IMG/VR virus record: IMGVR_UViG_3300033997_000478
Coordinates: 124,001-188,000 of that record
Length of the DNA: 64,000 nucleotides
Reading direction: 5' to 3' (one strand)
A model generated the notes under the pieces. That model had not been told where the DNA came from, did not search any database, and worked only from the letters and a program-made list of their open reading frames with translations. The position numbers and the translations under genes were made by a program. This document shows positions 1 through 64,000 of the stretch, in pieces. The stretch's first letter is position 1, and every line of letters begins with the position of its first letter.

Positions 1-501
1 TCGGGGGAACACCCACGCTCTGGGAAACGAATGGTCCCCTGAAGCTAGGGCAAAGTTGTCGAAAATAGCTTCCGAACGGACAGGAGACAAAAATCCTTTC
101 TTCGGTAAGACGCATTCGGCAGAGAGTCGCGAAAAAATAAGGCAGGCCAAACTCGGCGGGGGACCGCCGACGAATGCCATGAAGGTAATGGTCAAGGGTA
201 TCGTTTACAATTCTGTCAAAGATGCTTGCGATGGTGTCGGGATCTCGTATCCGACCATGGCTAAGCGTCTGAAAAGTGACGACCCCGATTATTCATTTGT
301 CTCGTAAAGGCCTAACGACTATCCAAAGTACCCTAGGACTAAAAGGGTAACGAGTAGAGTAGACTCCAAGTGGAGTCGAAAAGAGAGGGGTCTCCAAGGA
401 AGGAGATCGTGATATAGTCTAAACTGCATGGTGACATGTAGCTGTCAAGCTTGAAGAACTTGACGGGTTAGGAGTAACGATCCTAACTGAAGGTCGGCAT
501 G
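1..501 (+). mobile_element. Group I intron (IA2-like), 3' part, interrupting thyA
   Basis: P7 pairing GACTAT (317-322)/ATAGTC (414-419) within AACGACTATCC and GATATAGTCT; P7.1/P7.2/P8/P9-like hairpins (taccct/agggta, gactcc/ggagtc, tctcc/ggaga, tgcatg/catgta); terminal G501 directly before codons S-A-D of ThyA. Confidence 0.88.
2..307 (+). CDS. Intron-encoded homing endonuclease, C-terminal part (NUMOD3 repeats plus HTH; probably GIY-YIG, I-TevI-like); 5' end outside window
   Basis: Frame open from base 2; NPFFGKTHSAESREKIRQAK is a NUMOD3 motif; YNSVKDACDGVGISYPTMAKRL is an HTH; lies just before P7, as in the T4 td intron. Confidence 0.82.
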   Translation, partial: RGNTHALGNEWSPEARAKLSKIASERTGDKNPFFGKTHSAESREKIRQAKLGGGPPTNAMKVMVKGIVYNSVKDACDGVGISYPTMAKRLKSDDPDYSFVS

Positions 502-798
502 AGCGCCGACATCTTCCTTGGCGTACCGTTCAACATCGCCAGCTACGCGCTGCTGACGCACATGGTGGCCCACGTGGTGGGCATGGCGCCGGGCGACTTC
601 GTCCACACCTTCGGTGACCTGCACGTCTACTCCAACCACATCGACCAGATCGAGTTGCAGATGACCCGTGACCCGCTGCCGCTGCCCAAGCTGCTGCTCA
701 ACCCGGACGTGAAGAACATTGACGACTTCACCTTCGATGACATCCGTGTGGTCGGCTACGAGTCGCATCCGGCCATCAAGGGCGACGTGGCGGTCTGA
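502..798 (+). CDS. thyA: Thymidylate synthase, last exon
   Basis: [21 protein letters not shown]...GDLHVYSNH...[10 protein letters not shown] is the canonical ThyA C-terminus. Confidence 0.97.
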
Positions 799-800
799 TC

Positions 801-908
801 ATGTCTCACACTGGATTCTTCATCCTCTGCGGGTTTGTCATCCTCTGCCACGTTGGACTGTGCTTGGCACTCCACTTGGAGTACCGGAAGTACTACCGGA
901 AGTGGTGA
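801..908 (+). CDS. Small membrane protein (35 aa)
   Basis: Read by eye: MSHTGFFILCGFVILCHVGLCLALHLEYRKYYRKW; one TM segment plus basic tail. Confidence 0.5.
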   Translation: MSHTGFFILCGFVILCHVGLCLALHLEYRKYYRKW

Positions 909-954
909 AGTACAGACATAATCCCCTCCCGATTGGGAGGGGACAGGAGGGCAC

Positions 955-1149
955 ATGCAACATGTCTTGGCAACACGAGCGAGCGGATCGCAGTTCCCCG
1001 TTCGTATCTACGACCAGCAGGTTACCGACCACGGCGTCAAGGTGACCCTACCTGCCTCTACGATGGAAACGCTGAAGCGTGAGAACGCAACCATCACACT
1101 GCGCATCCATGCCGTGGAGCAAACCACACACCGACTCATTGGGGGCTGA
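955..1149 (+). CDS. Hypothetical protein
   Basis: ORF track; AGGAGG SD upstream. Confidence 0.65.
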   Translation: MQHVLATRASGSQFPVRIYDQQVTDHGVKVTLPASTMETLKRENATITLRIHAVEQTTHRLIGG

Positions 1150-1200
1150 CATGGCCGAGCTCGAAAAGCGCCTACCCTCCACCGCAACTGGAACCGAACA

Positions 1201-1794
1201 ATGACCTGTCCCGAACACACGATCGCTCTCAAGCAGAGCTACCTCGCCTGGCTCAAGGATGCCAACATCGATCGGCAGCTGAACCAGGATCCGCACACCG
1301 TCAACACGCTCCAGCACATGTTGCCGGTACTGGAATGGATCCACACCAACCTGAAGCGCCAGGACATGGCCGCCAGCTTCTCCGGTGAGACGCACGATGT
1401 CGCCCTCGAGCACTACCGGACGTTCGTGCTGGACATGGGTCGTCAGGGTGGTAACGCCATGCTGGCGCAGCTGCTCTGCAACGAAGATACCCTGCTCTTC
1501 GACGCAACCGATTACAGCGACCTCGTCGGGTACCGCGTCCAAGGTATTCCGGCCATCGATGAAAGCATCTACGCCCACCTGAAGAAAGCCAAGGTCGTCA
1601 AGAACGACGCCGCCGCCTTCATGGCCGAGCTGGACACCAACAAGTACGTGACTGTGGTCATCTACGGAACTCGTTCGCTGTCGCGATTCATTGGCGAAGG
1701 TACGGCGAAAGAGTACACCACGCGCAGCTTCCGCGACACGCTGTTCTATTCGCCCAATCGCGAGAACCTCAAGCACGTCCTGATCATCGGGTAA
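1201..1794 (+). CDS. Hypothetical protein
   Basis: 197 aa ORF with phage-like codon bias. Confidence 0.75.
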   Translation: MTCPEHTIALKQSYLAWLKDANIDRQLNQDPHTVNTLQHMLPVLEWIHTNLKRQDMAASFSGETHDVALEHYRTFVLDMGRQGGNAMLAQLLCNEDTLLFDATDYSDLVGYRVQGIPAIDESIYAHLKKAKVVKNDAAAFMAELDTNKYVTVVIYGTRSLSRFIGEGTAKEYTTRSFRDTLFYSPNRENLKHVLIIG

Positions 1795-1800
1795 CCGGCG

Positions 1801-1980
1801 ATGTTCGGCCATTTCAACAACATGTCCCACTTCGAGTACGAGTTCTGGAAGTTCCAGATGACTGCGTTGGCGATGGGGTTCATCCTCCTCGTCCTCTTGA
1901 TTGTCTGGATCATCGACTCGTGCACGAAATGGTGTCGCAAGCGCGGCGCACGCTGGCGTCGTAAACAACCACGGAGATAA
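1801..1980 (+). CDS. Small membrane protein (59 aa)
   Basis: Read by eye; TM segment ALAMGFILLVLLIVWII plus Arg-rich tail. Confidence 0.6.
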   Translation: MFGHFNNMSHFEYEFWKFQMTALAMGFILLVLLIVWIIDSCTKWCRKRGARWRRKQPRR

Positions 1981-1982
1981 TC

Positions 1983-2123
1983 ATGGCTGACTTTTGGGCT
2001 TCGGTCTTCATGACGATCGGCATCCTCATCGCTGCCGGGTTCGTCATTGGCATGATGATTACCGTCACCGGCGTGGCCAAGAAGGACCCGCCGCGTAGCG
2101 GTTGTGGTTCGGTGGAAATCTAA
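1983..2123 (+). CDS. Small membrane protein (46 aa)
   Basis: GGAG SD; MADFWASVFMTIGILIAAGFVIGMMITVTGV. Confidence 0.6.
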   Translation: MADFWASVFMTIGILIAAGFVIGMMITVTGVAKKDPPRSGCGSVEI

Positions 2124-2253
2124 CCCCACCTAGGGTGATGAAGTGGAGGGCACTTTGGTGCCCTCCGGTTATACCGTTTTAATGTTTCACACCACAGCCC
2201 CACCATGTGGACAATTGAAAGAAGTATTTGCTGTACCAAGGAGAACTACAAGA

Positions 2254-2727
2254 ATGACAGCCCCAAGAAACAACCATCTGATGCGTTTGCCGCGTCAGTT
2301 TGATCTCCCGGTGTTGCGCGTGGTCACTGCCAACAACACCCGTTGGGAGTTCACCTTGGATGACAAGGACCACATGATCTCCAGCTCCCAGCTGCGCAAC
2401 CAGCTGGCCGACCAAGGGATCAGCAACTACTACATCGTCTACCTGCAATTGGAAGACATGTACCCGGCAGATCAAAACGGCGTGGTGTTGAAGTTCATGC
2501 CACATCGCTTTGTGGTGCAGATCAAGAGTTCGCCTGGTGTGTTTACCACTGAAGAACTCAACGAGGCCTTCCAGGCGCTGGTCTACGCTGTCAAGTACGA
2601 GGTCGATCGGATCTTGGACTTGGACGAAGCAGCCGAGACCCTACCCCACGTTGGCCGAGTGTTTGCCAACGACCGCAACAACCACCCTCGCGCCACCACA
2701 GCCACAGCCGTCTTCGGAGGAAGGTGA
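2254..2727 (+). CDS. Hypothetical protein
   Basis: AAGGAG SD before ATG 2254. Confidence 0.7.
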   Translation: MTAPRNNHLMRLPRQFDLPVLRVVTANNTRWEFTLDDKDHMISSSQLRNQLADQGISNYYIVYLQLEDMYPADQNGVVLKFMPHRFVVQIKSSPGVFTTEELNEAFQALVYAVKYEVDRILDLDEAAETLPHVGRVFANDRNNHPRATTATAVFGGR

Positions 2728-2728
2728 C

Positions 2729-3400
2729 ATGAAATCCGAATGTGTGGTAGTCAGTAACGGCGGCTCGTTGTTTCTCGTCGGACCGACTGGTAAAACCACC
2801 CCGTTGACTCTACTTGAACGGATCAGATTGGCTCTCACCAATCGGTATCCACAACGCGCCCTGAACGCCGTACAGACCAACGACAAGCTCGGCTGGCTGG
2901 AACCTACCCGACCCACTGTGGAAAACATCAGCCGCAGTGACCAACCCGTTCGTGGTGTGCTGAACATCACCATCGAACAGCTGTCCTGCATCGCTAACCC
3001 GGCGCCTTACCGCGGGGATGTGATGCTTCATGCGTACATGCCAGGTCATCCGCAGTTCGCTGAACGACTGGCCGAAGTCGACGAAGGTAAACCCGATTGT
3101 TGGAAGGCTACCGCGTATTGGTCGGTAGTTGGTGGTGGGGTGCAGATCGAACCGATACTGTTTGTTTTTGTGGCCAAGAGCATCGACCCGACCTTCCACA
3201 CCATGACCGGCCTGGATCACCGGTTCCTGTACTACACCATGGTCGAACTGGCCCGGCAATTTGGCCATGCCTGGAACGCCTCCTCGTCCACCAAGGTCGT
3301 ACTGCAAAACCTCCATCTGGACGGCAGTGAAGTTGACTGCCTTCCCATGAAGCCGCCCAAATCCCTTGATCGTAGTCTCCGCCGCCACGGTCCCCGTTAA
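2729..3400 (+). CDS. Hypothetical protein
   Basis: ATG 2729 follows the upstream stop; GGAGG upstream. Confidence 0.7.
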   Translation: MKSECVVVSNGGSLFLVGPTGKTTPLTLLERIRLALTNRYPQRALNAVQTNDKLGWLEPTRPTVENISRSDQPVRGVLNITIEQLSCIANPAPYRGDVMLHAYMPGHPQFAERLAEVDEGKPDCWKATAYWSVVGGGVQIEPILFVFVAKSIDPTFHTMTGLDHRFLYYTMVELARQFGHAWNASSSTKVVLQNLHLDGSEVDCLPMKPPKSLDRSLRRHGPR

Positions 3401-3421
3401 CCCTCAAGTTCAGAAGAAACC

Positions 3422-4375
3422 ATGAGCAACTTCAACAAGCGCCAGATCCGCACCATGCTGGACAACTCCGCACGCGTGGCCAAACGCTACCGTTCGATCA
3501 CCAACGTCTACCTGACCAACCCGGTGCATGGCCGCCTGTTCTTCCACAACAACATCCACGGCATGGCCATGGTGCAGGTGGTGGATACGCTGGCCAAGAT
3601 GACCGGCAACGTCACCAAGGACGAGCTGGAGCTGCTGCACACTGCCGCTGCATGGCATGACTGCCACCACAGCGGTCACCCGGACAGCTGGCTTGATGAG
3701 AACGGTAAGGACAACATCGATCGCACGATCGAGCAGTACAATCTGTACGTCCAACAGCATCGCCAGGTCTGGAACGCGGCCGTGGTGCGTCTGATCCGTG
3801 GCACCCGCTTCCCGTACGACTACGTGCTGCCGCGCACCACCGGTCCCGAAGCTGATCCGAATGGCCTGACTGAGCGTGAGGTCTTCCTGCTGGGTCTGCT
3901 GCGTGACGCCGACGCAGTGTGGGGCATGCTGCACGAGTACTCGGCCCAGTCCGTGGTTGGTCTGTGGCTGGAGCGCACCCATGCCGGCGAAGAAGAGAAG
4001 AACCCGGACCCGGAAGAAGTCGTGCGTCGTCGCATGGCTTTCCTGAAGAGCGTCAAGCCCTTCACCGCGGCCGGCAAGAACTTCTTCCGCGCTTTCTTGG
4101 ATGAAACCCTGGAAGACACCGAGCGCCTGTATATGGAGATGACCCGCCAGAACCAGCTGGCAGAACTGGTCGGCGACCTCACCCTCGATGAATTGGCCCA
4201 GTACCGTGCCGGCAAGACCATCAACCAGATCCACGCCGCCCGCGCCGCCAAGGCAGCGCCGAAGCAGGGGGAAGAACTGGTCGACCTGGTTCCGACGCTG
4301 GATGCCGAACTGCCGATCAGCGGCATGCCGGTCATCTCGGCCAATGAAATCCTGGAAGCGCACGGCCTGAAGTAA
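3422..4375 (+). CDS. HD-domain metal-dependent phosphohydrolase
   Basis: FHNNIH...AAAWHDCHH...LRDAD gives the H..HD..D signature. Confidence 0.8.
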   Translation: MSNFNKRQIRTMLDNSARVAKRYRSITNVYLTNPVHGRLFFHNNIHGMAMVQVVDTLAKMTGNVTKDELELLHTAAAWHDCHHSGHPDSWLDENGKDNIDRTIEQYNLYVQQHRQVWNAAVVRLIRGTRFPYDYVLPRTTGPEADPNGLTEREVFLLGLLRDADAVWGMLHEYSAQSVVGLWLERTHAGEEEKNPDPEEVVRRRMAFLKSVKPFTAAGKNFFRAFLDETLEDTERLYMEMTRQNQLAELVGDLTLDELAQYRAGKTINQIHAARAAKAAPKQGEELVDLVPTLDAELPISGMPVISANEILEAHGLK

Positions 4376-4387
4376 GTTTCGCGCGGT

Positions 4388-4420
4388 GGGAGGCCCCTTC
4401 GGGGGCCTTCCGCTTTATGC
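4388..4420 (+). terminator. Intrinsic terminator
   Basis: ggaggcccc-TTCG-ggggccttc followed by tttatgc. Confidence 0.75.
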
Positions 4421-4460
4421 CCTTCACGCCGTAAATTTCCCCACCGAAGAGAGACTCTGT

Positions 4461-4676
4461 GTGAAACCCTACACCCCTCTGAAAACCGCCGTCATCGTCG
4501 GTGTGATGATCTTCAGCGCCGCCATGTTGATCATCGCCCTGGTCTGCCTGTGGTCTGTCTTTGATGACTTGCTGATCGGCAATGTTGTCGGCGCTGGTCT
4601 GAAGTTGTTGACCGGCCTGATCAGCGCCATCGTGGGTCTCATCCTCACTTTCACCACCGTCCGCCTCCTGAGGTAA
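4461..4676 (+). CDS. Small two-TM membrane protein
   Basis: Two hydrophobic segments; GTG start. Confidence 0.65.
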   Translation: MKPYTPLKTAVIVGVMIFSAAMLIIALVCLWSVFDDLLIGNVVGAGLKLLTGLISAIVGLILTFTTVRLLR

Positions 4677-4679
4677 AAA

Positions 4680-5225
4680 ATGTCGACCGAACGCAACCAC
4701 CCGCGTGATCAGAACAGCTCCGCCGTTGATGCCATGTTGAAGGACATGGCCGAGCGTGTCGAGGCAATTGGGAAGGTCACCGAAGATGACATGCTTTTCG
4801 ACATCCCCACCGGCCTGATCCCCGGTTGCGACAACAAGATGCTCAAGACCGGTCTGCTGCTTATCTACGTCTACCCTGACGCCGATATGGACAAGGTCAA
4901 GGCACATTGCCAGAAGATCACCGAAGTCTTCGGGGAGCGGCTGTACTCCTACGATGACACCGGTCGTGGGCACTACAGCGTCAGCTCGCGCGAAGAAGAG
5001 CGCAACCGCCTGCGTCAGCTTCGCACCGATGCCAACAAGGACTTCAAGACGGCCATCGTGGTCAGGCCGCTGCCCCATGATCGCTGGTCCGATACGCTGG
5101 AGCAGGAAGCTGATACCTCCATCTACTTCTACGCCGGCGTGAACCGGCTCTACACCATCCTCGAACGCGGTAAGCTGCGCCGCGCCGATGCGCCGAAAGA
5201 TACCAATCGGGTTCTTTCGCTGTAA
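4680..5225 (+). CDS. Hypothetical protein
   Basis: ORF with GAGG SD. Confidence 0.75.
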   Translation: MSTERNHPRDQNSSAVDAMLKDMAERVEAIGKVTEDDMLFDIPTGLIPGCDNKMLKTGLLLIYVYPDADMDKVKAHCQKITEVFGERLYSYDDTGRGHYSVSSREEERNRLRQLRTDANKDFKTAIVVRPLPHDRWSDTLEQEADTSIYFYAGVNRLYTILERGKLRRADAPKDTNRVLSL

Positions 5226-5262
5226 TCTAGCAGCAACCCTCAACTGAAACAAAGGTGAAGTA

Positions 5263-6024
5263 ATGGACAACTCGCACGGCGATCAGAGCTACCACAAACG
5301 TGGGCTCCTGCCGGCTGTCGATTCAATGAAGCCCGGCCTGTACCTGTTCCATATCCACTCCGGATTGGATCGCAGGTACTTGGTCGAACACACCAACAAG
5401 CTCAATGAGGCATTGCAGAAGGATGGGTTGTATCCGTCCTTCCAACAGAAGAACCTCAACGAGATGTCGGTCAACGATGTCACCCAAACCCTACACCGAC
5501 TGCGCGAAGAAGCACTCAGTGCCGGTCGGGCGTACTTCCTGTTGTCGCCGATCTTCAAACCGCGTCAGCGTTACGTGGAGGACCGCGTGGACATGAGCTG
5601 GACCATCATGCCAGCCGATGACTGCGCATTCATGTTCGTCTCCACGCGAGGTTTCAATGGCGTTGGTCCGTTCCAGTACAGTCCGGACCACTACGCGTTC
5701 CGCCTGTGGTTGGAGCAGCGTGAAGCCAAACGTCAACCCAACCCCCTGATCGAAAGTAAGGATCGCATCGAGATCCAGGTGATCGGTGCCCCCTACGTCG
5801 GTAAGACGGCCGTGGCGGCCATCATCAACGAAGCGCTGCTTGCCAAGTGGCCGCACATCCAGCTGAACTGGAGCAACACTGACAACGACCAAGAAGTTGT
5901 CCAGTCCAAGCTGCGTCAGGGTGAGTACGAGAACATCGGCGCCCGCGCTTTCCAGATCACCGAGGTGAGTGGGTATCTGCCCAAGTACTCGGAGTCCGTC
6001 ATCGTTGAAGAAGGGAAGGAATAA
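5263..6024 (+). CDS. Hypothetical protein with C-terminal P-loop-like motif
   Basis: VIGAPYVGKT is Walker A-like. Confidence 0.7.
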   Translation: MDNSHGDQSYHKRGLLPAVDSMKPGLYLFHIHSGLDRRYLVEHTNKLNEALQKDGLYPSFQQKNLNEMSVNDVTQTLHRLREEALSAGRAYFLLSPIFKPRQRYVEDRVDMSWTIMPADDCAFMFVSTRGFNGVGPFQYSPDHYAFRLWLEQREAKRQPNPLIESKDRIEIQVIGAPYVGKTAVAAIINEALLAKWPHIQLNWSNTDNDQEVVQSKLRQGEYENIGARAFQITEVSGYLPKYSESVIVEEGKE

Positions 6025-6026
6025 CC

Positions 6027-6857
6027 ATGTCCAGTGAAAAGAATCCGGTCGATCTGATCAACGACCTCGCCGACGCAACCGGCGGCAGCGTTACCGAAGT
6101 CCAGCAGTTGTCGGACGGGAGCGGTTTTGCCATGCTGTCCATGCCGCTGCGCGAAGACCATTGGATTTACGAGACCGATTCGGCAGCGCCGGGTTACTCG
6201 GGCCCGTCCCCCATGCCCATGGCCGGCAACTGCCATGACCCCCTGCGGTTGATCTTGCAGGATCACCTGCAGACCGCATCCCGCTACGGTATCCGCTCGT
6301 CAACGTCCTGTGGTCGTGAGGATGACTTCGATCCGGATGCGATGGTCCGCAACATCGAGATCGGCCTGTTTGGCTATTACGGCAAGAACAGCCCCTACTC
6401 CCACGACCTGCAGTTCGAACCGGCTCGCGGCGGTAAGTTGCTGAACGTGGTGGAAGATGCGCTGGATGAACGTGGTCGTACGTTGTTTGAAATCCGCGAT
6501 CGCGTAAACCGTCGTCTGGCTGCGGACCCGGAACAGACCAACAACCTCAACCCGGCCCACCTGATCCATCCGGCCTTCCACGTCGAACTGCTGACGCTGG
6601 GCGCCCTGCTGCTGCGTCACAACAAGTCGCACAAGGCCCTGTTGGATGCGATGTCACGGGCAGCGGTTGAGGAGTGGGGCGTGGATCCGGAAACGGCCTC
6701 GCGTGTCATCTTCTCCGGTCTGAGCCTGCTGGTCAACTTCGACAAGAACACGTTGAAGGACTGGAGCGCTTTCGAAGAAGAGCGTCGGCGCAAGTGGCGT
6801 GAAGCCAACCCTCAGACGGTGGACGAAACCATTGCCGGCTGCGACGCTGCCGAGTGA
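6027..6857 (+). CDS. Phage hypothetical protein
   Basis: 276 aa ORF with AAGGA SD. Confidence 0.75.
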   Translation: MSSEKNPVDLINDLADATGGSVTEVQQLSDGSGFAMLSMPLREDHWIYETDSAAPGYSGPSPMPMAGNCHDPLRLILQDHLQTASRYGIRSSTSCGREDDFDPDAMVRNIEIGLFGYYGKNSPYSHDLQFEPARGGKLLNVVEDALDERGRTLFEIRDRVNRRLAADPEQTNNLNPAHLIHPAFHVELLTLGALLLRHNKSHKALLDAMSRAAVEEWGVDPETASRVIFSGLSLLVNFDKNTLKDWSAFEEERRRKWREANPQTVDETIAGCDAAE

Positions 6858-6902
6858 TCAACCGGTGGGGTCTTCGGACCCCACCTTTCAAGGAATGTGA
6901 TC

Positions 6903-7358
6903 ATGTCCAACAAGATCGATACGACGGTCCACCTGACCGACAAGGAAAAGTACAACCCGCTGTTCTGGCAGGACGGTCGTGCAGGGCCTGCCAATATCGT
7001 CACCTACAACGGTGAGGACTGCCGCGGCGTTTCGTTTGTGGCCGATGACGATGCCCGCAAGGAAATCATCGACCACCACAACCTGGGTGTGCGCCTACTG
7101 TACGAGCACCTCCAGAAGACCCACTTCCAGTCGGTCCAGCAGAAGCTGGCCGAAGTCGCCCTGACGGCCAATACCCCGGCCGCAGCCTATGAGCTGGCCA
7201 CGCGTTTCCATGATACCTACGAGCGCTTGGCGCCGCAGTTTGGGTATGAAACCCGTCAGGACACCAAGCTGTTCGATCCCACCACTCCCAATGGTCAGCT
7301 GATGTTGGCTGTGGCCAGGGAGATCCTCAAGGACTACCTCCCATTGGGTGATGCATGA
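6903..7358 (+). CDS. Hypothetical protein
   Basis: ORF; ATGA overlap with the next gene. Confidence 0.7.
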   Translation: MSNKIDTTVHLTDKEKYNPLFWQDGRAGPANIVTYNGEDCRGVSFVADDDARKEIIDHHNLGVRLLYEHLQKTHFQSVQQKLAEVALTANTPAAAYELATRFHDTYERLAPQFGYETRQDTKLFDPTTPNGQLMLAVAREILKDYLPLGDA

Positions 7359-8140
7359 AACGCGAAGAAGCCACGGCCAACGTATTGGCCAAGCTCAAGG
7401 AAAAAGGCATTGTCGGTGAGCTGGCCGCTTCGATCGCCGACAAGCTGACCGCCGATCTGCTCTTCGAATCGGAGCTGGAGAAGATGCTGCACGAGCGGTG
7501 TAGCCACCCGCTTTACGAATACGTCACCAAGGAAGGGGGCAAGTCGGATACGGAAGACTACCCGCCGGAAGGTAAGGGGTGGGAGATCAACGTCGACCTC
7601 TACAACGGTTACTATAAGCACGACAACTACGTCGACAACTACTGGCGCCGTGAGAAGAAGCATGCGTTGACCGACAACGTGCCGATCTTCGATCTGCCGG
7701 AAGTGCGCATCCGCAAGCGAGATTTCGCTGAAGTCATCGCTCGACTGCGTGAGCAGTATCCTGCCACCGTGATCTATGGCGGCACCGGCAACTCCCTCAC
7801 CAGCAAGCCGGAGTACGTGTCCACTCCGACTGCCTTCTTCCACGGCAGTCATCAGCCGGGCTTGCTGGCGTATTCGCCGGACACCTACGTGCTTGATCGG
7901 GAGTGGGAGAACTTCCCCTTCCATCCACACGAGTCCGATACCCGGAGTCCGGTGTATATCCAACTGGCCCCGGAAGACCATCCCTTCGAACTGCTGATCG
8001 ACGGTCGTGATCCGGAAGGCAACTCCTGGGTCCGCACCAAGACCAAGGGCGGTAGCTGGGGTGATTGGGAGCAGATCGCAACGAACACCCCGTTGCCCAT
8101 CCATCCCACAGCGTGGGAAAAACTGACCGACATGATCTGA
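7355..8140 (+). CDS. Hypothetical protein
   Basis: 261 aa ORF, translationally coupled. Confidence 0.75.
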   Translation: MKREEATANVLAKLKEKGIVGELAASIADKLTADLLFESELEKMLHERCSHPLYEYVTKEGGKSDTEDYPPEGKGWEINVDLYNGYYKHDNYVDNYWRREKKHALTDNVPIFDLPEVRIRKRDFAEVIARLREQYPATVIYGGTGNSLTSKPEYVSTPTAFFHGSHQPGLLAYSPDTYVLDREWENFPFHPHESDTRSPVYIQLAPEDHPFELLIDGRDPEGNSWVRTKTKGGSWGDWEQIATNTPLPIHPTAWEKLTDMI

Positions 8141-8147
8141 GGTAAAT

Positions 8148-8357
8148 GTGGACACCGTTAAGATGGACATCACCACCCAAAGCTATCCCACGCAGTTCAC
8201 CTATCGGGTACCGCACAGCCCCGGTAAGACCACCATCTTACCTGGCATGTTGTCCATGTCCGGCTGGGCCGGTGCTCCCTTCGAAGGTAAGCGCAAGAAA
8301 GCCCGCACCCTCAGTGCCATCAGCCGTATCGCCAAGCGTCGCAACAAGAGGAAGTAG
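8148..8357 (+). CDS. Small basic protein
   Basis: K/R-rich C-terminus; GAGG SD. Confidence 0.55.
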   Translation: MDTVKMDITTQSYPTQFTYRVPHSPGKTTILPGMLSMSGWAGAPFEGKRKKARTLSAISRIAKRRNKRK

Positions 8358-8359
8358 TC

Positions 8360-8551
8360 ATGCCGTCGAGCAGCCATGATTCGTACTACAAGGGTCTTCA
8401 GAAGTTGGAACAACAGGGACTGAGTACCCGCGTTGCCAACGATGTGATGTACCTGCGCAAGCAGGCCGGTCACACCCCCGCTCGTGAGGAGCGGTTCATC
8501 CAAGAAGCCAAGGCTGGCTCGATCCCTGACGTCACTACGTTTGCCAAGTAA
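8360..8551 (+). CDS. Hypothetical protein
   Basis: 63 aa ORF followed by a hairpin at 8558-8579. Confidence 0.6.
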   Translation: MPSSSHDSYYKGLQKLEQQGLSTRVANDVMYLRKQAGHTPAREERFIQEAKAGSIPDVTTFAK

Positions 8552-8609
8552 CTGTGCTCCCCCACCTTTGGGTGGGGGACATTCTATGTCCCTTTCTTTT
8601 GGATAGCAC

Positions 8610-9272
8610 ATGTCCCAATATCAGCTCAACAACGCGTTCGTCGACAACATGGACCCCCATCAGCAGTTGGTGGCTTCGGCGATGCGTCCCAGCGCCAAGC
8701 AGGTGCGCTTCCGTCTGGTGGACAGCGAAGGCGGCGAATACTGGTTCGTCCAGAAAGAGCCGGCCAAGCTGGAAGCCAAAACGCTGATCGACATGGCCTC
8801 CGCACTGCTGCAGCAGCTGTACATCCGCTGGCGCGCCAACTTCGATCAGGTGGAGATCATCATCCCCACGCATGTGTCCGAACGTACTTGCGATGTCTCC
8901 GGCCAGACCAATGAGTTCATCTACTGCGACAAGTTCGTAGTCAAGTCCTTCCACCAGAACGGCTACGATGCCAGTGCGATCGCGCTGCGCACCCCCTCCT
9001 TCGTGGGCGAGTGGCGCAACCGCAATTTCGACGCCGACATCGGTCTGGAATTCATGCGCATGCTCGACCAGGATAGCCGGATCTTGGAACTGACCTTCCA
9101 TCCGGAAGTGGAAGACTTCGCCCACGGCGTGGTCGACACGAACAAGGTCATGCAGGAAGTGGCCGATGGTCTGCACAGTTCGCTGGGTCTGCTGTTGCGG
9201 TCGATGGAGTACATCAACCCACTGACTGGTGAAAGCAAGTTCTACACCCCGGTGTACATCCCGGCCGAGTGA
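8610..9272 (+). CDS. Hypothetical protein
   Basis: 220 aa ORF with strong codon bias. Confidence 0.75.
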   Translation: MSQYQLNNAFVDNMDPHQQLVASAMRPSAKQVRFRLVDSEGGEYWFVQKEPAKLEAKTLIDMASALLQQLYIRWRANFDQVEIIIPTHVSERTCDVSGQTNEFIYCDKFVVKSFHQNGYDASAIALRTPSFVGEWRNRNFDADIGLEFMRMLDQDSRILELTFHPEVEDFAHGVVDTNKVMQEVADGLHSSLGLLLRSMEYINPLTGESKFYTPVYIPAE

Positions 9273-9275
9273 CGA

Positions 9276-9310
9276 CATAGACCCCCCGCCTTCGGGCGGG
9301 GGTTTTATGA
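9276..9310 (+). terminator. Intrinsic terminator
   Basis: cccccgcc-TTCG-ggcggggg followed by tttt. Confidence 0.8.
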
Positions 9311-9320
9311 TCCCAATCAT

Positions 9321-9345
9321 TTTCAGACCCGTATTACCCCTGTGA
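9321..9345 (+). promoter_or_regulatory. Putative phage early promoter
   Basis: TTTCA-N6-TATTAC-N5-TGA; the same spacing recurs at 9928, 32029, 37189, 39890. Confidence 0.7.
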
Positions 9346-9393
9346 GCGTCCCACAAAGACATTCATTCCATTAATACAGGAGAAACCTTTCAC

Positions 9394-9849
9394 ATGGAAA
9401 ATAACAACACTTCGGCTTTTGTCAGCACCGACCAGAGCTTCTTCGACGAAGGTCTCGTCATCCACGTCGGCAAGCAGGTCGAGCAGGATGCCATCGACCA
9501 GATGGTGGCCGCCATCGCGGCAACGTACGATGCGCAGGGTCTCTCCCTGGCCTTCGCCGTCGAGCGTAGCATTTACTACGCCCCGACCATGAAGCTGTCC
9601 TACAAGGCCGCCTTCAAGTTCACCCAGCCCGACGGCACCAGCCATGGCCAGGAACTGGAGTTCGACATCCGCAGCAACTCGCTCGGCGACTTCTTCACCG
9701 CCCGCGGCGCTGCGCTGAACGCGTTCCAGTGGAACATCCTCAACGGCCTGCGCCAGCAGCTGGAAAACGGCAAGCCGGCCAGTGAAGTGCTGGACGTGAT
9801 GAACCAGTTCATCACCAAGTTCCCGCGCCTGAACAACCTGGGCCTGTAA
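9394..9849 (+). CDS. Hypothetical protein (probably highly expressed)
   Basis: AGGAG SD; extreme C-ending codon bias; own promoter and terminator. Confidence 0.8.
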   Translation: MENNNTSAFVSTDQSFFDEGLVIHVGKQVEQDAIDQMVAAIAATYDAQGLSLAFAVERSIYYAPTMKLSYKAAFKFTQPDGTSHGQELEFDIRSNSLGDFFTARGAALNAFQWNILNGLRQQLENGKPASEVLDVMNQFITKFPRLNNLGL

Positions 9850-9927
9850 GCCTCGGCGCCTGCCCCCGAAGGGGCAGGCCTTTGGCAGGGCTTTTCTTTT
9901 GGACAAAAACCCACCCAAAGAAAAATG

Positions 9928-9952
9928 TTTCACCGCTATACTACACTCGTGA
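9928..9952 (+). promoter_or_regulatory. Putative phage early promoter
   Basis: A-tract plus TTTCA-ccgcta-TACTAC-actcg-TGA. Confidence 0.72.
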
Positions 9953-9988
9953 AGTTGGACCTAATAATTACCTCATGGAGAGTTGTGA

Positions 9989-10420
9989 ATGAAGAGTTTT
10001 GAAGAAGTAGCACGTCTGGGTCATTCGGAGTTTCGTAAGGCCCTGCTGCGTTTGCCGCAGATCGAATTCAATCCGGAATGGTCGGGTAATTACCTGTCCA
10101 CTTTGGTGACCTGCAAGTTGTTTGTCAAGCCGGTCTGGTTTGTCGATGAGCGCAGCGGTTGCGTGCTCGTCATTCCGGTGGCGGGTCTGGGCAATATGGT
10201 TGTCTCGGAGATGTGTCCGGGTCAACCCACCACGTACCCATTGTTTGTGGAGTGCGCGGAAGGTTTACCGCTCATCGGTGGTCGTTGGGAAATCACGATC
10301 GACGATGTACGTAGCAAGTGGAGTCAAACCAAGGCGGTAACCAACGCCCGCCTTGACACGCAGTACCTGTTGGACCTGATCACCACGGCCGAAAATCAAG
10401 TAGGCCTCACCCTGGAGTAA
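9989..10420 (+). CDS. Hypothetical protein, apparent paralogue of 32114-32509
   Basis: Shared QIEFNPEW..G.Y / VDE....VLVIP..GNMVV.E pattern. Confidence 0.72.
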   Translation: MKSFEEVARLGHSEFRKALLRLPQIEFNPEWSGNYLSTLVTCKLFVKPVWFVDERSGCVLVIPVAGLGNMVVSEMCPGQPTTYPLFVECAEGLPLIGGRWEITIDDVRSKWSQTKAVTNARLDTQYLLDLITTAENQVGLTLE

Positions 10421-10425
10421 CTGTC

Positions 10426-10800
10426 ATGGAACTTTTCTCTGTTCTGGTTGCTGCGTACCTGGGCCTGGAGTGTCTTGCCAACTTCAACCAGGTCTACGCT
10501 TACGTCAACAAGCGTGAACCCTGGAAGATCACCAAGTGGTCCTCCAACCTGTTCTACAAGTGGCACCCCAAGCTGGGCGTGTTCTACTACCTGATCATGA
10601 TCGCTCTGATGGTGTGCTACACCTTCGGCATGGGCGTGATTGAATCCTGGCTGTTGTTCTTCATGGCGATCATCTACGGTTTCACCACGATCTTTGCCTG
10701 GTTCGTGCTGGCTCGCAAGAGCGAGCACAAGCAGGTGCAGGTGCAGATGAACGCCATCGGGCCGCAGGGTGGAATGACCCCGCCGCCGATCCCGCAGTAA
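10426..10800 (+). CDS. Membrane protein (about 3 TM)
   Basis: Hydrophobic segments; GGAG SD. Confidence 0.75.
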   Translation: MELFSVLVAAYLGLECLANFNQVYAYVNKREPWKITKWSSNLFYKWHPKLGVFYYLIMIALMVCYTFGMGVIESWLLFFMAIIYGFTTIFAWFVLARKSEHKQVQVQMNAIGPQGGMTPPPIPQ

Positions 10801-10957
10801 GCTGTAGCCGCCCCTAGAAGTCTCGTGCTTCTAGGGGCGGTGATGGTGCGTAGTTTTTTCTACGCGTGCTAAGTTGTATGACCCAAGGAGTTCGCATGAA
10901 CCAGATCCCGAGTTTCCCGTTATGCCGATGTAGCGGCTATAACCGGAGACCCACCCA

Positions 10958-11248
10958 ATGTCACGTACTACCCGGCGCAACAAGCGTCACCTGATCCTCG
11001 ACACCCTCGGGGATTTCCCCCGCTTCGTCAACGACATCTTCGGCTGGCCGCGCAGTGCGGTCTTGATGCTCATGTCGTACAGCGCGCTCTACGGAAAGAT
11101 CTGGATTCCGTGCTCGATCGCCATCCTGGCCGCTTTGTTCGTTCCTTTCGATCCCCAGTTGCAGGTGTGGGTGGTTGGTTTGACCATCACCTACCTGGCA
11201 CAGCGGGCCGTGTCCACGTTCATCATCAAGGGTCTGAACACCCCATGA
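10958..11248 (+). CDS. Small protein with Arg-rich N-terminus (MSRTTRR) and hydrophobic C-terminus
   Basis: ORF track; GGAG SD inside a hairpin. Confidence 0.65.
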   Translation: MSRTTRRNKRHLILDTLGDFPRFVNDIFGWPRSAVLMLMSYSALYGKIWIPCSIAILAALFVPFDPQLQVWVVGLTITYLAQRAVSTFIIKGLNTP

Positions 11249-11310
11249 GCAATAGTGCCTATGCGGCCGCAGAGTTAGGTGAGTAGTCTCACTTAACCTG
11301 GAGCCTGAAG

Positions 11311-11646
11311 ATGTCCCGTACTTTCCGTCGTACTCGTAAGAACGCTGTCCAGCAACACATGGGCACCTTTGGCGAGTTCAAGGGATACTGGTGGATGCAG
11401 CAGACCGCTGATCGCAAGGGGATGACCCTGCGTGAACTGTTTGACCTGCACACCCGTCAGTTCCACATGGACCGCGATAACGAAGGCCGTCGCAATCCGC
11501 CCCGTTGGTGGCGCCGTGATTTCGGTGCCAAACGTGTGCGCATTGCCAACAAGCGTATGCTGCAGCGTCATCTGGAATACGACACTTTCGACATGCACAC
11601 CCCGGAGCCGTTCGTGAACCGTCACTTCGTCACGTTCTGGCTCTAA
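11311..11646 (+). CDS. Arg-rich small protein (MSRTFRR...PPRWWRR)
   Basis: ORF track; GGAG SD inside a hairpin. Confidence 0.72.
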   Translation: MSRTFRRTRKNAVQQHMGTFGEFKGYWWMQQTADRKGMTLRELFDLHTRQFHMDRDNEGRRNPPRWWRRDFGAKRVRIANKRMLQRHLEYDTFDMHTPEPFVNRHFVTFWL

Positions 11647-11738
11647 AAGGAGAAATGGCCGATGGCCAAAAATGAAAGGGGACTCAAGCGAGGCAGCCCC
11701 TGCACGCAACGTGCAGGGGGCCTAACCGGAGTCGACCC

Positions 11739-11996
11739 GTGGCAAATCGTACCCGCGCCGAAAGGCGCCATCATTATCGTCGCATGATCGCAAAGCGCAC
11801 TAAGCAGGACGCTACTCGTGGCGTTGGTCTTCCCAACGAAAAGGAGTGGTTGTTTATGCATGCCCGCGTTAGGGCGCGCACGGGCACCCTGTGCTCTTGC
11901 TCTATGTGTTGCTCCCCGCGCTATGTGTACGGTAATGGCAAGGCCGCTAAAACCTGGCAGGAGTTGGCCGCCCTGGAACACTTGAAAGAACGTTAA
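11739..11996 (+). CDS. Arg-rich small protein with CSCSMCCSPR motif
   Basis: GTG start; GGAG SD inside a hairpin. Confidence 0.7.
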   Translation: MANRTRAERRHHYRRMIAKRTKQDATRGVGLPNEKEWLFMHARVRARTGTLCSCSMCCSPRYVYGNGKAAKTWQELAALEHLKER

Positions 11997-12016
11997 CAGC
12001 CTAAATAGGAGGGCTT

Positions 12017-12145
12017 ATGAAGAAGGTACTGGTTATCGGTTTCATGGCCCTCCTGCTGGTGGGCTGTGGCAAGCACCCGGCGCAGCAGGGCATTGAAGAA
12101 GCCTTTGCTGCCGAGAAGGCCAAGAGCACAATCCCCGCCCAATAA
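12017..12145 (+). CDS. Small lipoprotein (42 aa)
   Basis: AGGAGG SD; MKKVLVIGFMALLLVG|C lipobox; absent from the ORF track. Confidence 0.7.
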   Translation: MKKVLVIGFMALLLVGCGKHPAQQGIEEAFAAEKAKSTIPAQ

Positions 12146-12314
12146 GGGCGGGGCTTTATGCCGTTTTAACGGTGTCTGAATGTGCACCAAATGGTCAAAC
12201 CTTGTAGTAGAAAGGGGCGATTCAAAGAGAAGTCAAACCCACACTATCTCCGTGTAAGGGGCCTCCAACCCTTTATGCGGATGCAGTAACCCTTTTATCT
12301 AGCAGGAGAGCGTC

Positions 12315-12572
12315 ATGTACAGTGGCGTGCGTATCGAAGTTCGGGGAGCTACGCCTGAGGATGTGGCTTCCATTGTACAGAAGATCGAAGCGATGCTTGG
12401 GCAGAAGCAGGTCTTCCTCTGTGGCGGTGCCGTAGCGCCATCGGCCGAGGTCTCTAAGATCCTCTCCCCTACAGTGCAGCGAGCTGTCGATCAATCGCAC
12501 CGTTACCCCCTCATCACGATGGCTGACAGTAAACCGTTGGCGATCACCCTCGTAGGACGTTTGGAAGAGTAA
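12315..12572 (+). CDS. Hypothetical protein
   Basis: AGGAG SD; 85 aa. Confidence 0.6.
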   Translation: MYSGVRIEVRGATPEDVASIVQKIEAMLGQKQVFLCGGAVAPSAEVSKILSPTVQRAVDQSHRYPLITMADSKPLAITLVGRLEE

Positions 12573-12628
12573 CGTCCCGAGTTCACCGTTGTATCCACCG
12601 CAGTATCCACACAAGAGAGAATAGCACC

Positions 12629-14101
12629 ATGGGGAACACCCGCTTCAATCGCAGCACTCTGGTCGCTGCAATCCTGGCCCTGGCAGTGTCGGGCCCGACC
12701 TTCGCTCAGACCACGCCGGCACCGTCGTGCCCGCCGGGTACGGCGTCGTGCTCGATCCAAGACCAGCAGATGGGCGATACCGACAACTCGTCCAGTGCCA
12801 ACGGCAGCCATTCCAATGCCAGCCAGTCCGGCACCAGCTCCAACAGCAACCAGTCCGGCAATGCCATGACGGGTAGCTACGACAACTCGTCGCAGAACTC
12901 GTCGACCACCACCGGTGAAATCAACGGTACGATCACCGGCGGCAACACCAGCTCCCAGGGCGGCAGTGCAACCGGCGGTGCCGGCGGTTCGGCCACGGGC
13001 AACCTGAGCAACAACGACAACGACAACCGCTCCTCGGTTGGCAACACGTCCAGCAATTCGGGCGGCAACTCGATGGTGGGTGGCTCCAACACCAACAACA
13101 CCGGTGGCAATTCGGTCACCGGCGGTGATGTCAGCAATACCAACAGCACCGGTGGTAACACCCTGACTGGTGGTGCGCTGACGGGCGGTAACAACACCAG
13201 CAACATGAACGGTGGCAATTCGAGCAACACCAATGGCAACGCCAACAACGTGGCCGGCGGTAACAACACCTCGAACTCCAACCTGACCGGTGGCAATACC
13301 TCCAGCAACAACGCCAATGCGCTGAACGGCGGTAACAACTCGGCCACCACGGGCAACAACACCAACAGCCTGGGCCAGGGTCAGTCCAACGACAACTCCG
13401 GCAACAGCACCAACACCGTTGGCCAGTCGTCCAGCAATGCCAACTCGCAGGGCCAGAGCAGCAGCAACACCAATGGTCAGTCGAGCCGCAACACCAACGC
13501 CCTGAGCAACGGCAGCAACTCCGGTGGCAACCAGACCTCCTCCGGTTCGTCGGCCAACAACAGCGGTGGCAACAACGCCGTCAACATCGACAGCTCCAAC
13601 CGTTCTTCGTACAAGTCGATCTTCATCCCGAGCGTGGTTCCGATGACTCCGCCGTCCACGGTGGCCATTGGCAACATCATCAAGGAAACCACTGCCTGCG
13701 GCCCGCTGCAGGACGTGCAGAAGACCGAAGTGCTGGGCATGTTCATCGGCCTGGTGAAGAAGGTGCGCATCCATCAGGGCTACACCTACGACCTGGTGGA
13801 AAAGCGTGATGCCAACGGCGAACTGCTGCCGTACTACATCCAGCCGCTGAAGGATCGTCCGGGCTACCGCATGTTCGGTCACCAGAAGATCATCTTCGCT
13901 TCGATGGCCGGTGTGTCGTCCAACCGCAATATCGCCCTGGGCGGCGGCAGTGGTAACGGCGACTGGGGTCAGGCCGGTATGGGCAGTTCCTCGTCCAACA
14001 CTCGTATCGTGACCAACATTCAGTTGGCACTGTGCGAGATCGGCACCGTGGAACCGGAAGTGCGTTACATCGAAGTTGCTCCGCGCAAGGGCAAGGAATA
14101 A
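12629..14101 (+). CDS. Secreted Asn/Gly/Ser/Thr-rich low-complexity protein with a Cys-containing C-terminal domain
   Basis: Signal peptide ending TFA|Q; about 280 aa of GGN/SSN repeats. Confidence 0.8.
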   Translation: MGNTRFNRSTLVAAILALAVSGPTFAQTTPAPSCPPGTASCSIQDQQMGDTDNSSSANGSHSNASQSGTSSNSNQSGNAMTGSYDNSSQNSSTTTGEINGTITGGNTSSQGGSATGGAGGSATGNLSNNDNDNRSSVGNTSSNSGGNSMVGGSNTNNTGGNSVTGGDVSNTNSTGGNTLTGGALTGGNNTSNMNGGNSSNTNGNANNVAGGNNTSNSNLTGGNTSSNNANALNGGNNSATTGNNTNSLGQGQSNDNSGNSTNTVGQSSSNANSQGQSSSNTNGQSSRNTNALSNGSNSGGNQTSSGSSANNSGGNNAVNIDSSNRSSYKSIFIPSVVPMTPPSTVAIGNIIKETTACGPLQDVQKTEVLGMFIGLVKKVRIHQGYTYDLVEKRDANGELLPYYIQPLKDRPGYRMFGHQKIIFASMAGVSSNRNIALGGGSGNGDWGQAGMGSSSSNTRIVTNIQLALCEIGTVEPEVRYIEVAPRKGKE

Positions 14102-14160
14102 GCAATATCGGGGGCGGTCTCTGATCGCCCCCTCTCAATCTTTTTACATGGAGAGTTTCA

Positions 14161-14532
14161 ATGTTCGGTTGGTCCAAGCGCCCGAAGAAGGCTAAGAAAG
14201 AAAGCAGGTATCCGCCGGGTTCAAACCCGGCACTTACTCCTGAAGAACGTGAACGTCGCAGGGAGCAGCGAAGGGCTAACGCGCCCTCCCCGGCACCTCC
14301 GCCCGCTCACAGAGATGATTGGCGCAGGATGGAGTTGGACCTTGCCAATACGTCACTTCATCTCTCCGGTCTGCAGAAGACCCTCAACTCGATGACCGAC
14401 CAACTGGCCATGCATGCTGAACGCGATGTCAGGGTGGTGGCCGTCGTCGGACGGGTGTCGCGTGGTGAGCTCGATGCCCAGGCCGGTATCGATCAGATCA
14501 TCCAGTTGTATTTCAACGGGAACACACGATGA
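14161..14532 (+). CDS. Hypothetical protein
   Basis: GGAGAG SD. Confidence 0.65.
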   Translation: MFGWSKRPKKAKKESRYPPGSNPALTPEERERRREQRRANAPSPAPPPAHRDDWRRMELDLANTSLHLSGLQKTLNSMTDQLAMHAERDVRVVAVVGRVSRGELDAQAGIDQIIQLYFNGNTR

Positions 14533-14939
14533 CCAGCAATACCAATCCGTTCAATCCTGATGCCAAGATCGAGATCGACGTGCCGGCTGATGGTGAGTCA
14601 TTCCAAGACTGGATGGACAAGACACCCTTTGATCCAATGCGGTTCGCTACGTCGTTGCTCGACGCTGAGCAGCGCGCACATGGACTTGAGTGGCTGAAGA
14701 TCCTGCGTCGGACTGCCGCAGACCTCGACGCCGGTGTGATCAAGCGCGATGAGTTCATCAACGAACGCAACATCGCCAGTGCGGCACATCGACTGGGTCA
14801 TTTTGCTTATGCCCAAATGGGTGTCGAAAAGCTGATGGCCATTGCTGAGGACACCAAGGACCCCCATCGACAGGAGTTGTTCCTCAAGCTGATCTTGGCG
14901 CTGGAAGAGCGTCAGAAATACACCCACCGTTCTTTCTGA
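14529..14939 (+). CDS. Hypothetical protein
   Basis: ATGA overlap with the previous gene. Confidence 0.7.
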   Translation: MTSNTNPFNPDAKIEIDVPADGESFQDWMDKTPFDPMRFATSLLDAEQRAHGLEWLKILRRTAADLDAGVIKRDEFINERNIASAAHRLGHFAYAQMGVEKLMAIAEDTKDPHRQELFLKLILALEERQKYTHRSF

Positions 14940-14950
14940 GGGCTGCGAAC

Positions 14951-15343
14951 ATGTTTTCTCTCTGGGCAACCCGCTACCTTGAAGACGGGGTGGTTCATCT
15001 CCACCTGGATACGGTCGACACCGCAACTGGCGATGTGATCCAAGTCCTCAACGAAGCACAGGCCGCCGAGATCCAGTCGATGGTGGGGCGGTATCCAGGC
15101 ATCGCCTACCGAACTCCCAACTTCGTGTATATCACGTTGGGTCCGGTGGGTAATTACCTGCTGGAACATTTCCCGGACACGTTCTCCCACATGGTCCATT
15201 ACGACCCGCGTCTCTTGACGTCGCCGTTGAAGACCAACATCCACACCGACCTGCCGCCCTGCGAGAACGGCCCCGGCCCCCTGTCCATGCGCGTCCCTGC
15301 CGGTGAACCGCTGCCGATTTTGATGCCACTACTGAAGGAATGA
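14951..15343 (+). CDS. Hypothetical protein
   Basis: ORF track. Confidence 0.7.
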   Translation: MFSLWATRYLEDGVVHLHLDTVDTATGDVIQVLNEAQAAEIQSMVGRYPGIAYRTPNFVYITLGPVGNYLLEHFPDTFSHMVHYDPRLLTSPLKTNIHTDLPPCENGPGPLSMRVPAGEPLPILMPLLKE

Positions 15344-15697
15344 ATGATGGACGCAGTAACTGTATTCGTGGCCAAGGCGTTGATCTGCTTCGCAGGTCAG
15401 TGTCACCCGGCACTGGTGGGGCATGACACAATCCCCGGTACGTACGACATGTCGATCCTGTACACGCAGCAGCGTGGCTACGGTGGCGACGTGCTGATGT
15501 ACGACTCGGATGATCGCAGCTGGAATGCCATCCACTCCACCTACACGCTCGATCCGCGCCGCAAGCGCGAGGAGCTGTACCTGAACACCACGGCCGCCGA
15601 GCGGACCGTGACGGCCGGCTGCGTGAACGTTGAGCCGGAGATCTATCAGGATCTGCGCGACAACTACCGCAACCTCCCGCTGGTGATCATGCCGTGA
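15344..15697 (+). CDS. L,D-transpeptidase (YkuD-like) domain protein
   Basis: PALVG..T.PG.Y, AIH and TAGCVNV (His/Cys catalytic motif). Confidence 0.7.
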   Translation: MMDAVTVFVAKALICFAGQCHPALVGHDTIPGTYDMSILYTQQRGYGGDVLMYDSDDRSWNAIHSTYTLDPRRKREELYLNTTAAERTVTAGCVNVEPEIYQDLRDNYRNLPLVIMP

Positions 15698-15777
15698 TGC
15701 GGTTTCTGATCCGCATGATCACTTTCCGGTTCGCCGGACCCAGCATCACCCTCCCGATGTAACTACAAGGACTAGCA

Positions 15778-16254
15778 ATGCGTATTGTCAAACGAGCTGA
15801 ACTTCTGCAGCAGCCGCACGGCACCATGTTCTCCAAGTGCAAATCGCTGTCTTTCGACGACCTGTACATCTTCTTGGGTCCGTTCGGCAACGACTTCGTC
15901 TATGATTCCCTGCTCGGTATCGATTTCGGGAATCCGGCGAACGTGGACAAAGCGACGGACGCACTGGAGGATTCCTCCATCGAGGTCGACATCGATCTCT
16001 ACTGTTCCGCACGCTGGGGTAACTTTGACGAAGAAGAAACCTTCGCCATCTACTCCGCCGAAGAGCAGGCCGCGTTCATCGCTCGCATCCAGTACGCACT
16101 GTACCGGCGCCTGGTTACCGAATCCCCGCAGTTCCCGGAACACCTGATCACCGTGGTGTCCCCACACGCGGACGTCGTTGAACATTCCACCAACATCATC
16201 AAGGGCGTGTTCCAAGACGCCATCGTCCTCGGCTCCGTTCGCGCCAAAGACTGA
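15778..16254 (+). CDS. Hypothetical protein (paralogue of next gene)
   Basis: Starts MRIVKRAELLQQPHGTMFS. Confidence 0.75.
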   Translation: MRIVKRAELLQQPHGTMFSKCKSLSFDDLYIFLGPFGNDFVYDSLLGIDFGNPANVDKATDALEDSSIEVDIDLYCSARWGNFDEEETFAIYSAEEQAAFIARIQYALYRRLVTESPQFPEHLITVVSPHADVVEHSTNIIKGVFQDAIVLGSVRAKD

Positions 16255-16279
16255 CCCCTCCCTTCCAAGGATAGCAATC

Positions 16280-16636
16280 ATGCGTATCGTCACCCTGCAG
16301 CAGATGCTGCGTGAACCCAACGGCACTGTCTTCTCGGTGGAGCAGTTCGAGAACATCAACGATCTGTTCATCAAGACCGGCAACCGTGAAGACGGCAAGG
16401 GCATCTTGCACAACACCCTGATCGCTCCGCGCGACAACCCCGAACGCGGCGATGCGCTCGAAGCGATCGAACGTGCCATCGAAGATCCTGACCACGTGAT
16501 CGACCTGAACTTCGACGCCGTCCACAGCTTCACCCGACGCGACGAAGTCAACATCTGCATCTACGACATCGGCGAGATCAACCAGATGATCGCCAAGCTG
16601 CAGAACGCCCTCCACATCCTGCCGATCCGGCAGTAA
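16280..16636 (+). CDS. Hypothetical protein (paralogue of previous gene)
   Basis: Starts MRIVTLQQMLREPNGTVFS. Confidence 0.75.
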   Translation: MRIVTLQQMLREPNGTVFSVEQFENINDLFIKTGNREDGKGILHNTLIAPRDNPERGDALEAIERAIEDPDHVIDLNFDAVHSFTRRDEVNICIYDIGEINQMIAKLQNALHILPIRQ

Positions 16637-16646
16637 GGTAACGATC

Positions 16647-16946
16647 ATGTCCAAGCTCTACAAAAGTGTCTACGATGGTGAAGAAGACGGCGACTTCGTC
16701 ATGGATCCCGATGGTGATGTTCTGGTGTTCTGCTCCGAACCCAGCGATGCGTCGCTACTGGTGGAACACCTGAACGAGCCGCTGTATGGTGGTGGTTACA
16801 CCATCGAAGATCCGGAAGAAGACGAGGAAGAAGGCGACGAAGAGCCGCTGTTCACGCTGCTCGATCCGGAAGGCGACGACATCTTCTACCATGAAAGTCG
16901 TGCCGTGCTGGAAACCCTGATCAGCCACCTGAACCGCCTGCAGTAA
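16647..16946 (+). CDS. Very acidic small protein with internal duplication
   Basis: DPDGD..F...LVEHLN repeated as DPEGDD.F...LISHLN. Confidence 0.7.
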   Translation: MSKLYKSVYDGEEDGDFVMDPDGDVLVFCSEPSDASLLVEHLNEPLYGGGYTIEDPEEDEEEGDEEPLFTLLDPEGDDIFYHESRAVLETLISHLNRLQ

Positions 16947-16979
16947 CACCCAAGCAATACCCACACATGGAGAGTAGGA

Positions 16980-17168
16980 ATGTCCCGATACAAGGACGCC
17001 GTAGCTAAACCCGGCAGCTGGCTTGCGCAGTTCCAAGCCAGCCGTCCCACCCGCATGAAGCGTTTCCCCAATGCTCAAGAAGAGGCCGAAGACTACGAGC
17101 CCGCTGAGTTGGAAATGTCTGACGAACCCATCCGCTTGGACTCGCCTGAGTTCGACTTCTTTGATTGA
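16980..17168 (+). CDS. Hypothetical protein
   Basis: GGAGAG SD. Confidence 0.6.
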   Translation: MSRYKDAVAKPGSWLAQFQASRPTRMKRFPNAQEEAEDYEPAELEMSDEPIRLDSPEFDFFD

Positions 17169-17180
17169 AAGGAATCCATC

Positions 17181-17594
17181 ATGCTGCCCCATGTAATCGT
17201 TAAGCCTGATCCGCTGGTGTTCAGCGATGGTCAGGAAATTGAAGTCGCCATTCAAGTCATCGCTAAAGACAGCGACACCCTTGCTACGCTCGGCATCAAG
17301 TTGGTCAGGTACAAGAAAAAGACCTACGCGATGCTGACCAAGATCGAGGGTCCGGTTGAACAGTTCGCTCGTTTTGCTGAGACGATGGTGGCTGTGATCA
17401 AGCGATGCATTGCCGGCTGGGAGTGCTGGGCTGTCGAGAAGGATCTTTTTGCCATCGATCCTGAGATCTACGACGTGCTCCCTCACAGCGTGCTTGATTT
17501 CGTCGAGATCGACGACGAGTTGTTGTTCTTCAGTTCCAAGGGCGTGGCGCATTTCAGCGACACCGTCCCGCTGTACAAGATCGAGATGGCTTAG
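17181..17594 (+). CDS. Hypothetical protein
   Basis: AAGGA SD. Confidence 0.7.
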   Translation: MLPHVIVKPDPLVFSDGQEIEVAIQVIAKDSDTLATLGIKLVRYKKKTYAMLTKIEGPVEQFARFAETMVAVIKRCIAGWECWAVEKDLFAIDPEIYDVLPHSVLDFVEIDDELLFFSSKGVAHFSDTVPLYKIEMA

Positions 17595-17692
17595 TTCCAC
17601 CTGTTGTAATCCCAGTGTTGTACCGTGCATTGGGCGCTGGCGGGCGCCCTTTGCACACCTTTCCAACCCGCCTAGAGAAGAGAGAGCAAACC

Positions 17693-18196
17693 ATGAAGAT
17701 GATCAAGAGCATGCTGGCCGTGGCCCTGCTGGCCGTTTCGTCCGTCGCCATGGCCCAGTCGGCCGGCGCTGGTGGTACCGTGGGTGTGGGCGCAGTCGGC
17801 GGTGCCGGCTACACCAAGACCGACTACGCCTCCAATGCCACCGGCAACGCCAGCTCCTCCACCGGTGGTGGCGGCATGGCCCAGTCCAACGTCCAGGGCA
17901 CCGGCTTCAGCGCCCAGGCCAACGTTGGCGCCGGCCAGACCAGCGCGTACTCCAACGCCGAAATCGGCAAGGGCTACGTGAACACCAACACCGGCGGCTC
18001 CAACACCGTCTACAACACCTCGGCCGGCTACACCATCGGCAACGCTGCCGGTACCGCTGAAGGCCAGGTCGGTGGCGACTACAGCTCCAAGGCCGTCGGC
18101 AACCACGCCACCAGCTACACCGGTTCGGACGTGACCGGCTACGTGTACCTGGGTGCCGGCTTCAACATCGGCGTGTACCAGTACACCCAGCCGTAA
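17693..18196 (+). CDS. Secreted Gly/Ala/Ser/Thr-rich protein
   Basis: Signal peptide MKMIKSMLAVALLAVSSVAMA|Q; beta-prone low complexity; extreme codon bias. Confidence 0.8.
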   Translation: MKMIKSMLAVALLAVSSVAMAQSAGAGGTVGVGAVGGAGYTKTDYASNATGNASSSTGGGGMAQSNVQGTGFSAQANVGAGQTSAYSNAEIGKGYVNTNTGGSNTVYNTSAGYTIGNAAGTAEGQVGGDYSSKAVGNHATSYTGSDVTGYVYLGAGFNIGVYQYTQP

Positions 18197-18285
18197 GCGA
18201 TCCCTGCGAAGGGGGAACGGGGATCGGCCCTCACCGAGGGCCGTCCCTACCTGCAACACAACGTCCCTAAGGGGGAGTTCTTTCC

Positions 18286-18978
18286 ATGAAGCACCTGATG
18301 ATCGTGGCCGCGCTCGGCCTTGCTATCGCAGCCCCGGCATGGGGTCAGGATAGTACCCTCACCAGCAACAACACCAGCAGTTCCAGTTCGTCCACCTCCT
18401 CGCAGTCGGGGGCGATGAACCAGGGTGTACAGGCCACCGTCAACCAGATGTCCTCTGGTACGGTGGAGTACAGCGGCAGTTACACGCAAGACGTGCGGGC
18501 CCAGGTCCCGCTTTCGGTCGTCGGTTACGGCAGCTTCTCGCAGAACAACTGCCAGAACTCCGTGGGCGTCGGCGCCACCTCCCGCGTGTTCTCCTTCGTC
18601 TACAACGGACCGAAGGGCAATCCGCACTGCGAGGCGATCACTCGTTCGGACCAGTTCGGCCGCGAATCGCAGCTCGCCTATGCCCAGGGCCGCTCCCGCG
18701 ATGCGGAGCTGCTGCGCTCGATGAGCGTGTGGGAAACCTGCAACACCAACGAGACCACCAAGCAGGCTTGCCTGAAGATGGGTCTGGTCGACGGGGCTAC
18801 CTCGGTCGATGCTCGTGGGCGTGAATCGTCCATGATCCATCCCAAGCCGAACATGATCGAATCCCGTCCGATCGCGCAAGTCTCCGAGCCGACCTCGGGG
18901 CAGCAGGTGGTGCAGCCCACGGCGGCACAGGTGGTGGGTAGCAACGGCGCTGCGGCGCTGGTGCACGCCCGTAACTGA
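18286..18978 (+). CDS. Secreted protein with Ser-rich N-terminus and four-Cys domain
   Basis: Signal peptide ending AWG|Q; four Cys in the mature part. Confidence 0.78.
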   Translation: MKHLMIVAALGLAIAAPAWGQDSTLTSNNTSSSSSSTSSQSGAMNQGVQATVNQMSSGTVEYSGSYTQDVRAQVPLSVVGYGSFSQNNCQNSVGVGATSRVFSFVYNGPKGNPHCEAITRSDQFGRESQLAYAQGRSRDAELLRSMSVWETCNTNETTKQACLKMGLVDGATSVDARGRESSMIHPKPNMIESRPIAQVSEPTSGQQVVQPTAAQVVGSNGAAALVHARN

Positions 18979-18986
18979 TGGTCCGG

Positions 18987-19020
18987 CAGGGGGAGGAAAC
19001 TCCCCCTGTCTTTTATTTTT
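18987..19020 (+). terminator. Intrinsic terminator
   Basis: cagggggag-GAAA-ctccccctg followed by a T-tract. Confidence 0.8.
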
Positions 19021-19074
19021 CCCTCAGGAGAGCAATTAGATGTTGATCGAAAACTACCGTATGGAGATTGCAGC

Positions 19075-19488
19075 ATGAGTATCCCCGATTGGTTGATTTA
19101 CACGGCCGTACTGGTTCTGATGGTTCTGAATATCGCGCGCTCCCACCGCCGGTTCAAGGTCGCCCGCATTCTGTCCGAGCGGGTGGAGCAGGTTGGCCAG
19201 AAGGACTACAACCTGATGGTGCGCGCTTACGAGGCGCGTAACAATGGGTGGCGCGAATTGCGCATGCTCTTCGAGTTCGTCTGGCCGGTCTTTCTGATTG
19301 GACCGTACATCCCTTACGCCAACGGTTTCATCAAGACGCTGTGGATGCTCCAAGGTCTGGTAATGACCGTGGCCTACGTCATGCTCTGGTCGACCATACG
19401 TCAAGACTGGGGTCAGGACCACGTCCGCTATCTGCGGCACCTCCGCTGGCGCAAGCAGCAGAACTTCCCGATTTTCCGAGCCCCGTAA
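19075..19488 (+). CDS. Membrane protein
   Basis: Three hydrophobic segments; GGAG SD. Confidence 0.7.
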   Translation: MSIPDWLIYTAVLVLMVLNIARSHRRFKVARILSERVEQVGQKDYNLMVRAYEARNNGWRELRMLFEFVWPVFLIGPYIPYANGFIKTLWMLQGLVMTVAYVMLWSTIRQDWGQDHVRYLRHLRWRKQQNFPIFRAP

Positions 19489-19500
19489 GGAGAGAGTTTC

Positions 19501-20142
19501 ATGATTGGTGCTGAGCACATGAGTTGCCACCACTGGGCGGTGTACGAGAAGATCACCGCCCTGTTGGCGGTGGCCCAAGCCACTCCGGTGGAGACTATGG
19601 ATGACATTGCCGAAGAGTTCGGCGTCTTCCGGGTCCCCGACACCCACCCCCACGCGCCGGAGGAGTTCAAGTACGCCTACGTGCTGAGCTTGGAGGTTCC
19701 CTCCAATCACCGCGTGGCTGCCGAGAACGAAACCCCGCTGCGCTTCACCGTGGTCAAGCACGGTCAGTCTCAGAGCGGTTTCATGCGTGTCCTGCCGCCG
19801 GGTGGTCGGGAGTGGGTTGCCTTCTACACTCTCAACGAAATACACCTGAGCGTGCTGGAACCGCTGGTTGATACGTTGCTGGAATCTTATCCGGGTGTCA
19901 CCCAGCAGATGGAGTGGCAGTCGGTGCAGTATCGTGGCCAGCAGGCTGTGGCGCAGCTGATCGAAGTGCTGCACGAACGCAACCAGTTCGAGAAGCCCGA
20001 AGTGGAGTTGCTGGAAACGCTGGCACAGGTCTTCCTCCTGAAGAACGTGGACGCGCCGAACCCGCAGGCCAGTGCCTATGCCAAGGCGCTGCACAACTCG
20101 GCGCTGGAAACGGCCAAACTGGTCTTGGATCGTCTGAAGTAA
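19501..20142 (+). CDS. Hypothetical protein
   Basis: AAGGAG SD; 213 aa. Confidence 0.75.
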   Translation: MIGAEHMSCHHWAVYEKITALLAVAQATPVETMDDIAEEFGVFRVPDTHPHAPEEFKYAYVLSLEVPSNHRVAAENETPLRFTVVKHGQSQSGFMRVLPPGGREWVAFYTLNEIHLSVLEPLVDTLLESYPGVTQQMEWQSVQYRGQQAVAQLIEVLHERNQFEKPEVELLETLAQVFLLKNVDAPNPQASAYAKALHNSALETAKLVLDRLK

Positions 20143-20148
20143 TCGGCG

Positions 20149-20200
20149 GCATAAACCCCCTGCCTTCGGGCAGGGGGAACATATGCTGTTTTTTCTTTTC
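20149..20200. terminator. Terminator between convergent genes
   Basis: ccccctgcc-TTCG-ggcaggggg with GCATAA 5' flank and T-tract. Confidence 0.75.
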
Positions 20201-20204
20201 GCCC

Positions 20205-20729
20205 TTAGCCGCCCGGTGCGGTGTACACCAGACCATCCAGCAGGTTGTTCGGGACAACTTCAGCCAGATCGCGGGTAGCGGCCTTGACGGTCAGGGTGAC
20301 GCTGTTGATGTAGACGTACGAAGTGGCCAGCGCCGTCAGGGTGACGTCGTGGGTTTCGCCCGGCGCACCGGTGAAGGTGGGCAGGTCAGCGTCGGTGTAG
20401 TCCACGCCAGCAACCAGGTTGGTGCCGAAGCGGGTGTTGAACTCGGCCACCACGTGCGACAGGCGGGTCTTGCCTTCTTCATCGAAGGCCAGATCGCCGG
20501 TGGCGCCGATCACCGCCAGCGAGAGGCGGTTGTAGTAGAACGTCTGGGCACCGGTGAAACCGGCTTCCTGCTTACCGGTGACAACCACTTCCGAGTTACG
20601 CTGGGCGTCGAACGTCGAGGTCGACACGGCGCCGATCGTGATGTCGGTAGTCTTGAGGTTGGCCCCGGTGTTCTTCGCGTTGATCATTTCGATCAACAGT
20701 TGGGGAAAGGTCTTGCTCAGGTCACTCAT
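20205..20729 (-). CDS. Putative virion structural protein (YNRL-motif family)
   Basis: LLIEMINAKN...RNSEV...FTGAQTFYYNRLSL; the motif is shared with 24622 and 25760. Confidence 0.72.
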   Translation of the reverse strand: MSDLSKTFPQLLIEMINAKNTGANLKTTDITIGAVSTSTFDAQRNSEVVVTGKQEAGFTGAQTFYYNRLSLAVIGATGDLAFDEEGKTRLSHVVAEFNTRFGTNLVAGVDYTDADLPTFTGAPGETHDVTLTALATSYVYINSVTLTVKAATRDLAEVVPNNLLDGLVYTAPGG

Positions 20730-20796
20730 TGGGGGTTACTCCACGGGGAACACGTACCACATATTATGTCAGTACTTTTTAACAGAGGATCCCAAT

Positions 20797-21978
20797 ATGT
20801 CCATTCGGGCATTCTACGGTTTCGATGGAGTGGCCACGGGCGTGCAAGGAAGCTCGGGCGATGCCGCTATCGCACCCCAGCCGGGTGCGGGCGTATCCAA
20901 CAACCGCAACCAGCCTCTGACGATCAAGCTCTACAACCCCGCATCGCCCCAGTACAACGCAGTGGGCGTGACAGGTTTGGACCGGCACAAGGTCGGCAAG
21001 GTTGGCCAGCGCCGGAACGCACTGGTCATTCATCGTTACTCGTACGCCATCAGCTTCACCTCCGGCGCCACGGTCAATCTCTTCGACAAGATCGAAGGTA
21101 AAACCGACGCACCTTGGAAGGTGGTCGCAGGTTTCACCTACGTTGACTTCGCCGATCAGGAGCCAACGGTGGCTTACTGGTTGGCGCGAGTCAGTCGCGG
21201 TGAAAATCCGTCCTACTTCAATCTGATCCAGCGTCGCAATGACGGCAAGATCAGTGTCAACGGCAATGTAGTTCCCATCGAACGGAACAAGGAATACTAC
21301 TTCGAGATCGAACTGTGGTGTGATTCGGTTGTACCGGGTCGTTCGTCCAATCCGGTTTCGGCACGGGTTTACCTCGATGGCGAAGTGGTCGGCGAATGGC
21401 TGGGCTCATTCGGCTCGTTCGCCACTACCGGCACCACGCCGATGGGTCTGGAAGTGGGCTATGTGGCCCATGCTTCCAATCCCATCGTGATGCAGATGGG
21501 CATTGCCGACGTCTACGTACTGGACGGCACTGGCGAGTCGCCTTACAACGAACGCCTGGGTGCGCAGCAGGTCGAGTTCAAGCGTCCCAATGCAGTGGTT
21601 GAAGGCGGCTGGATTCCCACGGGCACCAGTAACGCACTGACGGCTCTGACCGATGGTTTGGATTCCACAGGTCTTAAGAGTCCCAAGGGCAGTACTACCG
21701 GCGTGCTGCAGGTCAACCTCGGTTTGAACAGCGGCTCGATCGTCAATGGCGTGCTGGTCTACGCACGCGGCGATCGTGGTCCGGGTGCGCCTCGCGCTAT
21801 CTCTGGAGCCATCGAAGACTCCAACGGCACCGCCTTGGGGCAGGAAAAGAAAACCGGGTTTGTGCCCTCGCTTTCCGATACGGTCTTGGCTGAGTATTTG
21901 CCGAGTAAGACAATCGACATGGCCGCCTTGATTGGCAATCGTTTGAACAACATCACTGTCGACTTCAAGGTCGAATAA
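20797..21978 (+). CDS. Putative tail-fibre/receptor-binding protein, GFD paralogue 1
   Basis: MSIRAFYGFD start; beta-rich; DVYVLDGTGESPYNERLG. Confidence 0.7.
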   Translation: MSIRAFYGFDGVATGVQGSSGDAAIAPQPGAGVSNNRNQPLTIKLYNPASPQYNAVGVTGLDRHKVGKVGQRRNALVIHRYSYAISFTSGATVNLFDKIEGKTDAPWKVVAGFTYVDFADQEPTVAYWLARVSRGENPSYFNLIQRRNDGKISVNGNVVPIERNKEYYFEIELWCDSVVPGRSSNPVSARVYLDGEVVGEWLGSFGSFATTGTTPMGLEVGYVAHASNPIVMQMGIADVYVLDGTGESPYNERLGAQQVEFKRPNAVVEGGWIPTGTSNALTALTDGLDSTGLKSPKGSTTGVLQVNLGLNSGSIVNGVLVYARGDRGPGAPRAISGAIEDSNGTALGQEKKTGFVPSLSDTVLAEYLPSKTIDMAALIGNRLNNITVDFKVE

Positions 21979-21988
21979 AGGAGTCAAC

Positions 21989-23158
21989 GTGTCTCTTCTC
22001 TTCTTCGCCGGTTTTGACAACTTCGGCGGTGGCTTGGCCGGTACCGCCGGCGGAACGGCCGACTTCCCGGCCTCCAAGGCAGGTATCGCCGGCACTCCGT
22101 ATGAAACCCAGATTCCCATTGTCTACGGTGGTACAGGTATCTACAACAGCATGGGTGTGCCTAACCAAGATCGCTTCCGCATTGGCAGCGGCGCCGAGCG
22201 CCGTAACATGCTGGTGGCAGCGTGCGGCGGTGCCACTGCAACCTACTTTGCCATGGCGCGCATCGGCGCCGGTATCAACTACACGATCGGCCAACCATTC
22301 CAACTGACCATCGGATTCAACATCTGCGACTTCTCCTCGGCCAATCCAGCCGGTGGTTATTTCGCAGTGCGTCTGTGCCGTGCCACGGGCACGCTGGTAA
22401 ATCTGATCGAACACATCGGTGGTACCAGTAATTGGCGTCTGGCGGGTTCGCCGCTATACGCTTTCACGTTGGGTCAGCCGACTTACGTGGAGTTCGTCAT
22501 TGACATCCCCAATCCCAATGGCAGCAGCAACACCTTCCGGTGCCAGGTCTACGTCAATGGGGAGTTGTATCACACCAACGCGGCACTGACCTCGCTGACG
22601 CCCCAAACCACCGAACTCTTCTTCGAGCTCGGTTACGATCGTGTACAGACAGCCAACCGGTATATTGGCTTCTCCGACATCTACCTGCTCGACGGCGCCG
22701 GTGAGGCACCGTTCAATTCGCGCTTGGGACCGCAGATCGTTCTGCCGTACAAGGCCGACAGCGTGGTGGCTTCGGGTTGGACGCCGAATGGCGGTACCGA
22801 TCCGTTGACGCTGCTGACGGACGGTTCGGATTCGACGTACCTGACCTCACCTATCGGTAAGGCGTCCATCGATGTGACGGCTGATCTGAAGCTGGCACCA
22901 GGCAGTCAGGTCAATGGCCTGGCCTTCTTCACCCGTGTCGGCCGCGACTCCGGTGCGCCGCGTCAGTTGATTAGTACGGCCAAGCGTGTTGCCGACGGTA
23001 CGACTCTGGGTGCATCCATTACTGCCAGTACCACGGCTGCTCCCGGTTACGTGAACTCTGCGCGGTATCTGCCCAAGACTCCGGCCGAACGTGAGTTGCT
23101 GAACTTCTCCGACTCCGGCAAGGTCAGCTTCAACATCTCCTCCGAACAATCAGGCTAA
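21989..23158 (+). CDS. Putative tail-fibre/receptor-binding protein, GFD paralogue 2
   Basis: MSLLFFAGFD start; DIYLLDGAGEAPFNSRLG. Confidence 0.7.
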   Translation: MSLLFFAGFDNFGGGLAGTAGGTADFPASKAGIAGTPYETQIPIVYGGTGIYNSMGVPNQDRFRIGSGAERRNMLVAACGGATATYFAMARIGAGINYTIGQPFQLTIGFNICDFSSANPAGGYFAVRLCRATGTLVNLIEHIGGTSNWRLAGSPLYAFTLGQPTYVEFVIDIPNPNGSSNTFRCQVYVNGELYHTNAALTSLTPQTTELFFELGYDRVQTANRYIGFSDIYLLDGAGEAPFNSRLGPQIVLPYKADSVVASGWTPNGGTDPLTLLTDGSDSTYLTSPIGKASIDVTADLKLAPGSQVNGLAFFTRVGRDSGAPRQLISTAKRVADGTTLGASITASTTAAPGYVNSARYLPKTPAERELLNFSDSGKVSFNISSEQSG

Positions 23159-23168
23159 GGAATAAGTC

Positions 23169-24272
23169 ATGGCCATCCTCAAATTTACGGGCTTTGACAT
23201 GTTCCCCGGTCAGGCCAATGCGGGTAACACCCTACCCGTCCATGGGGCGGGCGTCACTGGTACGCCAATTGCTGCCTCGTTCCCGATCACCGTATCCAAC
23301 ACCAGTCACTTGGTGGGCGTGTCGGGTCTGGCCGCGCACAAGATCGGCAGCGGTGCCAAGCAGCGAAATGGGTTGGTCGTTTACCGCCCCGCCGGTACTT
23401 CGACCCACGCCTTGCTGACGGTGATCAATGGCGAAACCCTTGGCAACGGCGCGTGGGCGCGCGTGATCAACTTCACCGTCAAGGACATCTCTGGCGCTGA
23501 CATCAATACGGCGGTATCGCTGGCCACCATCGGCACGGGCCCGACGGTACTCAACGGCTATCTGCTGGGACTGAATGCCAGTAAGGCCATCATGGTCAAC
23601 GGGTCGAGTGTTTCTGGACTGGTCTGGGAACTCAACCGCGAGTACAGCGTAGAAATCAAGATGTGGCGAGTAGGCACCGAGCCTAACAACTACTACAATC
23701 TTGAGGTGCGTCTGGACGGTACGGTCATCCGTACATTGCAGATCACCACGATAGCCTTCACCACCCCGATGTACGTCACGCTGGGTATGAACTCCAACAC
23801 CAACATCACCACGGCACGCACGCTGGTTTACAGCGACATCGTGGTCAGCGACGGCGACTATCTCGGTCCCTCGCAGGTGTTGCCTGCTACCGTCACTGCT
23901 GTTCCTGCGGCTGGTGGTTGGGAGAAGGAAGGTAACGCCGATGCGCCCACCACGTTGAACGACCGCGATGACACCACCTGCTACACGTCTCCGGTCGACT
24001 CCGGCGCACTGAGCGTGAAACTCGGCATTAGCGAGGACAGTGCGGTTCCGGTTCGCAGTGCTCAGTTCTTTGTGCGCAGCACCCGTGATGCAAGTGCCGG
24101 CCGTGGCATGCAGGTCAAGCTGGAAGATACATCGGGCGCCGCCGTAGGTGGCCCGGTGTTGATTTCCAATACCACCGCTTTCGCCGATTACCGGGCATTC
24201 AACGTGAACAGCCTAGCCAGCGTCGGTGACGTCGCTGGCTCGACGCTCAAGATCAGCGCCATCGTACCCTAA
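23169..24272 (+). CDS. Putative tail-fibre/receptor-binding protein, GFD paralogue 3
   Basis: MAILKFTGFD start; SDIVVSDGDYLGP. Confidence 0.7.
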   Translation: MAILKFTGFDMFPGQANAGNTLPVHGAGVTGTPIAASFPITVSNTSHLVGVSGLAAHKIGSGAKQRNGLVVYRPAGTSTHALLTVINGETLGNGAWARVINFTVKDISGADINTAVSLATIGTGPTVLNGYLLGLNASKAIMVNGSSVSGLVWELNREYSVEIKMWRVGTEPNNYYNLEVRLDGTVIRTLQITTIAFTTPMYVTLGMNSNTNITTARTLVYSDIVVSDGDYLGPSQVLPATVTAVPAAGGWEKEGNADAPTTLNDRDDTTCYTSPVDSGALSVKLGISEDSAVPVRSAQFFVRSTRDASAGRGMQVKLEDTSGAAVGGPVLISNTTAFADYRAFNVNSLASVGDVAGSTLKISAIVP

Positions 24273-24284
24273 GGAGGGGCTGAC

Positions 24285-24611
24285 ATGAGTGACTTCAAAG
24301 TCTCACGCGTAGCCGCCCAGACGGTGGTTCCGGTAGTTTCCAAGGGCCTGGTGTATGAGGTCAATGGTAACTACATGAAGCGCAGGACGGTCAACGCCCA
24401 GATTTACGAGGTGACTGGCAACTACATGCGCGACGCCCGTATCTTGGACATGACCAAACCGCTGAAGGTATCGGCGGTGCGTGCCCAAGTGATCGTGCCG
24501 GTGGTGGTGGATACCACCATTACCGAAATCGGCGTACTGATGCTCAAGTCGCAGAACGATCGCGTGATCCCGGAAACCACCGGCGCGTTCCTCCAAACCC
24601 GCCAAGCCTAA
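24285..24611 (+). CDS. Putative virion protein with internal beta repeats
   Basis: KVSRVAAQTVVPVV/KVSAVRAQVIVPVV and YEVNGNYM/YEVTGNYM repeats. Confidence 0.7.
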   Translation: MSDFKVSRVAAQTVVPVVSKGLVYEVNGNYMKRRTVNAQIYEVTGNYMRDARILDMTKPLKVSAVRAQVIVPVVVDTTITEIGVLMLKSQNDRVIPETTGAFLQTRQA

Positions 24612-24621
24612 AGGTGCCCCA

Positions 24622-25170
24622 ATGAGCGTGGATTTTGCAAAGCCTCCATTGGAAAACCTGATGGAGTTGATGAACGCCAAAAGCTCGATCGTGGCTACCG
24701 TTGGCGACTTCATGGAAATCGGTAAGCCCGTCGTTCTGACGGGCGATCCCGACGGTCGAAACACACAGGTGAAGTTGCGTACCAGCATGGACTACAGCCA
24801 TGCTGGCTTCGTGACGGTCAAGTACAACCGCCTGCCCTTGAATGTGGTGATCACCCCGGATGTGAACATCACCGTTGAGGACTACCAAAAGTTCGATGTC
24901 GCTCTGGACATGTACCGTCGTAAGTACGGTGTGTATCTGGATGAGAAAGACATCGTTACCGAGCAACCCTTTGACGTGTCCGGTGGTGACCTGACCTACC
25001 AAGTGGCTGTGAAGTCGCCTGCGGACTCCTACGGTTACACCGGCACGGCCACCTTGACGGTCAACGTCAACTGGCGTCTGGATGACCCTGAGTTGGTGGA
25101 GGTGGAGATCAATCGCCTGCGTCAGCTGGTGCAAGTCTCTATTCCCATGTCCATCCTTACTGCCTTCTAA
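24622..25170 (+). CDS. Putative virion structural protein (YNRL-motif family)
   Basis: GRNTQV...VKYNRLPL...SYGYTG. Confidence 0.7.
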   Translation: MSVDFAKPPLENLMELMNAKSSIVATVGDFMEIGKPVVLTGDPDGRNTQVKLRTSMDYSHAGFVTVKYNRLPLNVVITPDVNITVEDYQKFDVALDMYRRKYGVYLDEKDIVTEQPFDVSGGDLTYQVAVKSPADSYGYTGTATLTVNVNWRLDDPELVEVEINRLRQLVQVSIPMSILTAF

Positions 25171-25179
25171 GGAGCCCCT

Positions 25180-25749
25180 GTGTCCAACCCCACCAATCCC
25201 CCGACCCAGCAAGAACTGCTGGAGCGTCAGAAGCTGCTGCTGGACCGCATGGAAGTGGACAGCGGCGACTTCCAGAAGTTCCTTCATGGTGCTGCGGGCG
25301 AAACCATCATGACTGACAGCGGCCCGATTCCTACGCTGGCCGGTCTGGTTGAGATGGTCTCCCAGCAGTCTGGTGCGCGTCGCTATGAGATCGCCTACTT
25401 CGCCGAAGACCTTACCCGCTATGCCAACGGCAACGAACCGCTGTTGCGCACGCTGCCGAGTGTGGCCGTCGTACTCCACCACGCCATGGTCGGCTCGTTC
25501 TTCAAGCTGGCCACCCCGTCCAGCCAGAAGATCCAGCTGACCCTGACGGCCGGTACCGATACCTTCGTCATTGAGTTCGCTGCCAACAGCACCGATGGTG
25601 CGGTGGTTTCGGCCACGATCACCGAGCCGAAGGTCTACGATCCGGGTACGATGATCACCCTGAGCCTGACCAGCCCGTCGTGGACGGCCAAGGGTCTGGT
25701 GGTCAATATCCTCGGCTTCGTACAGCCGCCGACACCGGCCGACGCCTAA
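25180..25749 (+). CDS. Putative virion/tail protein
   Basis: HGAAGETIMTDSGPIPTLAG resembles tail-spike head-binding segments; structural context. Confidence 0.62.
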   Translation: MSNPTNPPTQQELLERQKLLLDRMEVDSGDFQKFLHGAAGETIMTDSGPIPTLAGLVEMVSQQSGARRYEIAYFAEDLTRYANGNEPLLRTLPSVAVVLHHAMVGSFFKLATPSSQKIQLTLTAGTDTFVIEFAANSTDGAVVSATITEPKVYDPGTMITLSLTSPSWTAKGLVVNILGFVQPPTPADA

Positions 25750-25759
25750 GGAGTGAGCG

Positions 25760-26812
25760 ATGCCCGACCATCTGAATAAACCCAGTGCGGAGCTGATCAT
25801 CGATCTGGTGAACAAGACCGGTGTGCAGACCCCGCTTGCGGTCGGTGACGTCACTTTCGATGTGCCTGTTGTAGTCAACAACGGCACGCGCAACAGTTCG
25901 GTGGTCATGCGTGGTGTGCGTGCTAACGGTTTTCGTGGTACGCGTACGGTACGCTACAACCGCCTGGACCTGAGTGTTGCCATGCCGCCCACGGACGGGC
26001 AGACCATGGAAGTGATGGTCCCCAACGACGGCTTTGAAACCAAGCTGGAAGTGTGCGACCGACTGAACAAGCAGTACAAGTTGCAAATCGGCGCTGATGA
26101 CATTGTCGACGGCCCGGTGGATACCACGGTACTGCCGGCCACCACCAACATCCAAGCCAAGCCGGGCTCGCTGGCATGGTTCGGTTCTCTGTCGATCGAG
26201 TTCGTGCCGGATCGTCCGTTCTACAAGGACACCTTCTCCACCTTCGTGCTCGACGGCTTGCCGACACCGGTTGCCGTACCGGCAGAGCTGGTTCCTCCGT
26301 CCAACAGCATCAACGACTACACCACTACGGTCAATGGGGAAGCCAAGGTTTCCTTCAGTCCGCGTGTGGGCGATGGTAGCGTTGCAGTGCCTGGGCAGAG
26401 TTCGGACTACAGCTTCTCGCTGACCTTGGCCGGTGCTGATGACTGGTGCGTGCTGTTGGATCTGGGCTTCCTGTCCAAGACCACCAACTTCGCTGAAACC
26501 TACCAGACCCAGTTTGCGATCACTGCTCCGGATAAAACCGAACTGGTGCTCAAGTTGGTATGGGACGGTAGCGATTACACGCTGGTCAACACCGACAAGG
26601 CCCTGAGCCTGCCTGTGGAGCCCACCGATGCCAATGGCGCACAGCTTACCGCCAAGGTGAGCATGAAGGCCTTGGAAGCGCATCTGGGGACGATCATGCG
26701 CAGTGCACAAGGTGTTCCGCTGGGTTCGTACACCCTGCGCCTGCAAGCGCGTCGAATCAACACGATCGCTCCGCGCGTGCTGGCCTCGGCGACGGCCAAA
26801 GTCACCAACTGA
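25760..26812 (+). CDS. Putative virion structural protein (YNRL-motif family)
   Basis: LIIDLVNKT...RNSSV...FRGTRTVRYNRLDL...SLAWFGSL. Confidence 0.72.
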   Translation: MPDHLNKPSAELIIDLVNKTGVQTPLAVGDVTFDVPVVVNNGTRNSSVVMRGVRANGFRGTRTVRYNRLDLSVAMPPTDGQTMEVMVPNDGFETKLEVCDRLNKQYKLQIGADDIVDGPVDTTVLPATTNIQAKPGSLAWFGSLSIEFVPDRPFYKDTFSTFVLDGLPTPVAVPAELVPPSNSINDYTTTVNGEAKVSFSPRVGDGSVAVPGQSSDYSFSLTLAGADDWCVLLDLGFLSKTTNFAETYQTQFAITAPDKTELVLKLVWDGSDYTLVNTDKALSLPVEPTDANGAQLTAKVSMKALEAHLGTIMRSAQGVPLGSYTLRLQARRINTIAPRVLASATAKVTN

Positions 26813-26815
26813 CGG

Positions 26816-26851
26816 CATAGACCCCCTCCCAAAGCGGGAGGGGGCTTATGT
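26816..26851. terminator. Bidirectional terminator
   Basis: GCATAG-cccctccc...gggaggggg-CTTATG between convergent genes. Confidence 0.72.
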
Positions 26852-26855
26852 CGGC

Positions 26856-29800
26856 TTAGCCGATCTTGGCGATGCTGCGGGCTACCCAGCGCAGCAGCCC
26901 AGTGACAACCTGATCGATCTGATCTTCGATGTGGTTGTAGTGGGTGTAGCGCCGTTCGAACTCGTGGTGTTCGCACAGTTCGCAGTAGTCATCCAGCAGG
27001 CCAGCCTCATCGAGGTTGCCCCACATCAAGCTACCATCGCTGTGATCAGCGTAGCCGATGACGTTGACGAACTCGACATCACGCTGCTTGTCCACGATCT
27101 CCACGATGAACTGCAGCGCCTTCTCAACGCCAGCCTTGTCCAGTGCCGGCATCAGAGTGGGCGAACGCACCAAACCCTGCTTTTGACGGAACGTGCCATT
27201 GTCGTTGACGACCTTGTCCGGACCCATCAACTGCATCGAGCGACCCAACGCCTTGGCCGGACCTTGACGGTTGAGTACCGCCTTGAACTGGGGAGCGGCC
27301 TTGTTGAACAAGGCATGTACGATGTCTTCGTCGACACCGATCTCCTTGTCGTAGGCGTCAGCCAACTTTGGCTCGAAGCTCTTGTGGATTGCCAGCAGGG
27401 CGTCGCTCTCAGCCTTGATGGCAGCACTGATCGCTTGGCACTGCTTGACCACCTTGTTGGTGTTGTCGATGGTCTTGCCCAACATGACCGCACCATTGCC
27501 CGAGAGCGGACCGCCGTAGGCCAGCTTGTCGTAGATGCCGTCGGCGGCCACCAGGCCGTGTTCGACAAAGCGCGTACCTTCAGGCACCTTCAGGTTCGGG
27601 AACAGCCCTTGGATCAGGTCCTTGACCTTCATGCCGTCAGCGCTGGAGAGATCCCGCAGTTCCGGCTTCTTCGGTTCGGGTGTGGAGAACACCTTGCGTA
27701 CCGACTTGATCAGATCGCCGAAACCTTCCAGCGAGACGCCGAAGGAACTCTCGATTTCCTCGGCCTCCTCACCAGAGATGAAGCCCATGCCCAAGTAGTC
27801 GTTGAGGGCTGCCTCCATGGAGATCACGTGGGGGTCGTCCTCGTAGTCTTCCATCGAGGTGAAGTAACCCTCCAGCGTCTTGGCGGCATCGCCAGAGTAG
27901 TCCGAGCCCATGATCATAGCGACCTGCTGCTTGGACCATTCCAGAATGTCAGCCGAACGGGTGGAGATGTTCGGCTCGTCCCCGGTATCCAGGGTGACGA
28001 ACTGGAACTTCACTGGCGTGTCCTGACCCAGGCGATCGATACGGGCCTTGGCCTGCACCAGTTCATGGTCGCGGAAGGGACTGTTGAGGAAGATCGCAAG
28101 ATCGGCCATCACCAGCGGCACCGCCGTGGACAGGGACGGGTAGGTAGCGCACAGCGGGTCGACACTGGGGTCGGTCTCGAATGCACCCACGTTGGTGGCC
28201 AGATCCTTGTTGGTCTTGCCGTAGACCAGCAACGGCTTCTTGCCCAGCTTGGTCAGTACGTTCTGCAGCTCTTCGACCACCGGCACGTAAGAGGTGAAGA
28301 TCACCGTCTTCTTCTGCGCCTTGTCCATGATCGCATCGAACGGGATGTGCGGCAGCATCTCCAGATGGCAGCGACTGCGTGACTTGCCGACCACCGAACC
28401 CAGGGCCTCGCCCATGACCTTCAGGTGGACGTACTTGATCACCGAGCGGGCGCCCTTGAACGCCTTGCGGTCAGCGATGTTCAACTTCGGCATGATGAAC
28501 TTCAGCTCGAAGTTGTTGCAGAACATCGCCTCTTCCTTCATCTCCTTCGGATCGTAGTACTTCTTGATCTTCTCGATGTAGGTGCGGTAGGTCTTGTAGT
28601 CGCTGCGTTCCTGCGTGGTCGCAATAGCGTCCTCGTAGTCACGCAGGCAGTTCTCGTAGATGTCCTCGTACTTGGAGTAGTTCTTCTTGTAGTACTCCAA
28701 GCGCTCAGCGATGAAGTCCTTCATCTGCTGGCGGATCGAGTCCAGCGTGTAGTCCTCGCCGTTGGGCAACTTGACCTTCACCGTCGGCAGTTCGACCGGC
28801 TTGTTGTCCACCACGTCCTTCTTCTCAACGCGGTAGGAGATAAAGCCCATGCGGTTGCGCAGCACGTCCAGTGCGCGCTTGGCATTGACGCCGAAGATCG
28901 CACGGAAGCCCTTCTCCACGTCCGGAGTGAAGCGCGGATCGATGGTCTTGAGCAGTGGTACACATTCACCACCCAGCGCCTTGATCGGCGTGCCAGAGGA
29001 CCACAGTACGTTCTCGCTCTTGACCCGCTCGCACAGGTCGATGAAGGTCTGCGTACGCTGGGAGGACATCTCGTTGAAGTTGTGCGACTCATCGAGGATG
29101 ACCGTCACCTTGCCGTTGAGCTTGCCGACGTTGGACATCAGGATCGGCAGACCCTCGTAGTGGGTGATCAGGATACGTTCACCCTTGTAGGGCTTCTTCT
29201 CACCAGCGATCCACGGGATCTGCGGCTTGACGTATTCCTCGCGCACGGTCTTGTCCCACACGCGGTAGACCGCATTGTTGGGCGAGACAATGACGATGTA
29301 GTCCGAGTGGACCATCTCAGCCAGGAACAGGTTGGTGAGCGTGTTGTGCGTCACCACGAAGTTGTCGGTAATGTACAGTCGATCAGGGTGGTCGATAGAG
29401 ATGCACTGGCACGGTTCTTCGGAGACTTTCTCAACCTTTACGACGGCAAGTTTGAGGTTTTGCGCGTATTGGTTATCGTCGTTGGTGCGTTCACGCTTCC
29501 GGGCCAGCCTGAAGAGATCACCACCACGCTTGATCCTGACGTTTACCAAATACGAAAGTCGCCCAGCTCGCCGTTCTTCACCGTAGGTATAGTAGGTCTG
29601 TCTGGAAGTTACACTGGCGATGCCGCCCACAGACCAAATCAGGTCCTGTACATCCAGGGCGAGTTTCTCGCTGGTGGTGCAGTACGTGATCGTACCCCCA
29701 CTTACCGTGCCATCTGTATCGAAAAGACCTTGTAGGATCGACAGACGTTGTTGGAGCGACCCGTTCTTGTATTGGTTGGGAATGAATCTTTCGTGAGAAC

Positions 29801-30860
29801 CCAATCCAAACAATCCAAGGTCACGAAGAATTTCAGTGAGGGGGTTCTTCTTCACTGACATGTCGGTGCGGGTGAGACGGTACGTCAGGGCCCGTTCATC
29901 TTTCGTCTGAACCAAGCCCACGCCTTCCGGAAGTAGTGGGGTGATGGTGTCGAAAAGTTCCGCATCATTTTTAGTGATGGCGATCGAACCGCTGGCCGTG
30001 GAGCCATCACCAATCAGTACACCCAGCAAATAAGGATCGACTGGAAGTTGGACCTCACTCCCCGCATCGGGGGTCATCAGATCGATGTGTACTCGATGGC
30101 CTTGCTCCAGGCGATCCTTCATTGCCAGAGTGTCGATAACCTGACAATAGCCGGGACGTTCAGGGCGCTGCCGATTGTCATACACCCGCCACAGGTGTTC
30201 ACCACAGCTACGGGCAGTGCGCCCGTCTTTGAAGGTGATCTCATAGACGTCCTTGACGCCCTGGGGGTACACCCCGGTGATGCGGGTCTCCGAACCGTCC
30301 CACGCGGTAACTACCGAGCCCACTTGAGCCTCACCCATGGTCATCCAACCATCAGGCGTTTTGATGAGTGAACTCAGAGGTTGGGCTTTACCCGAACCGG
30401 CCGCAGCCGAGAGCAGATAGCCATGCAGGCCAAGGGCGGTACGGCCGTACTCGTAGACATCGAAGAACTCCAACTGGTGCTTCATCGGCGTCTTCTTGAA
30501 CAGCTTGAGCTTGGTGCGATCAAAGATGCGCGGGAAGTTTTCCTTATCGGCCAGACCGGCCAACCAGGTATTCTCTTCCATGGCCTTGATCGCGGCCAGG
30601 ATCGTATTGCGCGGTGTCCAGTTGCGGCGCTGCTTGAGCAGCTCCTGGAGCATGTAGTGGATTTCGATGGCGTAGAAGTCACGGAACTTGATCGAGCGCT
30701 TGGACATGTCCAAGAACATGTTGCCCTCGATCTTGCTCGTACCCCATGCGGCCTTGATGTCGCGCATCAGGTTGGCGGCGCCAGCGCCACCAATTTCGAT
30801 TACGTTGTCTTCTTGGGAAACGTAAACGATACCCAACATGCGCTTGAGGAATTGGGACAT
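26856..30860 (-). CDS. SNF2/DExH-family helicase (phiKZ-like, probably virion-associated) with an intein and a C-terminal extension
   Basis: Walker A AAGSGK|T split by the intein; ILDESH; SSGTP; QAKARIDRLGQ (motif VI). Confidence 0.9.
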   Translation of the reverse strand: MSQFLKRMLGIVYVSQEDNVIEIGGAGAANLMRDIKAAWGTSKIEGNMFLDMSKRSIKFRDFYAIEIHYMLQELLKQRRNWTPRNTILAAIKAMEENTWLAGLADKENFPRIFDRTKLKLFKKTPMKHQLEFFDVYEYGRTALGLHGYLLSAAAGSGKAQPLSSLIKTPDGWMTMGEAQVGSVVTAWDGSETRITGVYPQGVKDVYEITFKDGRTARSCGEHLWRVYDNRQRPERPGYCQVIDTLAMKDRLEQGHRVHIDLMTPDAGSEVQLPVDPYLLGVLIGDGSTASGSIAITKNDAELFDTITPLLPEGVGLVQTKDERALTYRLTRTDMSVKKNPLTEILRDLGLFGLGSHERFIPNQYKNGSLQQRLSILQGLFDTDGTVSGGTITYCTTSEKLALDVQDLIWSVGGIASVTSRQTYYTYGEERRAGRLSYLVNVRIKRGGDLFRLARKRERTNDDNQYAQNLKLAVVKVEKVSEEPCQCISIDHPDRLYITDNFVVTHNTLTNLFLAEMVHSDYIVIVSPNNAVYRVWDKTVREEYVKPQIPWIAGEKKPYKGERILITHYEGLPILMSNVGKLNGKVTVILDESHNFNEMSSQRTQTFIDLCERVKSENVLWSSGTPIKALGGECVPLLKTIDPRFTPDVEKGFRAIFGVNAKRALDVLRNRMGFISYRVEKKDVVDNKPVELPTVKVKLPNGEDYTLDSIRQQMKDFIAERLEYYKKNYSKYEDIYENCLRDYEDAIATTQERSDYKTYRTYIEKIKKYYDPKEMKEEAMFCNNFELKFIMPKLNIADRKAFKGARSVIKYVHLKVMGEALGSVVGKSRSRCHLEMLPHIPFDAIMDKAQKKTVIFTSYVPVVEELQNVLTKLGKKPLLVYGKTNKDLATNVGAFETDPSVDPLCATYPSLSTAVPLVMADLAIFLNSPFRDHELVQAKARIDRLGQDTPVKFQFVTLDTGDEPNISTRSADILEWSKQQVAMIMGSDYSGDAAKTLEGYFTSMEDYEDDPHVISMEAALNDYLGMGFISGEEAEEIESSFGVSLEGFGDLIKSVRKVFSTPEPKKPELRDLSSADGMKVKDLIQGLFPNLKVPEGTRFVEHGLVAADGIYDKLAYGGPLSGNGAVMLGKTIDNTNKVVKQCQAISAAIKAESDALLAIHKSFEPKLADAYDKEIGVDEDIVHALFNKAAPQFKAVLNRQGPAKALGRSMQLMGPDKVVNDNGTFRQKQGLVRSPTLMPALDKAGVEKALQFIVEIVDKQRDVEFVNVIGYADHSDGSLMWGNLDEAGLLDDYCELCEHHEFERRYTHYNHIEDQIDQVVTGLLRWVARSIAKIG
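29343..30386 (-). mobile_element. Intein (348 aa), Ala1 class-3 type, with LAGLIDADG endonuclease
   Basis: Starts AQPLSSLIKTPDGW, ends VVTHN|T; HLW, CQC and THN give the WCT triplet; LLGVLIGDG and LQGLFDTDG; different codon usage. Confidence 0.92.
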
Positions 30861-30872
30861 GGTGATAAACTC

Positions 30873-31949
30873 TTAGGAGGCTTTGTCGAGGCAGGAGTTG
30901 GCGAAGTCGGCGAGTTCGCCAAGAACCTTCAGACGGAACTGCAGGCCGGTGGAGAGGTCGCCGGAGACGCGCGAGGTCAGGCTGATCAGGCTCTTCATCG
31001 CCACCAGACTGAGCTTGTCTTCGTCGGAGTAGTCTTCATCGCGCTTGCGATCGTTCTCTTCGTCCAGACGATCGGTGACCTTGGCCAGTTCGTTGAGCAG
31101 GGTGCGAACTTCGAAGTTGAGCTTGATCTGCAGATCCTGGGTTTCCTCCAGCAGCTTCATCAGCTGGCTGATCTGACCCTTGACGGTGACCGTGCCCGTA
31201 CCTGCAGCACCCAGGTTCTGCTTAAACGCATCGCTCATCATCGCCCTGGTCGGCGCTTCAGTGCCGGCGAGCACTTCGCTGACCGAAGTCAGACCAGTGG
31301 GAGCATCGCCGCCCATCATGATCCAGGACTGGCGGGACATCAGGTACAGGTCGCAAAGGCGGGTGGTGTTGGAAACATCCAGACCATGGACGCGTGCTTC
31401 TTCAAAGCGCTTGATCAGCTGGCCGTAACCGGCCACAGTGCGCGGCTGGAAGTGACGGGTGTCCATGCGGCTGATCATGACCGCCGCCACGCGAAGCGGT
31501 AGGCCGGCGCCGTTGAGTTCCACATCGAAGGTGGACCGACCCTTGTGACTGTTCAGGTAGTCACGGGCCTTTTTGATCTTGCCATCGATGTTGGCGGTGA
31601 CGGTACTCACCCAAGCCATGAACTGCTTGGCCAGTTCCTTGATCTTCTTCAGGATGATCGGAACCCACTTCTTCAAGAAGGCAACGATCTGATCGACTTG
31701 CGAGCTGTTGAGGTGGATCTGCACCCCCTCCATCGAGACGGTTTCACCCGTACCCAGGACCTGACCGTGGGCGTTGATCTCCTGAGCCACCTTGGGGTCC
31801 AGACGTTTGGCGCGGACCAGCCAGTCGTTGGCCTGATTGAGTTCCTCGAAGGAAACGGTCAGCTCCTCCAGAATGGATTCGCCGGTGGCGGTATCGCCAG
31901 TTGGGCCCTGCGTAATGCGGGCATTGAAAGCGGTTTGACGGGGGCGCAT
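30873..31949 (-). CDS. Putative virion head protein (phiKZ-like, protease-processed)
   Basis: Acidic N-terminus with S-x-E sites (SFE, SME) followed by an amphipathic helix (IVAFLKKWVPIILKKIKELAKQFMAWV). Confidence 0.62.
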   Translation of the reverse strand: MRPRQTAFNARITQGPTGDTATGESILEELTVSFEELNQANDWLVRAKRLDPKVAQEINAHGQVLGTGETVSMEGVQIHLNSSQVDQIVAFLKKWVPIILKKIKELAKQFMAWVSTVTANIDGKIKKARDYLNSHKGRSTFDVELNGAGLPLRVAAVMISRMDTRHFQPRTVAGYGQLIKRFEEARVHGLDVSNTTRLCDLYLMSRQSWIMMGGDAPTGLTSVSEVLAGTEAPTRAMMSDAFKQNLGAAGTGTVTVKGQISQLMKLLEETQDLQIKLNFEVRTLLNELAKVTDRLDEENDRKRDEDYSDEDKLSLVAMKSLISLTSRVSGDLSTGLQFRLKVLGELADFANSCLDKAS

Positions 31950-32028
31950 GTGAGTGTGGCCTTATGGGAATTCAGTCATAGAATCAGCCTCGGTGAAGAC
32001 CAGGCAAAATCGACTTGATTGAAAAAAG

Positions 32029-32053
32029 TTTCATCGCTATAATACAACCGTGA
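32029..32053 (+). promoter_or_regulatory. Putative phage early promoter
   Basis: A-tract plus TTTCA-tcgcta-TAATAC-aaccg-TGA. Confidence 0.72.
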
Positions 32054-32113
32054 AGCCTAAGACAGATCATTGATTAGGTGGATCTCAACCCTACCCAATT
32101 TGGAGAGCTTTCA

Positions 32114-32509
32114 ATGTACGCTAACAACACTGCCGCCACCGTCGCCATCATCAACGCCATCTTCGCCAACAACGCCATCGAGCAGGTGGAGTTCAAGCCG
32201 GAGTACCACAACGGCACTGGCTACTTCGACCCGATCGCCAAGGCAGATCTGGGTTCGGAGATCGTCAAGATGGTCGATGAGAACGGCCGCCGCATCGTGG
32301 TCATCCCCTGCCCGCGTCAGAACGTGGTGCTCAACGAGCGCTATCGTGACAACCAGGGCCAGGTGGTGATCCACTGCCACAAGGCCGACGTGGTTGCTGG
32401 TTACGACGCCAGCCTGCGCATCAACCACACCTACAGCGGTGCGGTCGACCGCGACGACCTGACCGCCTGGCTGAACGAGACCGCCGAGATCGTCGGCGCA
32501 GCTCACTAA
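32114..32509 (+). CDS. Jumbo-phage hypothetical protein (NGTGYFD type)
   Basis: EFKPEYHNGTGYFD...DENGRRIVVIP...NVVLNERY; GGAGAG SD. Confidence 0.78.
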   Translation: MYANNTAATVAIINAIFANNAIEQVEFKPEYHNGTGYFDPIAKADLGSEIVKMVDENGRRIVVIPCPRQNVVLNERYRDNQGQVVIHCHKADVVAGYDASLRINHTYSGAVDRDDLTAWLNETAEIVGAAH

Positions 32510-32527
32510 CCCGCAGGAGTCCAACTC

Positions 32528-32686
32528 ATGAGTGCTGAGAAAAAGCAGGAAGGTGAGTTGGACTCTGCTGGAGAGCAGAGCCCACCGCCGCCGGAAACCT
32601 TCTCTGAACTGGCTGGCGATGCACTCGCCGGTCTGTTCGGGCACATCTTCGAATCGTTCGTTAAGCACAAGGACAAAGAGTCATGA
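32528..32686 (+). CDS. Small hypothetical protein (52 aa)
   Basis: AGGAG SD; ATGA overlap with the next gene; read by eye. Confidence 0.55.
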   Translation: MSAEKKQEGELDSAGEQSPPPPETFSELAGDALAGLFGHIFESFVKHKDKES

Positions 32687-32946
32687 TCACCACCACCGTC
32701 GCCGCCAACAAGCTCGCCTACACCATGCGTACCCGCAACCTGCGCATCCTGGGCCCGGCTGAAATCCATCGCGCCGAAGAAGGTGAGATCTTCAAGACCA
32801 CCTACGAAGGCTACAAGGCGTTGGCCATCCGTCAGGGCCAGGGCTACGCCTACCTGTACTACCACAAGGAAGACAACAAGGCCTACGCCTACATCGACAG
32901 TGGCGTGGACAACACTGCCATGCAGAAGCTTGTTGCCGCCTGCTAA
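32683..32946 (+). CDS. Hypothetical protein
   Basis: ORF track; codon bias. Confidence 0.7.
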   Translation: MITTTVAANKLAYTMRTRNLRILGPAEIHRAEEGEIFKTTYEGYKALAIRQGQGYAYLYYHKEDNKAYAYIDSGVDNTAMQKLVAAC

Positions 32947-32988
32947 TCCGCACAACCCGCAACACCTAACCCATTCTGGAGAGCTACA

Positions 32989-33429
32989 ATGATTGACCTT
33001 ATCCATCCCTCGATGTTCGCCCGCTTCGAGCAGCTGCTGACTACCGCCAAGGTGCGTACCACCTTCGTCATGGGGCTCGACTCTCCGTCTGAGCACCTGC
33101 AGGGTCTGCGTAAGTGCGAACTGTTCTTCGACGACGAAGCTCGCGCTGACCGTGACCTGCTCGGCATGCCGACTCTGATGCTGGCTGTGGAGCACAGCCC
33201 CAACGTCGTGGTGGCTCGCCATCCGCAGTTGGGTTGGCTGGACGTGAGCAATGCCACGCCGGAGGATCTGGCCCGACTGCATAGTGGCACGTTCAACAAC
33301 GAGATGTTTGGCGCCATCAAGCCGTTCACCACCGAAGAAACCAAGCCGGAGCCGGCCAAGTCGGTGGCTCCGACCATCGGCAATGTGATCGATGTAGTCC
33401 TCGGCCGCATCTTCAATATGGCTCGCTGA
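32989..33429 (+). CDS. Hypothetical protein
   Basis: GGAGAG SD. Confidence 0.72.
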   Translation: MIDLIHPSMFARFEQLLTTAKVRTTFVMGLDSPSEHLQGLRKCELFFDDEARADRDLLGMPTLMLAVEHSPNVVVARHPQLGWLDVSNATPEDLARLHSGTFNNEMFGAIKPFTTEETKPEPAKSVAPTIGNVIDVVLGRIFNMAR

Positions 33430-33497
33430 GTCTACACACAGCGCCTTGGCAACAGGGCGCTGCACTGTGGGCTTACCCCACTTGAAGGGAGAGTGTC

Positions 33498-33611
33498 ATG
33501 ATTCTCTTGCAATTGTACATCGCCGCGTTTCTGGTGTTTATCGCCTTGGCAATTTTGGGCATGATCATCAAAGCCGGCCAATCGGTAGTTGAGTACTTCC
33601 AAGCTGTTTAA
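33498..33611 (+). CDS. Small membrane protein (37 aa)
   Basis: GGGAGAG SD; single TM; read by eye. Confidence 0.55.
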   Translation: MILLQLYIAAFLVFIALAILGMIIKAGQSVVEYFQAV

Positions 33612-33628
33612 CCCGAAAGGAGAGCTGT

Positions 33629-34984
33629 ATGTTCAAGATTGGTATCATGGGGTTGAAGCCGCGTCAGAGTTCGTCGATCGATCTGACCGCCTTCCCCCAT
33701 CTGTCTGTGGCGTTCTACGATGAGCGCAGCTACAGTCGTGCTGCGGTGACCAAGTTCGTAGGTAACTACGACAAGGTCATCGTACTGCAGCGCAACGTCC
33801 CCGGCCCGACGACCTCCTATGTCCCCAACGAAAAGCTGAGCATCATCACCGGCAGTGTCAGCTCGGTTGTTCGGGAGCTGGAGACGATCGAACAAGCCCA
33901 GGCTGCAAGTGATACCCCCGCACAGAAGGAAGAGAACAAGCCCAAGTTCAAGATTCCCAAGGACTGGTCGGCACCTTCGCCGGAAGTGCTGGCTATGTCG
34001 GTGGAAGAGGAAGTTGCAAAGCCGGAACCGGAACCTGTAGCTGAAGTTGCCGCAGCTCCGGAAAAGAAGATCCAGCGTGTGGCGCTTGCCATGGATCTGC
34101 CGGAAGGGTATCGTTCGCAGTACTCTCTGCCGGAGGTGGACTGCGACGTGGTGGTCAACTTCCCCAACTCCAACGGCGTGCAGAGTTACATGCTGCTGAT
34201 GGCAGCCGAGCCGGGTGATGTGCTTCGCTTTGCCCGTCCGGCCGATACCTCGTTGACGGTCTGGCGTCAGCGGATCAATTCGGTGCGCTGGCGTTACCAG
34301 AAGATCCACGGCAAGCTGTTGGAAGCACATTACTACCAGGACTATGTGGACCTGCAGGTGATGCGCAAGGAAGAGGTGCCGACCAACACGCTCAACGTCA
34401 AGGCTGAGGTTACCAAGGTCGAGGCTGAGCTGTTCCCCTCCGCCGATATGGGTAGCACGGTGGTTGTGGTAACCGACTCCGAGCACGGCTTCACTGCGGT
34501 GACGGCCGATGTGGCGGAGGTTCCCAACGGCATGTCTGCTGCGGAGATGGATTTCGCCGAAGAAGACGAGACTCCCGCTGAAGTACAGCAGACGACCTCG
34601 GAGCTTGATTGGGTTGTTCGGGGCAACCACCCGCCGCGTGTCAATGCAGGAGCGCACTTCACTGGGTTTGGTGATAGTCTTTATCCGGCTGGTATGACTG
34701 CACCGGTGGAAACCTCGCCGCGTTTGAAACCGCCTGTCAACGTCGAGTCGGTCGAACTCACCCACCAGCAGTTGGTCGAGGCGGCTGAGCGGACCTTCAT
34801 GGACACGACCGAACCGGCTGCTGTCGTAGAAGCACCCAGCCCGGAAGCAAAGACCGTCTCCACGGTTCCTGAAAGGCTGTTCTGGCGGAAGGTGTTCTTC
34901 CACTTCCTCAACAACGGCATGACTGCCACCCACGCTGCCAATCAGGCAGACACGGCGCTGGAACGCCATCGCAAGACGCTGTAA
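33629..34984 (+). CDS. Hypothetical multi-domain protein with acidic linkers
   Basis: 451 aa; AAGGAG SD; terminator follows. Confidence 0.78.
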   Translation: MFKIGIMGLKPRQSSSIDLTAFPHLSVAFYDERSYSRAAVTKFVGNYDKVIVLQRNVPGPTTSYVPNEKLSIITGSVSSVVRELETIEQAQAASDTPAQKEENKPKFKIPKDWSAPSPEVLAMSVEEEVAKPEPEPVAEVAAAPEKKIQRVALAMDLPEGYRSQYSLPEVDCDVVVNFPNSNGVQSYMLLMAAEPGDVLRFARPADTSLTVWRQRINSVRWRYQKIHGKLLEAHYYQDYVDLQVMRKEEVPTNTLNVKAEVTKVEAELFPSADMGSTVVVVTDSEHGFTAVTADVAEVPNGMSAAEMDFAEEDETPAEVQQTTSELDWVVRGNHPPRVNAGAHFTGFGDSLYPAGMTAPVETSPRLKPPVNVESVELTHQQLVEAAERTFMDTTEPAAVVEAPSPEAKTVSTVPERLFWRKVFFHFLNNGMTATHAANQADTALERHRKTL

Positions 34985-34989
34985 TCCCC

Positions 34990-35017
34990 AGGGGCTCTTC
35001 GGAGCCCCTTCTCTTTT
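34990..35017 (+). terminator. Intrinsic terminator
   Basis: aggggctc-TTCG-gagcccct followed by a T-rich tail. Confidence 0.75.
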
Positions 35018-35037
35018 CTATCAAAGGACCGCAACTC

Positions 35038-35343
35038 ATGAATATCGACATCCTGTTCTCCACCGTCTTCTTCGCCATCACCGTCATCGGCGCTGCTGCC
35101 ACCCTGTACAGCGTGACCATGGTGGTGCCGCACATGGAGCGCCGCGCTCTGAAGGCCTCCCACATCTCCGGCCTGTCCCAGCTGATCTTCGCCCTGAGTC
35201 TGCTGGCCTTGGCGGTCATGTTCAACACCCGTGGCCTGCCGATGACCTCCGGTTCGATCGTGGCGCTGGCGCTGGTTGCACTGGGTGCGGTCAACTGGCA
35301 CAACGTGTACGTCCGTCGCGCCTACAACCTGGCCCTGCGCTAA
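35038..35343 (+). CDS. Small three-TM membrane protein
   Basis: Three hydrophobic helices. Confidence 0.72.
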   Translation: MNIDILFSTVFFAITVIGAAATLYSVTMVVPHMERRALKASHISGLSQLIFALSLLALAVMFNTRGLPMTSGSIVALALVALGAVNWHNVYVRRAYNLALR

Positions 35344-35353
35344 GGGGACGCTC

Positions 35354-35677
35354 ATGATGAAGTGGACCACCCAACTGGCGACCGCCTGCCGCGAGTTCAA
35401 GCGTAAGTTGGACGCTGATTTGATGAGTATGGACCTGTGGAGGCGCAGCAGGTCGGCATGTGAAGCTGCCATGGCCTGCGACACCGCCGCCCGCCGGCTG
35501 GAGTCAAAAGGCCAGAAGGGTAGTGACAGTTGGCACATTCAGAAAGCGTTCTTCCAAGTACACGAGAACAATTTTCGCAATGTCCAACTGGCCATCACCG
35601 CCCAGAAAGAATTCCACGAACAGCACAACACCTGTTTCTGGAAAACCGCCCGTTGGTTCCGCGACTGGTTCTACTAA
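35354..35677 (+). CDS. Hypothetical protein
   Basis: AAGGGG SD. Confidence 0.65.
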   Translation: MMKWTTQLATACREFKRKLDADLMSMDLWRRSRSACEAAMACDTAARRLESKGQKGSDSWHIQKAFFQVHENNFRNVQLAITAQKEFHEQHNTCFWKTARWFRDWFY

Positions 35678-35780
35678 GTAACACGCTCCTGCCCCTTCGG
35701 GGGCAGGGGCAGATGGGGATCTCTTTCTTTTTCGGTATCGTATGGTAACCGCAACTATCACCTATGCCGGAGACGGGACC

Positions 35781-36446
35781 ATGTTCCCCATCGATTGGAC
35801 CAAACTGCTCAACCCCAAGAACATCGTCATGCTCGTGGTCTCCCTGCTGATGCTGGGGGCTGCGATCTACGGCGGTGTCAAGGTCTACAACTGGGTGTAC
35901 GATCGAGGCGCCGCCTCCCGTGATCCCGAAGTGGCCGAAGCCCAGCGCCTGCAGAAGGAGGCGGAGGACAACTACAAGCGCTACAAGGGCGAATACGACA
36001 ACTGGGTGGCCAACACCAAGAAAGCCAACGAGCAATACATCAAGGAACAACTGGCTGATCTGGATGCCCGTCAAAAGCGCCTGACGGAGGCTGAGACCGC
36101 TGCCCGCAACAAACCCGCAACCATCCAAGAGGTTATCAAGTATGTTCCCGCTGAAGTCGACGCTGCTTATCGTCTGCCTGTTGGCCTTGTCCGCCTGTAC
36201 AACGACACCCTCCAAGGACCCGCCGGCACCTATTCCGGCACTGGCCTTCCCGGAGGCTTCCAAGTCGATGCTGGAGAAGCGTCCGGCACTACGATGTCTC
36301 AATTTGGACAAGTCGCAGCTTTCAACAACACCGAGTGTGTCCTGCGTGGAAAGGTAGTCGAGGAATGGCAAGACTGGTATTCGGTCAATAAAGCCAAGTT
36401 CGACGCACTCCAAAAGCAACAGCAAGAAACCGCACCGAAACCGTAA
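35781..36446 (+). CDS. Inner-membrane spanin (Rz-like i-spanin)
   Basis: N-terminal TM, coiled coil, IQEVIKYVP...LPVGLVRLYN; contains an embedded lipoprotein gene. Confidence 0.78.
   Translation: MFPIDWTKLLNPKNIVMLVVSLLMLGAAIYGGVKVYNWVYDRGAASRDPEVAEAQRLQKEAEDNYKRYKGEYDNWVANTKKANEQYIKEQLADLDARQKRLTEAETAARNKPATIQEVIKYVPAEVDAAYRLPVGLVRLYNDTLQGPAGTYSGTGLPGGFQVDAGEASGTTMSQFGQVAAFNNTECVLRGKVVEEWQDWYSVNKAKFDALQKQQQETAPKP
36142..36357 (+). CDS. Outer-membrane lipoprotein spanin (Rz1-like o-spanin), embedded in the +1 frame
   Basis: AGAGG SD; MFPLKSTLLIVCLLALSA|C lipobox; Pro-rich mature part. Confidence 0.75.
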   Translation: MFPLKSTLLIVCLLALSACTTTPSKDPPAPIPALAFPEASKSMLEKRPALRCLNLDKSQLSTTPSVSCVER

Positions 36447-36459
36447 CTGGGGAATTACG

Positions 36460-37140
36460 ATGAACAAGCAGCAAGCCAAGGCTGACGTGCAGAGCATGCA
36501 CGATGAGCTCGGGGACTGGATCTACGGGTGTTCGCCGATCAAAGCGCGCAATCGCGCTGACGATTACAACAGCGATGCCGATGAGATCGAGAAAGCTCAA
36601 CCCAACAGCCCCATTGCCCAAGCACGGGCGATGCGCCTGAGGTCCAAGGCGACCTTGCTGAATCACCTCAGTGCCTGTCTGGAAGTGCTGGGCTGCGAAC
36701 TGGGGGCGCCTCCGATGGAGGAGCTTCCCAAGGGCGTGATCCGCTTCCCCGGCAAGCAGAACGAAACGATCATCTTCCACGAACCGGCTGACGGGGATGT
36801 GGAGGTAGACCAAGAATCCATGGTGTCTTTCACCGATGCTGAAATGAAGGCCGGTCCGCAGCCGCGCTTCAAGATCGGGGATGATGCTTGGATCGTGGAC
36901 CAGAACCCGGATGATCCTGAGGACATCGGCTTTCTGGAGGTAGTGATCGTCGGGGTCGATCACGGTGTGGAGGATGTACATTACCTCATCGGCCATCGCG
37001 GTGATGACGGAATCATCCGCACCAACTACGAATGCGTCTGCGCACACGAGATCCTGGGGGATCCGGATGAGTATGATGACACCCGTCCCAAGCGTCTGAG
37101 CAAGGAACAGGTGCGCGCTCACTTGCGCGTGGTCAAGTGA
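36460..37140 (+). CDS. Hypothetical protein ending in an SspB-type ClpX-binding tail (RAHLRVVK)
   Basis: C-terminal LRVVK-COOH; acidic SH3-like segment PRFKIGDDAWIV. Confidence 0.75.
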   Translation: MNKQQAKADVQSMHDELGDWIYGCSPIKARNRADDYNSDADEIEKAQPNSPIAQARAMRLRSKATLLNHLSACLEVLGCELGAPPMEELPKGVIRFPGKQNETIIFHEPADGDVEVDQESMVSFTDAEMKAGPQPRFKIGDDAWIVDQNPDDPEDIGFLEVVIVGVDHGVEDVHYLIGHRGDDGIIRTNYECVCAHEILGDPDEYDDTRPKRLSKEQVRAHLRVVK

Positions 37141-37147
37141 CATACAG

Positions 37148-37172
37148 GCCCCGCTTCGGCGGGGCTTTTATG
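37148..37172 (+). terminator. Intrinsic terminator
   Basis: gccccgc-TTCG-gcggggc followed by tttt. Confidence 0.8.
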
Positions 37173-37188
37173 TCGCCAATGAAAAATG

Positions 37189-37213
37189 GTTCACCGCTAT
37201 ACTACTCACGTGA
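37189..37213 (+). promoter_or_regulatory. Putative phage early promoter
   Basis: A-tract plus GTTCA-ccgcta-TACTAC-tcacg-TGA. Confidence 0.72.
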
Positions 37214-37235
37214 ACCTCAACCAAGGAAGTCTGCA

Positions 37236-37667
37236 ATGAAAGTCGATGTCGAATACATGCTGGATGAAGACGGCCATCAGCTCACCATCCATTTCCCCGG
37301 CCAGCAGCCATATTACCTGACCTACGACCTCGCCCCTGATGGCACCGTCTGTCAGGTGCATCTGAAAGAGATCAGCTGGGCCAAGCTGGGGATCACCGAC
37401 GACGTCCCCGGTCTGTTGCTCTCCCTGCACGTGCTGTCGCAGTTGCTGGAAGACGAATACGGCCCGACGATGTTTATCATCGACCCGGCCTACTTGAACG
37501 AACACCACTTCCCCAACTTCATCACCTCCCTCTCCAAGGTGGTGGAACAGGTGGGTTCTGACGTGGGGCCGCGTCTGATCGTCAAGGCCGAGGCTATCGC
37601 CAAGTGCTGGCACGATGTCTTCGGCGATGAGCCGGTGATCATCAATTCGGAGAAGGACCCGACATGA
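37236..37667 (+). CDS. Hypothetical protein
   Basis: AAGGA SD; ATG 37236 lies downstream of the promoter. Confidence 0.72.
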   Translation: MKVDVEYMLDEDGHQLTIHFPGQQPYYLTYDLAPDGTVCQVHLKEISWAKLGITDDVPGLLLSLHVLSQLLEDEYGPTMFIIDPAYLNEHHFPNFITSLSKVVEQVGSDVGPRLIVKAEAIAKCWHDVFGDEPVIINSEKDPT

Positions 37668-37824
37668 AGTTCACCACCAGCTGAAGGGCAGGCTCTTCAG
37701 GACCGGCTTCAATATTGCGCGGATCGCGGAATTTGATTACAAGTCCGAAGACGAAGAGTAATCGGCAGCATAAGAGAGGCTCCCTTCGGGGAGCCTCTCA
37801 GGGATCTTGGTTTTTTCTTTTACC

Positions 37825-38073
37825 TTAGTAGCGGCGCGGGCCCTTAGTGGGTTTTGCTGCCAGCTTATCGTAAGGATAATCTTCCAGGAACCTATCCAAC
37901 TTCAACATCGTCTCAAAACTGCCCAGCGTGACACCCGTGCGCTTCTTCTTGAGCCTGAAGGGATGGTCACTGCCTTTTACGATCACTACTTCGATCAGCG
38001 CTTTCTTTTTCTTAAGCATTCGCAGCTGTTCGGTGGCGGTAAGCACAGGAATGCGTTCGACGGTTTCGGACAT
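37825..38073 (-). CDS. Small basic hypothetical protein
   Basis: GGAG SD on the minus strand; converges on hairpin 37768-37799. Confidence 0.6.
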   Translation of the reverse strand: MSETVERIPVLTATEQLRMLKKKKALIEVVIVKGSDHPFRLKKKRTGVTLGSFETMLKLDRFLEDYPYDKLAAKPTKGPRRY

Positions 38074-38184
38074 GGCACGTGGACTCCAGGGGAAAGGGTT
38101 GCGGTTAGTAGATCTTGCCTACACAGGATTACGTAAATTTTCACGCATGGATAACATCCTGTGGTAGAAGCCCGCTTAAGTCCT

Positions 38185-38398
38185 GACTTGCCGTCTTTTA
38201 CCCCTCGTCCCCCTAAGTGGCCTTTTAAGGCCGATCGCCCCTTCCTTGGCGAACCCTCTTACTTGGTGCGGGACGAGTCCTATTCAAATGACTTCTTAAA
38301 TCGTGGAAGATTGCAGCTCTTTTCAGAGCGCGATCATCGGTGCGTCTGGCAAATCCGGCACCGGCTGGCCCACTACCGTTCCAGGGGACGGGGAAGTC
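38185..38398 (+). ncRNA. Candidate structured ncRNA A (about 215 nt), unknown class
   Basis: Ends pair (GACTT.CCGTCTTTT with AGGGGACGG..AAGTC); internal helices such as CTCGTCCC/GGGACGAG; heads the tRNA cluster. Confidence 0.55.
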
Positions 38399-38409
38399 GC
38401 CTTTTCTGC

Positions 38410-38434
38410 GGACATGTAGCTCAGTTGGTTAGAG
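38410..38434 (+). pseudogene. 5' fragment of a tRNA gene (acceptor 5' strand plus D-arm)
   Basis: GGACATG-TA-GCTCAGTTGGTTAGAG; no matching 3' half seen nearby. Confidence 0.65.
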
Positions 38435-38439
38435 AGAAC

Positions 38440-38856
38440 ATGGGTAATAACTACAACCAGTACATGGCAGGCTACATGAATCGGCGCTATAAGAGACGTC
38501 GAGAGTGGGCTGTGGAATTACTGGGCGGGGTGTGTCGGCACTGCGGGAAGCCCGATGACGGGACTCATGAGTTTGACCACATTAACCCTACCGATAAGTT
38601 GGTGCCCATTGCAAGTCTTTGGTCGGCCAACCTCGAGCTCTTCCTGAACGAACTAGAGTGCTGTCAGCTTTTATGTAAAGCGTGCCACATCGTAAAGACT
38701 AGGAAAGATCTAGGTCAAAATGATGCGCGAATTGTCCACGGCACGCTTTCTAGCTATCGGTACTGTCGCTGCGATGCATGTAGACAAGCCAAAAGTGAAT
38801 GGTCGCGTCAGGCCTACATAAAGCGAAAAGAACAACAGCGACAACACTCACTTTGA
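38440..38856 (+). CDS. HNH (homing) endonuclease
   Basis: CRHCG...EFDHINP...CQLLCKACH, then HGT..Y..CRCDAC. Confidence 0.88.
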   Translation: MGNNYNQYMAGYMNRRYKRRREWAVELLGGVCRHCGKPDDGTHEFDHINPTDKLVPIASLWSANLELFLNELECCQLLCKACHIVKTRKDLGQNDARIVHGTLSSYRYCRCDACRQAKSEWSRQAYIKRKEQQRQHSL

Positions 38857-38866
38857 AAGTTTCACT

Positions 38867-38943
38867 AGGGATGTCGTCAAGTGGTCTAAGACACGGTCTT
38901 TTGATGTCCGCACGCGTAGGTTCGAATCCTGCCATCCCTGCCA
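38867..38943 (+). tRNA. tRNA-Gln (TTG)
   Basis: AGGGATG/CATCCCT acceptor, loop TT-TTG-AT, GGTTCGAATCC, encoded CCA; one anticodon-stem mismatch. Confidence 0.88.
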
Positions 38944-38952
38944 CAGTTTCAA

Positions 38953-39028
38953 GGGTCAGTAGCTCAATAAGGATAGAGCAGCGATCTCTGGTCGTTGGTT
39001 GAAGGTTCGAGTCCTTCTTGACCCGCCA
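38953..39028 (+). tRNA. tRNA-Arg-like gene with a 5-nt anticodon loop (atypical)
   Basis: Intact acceptor, D and T arms and CCA; GCGAT-CTCTG-GTCGT; body resembles tRNA-Arg(UCU). Confidence 0.7.
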
Positions 39029-39038
39029 CAGTTACAAA

Positions 39039-39110
39039 GCCCCCATGATGTACTGGAGCATTCCCGTCTCTAAAAGGACGGGTCGTGAGGTTCGAATCCT
39101 CAAAGGGGCA
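39039..39110 (+). tRNA. Atypical tRNA-like gene with CTA (amber) triplet in an enlarged anticodon loop
   Basis: CCCGT-CTCTAAAAGG-ACGGG; T arm TGAGG-TTCGAAT-CCTCA; 5-bp acceptor with two mismatches; no encoded CCA. Confidence 0.6.
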
Positions 39111-39123
39111 CTCACCTTTCAAT

Positions 39124-39199
39124 ACAGCGTTCGTCTAGCGGTCTAGGATCGCGGCCTTTCACGTCGCTAACACGGGTTCGAATCCCGTACGCTGTACCA
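39124..39199 (+). tRNA. tRNA-Glu (TTC)
   Basis: ACAGCGT/ACGCTGT acceptor, loop CT-TTC-AC, CCA. Confidence 0.93.
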
Positions 39200-39214
39200 C
39201 CTTTCGGAGCCTTC

Positions 39215-39409
39215 ATGAAGTATCCAACGATCTACAAGCTGGAGAATCTGGCAGCCCTTGCGGAGGGCAACGTCAGTAGCTCAGTCGACGGTAAGACCTG
39301 GGTTCCCACCCGTCCCATCGGCTACCCCAGTTGGCGTACGCGCCTGAAGGCTGCATGGCTGGTGCTCACCGGTCGTGCTGATGCGGTTGTCTGGCCGCAG
39401 GGTCAGTAA
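39215..39409 (+). CDS. Small phage hypothetical protein
   Basis: GGAG SD; WVPTRP...RLKAAWLVLTGRADAVVWP. Confidence 0.72.
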   Translation: MKYPTIYKLENLAALAEGNVSSSVDGKTWVPTRPIGYPSWRTRLKAAWLVLTGRADAVVWPQGQ

Positions 39410-39415
39410 GTTTTC

Positions 39416-39492
39416 TGTGGATTAGCTCAGTTGGCTAGAGCGTTCCCCTGATAAGGGAAAGGTCGGTGGTTCGAGTCCACTATCCGCAACCA
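39416..39492 (+). tRNA. tRNA-Ile (GAT)
   Basis: TGTGGAT/ATCCGCA acceptor, TTCCC-CTGATAA-GGGAA, CCA. Confidence 0.93.
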
Positions 39493-39497
39493 GTTCT

Positions 39498-39813
39498 GGG
39501 TCTTGGTGTGATCGGCTGAAGCGTCTGATCCGGAGCGCTGGGGGATTCCCCCGCCACGGATCTTATTCCCCGTGACTTACGGTGTAACGGGGTGTATCTG
39601 TGTCCTGCCTTTCCCCGATTGCGAGTCGGGCTCACAGGCGGGCGAACCGTGCGGTCCCTATCGCGGGGGCAAGTTGTAAGACGTTGTATCAACCGGGAGA
39701 CTTGGCTCTTAACGGAGGGCCGAAGGGTCGTTCGCGGCTAGACCTCGGTTGTTGACGTGTGCAGCCTTTAGTTATCCTCTTTGTCGGTGTGCACCTGACT
39801 GGTCGATAACTAA
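39498..39813 (+). ncRNA. Candidate structured ncRNA B (about 320 nt), unknown class
   Basis: Continuous series of GC/GU helices; no + strand ORF; lies between tRNA-Ile and a terminator. Confidence 0.6.
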
Positions 39814-39842
39814 TGGAAGTACATGAGTTGGAAAGGGGTGTA

Positions 39843-39873
39843 GGAGAGGAGGCTGCAGCCTCCTCTCTTATGC
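39843..39873 (+). terminator. Terminator of the RNA cluster
   Basis: gagaggaggc-TGCA-gcctcctctc followed by TTATGC. Confidence 0.72.
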
Positions 39874-39889
39874 TGTCGATCCAAGTTGG

Positions 39890-39914
39890 ATTGAGGGCTA
39901 TACTATCCCCATGA
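39890..39914 (+). promoter_or_regulatory. Putative phage early promoter (variant)
   Basis: ATTGA-gggcta-TACTAT-cccca-TGA, same spacing as the others. Confidence 0.55.
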
Positions 39915-39973
39915 CAGGGTGCATCAAAAAAGACACCCGAGTATCTTCCTATAGACCAAGAGGAAACCCGCCG

Positions 39974-40630
39974 ATGTTCCAGACTCCCAAGGGCATGTCC
40001 AGCTTCCTGCCCCATTATCTCTACGCTCTGGTTTACTGGATCGAGGAGAACAACTTCGACCCGTACCTGATCGTCAACCGCCAAGCGGAAGGTGTGGAGA
40101 TCCCCACGTCCGTTCCAGGCAATGACGACGGCACGATCGCACTGAACCTGGCCAGTCGTACGCGCGATGCGCAGCACTTCTACTTCACCGAGAACCACTT
40201 CGAGTACAAGACCGCCTTCAACGGCAAGCGTACAGTGGTGAAGGTGCCCTACACTGCGATCTACGCCGTGACAGCCCGTGGCTGTACCGAGTGGGAGGGT
40301 GAGAACGTCATCCACTTGTTGAACCTGCGTGATGGAAAGGTACAACAGATGTACGTAGTGATGGGCCCGCACGAAGAAGCCCCCACCTCATCCGAACTGC
40401 ATCGCATCGGCGAAGCGCTGATGGGCAGTCTCAAGTCGCCAGTGGCGGGCGAACAGCTGGCGGAAGAATTCACCAAGCGTCTGGCTGCAGCACCGCAGGA
40501 AACGCATCCGGACGTCGTCCAACCCACCCAATCCCATGAGTCCCACCCGGACGTCGTGGAAAACACCACCTCCACGGCCGAGCCGGCATCCAACGTCGTC
40601 TACGCCGCCTTCGGAAAAAGGAAGCCCTGA
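39974..40630 (+). CDS. sspB: Stringent starvation protein B homologue (ClpXP adaptor)
   Basis: PHYLYALVYWIEENNFDPYLIVN...GVEIP...DGTIALNLA...AFNG...VKVPYTAIYAVTAR aligns by eye with the E. coli SspB core. Confidence 0.85.
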   Translation: MFQTPKGMSSFLPHYLYALVYWIEENNFDPYLIVNRQAEGVEIPTSVPGNDDGTIALNLASRTRDAQHFYFTENHFEYKTAFNGKRTVVKVPYTAIYAVTARGCTEWEGENVIHLLNLRDGKVQQMYVVMGPHEEAPTSSELHRIGEALMGSLKSPVAGEQLAEEFTKRLAAAPQETHPDVVQPTQSHESHPDVVENTTSTAEPASNVVYAAFGKRKP

Positions 40631-41085
40631 TGGAAAGTGTTTTGCGTAAGCAGATGAAAGAGCTCTGCGCCGCCGCCGACCAAGTCACCCATCTGTTCGG
40701 GTGGGCAACGGTTGAAGATGTGGCCGAGTTACGCATGCAGTTGAACCGCATGCAGAACGCCATCGCCGGCATGACCAACGGGCAGGTTCTGGCAGCGATG
40801 CTTCGCGACCCGACTCCGGAAGAACAGGCAGTGAGGTATCTGACCATTGACATGCGTCCGGACGTGAAGCTGTATGATCCGTCAATGATCGTGGTCGAGG
40901 TGAACGACACCCTGCACAACCCGGAAGATGAAGGTTACGAGCCCATCACCAACTTCACCCGTGCCGGCCAAGCGCAGAAAGGTCCTCGGTTCAACCTTGA
41001 CGACGCCAGTACGATCGACGCCCGCTTCACGGCTGCGGCTGCGCCGGACCTGAGCAAGTGCTTCACGATGGTGATCAAGTCGTAA
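40630..41085 (+). CDS. Hypothetical protein
   Basis: TGATG coupling to sspB. Confidence 0.72.
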   Translation: MESVLRKQMKELCAAADQVTHLFGWATVEDVAELRMQLNRMQNAIAGMTNGQVLAAMLRDPTPEEQAVRYLTIDMRPDVKLYDPSMIVVEVNDTLHNPEDEGYEPITNFTRAGQAQKGPRFNLDDASTIDARFTAAAAPDLSKCFTMVIKS

Positions 41086-41089
41086 GACA

Positions 41090-41128
41090 GCATAAGCAGG
41101 GGCTCCGAAGAGCCCCTGCCGTTATGCC
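41090..41128. terminator. Bidirectional terminator
   Basis: GCATAA-gcaggggct-CCGAAG-agcccctgc-cgTTATGC. Confidence 0.75.
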
Positions 41129-41130
41129 GC

Positions 41131-41523
41131 TTAGCGTCCGTGACTAAGTCCAAGCCAGATGTAACATGCGTACGCCACTGCATGTAGAATTCGGATGGTG
41201 ATGATTCGGCGCAGGTACTGCGGTCGTGCCATGTCCAGCAATCCTGAGTAATGGGCGTAGGTGCCCGTGCTCAGATGGATGGCAAAGTCAACCCCGGCGA
41301 ACCTCAGAGCCCAGCTCCAAGCCACGATTTGTCCGAAGAACAGATACGTCAACAAAGAACCGCCAACACAGGTGATCAATGCAGCGAAGTACCAGAGGTC
41401 ACTCCTGAGCATTTGCTTGTACCAATCGGTGTGGGTAAACCGCCTCACAGCCGTGTGCTTGATAGCACAGCTGATGGCCAATAGAAGCGCCACCACACCG
41501 GTAGGGAGTTGGTCGAACAGCAT
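41131..41523 (-). CDS. Membrane protein (DUF3307-like pattern)
   Basis: GGAG SD; TM helices with KH, DFAIH and ILH motifs. Confidence 0.6.
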   Translation of the reverse strand: MLFDQLPTGVVALLLAISCAIKHTAVRRFTHTDWYKQMLRSDLWYFAALITCVGGSLLTYLFFGQIVAWSWALRFAGVDFAIHLSTGTYAHYSGLLDMARPQYLRRIITIRILHAVAYACYIWLGLSHGR

Positions 41524-41611
41524 GACACTCCACCTGTAGACGAGGATCCTTTCCTCATAGGTAAAGCTAAATTTTGATACGAAGCCCCCACCGTATGTCA
41601 GACAGGGAATA

Positions 41612-42082
41612 GTGATGAACGACTTTGAAGAAGCACTGAATCGGGTTGCAGAAATGGGCCCTGAACTCGAAGGTAGGCTCAAAGCGACCATCGATGAAAA
41701 GACCAAAGAGGGTCCGGTCACGGTCTTGGTTGTCGGCAACCACAACGCTCGACTGCTCACTGCGGTGCTGGCACGCATTGGGGCCGAGCGGCAGGTGACG
41801 GTGGAAGTAGAGCCGGAGCCCATGCAGATCGATCGGACCTTGATTGCCGAAAAGATCGGCGACCACCTGAGCAAGCTGGTCCGTGAACTTCGGTACATCG
41901 AAGACCAGACCAGTATCCACGAACTTGAAGTGGTTGAAGCCCAAGAAATCGAACGGGCCAAGCCGCTCAAGACCAAGGTCAAGGGCTTCCAATCCAACCG
42001 CCAGTTCAAACAGCAGAAGCCGGCGTTCAAGAACCAACATCAAATGCGCGCGATGATTCGCCCGCCACGACGGGGTGGCTAA
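41612..42082 (+). CDS. Hypothetical protein
   Basis: ORF track. Confidence 0.7.
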   Translation: MMNDFEEALNRVAEMGPELEGRLKATIDEKTKEGPVTVLVVGNHNARLLTAVLARIGAERQVTVEVEPEPMQIDRTLIAEKIGDHLSKLVRELRYIEDQTSIHELEVVEAQEIERAKPLKTKVKGFQSNRQFKQQKPAFKNQHQMRAMIRPPRRGG

Positions 42083-42100
42083 CCAATGAAAGGAAGTGCC

Positions 42101-42859
42101 ATGGGTCTCAAAGAAGGAACCTACTGGAAGGGTCGACTGAGGGTCTACCGTAACGAATCCAGTTGGGGTGTGACGCTTCACTCTGCCGGTGAAGACTACC
42201 GTCACGACAAGAAGAACCGGCTGGTCGTGGAGGGGTTTGGCTGGTCGTTCTGGCTGAATCTTCCTGATTGGGTCAAGCCGGTCAAGGTCACCAAGAGCTA
42301 CAACGGTAAGAGCTACGTGGTCACCGAAAAGCGGGTTTACGGGATCAGCCTGTTCGATGGCGAGCACCTGACCGTCTCCTACGGCCACAATGACATCAAC
42401 GTCGAGAACCCACAACGCTGGTCGTGTTTCTTACCGTGGACGCAGTTCGCCCACGTCCGCCACAGCGGGTACGATCTCAACCACAAGCACGTATTGGACT
42501 TCGATAAATCTGACTACGATCAGTTGTATGTTCAACGTGCTCTGGTCCCCAGTGCCGAGATCGGCTTCCTCGATTACGACGGCCAGGCCCTGACCGCCAC
42601 CGTACGCATCGAGGAGCGCGAATGGCGCAGGGGTGACAAGTGGGGTTGGCGCTGGTTGCGCTGGTTCAGCAAGCCGATTATCTCCCGCCGGCTGGAAGTG
42701 GAGTACAGCGGTGAGACCGGCCCACGCAAGGGCGAGTGGAAGGGCGGTACGATCGCTGAGTCGATCAACATGCTTCCCAATGAACCATACATGGAAGCCT
42801 TCGCACGTCTGCGCCAGCAGCGTCTGGAGGCGATCAACAAGCAGCGAAGGAGAGACTGA
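42101..42859 (+). CDS. Trp-rich phage hypothetical protein
   Basis: AAGGA SD; GETGPRKGEWKGGT. Confidence 0.72.
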   Translation: MGLKEGTYWKGRLRVYRNESSWGVTLHSAGEDYRHDKKNRLVVEGFGWSFWLNLPDWVKPVKVTKSYNGKSYVVTEKRVYGISLFDGEHLTVSYGHNDINVENPQRWSCFLPWTQFAHVRHSGYDLNHKHVLDFDKSDYDQLYVQRALVPSAEIGFLDYDGQALTATVRIEEREWRRGDKWGWRWLRWFSKPIISRRLEVEYSGETGPRKGEWKGGTIAESINMLPNEPYMEAFARLRQQRLEAINKQRRRD

Positions 42860-43470
42860 TGAGTCACGGTCGTGACGATGACCCGCCGAAGGGTCCGCAA
42901 GTTCTGTTGCTGATCCCTGGAAAGAAGGGTAAGCCGGATACCATTTACAAGCGCCGGCGCGATGAAGATAGCAAAGAAGTGCTGGCCATGAATTTGGTCG
43001 AACCCCGTTTTATCGGTGAGTTCCAGGTGGTCTCCTTGCTGCCCCGTTGGAATTTCGATTTCAGCTCCAACATGGACAGCTACACCGGCAAGCAGGTTCG
43101 AGGCCTGTATTCCTCACCTGCCAATGCTGGGTTCCAGAAGATTGTCGACAAGAACCACTTCACCGAAGAAACCATCTCCAAGCTGGCCAAGCTGGCCGAG
43201 TTGATTGGCGAGGACTGTAAGTACAGCGCCCTGGCTGGCTGTAGCGATGGCCGGATCCGGTTGTTCGAGTTCAAGTTCGACAGCGATGGTGCATTTGATC
43301 GCACGGTGCTGACCTTCGACGAGCCGGTGGTGTTCTTCGCCAATCACTTCTACCGCACCAAGACCCAACTGGTCAAGACGCTGCAGGATCGTGTCCACAA
43401 GCAGGTAACCGACCTGCAGCGGTATTTTGATCCCGAGTTCGACCAGATGAACTTCGCCGGGTTCCAGTAA
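42859..43470 (+). CDS. Hypothetical protein
   Basis: TGATG coupling. Confidence 0.72.
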   Translation: MSHGRDDDPPKGPQVLLLIPGKKGKPDTIYKRRRDEDSKEVLAMNLVEPRFIGEFQVVSLLPRWNFDFSSNMDSYTGKQVRGLYSSPANAGFQKIVDKNHFTEETISKLAKLAELIGEDCKYSALAGCSDGRIRLFEFKFDSDGAFDRTVLTFDEPVVFFANHFYRTKTQLVKTLQDRVHKQVTDLQRYFDPEFDQMNFAGFQ

Positions 43471-43507
43471 CCCGACCTCCTTTCCACCCGCAACCAACAA
43501 GACAAGC

Positions 43508-45049
43508 ATGCACACCAACACCAAGTACGTCTTCTCCGAAGGCCAGCATTTCCCCCTCAACGCCAAGTTCAATGCCGTCGGTGGCAATCCGGCGCCGACC
43601 CAGGGCCTGTCCCTGGTGGAAGTGATCACCCGTGCCAAGCGCCAGACCGGCCTGGTCCGCTCCGAGTACAACGAGCTGACCGATGAAGGTATCACCCCGC
43701 AGAACTCCACGCTGGTGCGCGATGGCGTGGCCGACGTGATCGTCACGATCGACGGCCTGTACCATCGCCTGGGCTTGGCCTATCCGACGGCCGTCCACAA
43801 TCCGGACAACTTCGAGCTGATCCCGGAAGCCACGATCGTCGCCGAAGTCGAAGGGTCGCTGACCAGCACCTACATCGCCCTCAACGCCATCGAAGCGCTG
43901 ATCAAGGAACTGGAGATCTACAGCCTGGCCGAATCCCGCGGTGAGATCCTGCAGTTCCCGGCCGCGGTGATCGTGCAGCAGATCAACCTGTACGCCAACG
44001 TCGTACTGCTGTCCATGCACCAGATCGCCTACGCCCTGCACTTCGACCTGCTCGAAGACCAGCGCACCGTGTACTCTTCCAACATGTCCAAGTTCGCCCA
44101 GGACCCGGAAGTGGCCGAGCGCGGTGTGGCCAAGTACGCCGCTCTGGACGTGCCGGCTGGCGTGTTCCCGGTGGAAACCGACGGCGAGACCTACTACGTG
44201 GTCAAGTGCACTGCTGAAGGTCCGATCAAGGGCAACGACGGCGGCGACTACAGCCCCGGCAAGATCCTCAAGGGCGTGGACTTCCACAAGCCGCGCTGGA
44301 CCGCGCTGAGCGAAGCTGGTGAGCGTCGCTTCGGCATCCTGTTCGGCAAGATCGAGCCGATCGCCTTCGATGCCATGGCCGCTGCACGTGAGCAGGTGGA
44401 GAAGGAACTGCGCGAGAACTCCTACGGTGGCGGTTGGGCGCTGGCCGATTCCGATGACGTGCAGTACTTCGAGGTCTCCTACGAAGACGGCAGCAATGAA
44501 AAGACCCTGCGCTTCTACAACGTCAACGAGAAGATCGACGGCCGCTCCAGTGCCGATGAAGACTTCGCCACCCGCCCCATCAAGGACTACAAGGTCGGCG
44601 ACCTGATCCTGATCCCCAGCGGCGAAGACTACGTTGAAGTGCAGCTGCTGAAGACCTACCTGCACGTGCCGGCGACGACCGAAGTGGTTGAGACCTCCGA
44701 AGCGCCGGCCGGCGGTAGCTCCTACACCTTCCACTTCGACCCGGCTGAAGAATCCGAGGTCTGGGAAAACGCTCCGGCTGCGCTGCAGATCTACGCACGC
44801 CAGAAGCTCGAAGACGGCACCTGGGGTGAGACCCAGAGCCTGCCGGCCTCGCAGATCCGTGAAGGCATGTCCATCGGTGTGGAAACCGGTCCGCTGGATG
44901 CCATCCGCTTCGCCACCGTCACCAAGGTCGAAACCTTGGAGTTCGGTTACGATCCGGGTGTTGAAGAAGAAACCGTGAACGATGGTGACATCGAAGGTAC
45001 CGAGGGCGACGCCCCGGCCGACGAAGCCGAGAACTCCACGGCCGGCTGA
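43508..45049 (+). CDS. MazG-like (DR2231/PRA-PH-type) NTP pyrophosphohydrolase with a long acidic C-terminal extension
   Basis: SEYNEL...RDGVADVIVT...VYSSNMSKF...GKILKGVDFHKP. Confidence 0.78.
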   Translation: MHTNTKYVFSEGQHFPLNAKFNAVGGNPAPTQGLSLVEVITRAKRQTGLVRSEYNELTDEGITPQNSTLVRDGVADVIVTIDGLYHRLGLAYPTAVHNPDNFELIPEATIVAEVEGSLTSTYIALNAIEALIKELEIYSLAESRGEILQFPAAVIVQQINLYANVVLLSMHQIAYALHFDLLEDQRTVYSSNMSKFAQDPEVAERGVAKYAALDVPAGVFPVETDGETYYVVKCTAEGPIKGNDGGDYSPGKILKGVDFHKPRWTALSEAGERRFGILFGKIEPIAFDAMAAAREQVEKELRENSYGGGWALADSDDVQYFEVSYEDGSNEKTLRFYNVNEKIDGRSSADEDFATRPIKDYKVGDLILIPSGEDYVEVQLLKTYLHVPATTEVVETSEAPAGGSSYTFHFDPAEESEVWENAPAALQIYARQKLEDGTWGETQSLPASQIREGMSIGVETGPLDAIRFATVTKVETLEFGYDPGVEEETVNDGDIEGTEGDAPADEAENSTAG

Positions 45050-45065
45050 GTAACACCGTAACACC

Positions 45066-45099
45066 ATAACGCGGGGACCTTCGGGTCCCCGCTTATGCC
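45066..45099 (+). terminator. Intrinsic terminator
   Basis: CATAA-c-gcggggacc-TTCG-ggtccccgc-TTATGC. Confidence 0.8.
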
Positions 45100-45121
45100 T
45101 CTTTCTCTAACATGGAGTGCA

Positions 45122-45775
45122 ATGATGATCTACTACAGTCCCTACAAGTTCGGCCGTATCCAAGTCCAGTTCAACATGAACGCGAACGACGCCTACCAGT
45201 CGGCCAGCGTGTCCTCGGTCAAGTGGGGCGACTTCACAACCGTACCTGCAGAAATCGTTCTGGGTGAACACACCTTCACCAAGCGCTGGGATCTGCCGGC
45301 TATGGCGTTCAGCCAGAACACTGGTCATTACAGGAACGAACGGCCGGACTTCACCACCGTCACTGAGTTGTACCGCGCGTACTTCATCAAAGCGCTGCGC
45401 AGTGATAACGAGCGCCTGGAGTCCCTGTCCTTCGCCGACTGGCTGGAACTGACCACCAACCGTGGTGGGTTCAACGAAGTGGCAGCCATCGATCTGTTCA
45501 TCGATGAACAGGGCAAGACGTGGCTGGTGCGGATCGTCAAGGGCGAGATCGAATACACCCTGCTCGAAACGGCCACGATCATCGCCGGTCTGAAGCCCTT
45601 CGATCTGGCAGCCTTGGTTGAACGTCGTCGGGCCGCGTTGCAGACGCACCTGGCGGAACTGGACATCATGGAAGAGCGCATGAAGGATGAAGGTCACATC
45701 CTGTTTTTTGATGACTATCACCCCGAGAAACCGCGCCTGCGGATGTCCAGCTACATCGAGAGTCTTCTGACGTAA
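45122..45775 (+). CDS. Hypothetical protein
   Basis: GGAG SD. Confidence 0.72.
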   Translation: MMIYYSPYKFGRIQVQFNMNANDAYQSASVSSVKWGDFTTVPAEIVLGEHTFTKRWDLPAMAFSQNTGHYRNERPDFTTVTELYRAYFIKALRSDNERLESLSFADWLELTTNRGGFNEVAAIDLFIDEQGKTWLVRIVKGEIEYTLLETATIIAGLKPFDLAALVERRRAALQTHLAELDIMEERMKDEGHILFFDDYHPEKPRLRMSSYIESLLT

Positions 45776-45835
45776 TTCCCAAGGCGTGAAATCTCACGCC
45801 TCCGGGTAATCCTACGCCTCCCAAGGAAAACGAAC

Positions 45836-46057
45836 ATGCCTGTTCCTACCGCCAACTTTACCATCCCCAAGTCACGCGTGGATGCCTTCTATGCTCAGCA
45901 TCCCAAGCAGACGCAGCTGCGTCTGGGGCAGGCGTTCTACAACTACATGGAACTGGGCAAGATGACCCAGGACCGTGACTTCACCGATGCGATGCATGCG
46001 GCCGATGGCCAGCGTGCTCGCGACCTGATCACCTCCATCACCGACCCCTCGAACTGA
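45836..46057 (+). CDS. Small phage protein (LRLGQAF motif)
   Basis: AAGGA SD. Confidence 0.68.
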   Translation: MPVPTANFTIPKSRVDAFYAQHPKQTQLRLGQAFYNYMELGKMTQDRDFTDAMHAADGQRARDLITSITDPSN

Positions 46058-46059
46058 CC

Positions 46060-46668
46060 ATGAGTATTCTCTCCGACATCTCCATCGCCAAACTTTGCCA
46101 AGCAGATCGACCGATGATCACCCCGTTCAAGCCGGAATCGATCAAGGAGGTCGGACGCGCAGATGGCGGTCGTATGAGGATTATTTCGGCTGGCCTCACC
46201 TCGTTCGGCTATGACGTCAGTCTGGCCCGTGAGGTCAAGATCTTCTCCAACATCCACTCGGCCGAGATCGACCCCAAGCGTTTTGATCAGGACAAGTGCC
46301 TGATCGAACCGATCATCCGCAAGGATACCGACGGGGCTGAATACGTCACCCTGCCGGCCAACAGCTATCTGCTGGGTCCGACCGAAGAGTACTTCCACAT
46401 CCCGCGTGACATCATGGTCATCTGCGTGGGCAAGAGCACCTACGCCCGTTCGGGTGTGGTGATCAACACCACGCCGATCGAACCGGGCTTTGAAGGACAG
46501 GTGGTGATCGAGGTGTACAACGGCACGACCTCCCCGGTACGCATCTACCTCAATGAAGGAATTGCACAGTTCCTTTTTTTGAAAGGCGACCAAGCGTGCA
46601 AGGTCAGCTACAAGGACCGCGCAGGAAAATACATGTTGCAGACGGGCATCACCATGTCCAAGGTGTGA
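46060..46668 (+). CDS. dcd: dCTP deaminase
   Basis: ILSD...SFGYDV...GKSTYARSG...TPIEPGFEGQ...NEGIAQ...SY.DRAGKY..Q. Confidence 0.95.
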   Translation: MSILSDISIAKLCQADRPMITPFKPESIKEVGRADGGRMRIISAGLTSFGYDVSLAREVKIFSNIHSAEIDPKRFDQDKCLIEPIIRKDTDGAEYVTLPANSYLLGPTEEYFHIPRDIMVICVGKSTYARSGVVINTTPIEPGFEGQVVIEVYNGTTSPVRIYLNEGIAQFLFLKGDQACKVSYKDRAGKYMLQTGITMSKV

Positions 46669-46670
46669 TT

Positions 46671-47132
46671 ATGTCAAAGCAAAATCAACGGCAGTACTAC
46701 GTCACTAACCCTCAGGCCATCGATCGTTACTTTTGGCTGACCCTACTGCCAGCGACCAACGACAGCGGGTTTCGCTATATTGGCGAGATGACATTCGTCG
46801 AAGCCTTAGCCACGCACCGCCAGAACGATTTTGTTCTGGCCACGCTGGACGACGTCAATGAGATCTGGCGCATCCTGAACCATCCGGATACACAGAACTG
46901 CTCGATCATGTTTGAAGTGGAAGGGGTTGAACTCAAACCCATGGCCACTACCCGCAACTGGTCATTCAAGGCGCTGAACATGCCGGCCACCTTCGAGGAT
47001 GAGGAAGATTACGAAAGGTGGCAGCTTAAGCAGTCCATCTACACCCATCACCTCTACATCGCTGTCTACGATCTGGATGTGGCCAAACGTATTTTCCGTG
47101 TCTTAACCGCAGAGGAAGTCAATCCGTCATGA
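46671..47132 (+). CDS. Hypothetical protein
   Basis: ATG directly after the dcd stop. Confidence 0.68.
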   Translation: MSKQNQRQYYVTNPQAIDRYFWLTLLPATNDSGFRYIGEMTFVEALATHRQNDFVLATLDDVNEIWRILNHPDTQNCSIMFEVEGVELKPMATTRNWSFKALNMPATFEDEEDYERWQLKQSIYTHHLYIAVYDLDVAKRIFRVLTAEEVNPS

Positions 47133-47422
47133 GCGGACCCAAGTGGTATCACATCGTCTTGATGATCGGTGGTGCTGTGGCGTTGGGTACGCTCGGTGGG
47201 AAGATCGTCGCTGAAAAGGCGGCGGAAAACCAACGAGAGTGGGAGCGCTTTGAAGCCTCCCACGGCGGCTGCTGGCGTACTGGTGCGTATGACGTCAGTA
47301 CGTCCCTCGTGCCGATCTACGGTCCAGATGCCAGCGGCAACCTGACGATCATCACCTGGACCACCCAAGACGACTACACCTATCATTGGATCTGTCGCGA
47401 CGGGGTCACCTACAAGCGTTGA
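47129..47422 (+). CDS. Membrane-anchored small protein with a Cys pair
   Basis: N-terminal TM; ends WICRDGVTYKR. Confidence 0.68.
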   Translation: MSGPKWYHIVLMIGGAVALGTLGGKIVAEKAAENQREWERFEASHGGCWRTGAYDVSTSLVPIYGPDASGNLTIITWTTQDDYTYHWICRDGVTYKR

Positions 47423-47432
47423 AGGAAAAGAA

Positions 47433-47777
47433 ATGTCTGCATCCAGCAATGGTCCTCGCTTGACTCTTCGTGAGAAGCTAGAGCTGACCCGTCCCTCAAA
47501 CCCGGAATTCCAGAGACTGGCGGGGTTGACTCAGGAGGAAGTGCAATGGGGCATCAAGACCCTTGAAGACACCGTCCGGTACTTCAGTATTGAGATGGAC
47601 ATCAATGATGGCATGATCCTCACCAAGGAACAGGCCGACTTCTACCTGAGTCACGGAAAGTATTTGGATGAGGTAGTCACGCCCAAGAATTATCCGCCGG
47701 ATAGTCCGGCATGGGGCTATTTTGCCAAGCGTAATAAGTTCTTCGAAGAACATCCCGAACTGAGAATCGAGCAATGA
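47433..47777 (+). CDS. Hypothetical protein
   Basis: AAGGA SD. Confidence 0.65.
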   Translation: MSASSNGPRLTLREKLELTRPSNPEFQRLAGLTQEEVQWGIKTLEDTVRYFSIEMDINDGMILTKEQADFYLSHGKYLDEVVTPKNYPPDSPAWGYFAKRNKFFEEHPELRIEQ

Positions 47778-48160
47778 ACGATTTGAAGAAAGGCCTTTAC
47801 ATCGGGAAGGACGAGAAACCTGAGGACGTCCTCCCGCCGCGTTACGAGGTGCATGCGCCTATGGCGCCCCATCCGGTGGAGCTGGCCATTGCCGGGTTCT
47901 GCCTGTCCTGGCTCACCCTGATGGGCTGGTGCCTGTTTGTGGTGGTCTTGGGTCTGACTTATTTCACCATGGCCGTAGGCTTAGTGGTCAGTGTCATTGG
48001 TGGTATTCGCGCACTGATCGACCCAAGTCAATTGGCGTCGAATTGGTGGATCTACCCAACTTACTTCATCGTTGGCGCGGCCGTGGCTGTTTTGCTCGAT
48101 CGCATTCGCCGTAACGGGTTGAATAAACTCGGAGCGTGGGCCAAGAAGTACGGCATCTAA
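47774..48160 (+). CDS. Membrane protein
   Basis: Hydrophobic segments; ATGA overlap. Confidence 0.68.
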   Translation: MNDLKKGLYIGKDEKPEDVLPPRYEVHAPMAPHPVELAIAGFCLSWLTLMGWCLFVVVLGLTYFTMAVGLVVSVIGGIRALIDPSQLASNWWIYPTYFIVGAAVAVLLDRIRRNGLNKLGAWAKKYGI

Positions 48161-48175
48161 CCCAAGGACAAGTCG

Positions 48176-48610
48176 ATGAGTTACTACGACGAGGAATATC
48201 AGCACGGTCAGCTCATCCAGACGGTGGCCTGGCTTTTGCGTTCAGCGGTACGGGTGACCGATGAAGCGACGATCAAGGAAATCTGCGCTCCCCTGGAGGC
48301 CACCCCCTACTCGGAACTGCGTGACTTCGGTCAACACGGACTGATGGTTCACGCCCTGCAGAACTACCCTGAACTGCTGGCCCGGTGGGAGCTCCATCAG
48401 GACGCGGTACAGGTGGTCTCTGGCGAACCCAAAGAGGTCATCAGACCCGGACTGATTCCGGCGTCCCAAGGCTTCCGCCCGCTGGAGAATCCTGACCAAC
48501 ACATCGACACGCTGAAAGCGCTGGTCGCTCCGTCGTTTTACGTCAAGACCGACAAGGACGGTAAAAAGTCCTACGAGCTGCGCCCTGTCAATATTGACGC
48601 AAGGAGCTGA
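48176..48610 (+). CDS. Hypothetical protein
   Basis: AAGGA SD. Confidence 0.68.
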   Translation: MSYYDEEYQHGQLIQTVAWLLRSAVRVTDEATIKEICAPLEATPYSELRDFGQHGLMVHALQNYPELLARWELHQDAVQVVSGEPKEVIRPGLIPASQGFRPLENPDQHIDTLKALVAPSFYVKTDKDGKKSYELRPVNIDARS

Positions 48611-48611
48611 G

Positions 48612-49103
48612 ATGTCACAGCGTCAGGATAAAATCGAATACGAACTGGCACTGCGTTCGCCCCAAACCGGAGGCTTCGGCTTTGTCATCCGGTGGCAATG
48701 GTCTTTTGCCACTGATAGTGGTCGCATCCTCCATGCCAACGCGAAGTGTTATCGGTGCGAAAGTGCAGACGATGTGGACTACGCCGACGTGCCGACCGCT
48801 CCGTTCCACTACGAGAAGGTCCGCATTTTGAGCGACAGCAGGCCGGCCGAATTGAACGAGTTTGACAGCGCCACTCCGGTTCTTGATCTCTCGGTGAAAT
48901 GGGATGGGTGTACCAACACCAATTTTGCCCAGTATCTCCATCTCTGTGAATTGGACTACATGGTCCAGTTCGCCGACCTGATCAAGTACGTCACCAACAA
49001 GGCAGCCAAGGCCTTTGAGGAATCGGGTGGCGTTGATGCCGAAATCACCGAAGGTGGCCTGACCTACCTTCCGCCCATCCCCTATCAACCTCAGGGTACC
49101 TGA
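48612..49103 (+). CDS. Hypothetical protein (VKWDGC motif)
   Basis: AAGGAG SD. Confidence 0.7.
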   Translation: MSQRQDKIEYELALRSPQTGGFGFVIRWQWSFATDSGRILHANAKCYRCESADDVDYADVPTAPFHYEKVRILSDSRPAELNEFDSATPVLDLSVKWDGCTNTNFAQYLHLCELDYMVQFADLIKYVTNKAAKAFEESGGVDAEITEGGLTYLPPIPYQPQGT

Positions 49104-49105
49104 TC

Positions 49106-49459
49106 ATGCACCCGGAAAATTTCGAACGCTCGGAACTTCCCTATAGTTCGCGCTACACCCTGCTGTGGAACGGATCGATCCCGCCGGCTGCACCGCCGCC
49201 AGTTCTGTCGCGCCTGCAGAGCATGCTCAACTACGTCCACCTCAGGTGGCAGATCAACACGACCCGCCGTCGGGTCAGCAACGACAACGTGCGCGCCCTG
49301 ATGTCCATGGTGGCAATCATGGAGGCTCTGTCGCCGCCGGCACCACCGACGTTCGTGCAACTGCTTCTGCGTCCCTTCCGCAAGATCTACTACCGGCTCA
49401 AGGACAAGTTCTTCCCCGAGCCGGAAGTCCCCTACACCTGCCCCTGCTGTGAACACTGA
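49106..49459 (+). CDS. Hypothetical protein
   Basis: ORF track. Confidence 0.62.
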   Translation: MHPENFERSELPYSSRYTLLWNGSIPPAAPPPVLSRLQSMLNYVHLRWQINTTRRRVSNDNVRALMSMVAIMEALSPPAPPTFVQLLLRPFRKIYYRLKDKFFPEPEVPYTCPCCEH

Positions 49460-49466
49460 GGTTACC

Positions 49467-50219
49467 ATGTCCGACAACAAGCCGTTTTCGATCATCATCG
49501 CCGACTCGATGGAGGCCGTGAAGAAAATCCACGCCACCCGTGAACTGCCGCCGCTGGTGAGCTGGAAGGAAGAAAGCGATCGCCTGGAAGCGCAGGCACA
49601 GGGCGCCAACGAGACGGCCGTGGCCTTGGCTGCAGCCCATCTGAAGGCCGGCTACCTGATGAAGCTGCGCGACGCCACGCTCTACGTGCTGGTCGAAGAG
49701 CAGATCTTGCGCCAGCAAGACGCCATGCGCGCCGCACGTTTCCCGGAGAAGGCGTTCTTTGTGGCCAATGAATGCTGGATCCACATCGACGGCTTTGCCT
49801 CCAACATCCGCGATCGGAGCGGTGGCCAGGGGATGTACAAGATCGACGAAATCCCGGTACCGTTCGATCTGCTCACGGTGCCGCAGTTTGGCAATGGCGC
49901 CACCGTCCTGCAGACCCAGCTGGTCAGCCGCGCGAAGGGTTACATCGCCACCCTGATCGACACCAACGCCGAAAACATGCGCATGTCGGTGATCAGCGTG
50001 GTCGATCATCTGACCGGCGACCTGACCGATCCGGCTGAATACACCGCCGATTCGATTTCGGCCGTCCCGTTCAAGGGCGAAGTGCCGGATCTGCCGGCGG
50101 AAACCTGGGTGCTGCGTCGCCACATCACCGGTACCGAGATCGTCCACCATCTGGGTTACTTCACCAACGAAGAAGGCGCCAAGGCTGCTCTAGAATACCT
50201 CAAGAGCTACCCGCGTTAA
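49467..50219 (+). CDS. Hypothetical protein
   Basis: GAGG SD; codon bias. Confidence 0.75.
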   Translation: MSDNKPFSIIIADSMEAVKKIHATRELPPLVSWKEESDRLEAQAQGANETAVALAAAHLKAGYLMKLRDATLYVLVEEQILRQQDAMRAARFPEKAFFVANECWIHIDGFASNIRDRSGGQGMYKIDEIPVPFDLLTVPQFGNGATVLQTQLVSRAKGYIATLIDTNAENMRMSVISVVDHLTGDLTDPAEYTADSISAVPFKGEVPDLPAETWVLRRHITGTEIVHHLGYFTNEEGAKAALEYLKSYPR

Positions 50220-50245
50220 CCAAGCAACTACAAGGAGAGCTTTGC

Positions 50246-50929
50246 ATGCGTATCCATCTTGTCCGCCACGGCGAATCGGAAGGTAACGTCAAGCTGCACG
50301 ATTACTCGATCGCAGGTGACCACCAGGTCAAGCTGACCGCACGCGGCATCGAACAGGCCCAAGCAGCCGGCCAGTGGCTGTCCAAAGCCCTGTCCCAGTG
50401 CTACACCGGTCGCACGCTGCTGTACCGCTCGCCGTACCACCGCACCCGCCAGACGCTCAATGCCATGCTGAACGCGGCCAACATCCACTTCGACAACGAC
50501 GAACAAGCGCCGCCGATCTACGAAGATCCACGCCTACGTGAAGTGGAGCACGGTTACGGGCAGGACGTAGACGATCAAGACGACCTGCACAAGGTCCACG
50601 GGTTCTTCTACTACCGTTACCGCAACGGTGAGAGCCCGGCAGACTGCTACGATCGCATGTGTACCTTCACCGACAGCATGCATCGTCAGGTCGCCCGTAA
50701 GGGCGCTGAGGACGTGGTGATTGTCAGCCATGGCCTTACCATCCGCTGCTTCGTGATGCGCTTCCTGAAGCTCTCCCCGGAGCAGTTTGACAGCATGGCC
50801 AACCCGAAGAACTGCGCCATCATCACCATTGACCTGAAGGAGAACCTGATCGACCCGGTGTTCACCAACGGCCGCTGGGGTGTCACGGGTCTCCAACTGC
50901 GCGAGCCCGCCGTGGTGGAGGTGGTCTGA
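50246..50929 (+). CDS. Histidine phosphatase (phosphoglycerate mutase family)
   Basis: LVRHGESEGN, SPYHRTRQT, PRLRE, GES, VSHG. Confidence 0.92.
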   Translation: MRIHLVRHGESEGNVKLHDYSIAGDHQVKLTARGIEQAQAAGQWLSKALSQCYTGRTLLYRSPYHRTRQTLNAMLNAANIHFDNDEQAPPIYEDPRLREVEHGYGQDVDDQDDLHKVHGFFYYRYRNGESPADCYDRMCTFTDSMHRQVARKGAEDVVIVSHGLTIRCFVMRFLKLSPEQFDSMANPKNCAIITIDLKENLIDPVFTNGRWGVTGLQLREPAVVEVV

Positions 50930-51009
50930 TGCGTCAGCCTCTTTTCTACACCGGGCCGCTACCGGCCCATCTGCAACGCATGTTGTCGGAGACCAAAAAA
51001 GAAGTGGAC

Positions 51010-51237
51010 ATGACCAACCAACAGACCAAGCCGGTGGCCACTGAGTTCCCGCAGCCGGAACGCATCACTCAGGCCGGTACTCCGGCAACGGCCCTGCACT
51101 CGCTTCGCTCCGACCGGCGTCCCGGTGATTACGAGTCCGAGCCGTGCGAGGCCGAAGACTACTCCACTGACCGTCGTCCGGAATGGCAGAAGATCGCCTC
51201 CCGTGGTGGTCGCTCCCGTCCCAACCGCAAGAGGTAA
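51010..51237 (+). CDS. Small hypothetical protein (start uncertain, possibly 50929)
   Basis: ORF track. Confidence 0.5.
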   Translation: MTNQQTKPVATEFPQPERITQAGTPATALHSLRSDRRPGDYESEPCEAEDYSTDRRPEWQKIASRGGRSRPNRKR

Positions 51238-51240
51238 TCC

Positions 51241-52272
51241 ATGTCCTACGAAGTACTGCTGCTCCCGCTGAACCGTCCGACCGTGAACGGCCGCATCTAT
51301 ACCCGCGAAGCCATTGCTGGCGCACTGGAAAGTCTGAAAGAGCGCGTGGCCGCCGGTGATGTGATCGGTGAATTCGGCTCGCCCCGCGCACGCGTCGGCG
51401 GCGATCCCGACGAAGCAATGCGGATCGACATGAGCCGCCGCTGCCTGCGGGTGATCGAGATCGATCTGCGCGAAGACGGCCTCTACGGCAAGATCGCGGC
51501 CGAAGGCCCGATGGCTGACAAGCTGGTGGACGCGATCGAAACCGGCAAGGACAGTATCCCCGTGATGAGCATGCGGTCCCTGAGCCGCCTGTCTGTCGCC
51601 ACGCCTAATGTGAAGGAGACCGCGAAGATCATCACCTTTGACTTCGACGAGCAGGTGGCCTACGCCAAGCACGAAGCCAACGCCACATCGCTGTCGCCGG
51701 CCGGTGGTATCGCTCCGCACATGGAAGCGGTCCGGTACGCGCTGGTCCACGATGCCGAGTACGCCTGGTCCTGGTTCTGCAACCTGAAGATGCCGCATAT
51801 CGACGCAGGTGCCAGCTGGGCCTCCGCCTCCGAGGGCGCCGCTCGATTCCTGTCGATCCTGACCGGCTGTGAGTTGGACATCACCAAGCACCCCAACTGG
51901 GCCAACAATGCCGCAATCGATGCGCGGACTGACGCCGAGAAGGTCGACACCTTCCCGGAAGTGTCGAGCGACCGCAACGTGATGAACATCATCGTCGAAG
52001 CGCCGGCCCACCACGGTGGTCAGATGGTGGCCACGGCCTTGGGCCAGTTCCTGAACAAGGTACTGCCGAACACCACGATCCACGAGCGCAAGGGCGCGTG
52101 GGATGAAGTCACGACGCTGGAGCATCAAGCGGCGGTCCGCAAGGCCGTTGAAGATGGCCAACTGGAAATCGACACCTGGAATCGTGACTTCGTGGAGGAC
52201 CGCGAGTTTGCCGTTGTTGTCCAAGCGCGTCCGCGCCGTGAACTGCGTTTCGACAAGCGCCTGAAGGACTGA
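51241..52272 (+). CDS. Fusion protein with an N-terminal T4 gp21/S80 prohead-protease-like domain lacking the catalytic His
   Basis: NGRIY...GEFGSP...GPMA...MSMRS...IITFD. Confidence 0.68.
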   Translation: MSYEVLLLPLNRPTVNGRIYTREAIAGALESLKERVAAGDVIGEFGSPRARVGGDPDEAMRIDMSRRCLRVIEIDLREDGLYGKIAAEGPMADKLVDAIETGKDSIPVMSMRSLSRLSVATPNVKETAKIITFDFDEQVAYAKHEANATSLSPAGGIAPHMEAVRYALVHDAEYAWSWFCNLKMPHIDAGASWASASEGAARFLSILTGCELDITKHPNWANNAAIDARTDAEKVDTFPEVSSDRNVMNIIVEAPAHHGGQMVATALGQFLNKVLPNTTIHERKGAWDEVTTLEHQAAVRKAVEDGQLEIDTWNRDFVEDREFAVVVQARPRRELRFDKRLKD

Positions 52273-52275
52273 GTC

Positions 52276-52449
52276 ATGTACGACTCAGAGTGGAAACAGT
52301 TTCTGTTTGCAGCATTGGCACTCGTAGGTGGTATCGGCTTTTTCGTCCTGCACTTCCTCGAGTACCGTGAGGCAGGAACGTTCTCGCTGATCATGGCCAT
52401 GTTGAGCGGGATTCGCTGGATAGATGGTCCTGGCGCCACACTGATCTGA
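52276..52449 (+). CDS. Small membrane protein (57 aa)
   Basis: Read by eye; AAGGA SD; terminator follows. Confidence 0.55.
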   Translation: MYDSEWKQFLFAALALVGGIGFFVLHFLEYREAGTFSLIMAMLSGIRWIDGPGATLI

Positions 52450-52454
52450 ATAAA

Positions 52455-52497
52455 GCCCCCTGCCTTCGGGCAGGGGGTCTTATGGCCTTTATTTTTT
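52455..52497 (+). terminator. Intrinsic terminator
   Basis: ccccctgcc-TTCG-ggcaggggg followed by a T-rich tail. Confidence 0.8.
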
Positions 52498-52587
52498 CAT
52501 TGGGCGTGATGGTTCTATGAACCCAAGCGTTTTGAGATCCTTAGTATCCATCTGAGGCTGCCCAATGCAATGCCTTAGGAGGATAAG

Positions 52588-52710
52588 ATGATCAAGAATC
52601 TGCTTGCCCTGATCGGTACCGGTGCCGTGGTCTATGCGGCTGTGAAGATCAACAACTGGATCGTGGCGATCCGTGTACAAGAGGAGCTCAACCGCCGTGG
52701 AAACGCCTAA
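52588..52710 (+). CDS. Small membrane protein (40 aa)
   Basis: AGGAGG SD; MIKNLLALIGTGAVVYAAVKINNWIVAI. Confidence 0.6.
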   Translation: MIKNLLALIGTGAVVYAAVKINNWIVAIRVQEELNRRGNA

Positions 52711-53155
52711 AGGAGAATCCCTGTCCACCTTCGCCGCCCGCATGGGTATGCTGGGTGCGACTCCGCAAAAGATGGACGACCCGAAGGATAGAGAAGCGCT
52801 GCAGGCTCTCTTCCGACGACTTCGCAACTTCGCCCAGGCCCAGGAACCCATCTTCCTTCCAGCGTCTGCACCGACGGCTGAGTTCACCCAGGAAATGAAG
52901 GACCTGATCGAATTCGCCGAATGGACTGCCGGTAAGGAGATCCCGAAGTGGCATCGCGACATCCTGCTGGGCATGGAGCGTGACGCTCCGCGTATGCAGG
53001 TCGCCGACCTGATGTTCAACATCCCGGTGGCCGAAACGTCGGAAGCGGGGAAGTTCCTGACCATCACCCGAGCCAAGTCGCGCGAAGGCGCGGTTGAAAA
53101 CCTGGCCATCAACCCCACCCGGCTGCGGGTGGGTAATTTCATCAAGGATCTGTAA
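52697..53155 (+). CDS. Hypothetical protein
   Basis: GAGGAG SD before GTG 52697. Confidence 0.65.
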   Translation: METPKGESLSTFAARMGMLGATPQKMDDPKDREALQALFRRLRNFAQAQEPIFLPASAPTAEFTQEMKDLIEFAEWTAGKEIPKWHRDILLGMERDAPRMQVADLMFNIPVAETSEAGKFLTITRAKSREGAVENLAINPTRLRVGNFIKDL

Positions 53156-53544
53156 TGAGCGAACTGTCCAAACCCCGTATCGTCTGCGCCGCCAACCAGC
53201 TGGTCTTCCGTGATCAGGCCGGTCAAGTCCGTAAGATCGTCATTGCCGGTGCTCGTCATTGCGACAGCATCATGAACCCGATCCGGCATCTGCTGGTCGG
53301 GACGGAATTCGCTGACCCACGCATCGTCCGTGACGGTCATGAGTCGGTACCGCATGGAGAATGGCGCGGTGTCGAAATGCCAGGGCAGGCAGACTATTTC
53401 GACGAAGTCCAAGGCTTCATCGATCAGCACGGGACGTTCTACACCCGTAGCGAAGCATACGTGATCGCCAAGGAGAACGACCAGCTCATCCGGCAGGAAG
53501 GTTGGAACTCCACCGGCAAGCTGTACTCGGAAAACCTGTACTAA
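53155..53544 (+). CDS. Conserved phage protein (IVCAA/RH/QGFIDQ/LYSENLY type)
   Basis: Motif pattern recognised from phage hypothetical proteins. Confidence 0.78.
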   Translation: MSELSKPRIVCAANQLVFRDQAGQVRKIVIAGARHCDSIMNPIRHLLVGTEFADPRIVRDGHESVPHGEWRGVEMPGQADYFDEVQGFIDQHGTFYTRSEAYVIAKENDQLIRQEGWNSTGKLYSENLY

Positions 53545-53554
53545 GGGGAAGGAC

Positions 53555-54100
53555 ATGCCAAAGAAAGGCTACAACCACTCCGGCCGTAAGGTCTGGCGCG
53601 GTACTCTCAAGAACACCGTTCCGCGGCCGCGCTACAAGAAAGCGGTGAAGAAGCGCTTCCACGTGTCGGCCGTTGCCCGCAATGACGGCAACCTCGGTCC
53701 CCACCAAATGGTGATGGGGCAGCGCTACACCATCGTCATCAGTGGTACTAACGCAGACAAGGTCCTCAACGATCTGACCAGTGCCGGTTTCATCGTGGAA
53801 GACGTCATGTCCACCGGAGAATACCAGCGGGCTGTACGCACGGCCAAGCACTCTGATTTCATCGACGCTGCTGAGTCGCGCTCGATCTGGGCTGTGCGTG
53901 CCAAGCACGACCAGAGCAAGGCGCGGCACAGGTTGCGTATCCGGCAGTCGTGGGTGGTCAATTTCCCTGCCGCACTCGACACCCTCAGTCAGTACGGCCA
54001 AGAAATCGCAGGTGTGGCTGAACGGGTGATGTCCTCCCTGAGTGGTTTGCTGGACCAACGCCGGCTGGTGGGTGCGGAGACGATCGATGCCCCGACGTAA
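53555..54100 (+). CDS. Basic hypothetical protein
   Basis: AAGGA SD. Confidence 0.68.
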   Translation: MPKKGYNHSGRKVWRGTLKNTVPRPRYKKAVKKRFHVSAVARNDGNLGPHQMVMGQRYTIVISGTNADKVLNDLTSAGFIVEDVMSTGEYQRAVRTAKHSDFIDAAESRSIWAVRAKHDQSKARHRLRIRQSWVVNFPAALDTLSQYGQEIAGVAERVMSSLSGLLDQRRLVGAETIDAPT

Positions 54101-54431
54101 GTACAAGCTGGTCTATACCGTCCCCGGAAGTCACCCCAAGCTCCACTCCATGCGCTATGAGGAGATCTCAGCACGCACGGATGAAGAGGCTAAGGTGGTC
54201 GGTAAGGAAGTGGCCGAAAAGGCCGGTGGCGAATTCCTGGCGACCTACAGCATGGCCTTCAATGGCGGGGCACGGCGCGACTTCCGCAGGGCCATGCGTT
54301 ACCACAACCCCGAATCCTTCGTGTCGTTCGATCTGAAGCACCGGCACAAGGGTCGACCGATCAAGGGCAAGCGCAATTGCCCGCGCCCCAAGAAGCTGAC
54401 AATGACCAGCCGCGACGTCGGCTTGGACTAG
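54087..54431 (+). CDS. Basic hypothetical protein
   Basis: GGAG SD before ATG 54087. Confidence 0.62.
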   Translation: MPRRKYKLVYTVPGSHPKLHSMRYEEISARTDEEAKVVGKEVAEKAGGEFLATYSMAFNGGARRDFRRAMRYHNPESFVSFDLKHRHKGRPIKGKRNCPRPKKLTMTSRDVGLD

Positions 54432-54441
54432 GAGAAAGGAA

Positions 54442-55674
54442 ATGTCGAAAGTAGGAGAATTCTGGCCGACCAGCACCCCCAAGGATGAGTCGGTAGAAGA
54501 AGGGCCGATCGAAGGTGCTTTCCACCGTATCGAGCGGAGCATCACCGCGCAGGGCGCAGCGGGTCTTTTCACGATGGAGCCGGTGTATGACACCAAGCTC
54601 TTTGATCTGATCGACAAGCCGCTGGAAGTGTTGGCCGGTGTGTCGGTGGTGTTGCGTGATGTGTCATCGCCGATGACCATCTGTGCCTACCAGTTCGTCG
54701 AATACGGCACAGGCATGCGCGTGTGGATCTACGTCGACCTGCTCTGGGGCGAGGGCGTCAAGCCGTGGCTGATTGCCCAAGCTGCGGCAGTGAACCAGAT
54801 CCGTGGTGGTATCTGCTCCATGTTGCTGCCAGCCGGCTACCGACCCTCCATAAGCGACCACGGTTCGCCCGCTCTGCGTCCGGCGATCCAAGCCCAAGAG
54901 AATCTGTGGGAGGACAACAGCTGTATCAACCGCTTCTTCGATCTGCAGGCCCACGTAGCCCAGAAATACCACGCAATGGGTGTCTGGGATAGCGAGATCA
55001 GTATCGAAGCTGGTCAGCCGTACATTGACCAGCATTTTGACAACAACTGGACCACCGAGCTTCGCATCTCCAGCTCGAGTGTTTTGGTGCGTCGTTCGCA
55101 GTGGACCCACATCGAGCAATACTTCGGTAGTCCCTGGTACTGGGCTGACGGTAAACTCATCCCCGAAGCGATGATCAAGGAGCGGCCGGATCGCAACTAC
55201 GACATCCGCAGGTACACCTTCGAACCGGCACCGAGTTGGGACAACCTCCATTCGCTGACCCTGACCGACGCCGGCATGCGGGTGTACGCCAACCTGCCTG
55301 GGTTTGTCACGATGAAAACCGAACTGCCGCAAGTTCAGCTTGACCCCGACGAGTGGGTGCTGATCAGCTGGGCGTGCGAAAACGGCGGCGAGTATACGTC
55401 GAAGGAAACCCACCGCACCATCTCACCTGGGCAAGTACGGGAGTCGTTTGAGGGCCAGCAAAAGATCCACTACCCCACCTGGGAATCGCGGCATGATGAA
55501 TCGGGTAGCCACCAGATCTGGGAGAAGCCCCCCTTCTCCACCGAGTGGGTTCTCACGGAGACCTACCGCACGGACGTACATGGTCGGCGCATCGATCCCA
55601 ACGCTGTTCCTCCGACCCCGAAGTCCAGGGGTTGGTTTGCCCGCCTGCTGTTGCGACTGAACCTGATCAAATGA
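54442..55674 (+). CDS. Hypothetical protein
   Basis: 410 aa; AGGA SD. Confidence 0.75.
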   Translation: MSKVGEFWPTSTPKDESVEEGPIEGAFHRIERSITAQGAAGLFTMEPVYDTKLFDLIDKPLEVLAGVSVVLRDVSSPMTICAYQFVEYGTGMRVWIYVDLLWGEGVKPWLIAQAAAVNQIRGGICSMLLPAGYRPSISDHGSPALRPAIQAQENLWEDNSCINRFFDLQAHVAQKYHAMGVWDSEISIEAGQPYIDQHFDNNWTTELRISSSSVLVRRSQWTHIEQYFGSPWYWADGKLIPEAMIKERPDRNYDIRRYTFEPAPSWDNLHSLTLTDAGMRVYANLPGFVTMKTELPQVQLDPDEWVLISWACENGGEYTSKETHRTISPGQVRESFEGQQKIHYPTWESRHDESGSHQIWEKPPFSTEWVLTETYRTDVHGRRIDPNAVPPTPKSRGWFARLLLRLNLIK

Positions 55675-55847
55675 TCCACGTCAAGCCTGACAAGCTCTTC
55701 CCCGGTCAACCCGACCGGGGATCGCTGTCCAATGCTGCTATCGAGTCAGCTCGAGAAATCCGGCAGCGCATGTGGGAAGCTGCTCAAGCAGCACAGACAG
55801 GAATGGCCCAGCAACGCAAGGCCTTCCAAGACTACCTCAAGACCTGA
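55671..55847 (+). CDS. Small hypothetical protein
   Basis: ATGA overlap. Confidence 0.55.
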   Translation: MIHVKPDKLFPGQPDRGSLSNAAIESAREIRQRMWEAAQAAQTGMAQQRKAFQDYLKT

Positions 55848-55856
55848 TCACCTCCA

Positions 55857-56330
55857 ATGCTCACACCCGTCACGTTCGAACAAGAACGCCAAGCGCAGGC
55901 CTATGCGCACATCGCCCGCACCGTCGCCCGTTTGGCCCATAAGGACCAATTGGATCTGGGTGGGAATCTCTACATCGAACATGCCCAGTACGTGGGTCGG
56001 TTCGAGAACTACCATACGGCCAAGGTGGTGGGCCTGTTGCATGACGTACTGGAAGTTGACGGGTGGTCGATCAAGCGGTTGAGCGATTACGGGTTTCCGG
56101 AGTTCATCTTGGAGCGCCTGTTGCTGTTGTATCGACCGCAGGGGATGTCCTACAGCCAGTACATCCAGCGCTTGGCGGTGGATGAGATTTGCCGACTGGT
56201 CAAGATCCGTGACCTACGGCACAACATGCGTCCGGAGCGACTGATCCGGTTCGATGATGCTGCGGTGGCTCGGATCAAGAAGTACCACCGCTGGTATCTG
56301 TTCCTCAAGTCCTACGTACCGGAGAAGTGA
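55857..56330 (+). CDS. HD-domain protein, RelA/SpoT-hydrolase (Mesh1/SAH)-like
   Basis: AHKDQLD.GG..YIEH...LLHDVLE...VKIRDLRHN. Confidence 0.82.
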   Translation: MLTPVTFEQERQAQAYAHIARTVARLAHKDQLDLGGNLYIEHAQYVGRFENYHTAKVVGLLHDVLEVDGWSIKRLSDYGFPEFILERLLLLYRPQGMSYSQYIQRLAVDEICRLVKIRDLRHNMRPERLIRFDDAAVARIKKYHRWYLFLKSYVPEK

Positions 56331-56331
56331 G

Positions 56332-56547
56332 ATGGAAGAAACCAACAAAGCCTTCGAAGGTCTGAGGGCATGGGTTGTAAGTTTCCGTGCTGCCGTGCGG
56401 CAACTGGTGGAACGCATGATGGGGTCGATCAGCGCAGTTCTGCGAATCTACTACGTCCAGCGCGATCTGCGTGGCCGCTTCGTCCACAACCACAAGGGCA
56501 AGTCGCGCCGTCACCACGCTACGCCCCGCCGCTACCTTTGGTGTTAG
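56332..56547 (+). CDS. Hypothetical protein
   Basis: GGAG SD. Confidence 0.55.
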   Translation: MEETNKAFEGLRAWVVSFRAAVRQLVERMMGSISAVLRIYYVQRDLRGRFVHNHKGKSRRHHATPRRYLWC

Positions 56548-56549
56548 CG

Positions 56550-56768
56550 ATGAAAGCTTGGATACGACGTTGGGCCGCTGCGTCCGATGAGACCCCGATG
56601 GAGACCGGGTTCATCTTGGGCGCGATAGCCGCAGTGATCCTGATCATTGGAGTGGTGGCCACCGGTAGTACTTTCGGCCAGCGTTGTGCGAAGGTGGCTC
56701 CGAAGGACTCTCCCGAATGGCACCAATGCATCAAAGACCTGACCGCCGGCAAGAAAGAAAAGGACTGA
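56550..56768 (+). CDS. Small membrane protein with a Cys pair
   Basis: TM followed by TFGQRC...WHQC. Confidence 0.62.
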   Translation: MKAWIRRWAAASDETPMETGFILGAIAAVILIIGVVATGSTFGQRCAKVAPKDSPEWHQCIKDLTAGKKEKD

Positions 56769-56769
56769 C

Positions 56770-57393
56770 ATGAACAACACCCGTATTCCCGATCTCCACT
56801 ACCACCTGACCATCGGTGTGACGTTGGAGCAGTTTTTCAAGCAACCGATCAACAGGGCCATCGACGCCGAAGATACCGCGGTGGCCTACGGTACGATCAA
56901 GCAGCTCGACGGCATCCCGCACTCCCTGGCAGTACATGCCTACGAAACCCGGCCGTGGAACCAGCGCACCCATGCGCGACTGGAGCGTTTCACGATCGAG
57001 TTCGTCCAATCCATCCCGGATCAGCCTACCGAGCTGTCTGTGAAGGAACTGGAGATCTTGTTGTTGAGCAAGGGCAATGTGGAGCTGTTTGCCGACATCC
57101 AGAAGCGTCTGGGCGTCGAAGCCACTCGCTGGAGCAAGGCGTGGGCCAACCACTACAGCCGCTCGATCACCAACGCGACGGTGGTGTATTTCATTTCTCA
57201 GACCAACGTAATACCTCGTGTGGACTACGAATGGGCACGGGGACACCTCAACCGCGAAGTTATCAAGAAGGTCTGCGAGACGGCCTTGCAGCAGGTGTTT
57301 TTCGGGGATGGTCGTTTGGCAGACTTCACCAGCTTTGGCATGAAGGATGTCAAGTTGAACCTGAAGGAAGGGACGGTCGAAGTAGAACTGTAA
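56770..57393 (+). CDS. Hypothetical protein
   Basis: AAGGA SD. Confidence 0.72.
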   Translation: MNNTRIPDLHYHLTIGVTLEQFFKQPINRAIDAEDTAVAYGTIKQLDGIPHSLAVHAYETRPWNQRTHARLERFTIEFVQSIPDQPTELSVKELEILLLSKGNVELFADIQKRLGVEATRWSKAWANHYSRSITNATVVYFISQTNVIPRVDYEWARGHLNREVIKKVCETALQQVFFGDGRLADFTSFGMKDVKLNLKEGTVEVEL

Positions 57394-57404
57394 CAGGGGG
57401 CAAC

Positions 57405-57806
57405 ATGGAAAACGCATTGAGTCCGTTGCAACACGCGCTGGTCGTGCTCGGGGAAGAGGCTGCCGAGGTCAGCGAAGGGGCAATGGACATTGCGCAACGC
57501 GCTGCGCGTATCTCGCAAATCGCACAGAAGGCTTTGCGCTTTGGCATTGAAGACTATCACCCGATCAAGAGGATGATCAATCTGGCTCACATGCAAGACG
57601 AGCTCAGTGACTTGATGGGGGCGATTCGTCTTTTCAATGTCGAACTGGAAAAGGCGGGTCTACCGCCGCTACGTACGGATGATGAAGCCCGTATCCAAAG
57701 GAAGATGAACCGCATCGTGATCTATTCAGATCGCAGTCTGCGCTCTGGAAAGCTATCCGGCTTCCTCGATTACGGCCTCAACTCCAAAGCGGAGGTGACG
57801 TCGTAG
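57405..57806 (+). CDS. MazG-like nucleotide pyrophosphohydrolase
   Basis: LGEEAAEV...KALRFG...DELSDL (ExxE...ExxD). Confidence 0.72.
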   Translation: MENALSPLQHALVVLGEEAAEVSEGAMDIAQRAARISQIAQKALRFGIEDYHPIKRMINLAHMQDELSDLMGAIRLFNVELEKAGLPPLRTDDEARIQRKMNRIVIYSDRSLRSGKLSGFLDYGLNSKAEVTS

Positions 57807-57837
57807 TTCGGGGCACTACGACTAGAAGGTAATCCCA

Positions 57838-58722
57838 ATGCAAGCTGATGAAAAGTACTCGCTGCGCTTACTGAGTCCCAGTGAGCGCGTGAGATTGGCA
57901 GTGGAGTACAACCACGAAGCTGCCGGTCGACTCAAGGGCGAGAAGCTGGACGAGAACGAAGCCCTACTCGATCCCAGTCGGGTGCGTGAGATTTTGCGCA
58001 TCCTCGATGAAACCGATGTGCCTGTTCTCACCACCCAGCTCTCGCTGGAGGAATTGGACTTCCTGTACGGTCTGGACAGCGCCCTACGTCGGCCGCACCG
58101 TCAGCTTAAGCTGTTGTCCTCTTACCTCAGTCATGGTCAGTTGGCTGAGCTGGAAGAGATCTTTGCCAGCGCCAGCATCGATTACCTCTCCGACAGCCGG
58201 ACAGGACCGATGGTGCGTTTGCAGATCACCGCCGCCACCCCTGAACTGGCTGAGCGGCATCGGGAGTTGCACACCGAGTGGGTGCGTCAGAACCACAACG
58301 TGATGGTCAAGGGCTTGGATGAGGTGTCCTGGCTGCTGGCCGAACATACCAACAGAAACTCTGCCCCGCAGAGCTATACTGGTATGATCACTCCCTCACG
58401 GGCCAATTGGCAGGCTGACACGACCAACTGGCGTGAGCAGCTCAACAATGACGCCCAGCGTTACCCGGAGTTTGCGCCCATTCGCCAATGGATCATCCAG
58501 CAGGTGATGGACAAGGAAGCACGGCAACCCCAGAAGCTGCTACTGGATACTCCCAGTGCAGTACTGCGGGTCACCGGGGTCAAGGACAATGGCATGCTCC
58601 AACTGTCCAGTAACTTGGACAGCGAGCTTAGCTATGATTCGGAACTGCCCTACAGCTTCGTTCGCCCTGAACGTAATGACGGTACCTACCGTCTGTACCT
58701 GTCGGCAGTCTCTTCGCTCTGA
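57838..58722 (+). CDS. Hypothetical protein
   Basis: 294 aa ORF. Confidence 0.7.
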   Translation: MQADEKYSLRLLSPSERVRLAVEYNHEAAGRLKGEKLDENEALLDPSRVREILRILDETDVPVLTTQLSLEELDFLYGLDSALRRPHRQLKLLSSYLSHGQLAELEEIFASASIDYLSDSRTGPMVRLQITAATPELAERHRELHTEWVRQNHNVMVKGLDEVSWLLAEHTNRNSAPQSYTGMITPSRANWQADTTNWREQLNNDAQRYPEFAPIRQWIIQQVMDKEARQPQKLLLDTPSAVLRVTGVKDNGMLQLSSNLDSELSYDSELPYSFVRPERNDGTYRLYLSAVSSL

Positions 58723-58740
58723 TTAAGCTCGGGAGGGCTT

Positions 58741-59424
58741 ATGGAAGGTGATTTGACGCAAGTCCAGCTGGAGAAGATCTGCTGGCTGGCGTGTCGACGG
58801 TTGGCCTCGATCCACGTACCAGCAGCCGAAGACGGCGACATGCCCAATCGGGTCTGGTACTTTGCCAACTACCTGATTCACGTAGGTGGGGTTCCTTACC
58901 ACCTGATGTTGGCCCCGCAGTATGACAACACCGAGCTGGCTGAAGAGAACTTGGAGGCCTACGCTCGCAATGGGTTGGATGGCGCGTTGAATCACCTGCT
59001 GAGCTATCACGGCTTGAAGGTGGCTGAGCGTGTCACCGAGGGCGATCATCGTGGTATGTCGGAGGAAGACTGGCGTACGATCTTCCGCTTGATGTGCAAC
59101 GAAGAAATCTACCTGTCCTTTGTGACCAACAAGGAAAGGCGGTTGGCGCTGGATTGGTTGCCGGTGGTAATCAACAACAGCATCTTCTACGTGGCCTCTA
59201 CCGATGGTACGGTGGCCTATCTGAGCTATCTGCCCAAGATCCGGACGATGTTTGACCGGTGGGGCTCTGACGGGCTGCACGCGTGGTCGGCCCATCAGCG
59301 TGGGGAGAAACCTCTGCCCAAGTATGACACCGCCTCGTTCCGCGAAGCGCTTGCTTACAGCAAGCGTACCCATGGGGTGGGCTCGTACGAGTATTTCCAG
59401 CAGAGCTTGCAACAAGCAGCATAA
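58741..59424 (+). CDS. Hypothetical protein ending in Ala-Ala
   Basis: GGAGG SD; terminator at 59430-59451. Confidence 0.72.
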   Translation: MEGDLTQVQLEKICWLACRRLASIHVPAAEDGDMPNRVWYFANYLIHVGGVPYHLMLAPQYDNTELAEENLEAYARNGLDGALNHLLSYHGLKVAERVTEGDHRGMSEEDWRTIFRLMCNEEIYLSFVTNKERRLALDWLPVVINNSIFYVASTDGTVAYLSYLPKIRTMFDRWGSDGLHAWSAHQRGEKPLPKYDTASFREALAYSKRTHGVGSYEYFQQSLQQAA

Positions 59425-59471
59425 ACCGGCGCCCCTTCGGGGGCGCTTTTATTCCGTCAAGAGGGATTGCA

Positions 59472-59843
59472 ATGGAAGAGAAGTACGAGCACGCAGGGCG
59501 CGATCCGCGTCCGTTGGTCCCGCCGGGTCGTCACGTCGGTATGGCTGGTTGCCACTGGGTGGCCCATGTCGATTACGACGGTCGGTCACTGGGTTCGCCG
59601 GAAGTCTACCAGTGGCAGCCGTTTGCCAAGAAGTGGTGTCGTCCCAACGAACACGCCTCTGATCGCAACCTGGATCTGGTCAACTACCGCTGGGTGGCAC
59701 CGTGCCCGCTGCCGGTGACTGCGCCGGAGTACAACGAGGTCAAGGCTACGTTGACCAAGATCAAGAACGGGGAGAAGGTCTCGCCCGAGCAGATGGAACA
59801 GCTCATGCTGATCTTCCATGAGCAGGTCTTCCCCTACGCGTAA
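59472..59843 (+). CDS. Hypothetical protein
   Basis: GAGG SD. Confidence 0.68.
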   Translation: MEEKYEHAGRDPRPLVPPGRHVGMAGCHWVAHVDYDGRSLGSPEVYQWQPFAKKWCRPNEHASDRNLDLVNYRWVAPCPLPVTAPEYNEVKATLTKIKNGEKVSPEQMEQLMLIFHEQVFPYA

Positions 59844-59851
59844 GTCTTCAC

Positions 59852-60054
59852 GTAGGGGTTTGATGATTTGAACAAGTGCGATCCGAATGACGATGGCAAG
59901 TGAGTCGTTGGTAGATGCGCATGACCTGGGTAAGCTGTAGGTGGATAACCAGGACCAGGCGACCTTTGTTAGCTTCTGAGCGCAGAGGTTACGGACTAGC
60001 CGAGCACGTATGTGATGTTGGGGAGAGAGGGAACGCCGTATAGCCACCCCCTAC
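59852..60054 (+). ncRNA. Candidate structured ncRNA C (about 200 nt)
   Basis: Intergenic; several helices and a possible loop-loop pairing AAGCTG/TAGCTT. Confidence 0.45.
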
Positions 60055-60089
60055 ACATGTGCGATAACCTTCGTAGTTTTGGAGTGTTG

Positions 60090-60359
60090 ATGAAGATCAA
60101 GCAGTTTATCAAGGACGTGCGTGCGTTCAGTCAACAGCTGCGCTACTTGTTCGTAGCCATCTGGAACGGCGAGATCGTCTTCCGTGAAGATGGTCAGATT
60201 GGTTGTCGGAACATCGCCATCGGAATCAAATCCGAGCAAACCTTCGACGACTCGGTGATCGACGCTGAGATTGTGAGGACTGATGAGCAACAACCGCTTG
60301 CGCTCTCTGAGCGAAGAACAATTGCAGGACCTGATCCATCGAGCGGACAAGACGCTTGA
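60090..60359 (+). CDS. Hypothetical protein
   Basis: GGAG SD; overlaps the next ORF by 77 nt. Confidence 0.5.
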   Translation: MKIKQFIKDVRAFSQQLRYLFVAIWNGEIVFREDGQIGCRNIAIGIKSEQTFDDSVIDAEIVRTDEQQPLALSERRTIAGPDPSSGQDA

Positions 60360-60507
60360 TGAACTGGAAGGACTGATCGCTGAGGAGCAAAAGCTCACTC
60401 ACGAAAAGAACCAACATGTTTTCCTCTGTGAGGCACGGCAGTGTTTGACAGGCTTTCGTCTGAGTGCAACAAACGTGCATGCACGCAAGCGTATCCTCGG
60501 ACGATAA
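60283..60507 (+). CDS. Small coiled-coil hypothetical protein
   Basis: GAGG SD. Confidence 0.55.
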   Translation: MSNNRLRSLSEEQLQDLIHRADKTLDELEGLIAEEQKLTHEKNQHVFLCEARQCLTGFRLSATNVHARKRILGR

Positions 60508-60509
60508 CG

Positions 60510-61098
60510 AACCCAAGGCAAGGACTGGTAAGAACAAGCATCTCAGAAAGCAGTCGGAAACTACAACTGGTATTCAGTCGTCCCTGTCGATACGTACCCT
60601 CGCTGAAACCTGCAAAGGTGGAGAGGGATTCCTGCGTGTTGGCACATAAGGGGAGAGAAGCCCAGGTCGCGGTGAGGAAGAAACGCGATGAGTAAAGACG
60701 CGGTATCGTGCCGTCCCCGTACTGAGGGAGGGCATTAAGCGATACGTGGTGCAATCCCACACTTTCTGAGGTGCTCTTGAATCACGTCGTCCTGGACCGT
60801 TGGGAAAACCAAGTACCGAGAAGTGCAAGCGTTGCTCCGGCGATGCAAGCATGAAGTGTCCTGTGCCCGACGTGGGCGAAATCAGCCAGCTTGGGGTGCA
60901 AGGCTGATGGGTCCTGACTTAAAGCAATGCGTGTCGCCAGTCAGCGACATATCTAACCCTGCTACGTTACAGCTACCGGGAGACGCCACTCGGGAGGCTG
61001 CTCGACAACGCCTGTTTGAGTTAGAGGTGCGGGCTAGAACTGGCGTGGCTGCCAGAGATCCCCAAACTTGGCTTGACAGGCTGGACCTAATCTAGCTT
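60510..61098 (+). ncRNA. Candidate large structured ncRNA D (about 590 nt)
   Basis: 14-bp long-range helix 60537-60550/60762-60775, many hairpins, no credible ORF, ends at a strong terminator. Confidence 0.6.
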
Positions 61099-61099
61099 T

Positions 61100-61130
61100 A
61101 GACCCCCCTCCTTCGGGAGGGGGTCTTTTA
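61100..61130 (+). terminator. Intrinsic terminator
   Basis: ccccctcc-TTCG-ggaggggg followed by tctttt. Confidence 0.8.
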
Positions 61131-61170
61131 TACCGGGTGCAACATAGACCCTTCAAGAAGTGAGAAGAAC

Positions 61171-61617
61171 ATGACTTTGAGAAGCCTGAGTGAATTGGAA
61201 GTGTTGCCGTGCCAGTTGTACGTGCAACCCAAAGGCGAACGCAAGTATCGAGTGGTGGACATCGTAAGTCCGGTACCGGTACCGGATGGAATTGGGCCGT
61301 TCACGGCCACCTTCCACATCGCCTCTGGTTGTCCTGAGCCCGCCTTGACGTTGCGGTGGCCGGTGCCTGACAACCATCGCATGAAGAAAGAAACATTCCT
61401 GAACCTGTGTTACTCCCAGGCGGAGTATTTCAACGCCCAGCTGTTGAAGCTCGGCGGTCAATACCGTGTCACAGCGTTCGACCAAACTTACCAGGTCGCT
61501 GAAGATCGCTTCGATACGCATCGCTACACGATTCCTTTCAGTCCGTTCGAACTGGTGGCCGTGGAAGGTAATCCCTGCATCAGTCCGTACAACGCTGCCG
61601 TCGAGCCAAGTGAATAA
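61171..61617 (+). CDS. Hypothetical protein
   Basis: ORF track; terminator at 61624-61648. Confidence 0.68.
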   Translation: MTLRSLSELEVLPCQLYVQPKGERKYRVVDIVSPVPVPDGIGPFTATFHIASGCPEPALTLRWPVPDNHRMKKETFLNLCYSQAEYFNAQLLKLGGQYRVTAFDQTYQVAEDRFDTHRYTIPFSPFELVAVEGNPCISPYNAAVEPSE

Positions 61618-61668
61618 CCAGATCCCCGCCTTCGGGCGGGGCCTTTATATCTCCAACAAGGAAATGCA

Positions 61669-62103
61669 GTGAACGAATACAACATGAACCCGAACTCCGT
61701 ATTCCAGCGGATGATCGAAGAGCGCCAGCGTAAGTTGGACGCAGAGCTGGCCGGTGTCGAGCAGGAAGATGCGGCGACCCTGCTCTCCCACATCAACGAA
61801 GTGAAACTGCAAATTCCGGACCTGGGTGCTTACATCCAGTGGCATGTCAACAACATGGGTACGGTGGGCGCCGACGGCGACCTGCCGGTCAGGCAGCACA
61901 CGATCGCCCTGACACTGTTGCGCCTGCGGGCTTGGGTCACCAAGTACTACGACGAATCCAAACTGGAGGGTTCGGAGATCCATTTCATGCGAGTCAAGCT
62001 GGAGATCCTGAAGCGTCAGCTCGACACGCTGTTTGACAGGACTGGTCTGGAGCCGTGGCCGGAATGCGAGAAGTCCTTGCAGGAGTATTGGGAAAGCTTC
62101 TGA
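61669..62103 (+). CDS. Hypothetical protein
   Basis: AAGGA SD; GTG start. Confidence 0.7.
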   Translation: MNEYNMNPNSVFQRMIEERQRKLDAELAGVEQEDAATLLSHINEVKLQIPDLGAYIQWHVNNMGTVGADGDLPVRQHTIALTLLRLRAWVTKYYDESKLEGSEIHFMRVKLEILKRQLDTLFDRTGLEPWPECEKSLQEYWESF

Positions 62104-62122
62104 ACGAGTTATGGAGTTTGAA

Positions 62123-62434
62123 ATGTTCAACTGGTTCAAAGAAAGGCGCCGCCGCAAGGACATGGCCCAGATGCTGGCTGCCGAGTTGATCAACCTCTGC
62201 GAAACCCTGAAGATGACGCGGGGTGAGATTGTCGAGATGTTGATCATCAATCAAGGCGTGCTCGAAGAGTTCGATTGGGACGGACCTGAAGAAGGGCGCC
62301 GTAAGCGTTACTTCGAATTCCTGGTGGAGCAGAATCTGGTGCCCGTCAAACGGCTGGAACTGCTCAGGACCAACCCGGACATCGAAGCACAGCTTCAAAC
62401 CTGGTTCGAGCAACCCTCGCTCATCCAGTTGTAA
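62123..62434 (+). CDS. Hypothetical protein
   Basis: GGAG SD before ATG 62123. Confidence 0.68.
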   Translation: MFNWFKERRRRKDMAQMLAAELINLCETLKMTRGEIVEMLIINQGVLEEFDWDGPEEGRRKRYFEFLVEQNLVPVKRLELLRTNPDIEAQLQTWFEQPSLIQL

Positions 62435-62537
62435 TTTCGCACAGCCGTGCGAAACCCTGTGTACGACGGTGAGGGCCCAAAGCGGACAGGCCGTCGTGCA
62501 TTTCAATCAACGCTAAACACCAACAAAGGTAAGCGCA

Positions 62538-63467
62538 ATGAACACCAACACCAACGGCCGCCGCGAACTGACCGTCGATGAACGTACCCAGCTGTGGTTT
62601 TCCACTCAGGTTAATCCCAAGGTCGCGTTGGATCGCAAGCTTGCATTCGAGTCGGGGAACATGCTGACGGCTGAAGCATGTCATGAGATGCTCGACGAGC
62701 TTCACATCCCCACCCATGCCGGCGAATTCATGTTCGTCGACCTGCCCAAGGATGGTCTGACGCACGACATGATCACCTTCAAGCCGGAGTGGATTGACAG
62801 CAGCGGCCTGCCCTATGGGGCGATCAAGTGGGGTATGCTCAACATCGGTGCCCGGCGCGACAGCAAGATCTGCATGTGCTTCCTGCTCGACCAGCCGGCC
62901 ATCGTGGAGATCAGTCGTTTCGACGAATCGGTCACGGTGAACATCGTGATCGGCACGCGCACGCGGGTGAAAATGGGTCAGGACCACTACACGATCTTTA
63001 CCCGTGGCATGCGCGATGAAGAGCAGCGTTTTGAACGGCGTATGGATCCCCAAGGTCAGCCGGTGTGGGTACCCACCCGTGTGCTGAAGAACACCATCCT
63101 GCCGACGGCACTGAACTGCCCCACCACGATCTGGAACTACCAGCGTGAAGTCGGTAAGCAGTTGTGCTGGCGTTGGAATGACAACCAGAACGGCGAACTA
63201 CTTGTGTCGGTGGACGATGTACTGGGTCGCTACACGATCTTCAACGGCCCCACTACGGCGGAGATGGCGCAGGCGTTCTACACCCACATCAACGTGCTGA
63301 ACTTGAATCATCCGTTGGATGACAAGGACAAACGTTGGCTCAACCCGATCGAGTTCTTCGACCTCCTGCATCGGATGGCCGTGGTCCTCGGTGTGGACGA
63401 AGACAAACTTCGCACCATCCGGGAAGAGGCCGCCCGCGCAGCCGCTGCCTGGAACCCGGCGCAATAA
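62538..63467 (+). CDS. Hypothetical protein
   Basis: 309 aa; AAGG SD. Confidence 0.75.
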   Translation: MNTNTNGRRELTVDERTQLWFSTQVNPKVALDRKLAFESGNMLTAEACHEMLDELHIPTHAGEFMFVDLPKDGLTHDMITFKPEWIDSSGLPYGAIKWGMLNIGARRDSKICMCFLLDQPAIVEISRFDESVTVNIVIGTRTRVKMGQDHYTIFTRGMRDEEQRFERRMDPQGQPVWVPTRVLKNTILPTALNCPTTIWNYQREVGKQLCWRWNDNQNGELLVSVDDVLGRYTIFNGPTTAEMAQAFYTHINVLNLNHPLDDKDKRWLNPIEFFDLLHRMAVVLGVDEDKLRTIREEAARAAAAWNPAQ

Positions 63468-63468
63468 A

Positions 63469-63520
63469 GCATAAGGCCCCTCTCCTTCGGGAGAGGGGTT
63501 TGTGCCGTCCTTTGTTTTTT
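63469..63520 (+). terminator. Intrinsic terminator
   Basis: GCATAA-gg-cccctctcc-TTCG-ggagagggg followed by a T-rich tail. Confidence 0.8.
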
Positions 63521-63618
63521 GGTTAACGAGGTGCTTCTTTTTTAGAGGCGGGGTCTACCATTTGAAACGAGATTCAACGCTACATTATCCATCAGATACC
63601 CCCGAACCGGAAACGGTC

Positions 63619-64000
63619 ATGAACAATGAACTGAGAGAATACCAAGAGCTGTGTGAGCTGGTGCGTGAGGCACAAGAAGCTTACCACGGTCAAGACCATC
63701 TGATCATGTCCGACTACGACTACGATCAGAAGATCAAAGAACTGCGAGCAATTGAAGCAGCTCATCCGGAATGGCGCACTGAAGACAGCCCGACCGAAGC
63801 GGTAGGCGCTGCGATCAAGCGTGGTCTGTACCCGGTCACCCACGACATCCGTATGCTGTCGCTGGACAATGCGTTCAACGATACCGAACTGCTGGAACAT
63901 ATCAACCGCTGGGGCAACCCCCAGGCCGGTATGACGGCCTCACCGAAATTCGACGGTCTGGCGGTGAAGTTGGATTACACCGAAGGTCGACTGACTGAAG
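63619..64000 (+). CDS. ligA: NAD-dependent DNA ligase, N-terminal part (runs off the window)
   Basis: Translated by eye: AYH...MSDYDYD...HPEW..EDSPT..VG...H..RMLSLDN...PKFDGLA (KxDG adenylation motif). Confidence 0.95.
   Translation, partial: MNNELREYQELCELVREAQEAYHGQDHLIMSDYDYDQKIKELRAIEAAHPEWRTEDSPTEAVGAAIKRGLYPVTHDIRMLSLDNAFNDTELLEHINRWGNPQAGMTASPKFDGLAVKLDYTEGRLTE

Follow-up and report, generated by a model that had tools for sequence, protein, structure and literature searches.

A jumbo phage SspB homologue that combines a gamma-type substrate-binding domain with an alphaproteobacterial-type C-terminal tail

A jumbo phage genome encodes an SspB homologue (P0001) with a gamma-type substrate-binding domain, and sequence comparison indicates that this host-class cargo domain is joined to the docking-peptide type of another bacterial class. 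This combination suggests that the phage re-wires rather than merely copies host protein disposal. The source record is a virus genome of 324,428 bp with direct terminal repeats, and is therefore assigned to a jumbo phage; the window, i.e. the whole stretch of DNA that was analysed, comprises 64,000 nucleotides (bases 124001-188000 of the record). All translations use genetic code table 11. For comparison, L003 and L004 denote the loci of close relatives, L002 the locus of phage LucasX, and L005 a distant phage locus. The following features of the window are considered here:

36460-37140, + strand: P0003, a protein of 226 aa whose sequence ends in ..RAHLRVVK, the host-type ClpX-binding (XB) motif
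39828-39884, + strand: long conserved hairpin just 5' of the sspB operon, with 5 compensatory pairs (both sides changed) in L005 and LucasX
39898-39905, + strand: CTATACTA box, unchanged in L003 and L004 and forming the core of a promoter-like motif that recurs in the genome
39960-39965, + strand: ribosome-binding site GAGGAA, 8 nt 5' of ATG 39974, reading AAGGAA in L004 and AAGG-AA in L003
39974-40630, + strand: sspB-like gene (P0001, 218 aa plus stop), from the ORF list and matches to Pfam, PHROG, NCBIfam and solved structures
40004-40279, + strand: SspB substrate-binding domain, residues 11-102 (N-terminal helix and beta core), delimited by AF2, Foldseek and conserved positions
40280-40489, + strand: lineage-specific extension, residues 103-172, with a hairpin (110-130) and two helices (139-154 and 159-171) in a low-confidence model
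40496-40567, + strand: two tandem 33-nt units encoding ..THPDVVQPT.. and ..SHPDVVENT.. (within residues 173-199), from DNA comparison
40589-40627, + strand: C-terminal tail SNVVYAAFGKRKP, of the alphaproteobacterial SspB type by sequence and tail comparison, its NVV being the third copy of the DVV unit
40630-41085, + strand: gene for a 151-aa protein, its ATG overlapping the sspB stop codon (ATGA) and its tail ..PDLSKC(F/S)TMVIKS invariant in a 62% identical homologue
42086-42859, + strand: homologue of the CBASS inhibitor Acb3 (Pfam PF25187, E 8e-48), also present after sspB in L004

ATG 39974 was taken as the start of sspB because the upstream ATG 39911 is a TTG in both close relatives (L003 and L004) and a 1-nt deletion between 39911 and 39974 breaks the frame in L003; the longer ORF starting at 39911 was rejected accordingly. 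The close homologues of P0001 (P0004-P0007) reside on contigs of up to 324.7 kb (P0007 on 60.9 kb and P0004 on 1.5 kb), and a search of viral-contig and genome-contig collections with P0001 or an alignment yielded no related loci.

The affiliation of the N-terminal part of P0001 with SspB is supported by profile, sequence and structure comparisons, in line with the clear SspB core that an earlier note on this DNA had described from the sequence. Pfam PF04386 (SspB) matches residues 13-102 with 37.7 bits (cut-off 27, E 2.6e-9), PHROG 8945 ("SspB-like") matches at 1e-7, NCBIfam SspB models match with E-values down to 3e-14, and the sequences of the solved H. influenzae and E. coli SspB structures match with E 6e-8 to 3e-6. 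The AF2 model, based on a 119-sequence alignment, has a pLDDT >90 over residues 11-102, and its best 12 Foldseek matches in the PDB are all gamma-type SspBs (E 2e-7 to 1e-6, TM by target 0.68-0.80), with 1oul, 1zsz, 1ox9 and 8et3 at the top. In contrast, the match to the Caulobacter SspB-alpha structure 2qas is far weaker (E 1.6e-4, TM 0.54), in keeping with a core that is not of the alpha type. The invariant family positions W22, P44 and P92 are retained, as are A18, N26, P30, L57, N58 and F82, each conserved in at least 90% of the family. Several other positions conserved at 70%-90% differ in P0001, and R81, the arginine of the ARF strand (85% conserved in the family), is replaced by alanine or serine in the P0001 lineage only, so cargo specificity may differ. 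Compared to gamma-type SspBs, P0001 has an additional 70-aa extension and repeated DVV units, and it scores far below the NCBIfam equivalog cut-offs (NF008762-NF008770; best 53.1 bits vs. a cut-off of 191).

Within the gamma-type SspBs, the core is closest to those of the Xanthomonadaceae, sampled here as 30 genomes of the family to which a Stenotrophomonas MAG belongs. Residues 1-120 of P0001, LucasX P0002 and P0116 match 30/30 of these SspBs with medians of 41, 56 and 56 bits, respectively, and match other XB-tailed SspBs less well, while none, or almost none, of 17 SspBs with an alpha-type tail were matched. By phmmer, P0001 itself gave no match to these 17 proteins, and its substrate-binding domain is not of the alpha type. 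Together, the Xanthomonadaceae-like core and the alpha-type tail described below therefore characterize P0001 as a core/tail chimera.

The C-terminus of P0001 translates to SNVVYAAFGKRKP and not to LRVVK, just as first read, and the canonical gamma/beta XB motif ..L[RKST][VIL][VI]K is absent from its very end. This motif terminates most of 140 representative SspB relatives. Among 80 loci, mostly Xanthomonadales/Lysobacterales, nearly all have an XB-type end, most commonly HLRVVK, and all 30 Xanthomonadaceae SspBs (30/30) end in [HFQ]LR[VIL][VI]K. The docking peptide of E. coli SspB is RGGRPALRVVK (PMC3983244). P0001 thus differs from the gamma SspBs of E. coli and H. influenzae (1ox9, 1ou8, 8et3) and from those of the Xanthomonadaceae in lacking a terminal ..L[RK]V[VI]K, which is present in most of the bacterial gamma-type SspBs compared.

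The alphaproteobacterial tail was taken directly from genomes, using a 101-genome sample of the phylum, of which 61 were tested for alpha_tmRNA. An alpha-type tmRNA scored above the cut-off in 15/61 tested genomes, which were among the higher PF04386 scorers. Low-scoring PF04386 members, also considered as candidates for alpha-type SspBs, were rejected, as they end in LR[VL][VI]K and come from genomes without alpha_tmRNA; the alphaproteobacteria are the high scorers. In the 101-genome sample, 17 SspBs end in ..[ED]VVSLDxFRKK, and alpha_tmRNA was found in 9/9 of their genomes that were tested. One of the nine SspB tails from alpha_tmRNA genomes reads SNVVTVDFGRKK and is the nearest example to the P0001 tail, with which it has NVV, a 3-residue spacing, F, G and a basic end in common. 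The alpha-like tail proposed in the earlier note is therefore supported, and the form given there for alphaproteobacterial tails (VVxLxxFRKK) is right, since the 17 tails read from genomes resemble that of P0001. Like SspB-alpha (Caulobacter, 2qas), the P0001 tail consists of VV, three to four residues, F and basic residues (..EVVSLDAFRKK and ..SNVVTVDFGRKK vs. ..SNVVYAAFGKRKP). Its agreement with the alpha-type pattern (VV, 3 residues, F, G/R, basic residues) is inexact, with YAA in place of TVD or SLDA, and it is the most divergent tail of its clade (VVYAAF vs. the alphaproteobacterial VVSLDxF, and G where most have R). In nine alphaproteobacterial genomes (G096, G061, G053, G065, G049, G045, G081, G069 and G100), sspB and the alpha-type tmRNA gene are separated by no more than a few hundred bases.

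Among other phage SspBs, this tail type is seen in RTH11 (SNVRTVDFRAPRKPKS), P0116 (TVRVVDFSKNRPKK), P0093 (NVAVVDFRSKTRLPK) and LucasX (..MADFRARRKPSS). Besides the Xanthomonas phages RTH11 and LucasX, the metagenomic relatives with such a tail number two, of which one is encoded on a syntenic contig of 205.6 kb. The SspBs of the Xanthomonas jumbo phages RTH11 (WJJ55006.1, listed as a ClpXP protease specificity-enhancing factor) and LucasX (LUCX_196, a hypothetical protein by annotation) share with P0001 the same syntenic position, the gamma-type core and the alpha-type tail. Unlike P0001, to which they are 22%-38% identical, they lack most of the extension 103-172 and have tails with VDF or ADF and a longer basic end. 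Further counterparts are RAY gp039, pf16 gp18, Xoo-sp14_69, Ralstonia FLC4-3B gp94 and the members of PHROG 8945, which, like P0001, are phage-encoded SspB domains and putative ClpXP adaptors. In contrast to P0001, the SspBs of Xoo-sp14 (TLMVVK), RAY (gp39, TLTVVK), pf16 (TLRVVK) and Ralstonia FLC4-3B (FLSVVK) end in the canonical XB motif.

Between core and tail, P0001 contains material of restricted distribution. AF2 places a hairpin and two helices at a pLDDT of 46-64 in residues 103-172, and approximately 30-40 of these residues are absent from the LucasX homologue. The insert of about 40 aa reported in the earlier note thus corresponds to real additional sequence, with approximately 30-40 residues lacking a LucasX counterpart, but it is located after the core and not within it. 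Beyond approximately residue 130, a search of 1.84 billion representative proteins returned almost no match apart from the P0001 cluster itself and LucasX, and all ESM Atlas look-alikes for residues 104-218 scored <0.8. Residues 172-218 have no predicted secondary structure (pLDDT 54-59), and AF2 thus predicts a disordered linker following the folded domain. The duplication within this linker, first noticed in the protein, is also visible at the DNA level, where the two 33-nt units are 73% identical to each other and 39 nt apart. At the DNA level, NVVY of the tail is a third copy of the ACGTCGTC unit, positioned 42 nt beyond the second, and the DVV units before the tail are spaced 13-14 residues apart. 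Some proteobacterial SspBs (at loci L150, L151, L154, L162 and L165 of bacterial genomes) contain an internal XB-like motif approximately 25-30 residues before the terminal one, e.g. ..QLQVV.. followed by ..TLRLVK, which offers a precedent for the repeated docking units of P0001.

Conservation is unevenly distributed along the protein. Compared to P0007, the most distant of the close homologues (67% overall identity), the core of P0001 is 77% identical, the extension 47%-52%, the repeat region 74%, and the last 13 residues 92% (12/13). Constraint on P0001 is therefore strongest in the tail, at 92% identity as opposed to 77% in the core and approximately 50% in the extension.

The host-type docking motif missing from P0001 is found at the end of P0003, confirming the remark in the earlier note that a gamma-type tail is located on a different protein (36460). 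The HLRVVK end of P0003 is the commonest ending of Xanthomonadaceae SspBs, and P0003 is the sole ORF with such an end among the 2,418 stop-to-stop ORFs of the genome. The tail type is kept in its family: homologues in the Xanthomonas phages LucasX, Xoo-sp14 and RTH11 (27%-35% identical) end in QLSIVR, ALFIVK and KLSVVR, respectively, each motif being preceded by a basic residue and a proline. P0003 has no Pfam or PHROG match, all its ESM Atlas look-alikes scored <0.8, and AF2 (3-sequence alignment) resolves only an N-terminal three-helix bundle, with the rest poorly modelled. P0003 is a probable functional partner or counterpart of P0001.

Both genes are part of a conserved arrangement. The gene order of the window recurs in L003, L004, LucasX, RTH11 and L005: a P0003 family gene is followed by a small gene on the reverse strand, a long stretch of non-coding DNA, sspB and a downstream block. 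The conserved downstream block includes genes for an NTP pyrophosphohydrolase, a DUF4406 protein and a dCTP deaminase. Conserved around sspB are thus the structured hairpin on its upstream side and, downstream, genes for nucleotide metabolism and counter-defence. For the 151-aa protein encoded at 40630-41085, neither a family match nor a homologue in LucasX or L005 was found. Further downstream, a 156-aa protein (41612-42082, + strand) and its homologues in LucasX (L002:6099-6518) and L005 (L005:9036-9530) end in ..RPPRRGG(R), the proline/arginine/glycine run also seen ahead of HLRVVK in the SspBs of many Xanthomonadaceae.

Upstream of sspB, the number of tRNA genes is variable, with five in the window, six in L003, one in L004 and none at the LucasX or L005 loci. 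As this neighbourhood is not conserved and the phage lacks a tmRNA, the "translation-stress module" that the earlier note had read from the adjacent tRNA cluster is not upheld. An HNH endonuclease gene (38161-38856) directly precedes the tRNA cluster in the window (region 38161-39492). One of the ARAGORN predictions (39039-39111, + strand) has a four-base anticodon (taaa) and scores 24.2 bits with Rfam, under the tRNA cut-off of 29; its L003 counterpart is called as tRNA-Phe with anticodon AAA. The non-coding stretch from the tRNA-Ile to the hairpin (39493-39830, + strand) is 87%-95% identical in L003 and L004 and contains no conserved ORF. Since the L003 sspB protein is only 67% identical, the adjoining non-coding DNA is no less well preserved than the gene. 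The Rfam search of the non-coding region 39493-39973 yielded nothing at the gathering or E-value threshold, and the stretch 39493-39830 may represent a novel RNA without an Rfam family.

The hairpin at 39828-39884 occurs once in the genome and has no Rfam match. Its counterparts at L005:7200-7290 and L002:4270-4369 (LucasX) belong to distant phages without nearby tRNAs, and its flanks are strongly conserved (GGAAAGGGGTGTAGGAG ... CTCTTATGCTGTCGAT). Between the hairpin and sspB, the CTATACTA box corresponds to the core of a promoter-like motif, ~aATGAAAAAnnTTTCAyCgCTATAATAcnCnCGTGAa, also written ~aATGAAAAAnnTTTCAyCgCTATA(A/C)TAcnCnCGTGAa, of which approximately 11 copies exist, all on the + strand (genome positions 31253, 31890, 86726, 104537, 105882, 133936, 156037, 161197, 212769 and 237776, of which 133936, 156037 and 161197 are window positions 9936, 32037 and 37197), often just 3' of a terminator. 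The spacing of the motif is not that of sigma-70 promoters, so it may serve a phage RNA polymerase. The earlier note had placed an early-type promoter in front of sspB; the box agrees with a putative promoter at this place, but the copy at sspB lacks the upstream half of the motif and a sigma-70 scan upstream of the gene found nothing. The 13-mer around the box occurs once in the genome.

The only known cultured relatives of P0001 and P0003 are from phages infecting Xanthomonas, and these relatives together with the P0003 tail point to a host among the Xanthomonadaceae. In three genomes of this family, the tmRNA tag is ANDDNYALAA or ANDDNYGSDFAIAA. Both contain ANDDNY, the N-terminal determinant bound by the native domain of SspB. 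This domain binds the first seven tag residues, and the C-terminal segment of SspB binds the ClpX N domain (PMC9963277). A protease partner supplied by the phage itself was considered and rejected, as the genome contains no ClpP, ClpX zinc finger, AAA_2, HslV or Lon_C. A tmRNA was not found in the phage genome either, and no phage ORF has an ssrA-like ANDxNY motif or a ..LAA end. Without a ClpX, ClpP, Lon, HslV or tmRNA of phage origin, host ClpXP is the likely target, and any action must go through the host machinery.

In Caulobacter, the SspB-alpha tail is the tether to ClpX. We give an even chance to the reading that the chimeric phage SspB acts as a ClpXP adaptor that tethers tagged cargo to host ClpX through its alpha-type tail. 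During infection, P0001 would dimerize like SspB, and the dimers would capture cargo carrying the host tmRNA tag (ANDDNY...) or another peptide fitting the same groove. Using their alpha-type tail, the dimers would tether this cargo to the ClpX N-domain of the host. In this way, SspB-dependent delivery would be taken over by the phage and not simply supplemented, and P0003 with its host-type tail may compete against host SspB for ClpX. A more elaborate version, in which P0003 (..HLRVVK) displaces host SspB and further clients from the ClpX N-domain, the three DVV/NVV copies let the phage SspB dock without being blocked by P0003, and only phage-chosen cargo reaches ClpXP, is speculative and would seem a rather remote prospect.

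Alternatively, P0001 could be a substrate trap or dominant-negative SspB, which would bind tagged proteins or form heterodimers with host SspB via the N-terminal helix without delivering them. This would protect cargo that is tagged or otherwise SspB-dependent from ClpXP, and the host-type tail of P0003 would block the ClpX N-domain. Such a function would be consistent with a P0001 tail that differs from the host motif, with the presence of the host-type motif on a separate, conserved phage protein, and with the masking of the tag from ClpAP that SspB also brings about when it binds (PMC9963277). When two copies of the ClpX N-domain (residues 1-64) from a Stenotrophomonas MAG were predicted in complex with residues 180-218 of P0001, the score was 0.27, under the mark of 0.34, which did not support docking and is no evidence against it either. 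Still, a tail without a docking role should drift, yet this tail is the most conserved segment of the protein and matches the type retained by the SspBs of alpha_tmRNA genomes. Moreover, Xoo-sp14 has a canonical XB tail on its SspB as well as a P0003 homologue, which fits delivery better than blockade. We consider the trap rather unlikely.

The tail might also dock elsewhere, i.e. on another host unfoldase, on a phage protein such as the 151-aa product, or in the ClpX pore as a basic degron that makes the adaptor short-lived. The basic C-terminal ends in the clade (GKRKP, RARRKPSS, APRKPKS and SKNRPKK) are compatible with this, the extension 103-172 could serve as an additional interaction surface, and the 151-aa gene that overlaps the sspB stop codon is kept in the close relatives. 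However, LucasX and L005, which have the tail type, lack a homologue of that gene, and a tail so close to those of alphaproteobacterial SspBs, down to the VV...F spacing, speaks for a partner shared with these bacteria, making a different one improbable. Finally, that P0001 is a captured host gene of little consequence whose tail has no specific role, as its closeness to Xanthomonadaceae SspBs in the core might suggest, is very improbable given that the same position is held across phages with copies only 22%-38% identical, that the tail and repeat units are clearly constrained, and that the tail type differs systematically from that of the host.

Phage SspB homologues as such are already known, having been reported or annotated for pf16, RAY, RTH11 and Xoo-sp14 (the latter two in GenBank). 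Gp18 of Pseudomonas phage pf16 was described as an SspB homologue (PMC5587285), and the SspB-like protein gp039 of Erwinia phage RAY is cytoplasmic (PMC10299810); neither PMC10299810 nor PMC5587285 reports biochemical tests of these proteins. What appears to be new is the core/tail chimerism common to a clade of Xanthomonas-type jumbo phages, as well as the pairing of a chimeric SspB with a conserved carrier of the host-type tail, both undescribed in the literature searched.

Adaptors determine which proteins are destroyed by AAA+ proteases, and phages are known to tamper with host proteolysis. To our knowledge, work on phage SspB homologues has so far been limited to annotation and localization and has not explained them. 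P0001 and P0003 represent a natural experiment that could reveal how each tail type engages ClpX and whether the two are in competition. Because the cultured phages LucasX and RTH11 have the same arrangement, peptides and purified Xanthomonas ClpXP would allow both questions to be addressed directly. If the two tails are orthogonal, they would also be useful for engineered protein-degradation systems.

What the first reader, a model, noticed from the sequence alone, without database searches (positions are those of the whole stretch)
60510..61098. About 590-nt ornate non-coding RNA candidate with a tRNA-like subdomain
Seen: an unusually long stretch without a credible gene, ending at a strong terminator. 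A 14-bp helix (AGCATCTCAGAAAG 60537-50 / CTTTCTGAGGTGCT 60762-75) closes a multibranch domain. That domain starts with a D-arm-like hairpin (CAGT-cggaaactaca-ACTG) and ends with a T-arm-like hairpin (GTGG-TGCAATC-CCAC, 60746-60). Further helices: CACGTCG/CGACGTG (60783/60868), ATCAGCC/GGCTGAT (60881/60902), GTGTCGC/GCGACAT, whose loop AGTCA can pair with TGACT (60915), plus GCAA/GAAA-capped hairpins. G-U pairs favour the + strand. I see no tmRNA, RNase P or group I/II core motifs. Inference: a large phage ncRNA comparable in scale to GOLLD/ROOL, possibly a new class.
Basis: partly seen in the sequence, partly recalled or inferred. Interest (0 to 1): 0.72.

Follow-up and report, generated by a model that had tools for sequence, protein, structure and literature searches.

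The report
Three structured RNA modules in a jumbo phage
The gene-free 590 bases of this jumbo phage are real non-coding RNA, but they form three separable folded modules rather than one giant RNA. The middle module belongs to a previously undescribed RNA family that is also present in cultured Xanthomonas phages, so it can be tested in the laboratory.

Summary
No reading frame is conserved, and Rfam 15 has no match.

Related phage contigs show three modules on the + strand that occur separately elsewhere:
- **D1 (60537-60775):** a multibranch domain closed by the 14-bp helix.
- **D2 (60783-60959):** a pseudoknotted domain.
- **D3 (60960-61103):** an insertion placed before the terminator at 61104-61131.

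In relatives, D1 and D2 are about 98-99% identical while the flanking genes are 5-16% diverged. A 125-aa gene can sit exactly between D1 and D2, and D3 can be absent.

D2 has strong covariation: 24 of 49 pairs change on both sides, a level no shuffle reached. A covariance model finds D2 in two other lineages and in the cultured Xanthomonas phages LucasX and RTH11. In those two phages its variable P4 arm carries a tRNA-Leu-like module.

D1 has moderate covariation and was found only in close relatives. Its tRNA-like hairpins never vary, so they cannot be tested.

The setting is a tRNA, RNA-ligase, RtcB and NAD-salvage island.

Best reading: stable phage ncRNAs that serve tRNA or RNA-repair biology. 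The mechanism is inferred, not shown. These are new families of a known general kind.

The parts
60519..60531 (+). Remnant of the 3' end of a CYTH-domain gene (C AAG GAC TGG TAA = K-D-W-stop). It marks a gene replacement upstream of D1 and is not part of the RNA fold.
   Evidence: Relatives L007-L010 carry a 175-176-aa CYTH gene that ends ...FKDWT* at this spot. Similarity to those relatives resumes at 60519, and about 777 nt there replace window 60291-60519.
60537..60775 (+). Module D1: a multibranch RNA domain. Closing helix 60537-60550 / 60762-60775. Arm A 60578-60656 (four stacked helices). Arm B hairpin 60666-60689. Arm C 60703-60745. Optional D-like hairpin 60551-60569 and T-like hairpin 60746-60760.
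   Evidence: Folds with z = -4.7. On 5 sequences 97.9% of cells are paired, and 7 pairs change on both sides; 2 of 500 shuffles reach that, and slid controls give 0-2. Homologues at 81-98% identity lie in L007-L010, L016 and L020. Five or six frameshifting indels and no codon periodicity. The closing helix and the D/T-like hairpins never vary.
60783..60959 (+). Module D2: a pseudoknotted RNA domain, founding member of a new family. P1 60783-89 / 60868-74. P2 60792-97 / 60858-63. P3 60800-03 / 60809-12. P4 (variable arm) 60824-60851. P5 60881-87 / 60902-08 with the conserved loop AGCUNNGGGUGCA. P6 60909-12 / 60956-59. P7 60931-37 / 60944-50. Pseudoknot 60915-19 with 60939-43.
   Evidence: Covariance model R1 finds it in L004, L005 and L012 (92-94 bits), in LucasX (33 bits, E about 1e-8) and in RTH11 (26 bits, E about 2e-6). 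Of 49 pairs, 24 change on both sides; 0 of 500 shuffles reach this and slid controls give 0-6. A manual tally over 10 sequences shows all 7 P5 pairs covary. The pseudoknot changes from UGACU/AGUCA to AGACU/AGUCU in LucasX and reads GUGACUA/UAGUCAC in RTH11.
60960..61103 (+). Module D3: a 144-nt insertion between D2 and the terminator. Predicted hairpin 60976-80 / 60989-93 and long-range helix 61010-16 / 61075-81.
   Evidence: Present only in the window and in L016/L020 (92% identical). It is absent from L007-L011, where about 10 nt replace it. Alone it folds no better than shuffles (z = 0.09). Against L016, 8 of 11 substitutions fall in predicted pairs and keep them, two pairs by double change. 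This is weak evidence from a single comparison.
61104..61131 (+). Intrinsic terminator: an 8-bp G+C stem with a UUCG loop and a U-run. It ends the transcription unit that holds D1-D3.
   Evidence: Terminator scan. The same type of terminator follows D2 directly in L004-L012 and RTH11.
60093..60507 (+). Two small upstream ORFs (63 aa at 60093-60281 and 74 aa at 60283-60507), probably co-transcribed with D1-D3. The previous terminator is at 59428-59447.
   Evidence: ORF list and terminator scan. Neither ORF has a significant Pfam hit. Co-transcription is inferred, not shown.

Best explanation
The stretch is a string of three separable structured RNA modules on the + strand (D1, D2, D3). They lie at the 3' end of a transcription unit inside the phage's tRNA, RNA-repair and NAD-salvage island.

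Shown:
- The stretch is non-coding.
- D2 firmly, and D1 moderately, are kept by selection on base pairing.
- The modules occur independently in relatives.
- D2 defines an RNA family shared with the cultured Xanthomonas jumbo phages LucasX and RTH11.
- D2's P4 arm is a variable platform that carries a tRNA-Leu-like module in those two phages.

Inferred (roughly 30-35% for this particular mechanism):
- The modules are cut out of the polycistronic transcript. The long closing helices would serve as processing stems, and the tRNA-like parts as RNase P-type substrates.
- They then persist as stable ncRNAs that act in trans as tRNA mimics or scaffolds.
- In that role they would decoy host tRNA-targeting nucleases, or present or organise substrates for the neighbouring RNA ligases (Rnl-type, RLIG1-type, RtcB).
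For: Non-coding: no conserved ORF, frameshifting indels, no periodicity.

RNA-level selection:
- D2 has 96.4% of cells paired and 24 of 49 pairs with double changes, reached by 0 of 500 shuffles.
- D1 has 7 double changes, reached by 2 of 500 shuffles.
- G-U alternations appear only on the + strand reading.

Conservation above the flanks: D1 and D2 differ by 1-3 bases in relatives whose flanking genes differ by 5-16%.

Modularity:
- A 125-aa ORF lies between D1 and D2.
- D3 can be absent.
- D2 follows unrelated ORFs of 98 and 125 aa, which share no similarity.

Family reach: model R1 hits LucasX and RTH11.

tRNA link:
- D1 sits where tRNA-Ser sits in L004 and L005.
- The P4 insert of LucasX and RTH11 has a class-II D-arm and a perfect T-arm.
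- The same module stands next to an RLIG1-type ligase in the Ralstonia phages RP12 and FLC1-1B.
- Its model cross-hits tRNA-Leu genes.

Context genes: RNA ligase, CYTH, RLIG1, RtcB, NadM and NAMPT.
Against: - No expression, processing or end-mapping data. The one read-laying run showed only contigs, and the runs labelled RNA cannot be told apart from DNA carry-over or from mere sequence conservation.
- The window's own D2 has only a plain hairpin at P4. The window's genome has no copy of the tRNA-like module.
- D1's tRNA-like hairpins are untested, and energy folding disfavours them.
- D2 always lies just after an upstream element and before a terminator. That also fits a 3'-UTR or cis role.
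- No protein partner is known, and there is no Ro60/TROVE gene.
- D1's alignment has only 5 closely related sequences.
- D2's pair counts come from an alignment fitted to the model.
Confidence: 0.55

Rival explanations
1. Cis-acting element. D2, with or without D3, would be a riboswitch-like or protein-binding attenuator coupled to the terminator. It would control the downstream genes (the 148-aa gene, the RLIG1 ligase, the RtcB/NAD-salvage block). Alternatively it would be a 3'-UTR structure that stabilises or processes the upstream mRNA.
For: - D2 starts within 1-8 nt of whatever lies upstream, and P1 begins right after the stop codon of ORF98 or ORF125.
- In 8 of 10 homologues a terminator follows within about 5-25 nt.
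- Its 3' half, made of loops plus the pseudoknot, is nearly invariant, as in a ligand- or protein-binding core.
- The gene order downstream is conserved.
Against: - In the window and in L016/L020, 144 nt (D3) separate D2 from the terminator. That is hard to reconcile with an aptamer-terminator switch.
- The terminators are the same strong, perfect UUCG-capped type found after ordinary genes. I saw no convincing alternative anti-terminator pairing, though this was by inspection only.
- The immediately downstream gene differs between lineages.
- A tRNA-like module grafted on P4 is not expected of an aptamer.
Confidence: 0.22
2. One reading: one large, roughly 590-nt ornate RNA of the GOLLD/ROOL type whose domains work only together.
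For: - In the window and in L016/L020 the three modules are contiguous, with no terminator or ORF between them, so they are probably made as one transcript.
- The setting near tRNAs resembles that reported for GOLLD. This comparison rests on my own knowledge.
Against: - The modules occur separately in natural relatives.
- A protein gene sits between D1 and D2 in L007-L011.
- No inter-module helix is needed in any consensus fold.
- No Rfam match to GOLLD, ROOL or any other large RNA.
Confidence: 0.1
3. Relics of mobile or decayed elements: fragments of a self-splicing intron, a homing-endonuclease cassette or decayed tRNA genes. Their near-identity between phages would reflect recent lateral transfer, not function.
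For: - The region is highly mosaic. HNH endonuclease genes appear at variable places (L004, L009, LucasX).
- The upstream gene has been swapped, leaving a CYTH remnant.
- D1 sits where a tRNA sits in other lineages.
Against: - Compensatory changes across lineages that differ at about 30% of D2 positions show long-term selection on pairing.
- No group I or group II intron hit even at E <= 10.
- The flanks are not two halves of one gene.
- There is a single copy per genome and no target-site duplication.
Confidence: 0.06

Closest known systems
Bacterial and phage Y RNAs of the YrlA type (Chen et al. 2014, PMC4201824)
   Same: [quoted passage not shown]
- Encoded beside RNA-repair genes (RtcB).
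- Reported in phages.
- Can be an RNase P substrate.
   Different: - YrlA RNAs are 80-130 nt long.
- They carry a Ro60-binding stem with the GNCGAAN0-1G motif.
- Their order is T arm, acceptor-like stem-loop, D arm.
- They lie next to rsr (Ro60/TROVE).
- Here there is no TROVE gene in four genomes and no Rfam hit. The order is D...T, and the sizes are 180-330 nt. The window's own D1 and D2 lack a canonical tRNA-like domain.
GOLLD and ROOL large phage-associated ncRNAs (Rfam families; comparison partly from my own knowledge)
   Same: - Large, ornate, multi-helix non-coding RNAs.
- Found in phage or prophage DNA, often near tRNA genes.
- Function unknown.
   Different: - No sequence or structure match.
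- The present elements are smaller independent modules of about 240, 180 and 145 nt.
- They are restricted, as far as searched, to one clade of jumbo phages.
tmRNA
   Same: A tRNA-like part combined with pseudoknots in one RNA. This applies to the LucasX and RTH11 form of D2.
   Different: - No alanine-type acceptor stem or CCA end.
- No tag reading frame.
- ARAGORN and Rfam do not call it at normal thresholds.
Stable small RNAs encoded in the phage T4 tRNA gene cluster (species 1 and 2 RNAs; recalled from memory, not checked here)
   Same: Phage-encoded stable RNAs of unknown function, co-transcribed with or located among tRNA genes, and with partly tRNA-like ends.
   Different: No sequence relationship was tested. 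They are much shorter, and no pseudoknotted core like D2 is known for them.

Membership tests
Any Rfam 15 family (including GOLLD, ROOL, RNase P, tmRNA, 6S, group I/II introns, riboswitches, self-cleaving ribozymes, Y RNAs) | Covariance-model score at or above the family's gathering threshold | tested here: not met
   The whole window at gathering thresholds gave only 4 tRNAs, at 38.8-39.5 kb. The stretch 59700-61300 at E <= 10 gave only weak terminator-driven or chance hits of 13-19 bits, against thresholds of 37-80 bits. The same holds for the LucasX, RTH11, RP12 and FLC1-1B loci.
tRNA | Cloverleaf with a 7-bp acceptor stem, D arm, anticodon arm with a 7-nt loop, and T arm with a UUCRANY loop | tested here: not met
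   - ARAGORN and the Rfam tRNA model find nothing in 60400-61200 at normal settings.
- D1's T-like loop is UGCAAUC, its 'acceptor' is 14 bp, and about 175 nt replace the anticodon arm.
- The LucasX insert is called only with the intron option, and the RTH11 insert only with the score threshold lowered as well. The LucasX call has a weak acceptor stem and no usable anticodon loop.
tmRNA | tRNA-Ala-like acceptor/T domain with a CCA end, plus a tag-peptide reading frame and pseudoknots | tested here: not met
   ARAGORN finds no tmRNA in the window, and Rfam finds none. Only low-threshold spurious calls appear in relatives.
YrlA-type Y RNA | Encoded next to a Ro60 (TROVE) gene | tested here: not met
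   Pfam TROVE (PF05731) was searched in six frames in the window's genome, the L012 genome, LucasX and RTH11. There were 0 matches, while the control genomes were positive.
YrlA-type Y RNA | [quoted passage not shown] | tested here: not met
   Features taken from PMC4201824. D1 is 239 nt and D2 is 177 nt (about 330 nt in LucasX). The order is D-like...T-like, closed by the long helix. No Rfam hit.
Group I intron | Conserved P3-P9 core, and insertion within a single host gene whose exons flank it | tested here: not met
   - No Rfam intron hit at E <= 10.
- The upstream neighbour varies: a 74-aa ORF, CYTH, tRNA-Ser, ORF98 or ORF125.
- The downstream neighbour varies: the 148-aa gene, RLIG1 or HNH.
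- Splicing itself was not testable.
Transcription-terminating riboswitch | Aptamer directly coupled to a conditional terminator through mutually exclusive pairing, upstream of the regulated gene | tested here: inconclusive
   A terminator follows D2 closely in most homologues. It is 144 nt away in the window and in L016/L020. I saw no clear anti-terminator by inspection, and no ligand test is possible with these tools.
D2 family (defined here) | P1 enclosing P2, P3 and a variable P4; P5 with the loop AGCUNNGGGUGCA; the junction UGAAGUGU; P6 enclosing hairpin P7, whose loop pairs with the upstream (U/A)GACU | tested here: met
   All elements are present in the window at 60783-60959. They covary or are conserved in 10 sequences from 4 lineages.

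The most novel reading that the evidence does not exclude
D2 would be a new class of pseudoknotted structured RNA of jumbo phages that serves as a chassis for a tRNA mimic. The mimic would be grafted on its P4 arm in LucasX and RTH11, with a possibly analogous module, D1, placed beside it in the window. The RNA would work with the phage's RNA ligases (Rnl-type, RLIG1-type, RtcB) to counter host tRNA-cleaving defences, as a decoy, a sensor or a repair scaffold. That would be a Ro60-independent analogue of Y RNAs. D1 would be a second, unrelated new RNA class.
Probability: 0.25. Interest if true: 0.85.

Novelty: new variant of a known kind. Interest (0 to 1): 0.62.

Why it matters
Jumbo phages carry large tRNA and RNA-repair islands. 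Their roles in the contest with host anticodon nucleases are under active study, but the non-coding content of these islands is almost unexplored.

This work gives:
- At least one well-supported new structured RNA family (D2), a second candidate family (D1), and a conserved tRNA-Leu-like module in relatives.
- All of them are unannotated in GenBank records and absent from Rfam.

D2 and the tRNA-like module occur in cultured phages with laboratory hosts: LucasX and RTH11 on Xanthomonas, and RP12 and FLC1-1B on Ralstonia. Expression, processing, partners and knockout phenotypes can therefore be tested directly.

The result also cautions that long 'ornate RNA' candidates read from a single sequence may be concatenated independent modules.

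Tried and rejected
**Searches that found no relatives or only chance hits**
- blastn of the region against phage and plasmid collections: no hit.
- The search for related loci with the 148-aa and 309-aa neighbours in IMG/VR: nothing.
- Exact-pattern scans. The D1 20-mer gave no hit in IMG/VR. The D2 19-mer and a gapped motif found only L012.
- Metagenome 18-mer scan: L016 and L020 are true hits. L013-L015 and L017-L019 are chance matches inside unrelated sequence.
- Gapped motif in 185,579 bacterial genomes: 7 hits, about the number expected by chance, and none confirmed by model R1.
- Model R1 on Burkholderia phage FLC9 and Ralstonia phages RP12 and FLC1-1B: no D2.
- Model R2 (D1) on LucasX, RTH11 and the L012 genome: no D1.
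- Model R3 (the tRNA-like module) on the window's genome: none, so D1 is not detectably related to that module.

**Ideas rejected**
- Protein-coding reading (the 90-aa ORF at 60823-61095, the 84-aa ORF, and the 121-aa ORF on the minus strand): rejected because of indels, absence in relatives and lack of periodicity.
- MITE-like DNA element with 14-bp inverted ends: rejected because there is a single copy per genome, no target duplication, and G-U pairs valid only in RNA.
- Ro60/Y-RNA system: no TROVE gene.

**Checks that told nothing**
- Pfam on ORF98, ORF125 and the 148-aa, 144-aa, 74-aa and 63-aa proteins: nothing informative.
- ESM Atlas look-ups of ORF98 and the 148-aa protein: uninformative.
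- The 250-nt gap at 59844-60092 folds no better than shuffles.
- Single-sequence folding of D2 (z = -0.84) and D3 (z = 0.09) is not significant. Support for them comes from comparison only.
- Literature: the LucasX paper and the jumbo-phage overview do not describe these RNAs.

Full report
**Source.** The window is bases 124001-188000 of a complete 324,428-bp jumbo phage genome with direct terminal repeats, from IMG/VR. Its only relatives among deposited phages are the Xanthomonas jumbo phages LucasX and RTH11, and these are distant. All genes around the finding are on the + strand.

**Check of the observation.** A strong intrinsic terminator lies at 61104-61123 and the previous one at 59428-59447. 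Only chance-type ORFs overlap 60510-61100. Rfam 15 gives nothing here, either at gathering thresholds on the whole window or at E <= 10 on 59700-61300. The weak hits are driven by the terminator hairpin. ARAGORN finds no tRNA or tmRNA in the stretch. Folding the whole stretch does not tell the strands apart (z = -2.6 on +, -3.2 on -). D1 alone is clearly more stable than shuffles (z = -4.7). D2 and D3 alone are not (z = -0.84 and 0.09).

**Related sequences.** Public runs from many environments hold near-identical pieces of the stretch. Laying contigs of four runs gave three results:
- 60519-60776 and 60779-60959 differ by only 1-3 bases from the window, while the flanking genes differ by 5-16%.
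- Two relatives carry about 402 extra bases exactly between 60776 and 60779, and they lack 60960-61103.
- About 777 bases replace 60291-60519.

Actual contigs were recovered through the 148-aa downstream protein and a 125-aa protein, and through exact-motif scans. They define four arrangements:
1. D1-D2-D3-terminator: the window, L016 and L020.
2. CYTH gene, D1, 125-aa ORF, D2, terminator: L007-L011.
3. tRNA-Ser, 98-aa ORF, D2, terminator, RLIG1-type RNA ligase: L004, L005, L012.
4. In RTH11: CYTH gene, a 180-nt helix-closed element, 98-aa ORF homologue, D2 with a large P4 insert, terminator. LucasX also has the 98-aa ORF homologue followed by D2 with the P4 insert, in a 635-nt unannotated gap.

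The 98-aa and 125-aa ORFs are unrelated. The window keeps the last codons of the lost CYTH gene (K-D-W-stop, 60520-60531), which dates a gene replacement just upstream of D1.

**D2 (60783-60959).**
- Architecture: P1 closes a junction that holds P2, a GNRA-type hairpin P3 and a variable arm P4. Next comes P5, with a conserved 14-16-nt loop (AGCUNNGGGUGCA). Then P6 encloses hairpin P7, whose loop pairs with an upstream pentamer to form a pseudoknot.
- Reach: a covariance model built from five close sequences (R1) recovers the L004, L005 and L012 forms at 92-94 bits. It also finds single sites in LucasX (33 bits) and RTH11 (26 bits).
- Model-guided alignment of nine sequences: 96.4% of cells pair, against 81.7% in shuffles. 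Of 49 pairs, 24 change on both sides. None of 500 shuffles reaches this, and slid controls give 0-6. That alignment is fitted to the model.
- Independent manual tally over ten sequences: all seven P5 pairs covary, as do two P1 pairs and five P7 pairs.
- The pseudoknot reads UGACU/AGUCA in the window and AGACU/AGUCU in LucasX. In RTH11 it reads GUGACUA/UAGUCAC.
- Reading the LucasX and RTH11 sequences showed that the model had mis-assigned their 5' halves. The true P1, P2 and P3 lie right after the stop codon of the 98-aa ORF homologue. P4 is replaced by an insert of about 170 nt closed by a 12-13-bp helix.

**The tRNA-like module in relatives.**
- The P4 insert has a class-II-type D arm (GGUGGAAUUGGUAUAC...), a variable-arm-like hairpin and a perfect T arm (GCGGG-UUCGAGU-CCCGC).
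- ARAGORN calls the LucasX copy only as an 'intron-containing' tRNA with a weak acceptor stem. Rfam does not call it.
- The same module, without the D2 core, lies between a roughly 100-aa ORF and an RLIG1-type ligase gene in the Ralstonia jumbo phages RP12 and FLC1-1B.
- In the four-sequence alignment, the T stem and the variable-arm hairpin covary.
- A model of the module cross-hits genuine tRNA-Leu genes weakly. It finds no copy in the window's genome and does not hit D1.

**D1 (60537-60775).**
- Homologues at 81-84% identity (L007, L008, L016, L020) and 98% identity (L009, L010) allow a test.
- The consensus fold has the 14-bp closing helix and three arms. Of its cells, 97.9% pair, and seven pairs change on both sides. 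Two of 500 shuffles reach that, and slid controls give 0-2.
- Many C-G to U-G and A-U to G-U changes fit only the + strand.
- The closing helix and the D-like and T-like hairpins never vary, so nothing can be said for or against them. Energy folding prefers a competing extension of the closing helix. The outer pairs of that competing model break in two sequences, which leaves the T-like hairpin open.
- Model R2 finds D1 only in close relatives.
- D1 sits where tRNA-Ser sits in L004 and L005.

**D3 (60960-61103).** This is an insertion found only in arrangement 1. Its only support is that 8 of 11 differences from L016 keep predicted pairs, two of those pairs by double change.

**Coding potential.** Homologues differ from the window by 5-6 (D1) and 3-4 (D2) indel runs that are not multiples of three. 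Substitutions are spread evenly over the three codon positions. The 90-aa ORF at 60823-61095 spans D2 and D3, so it cannot exist where D3 is absent.

**Context and interpretation.**
- The neighbourhood in all lineages holds tRNA genes, an Rnl-type RNA ligase, CYTH, an RLIG1-type ligase, RtcB, NadM and NAMPT, and scattered HNH endonucleases.
- The jumbo-phage overview describes such RNA-repair sets, and TROVE proteins with tRNA-like partners, in some jumbo phages (PMC7824862).
- There is no TROVE gene in the four genomes searched here. The defining features of YrlA Y RNAs (PMC4201824) are not met.
- The best-supported statement is that these are independent RNA modules maintained by selection.
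- The most likely role is as stable, processed ncRNAs connected with tRNA and RNA-repair biology. I hold this at roughly one in three.
- A cis-regulatory or 3'-UTR role for D2 is the main rival.
- A single giant RNA, mobile-element relics and coding are unlikely.

**Limits.**
- The D1 alignment is shallow.
- The phage collections could be searched with models only genome by genome.

Noticed in passing
window 39039-39111 (+): ARAGORN calls a tRNA-like gene with a four-base anticodon (taaa) between tRNA-Arg and tRNA-Glu. The Rfam tRNA model did not report it at the gathering threshold. It could be a frameshift-suppressor-like or defective tRNA.
   Followed up: no
L035:3044-3224 (LucasX MW825358 about 136543-136723); L036:2802-2987 (RTH11); L046:1181-1396 (RP12); L047:1117-1332 (FLC1-1B): A conserved tRNA-Leu-like RNA module, unannotated in the GenBank records. 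It has a class-II D arm, a covarying variable-arm hairpin and T arm, and a conserved CUCAGARAGCA tail, and it is closed by a 6-13-bp helix. In the two Ralstonia jumbo phages it lies between a roughly 100-aa ORF and an RLIG1-type RNA ligase gene. In the two Xanthomonas phages it is nested in D2.
   Followed up: partly
L036:2281-2455 (RTH11 OQ790161 about 68028-68202): A roughly 175-nt intergenic element between the CYTH gene and the 98-aa ORF. It is closed by a 14-bp helix and folds with z = -5.2. A much shorter hairpin with similar closing strands lies at the same place in L012 (about 6441-6500). It occupies the position that D1 or tRNA-Ser occupies in other lineages.
   Followed up: partly
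window 60542-60552: The 11-mer CUCAGAAAGCA in the 5' strand of D1's closing helix is identical to the conserved tail that follows the T arm of the tRNA-like module in RTH11 and RP12. This may be coincidence or a recombination scar.
   Followed up: no
window 60519-60531: Remnant of the CYTH gene's last codons (K-D-W-stop). The window's phage lost CYTH, and two small ORFs (63 and 74 aa) lie upstream instead.
   Followed up: yes
window 61124-61140 and 61642-61655; L004, L005, L009: The strong UUCG-capped terminators are each followed by a similar (U)CUUUAUAUC/CUUUUAUACC tail. This is a recurring terminator cassette, possibly with a promoter, at gene boundaries of this phage group.
   Followed up: no
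runs X5-X37: Near-identical pieces of D1-D2 occur in runs from very different sources: subsurface, soil, estuary, fermentation, mouse gut, air, wastewater, and a dozen runs labelled with single organisms. Several are labelled RNA. Whether this reflects wide spread of the phage group, abundant stable RNA or contamination could not be settled.
   Followed up: partly
L021:2648-3000; L031:1-495: More distant homologues of the 125-aa ORF (55-59% identity) are preceded by other long non-coding stretches. In L031 these contain tRNA-like T arms. In L021 an RLIG1-type ligase gene lies upstream. Neither D1 nor D2 is detected there.
   Followed up: partly
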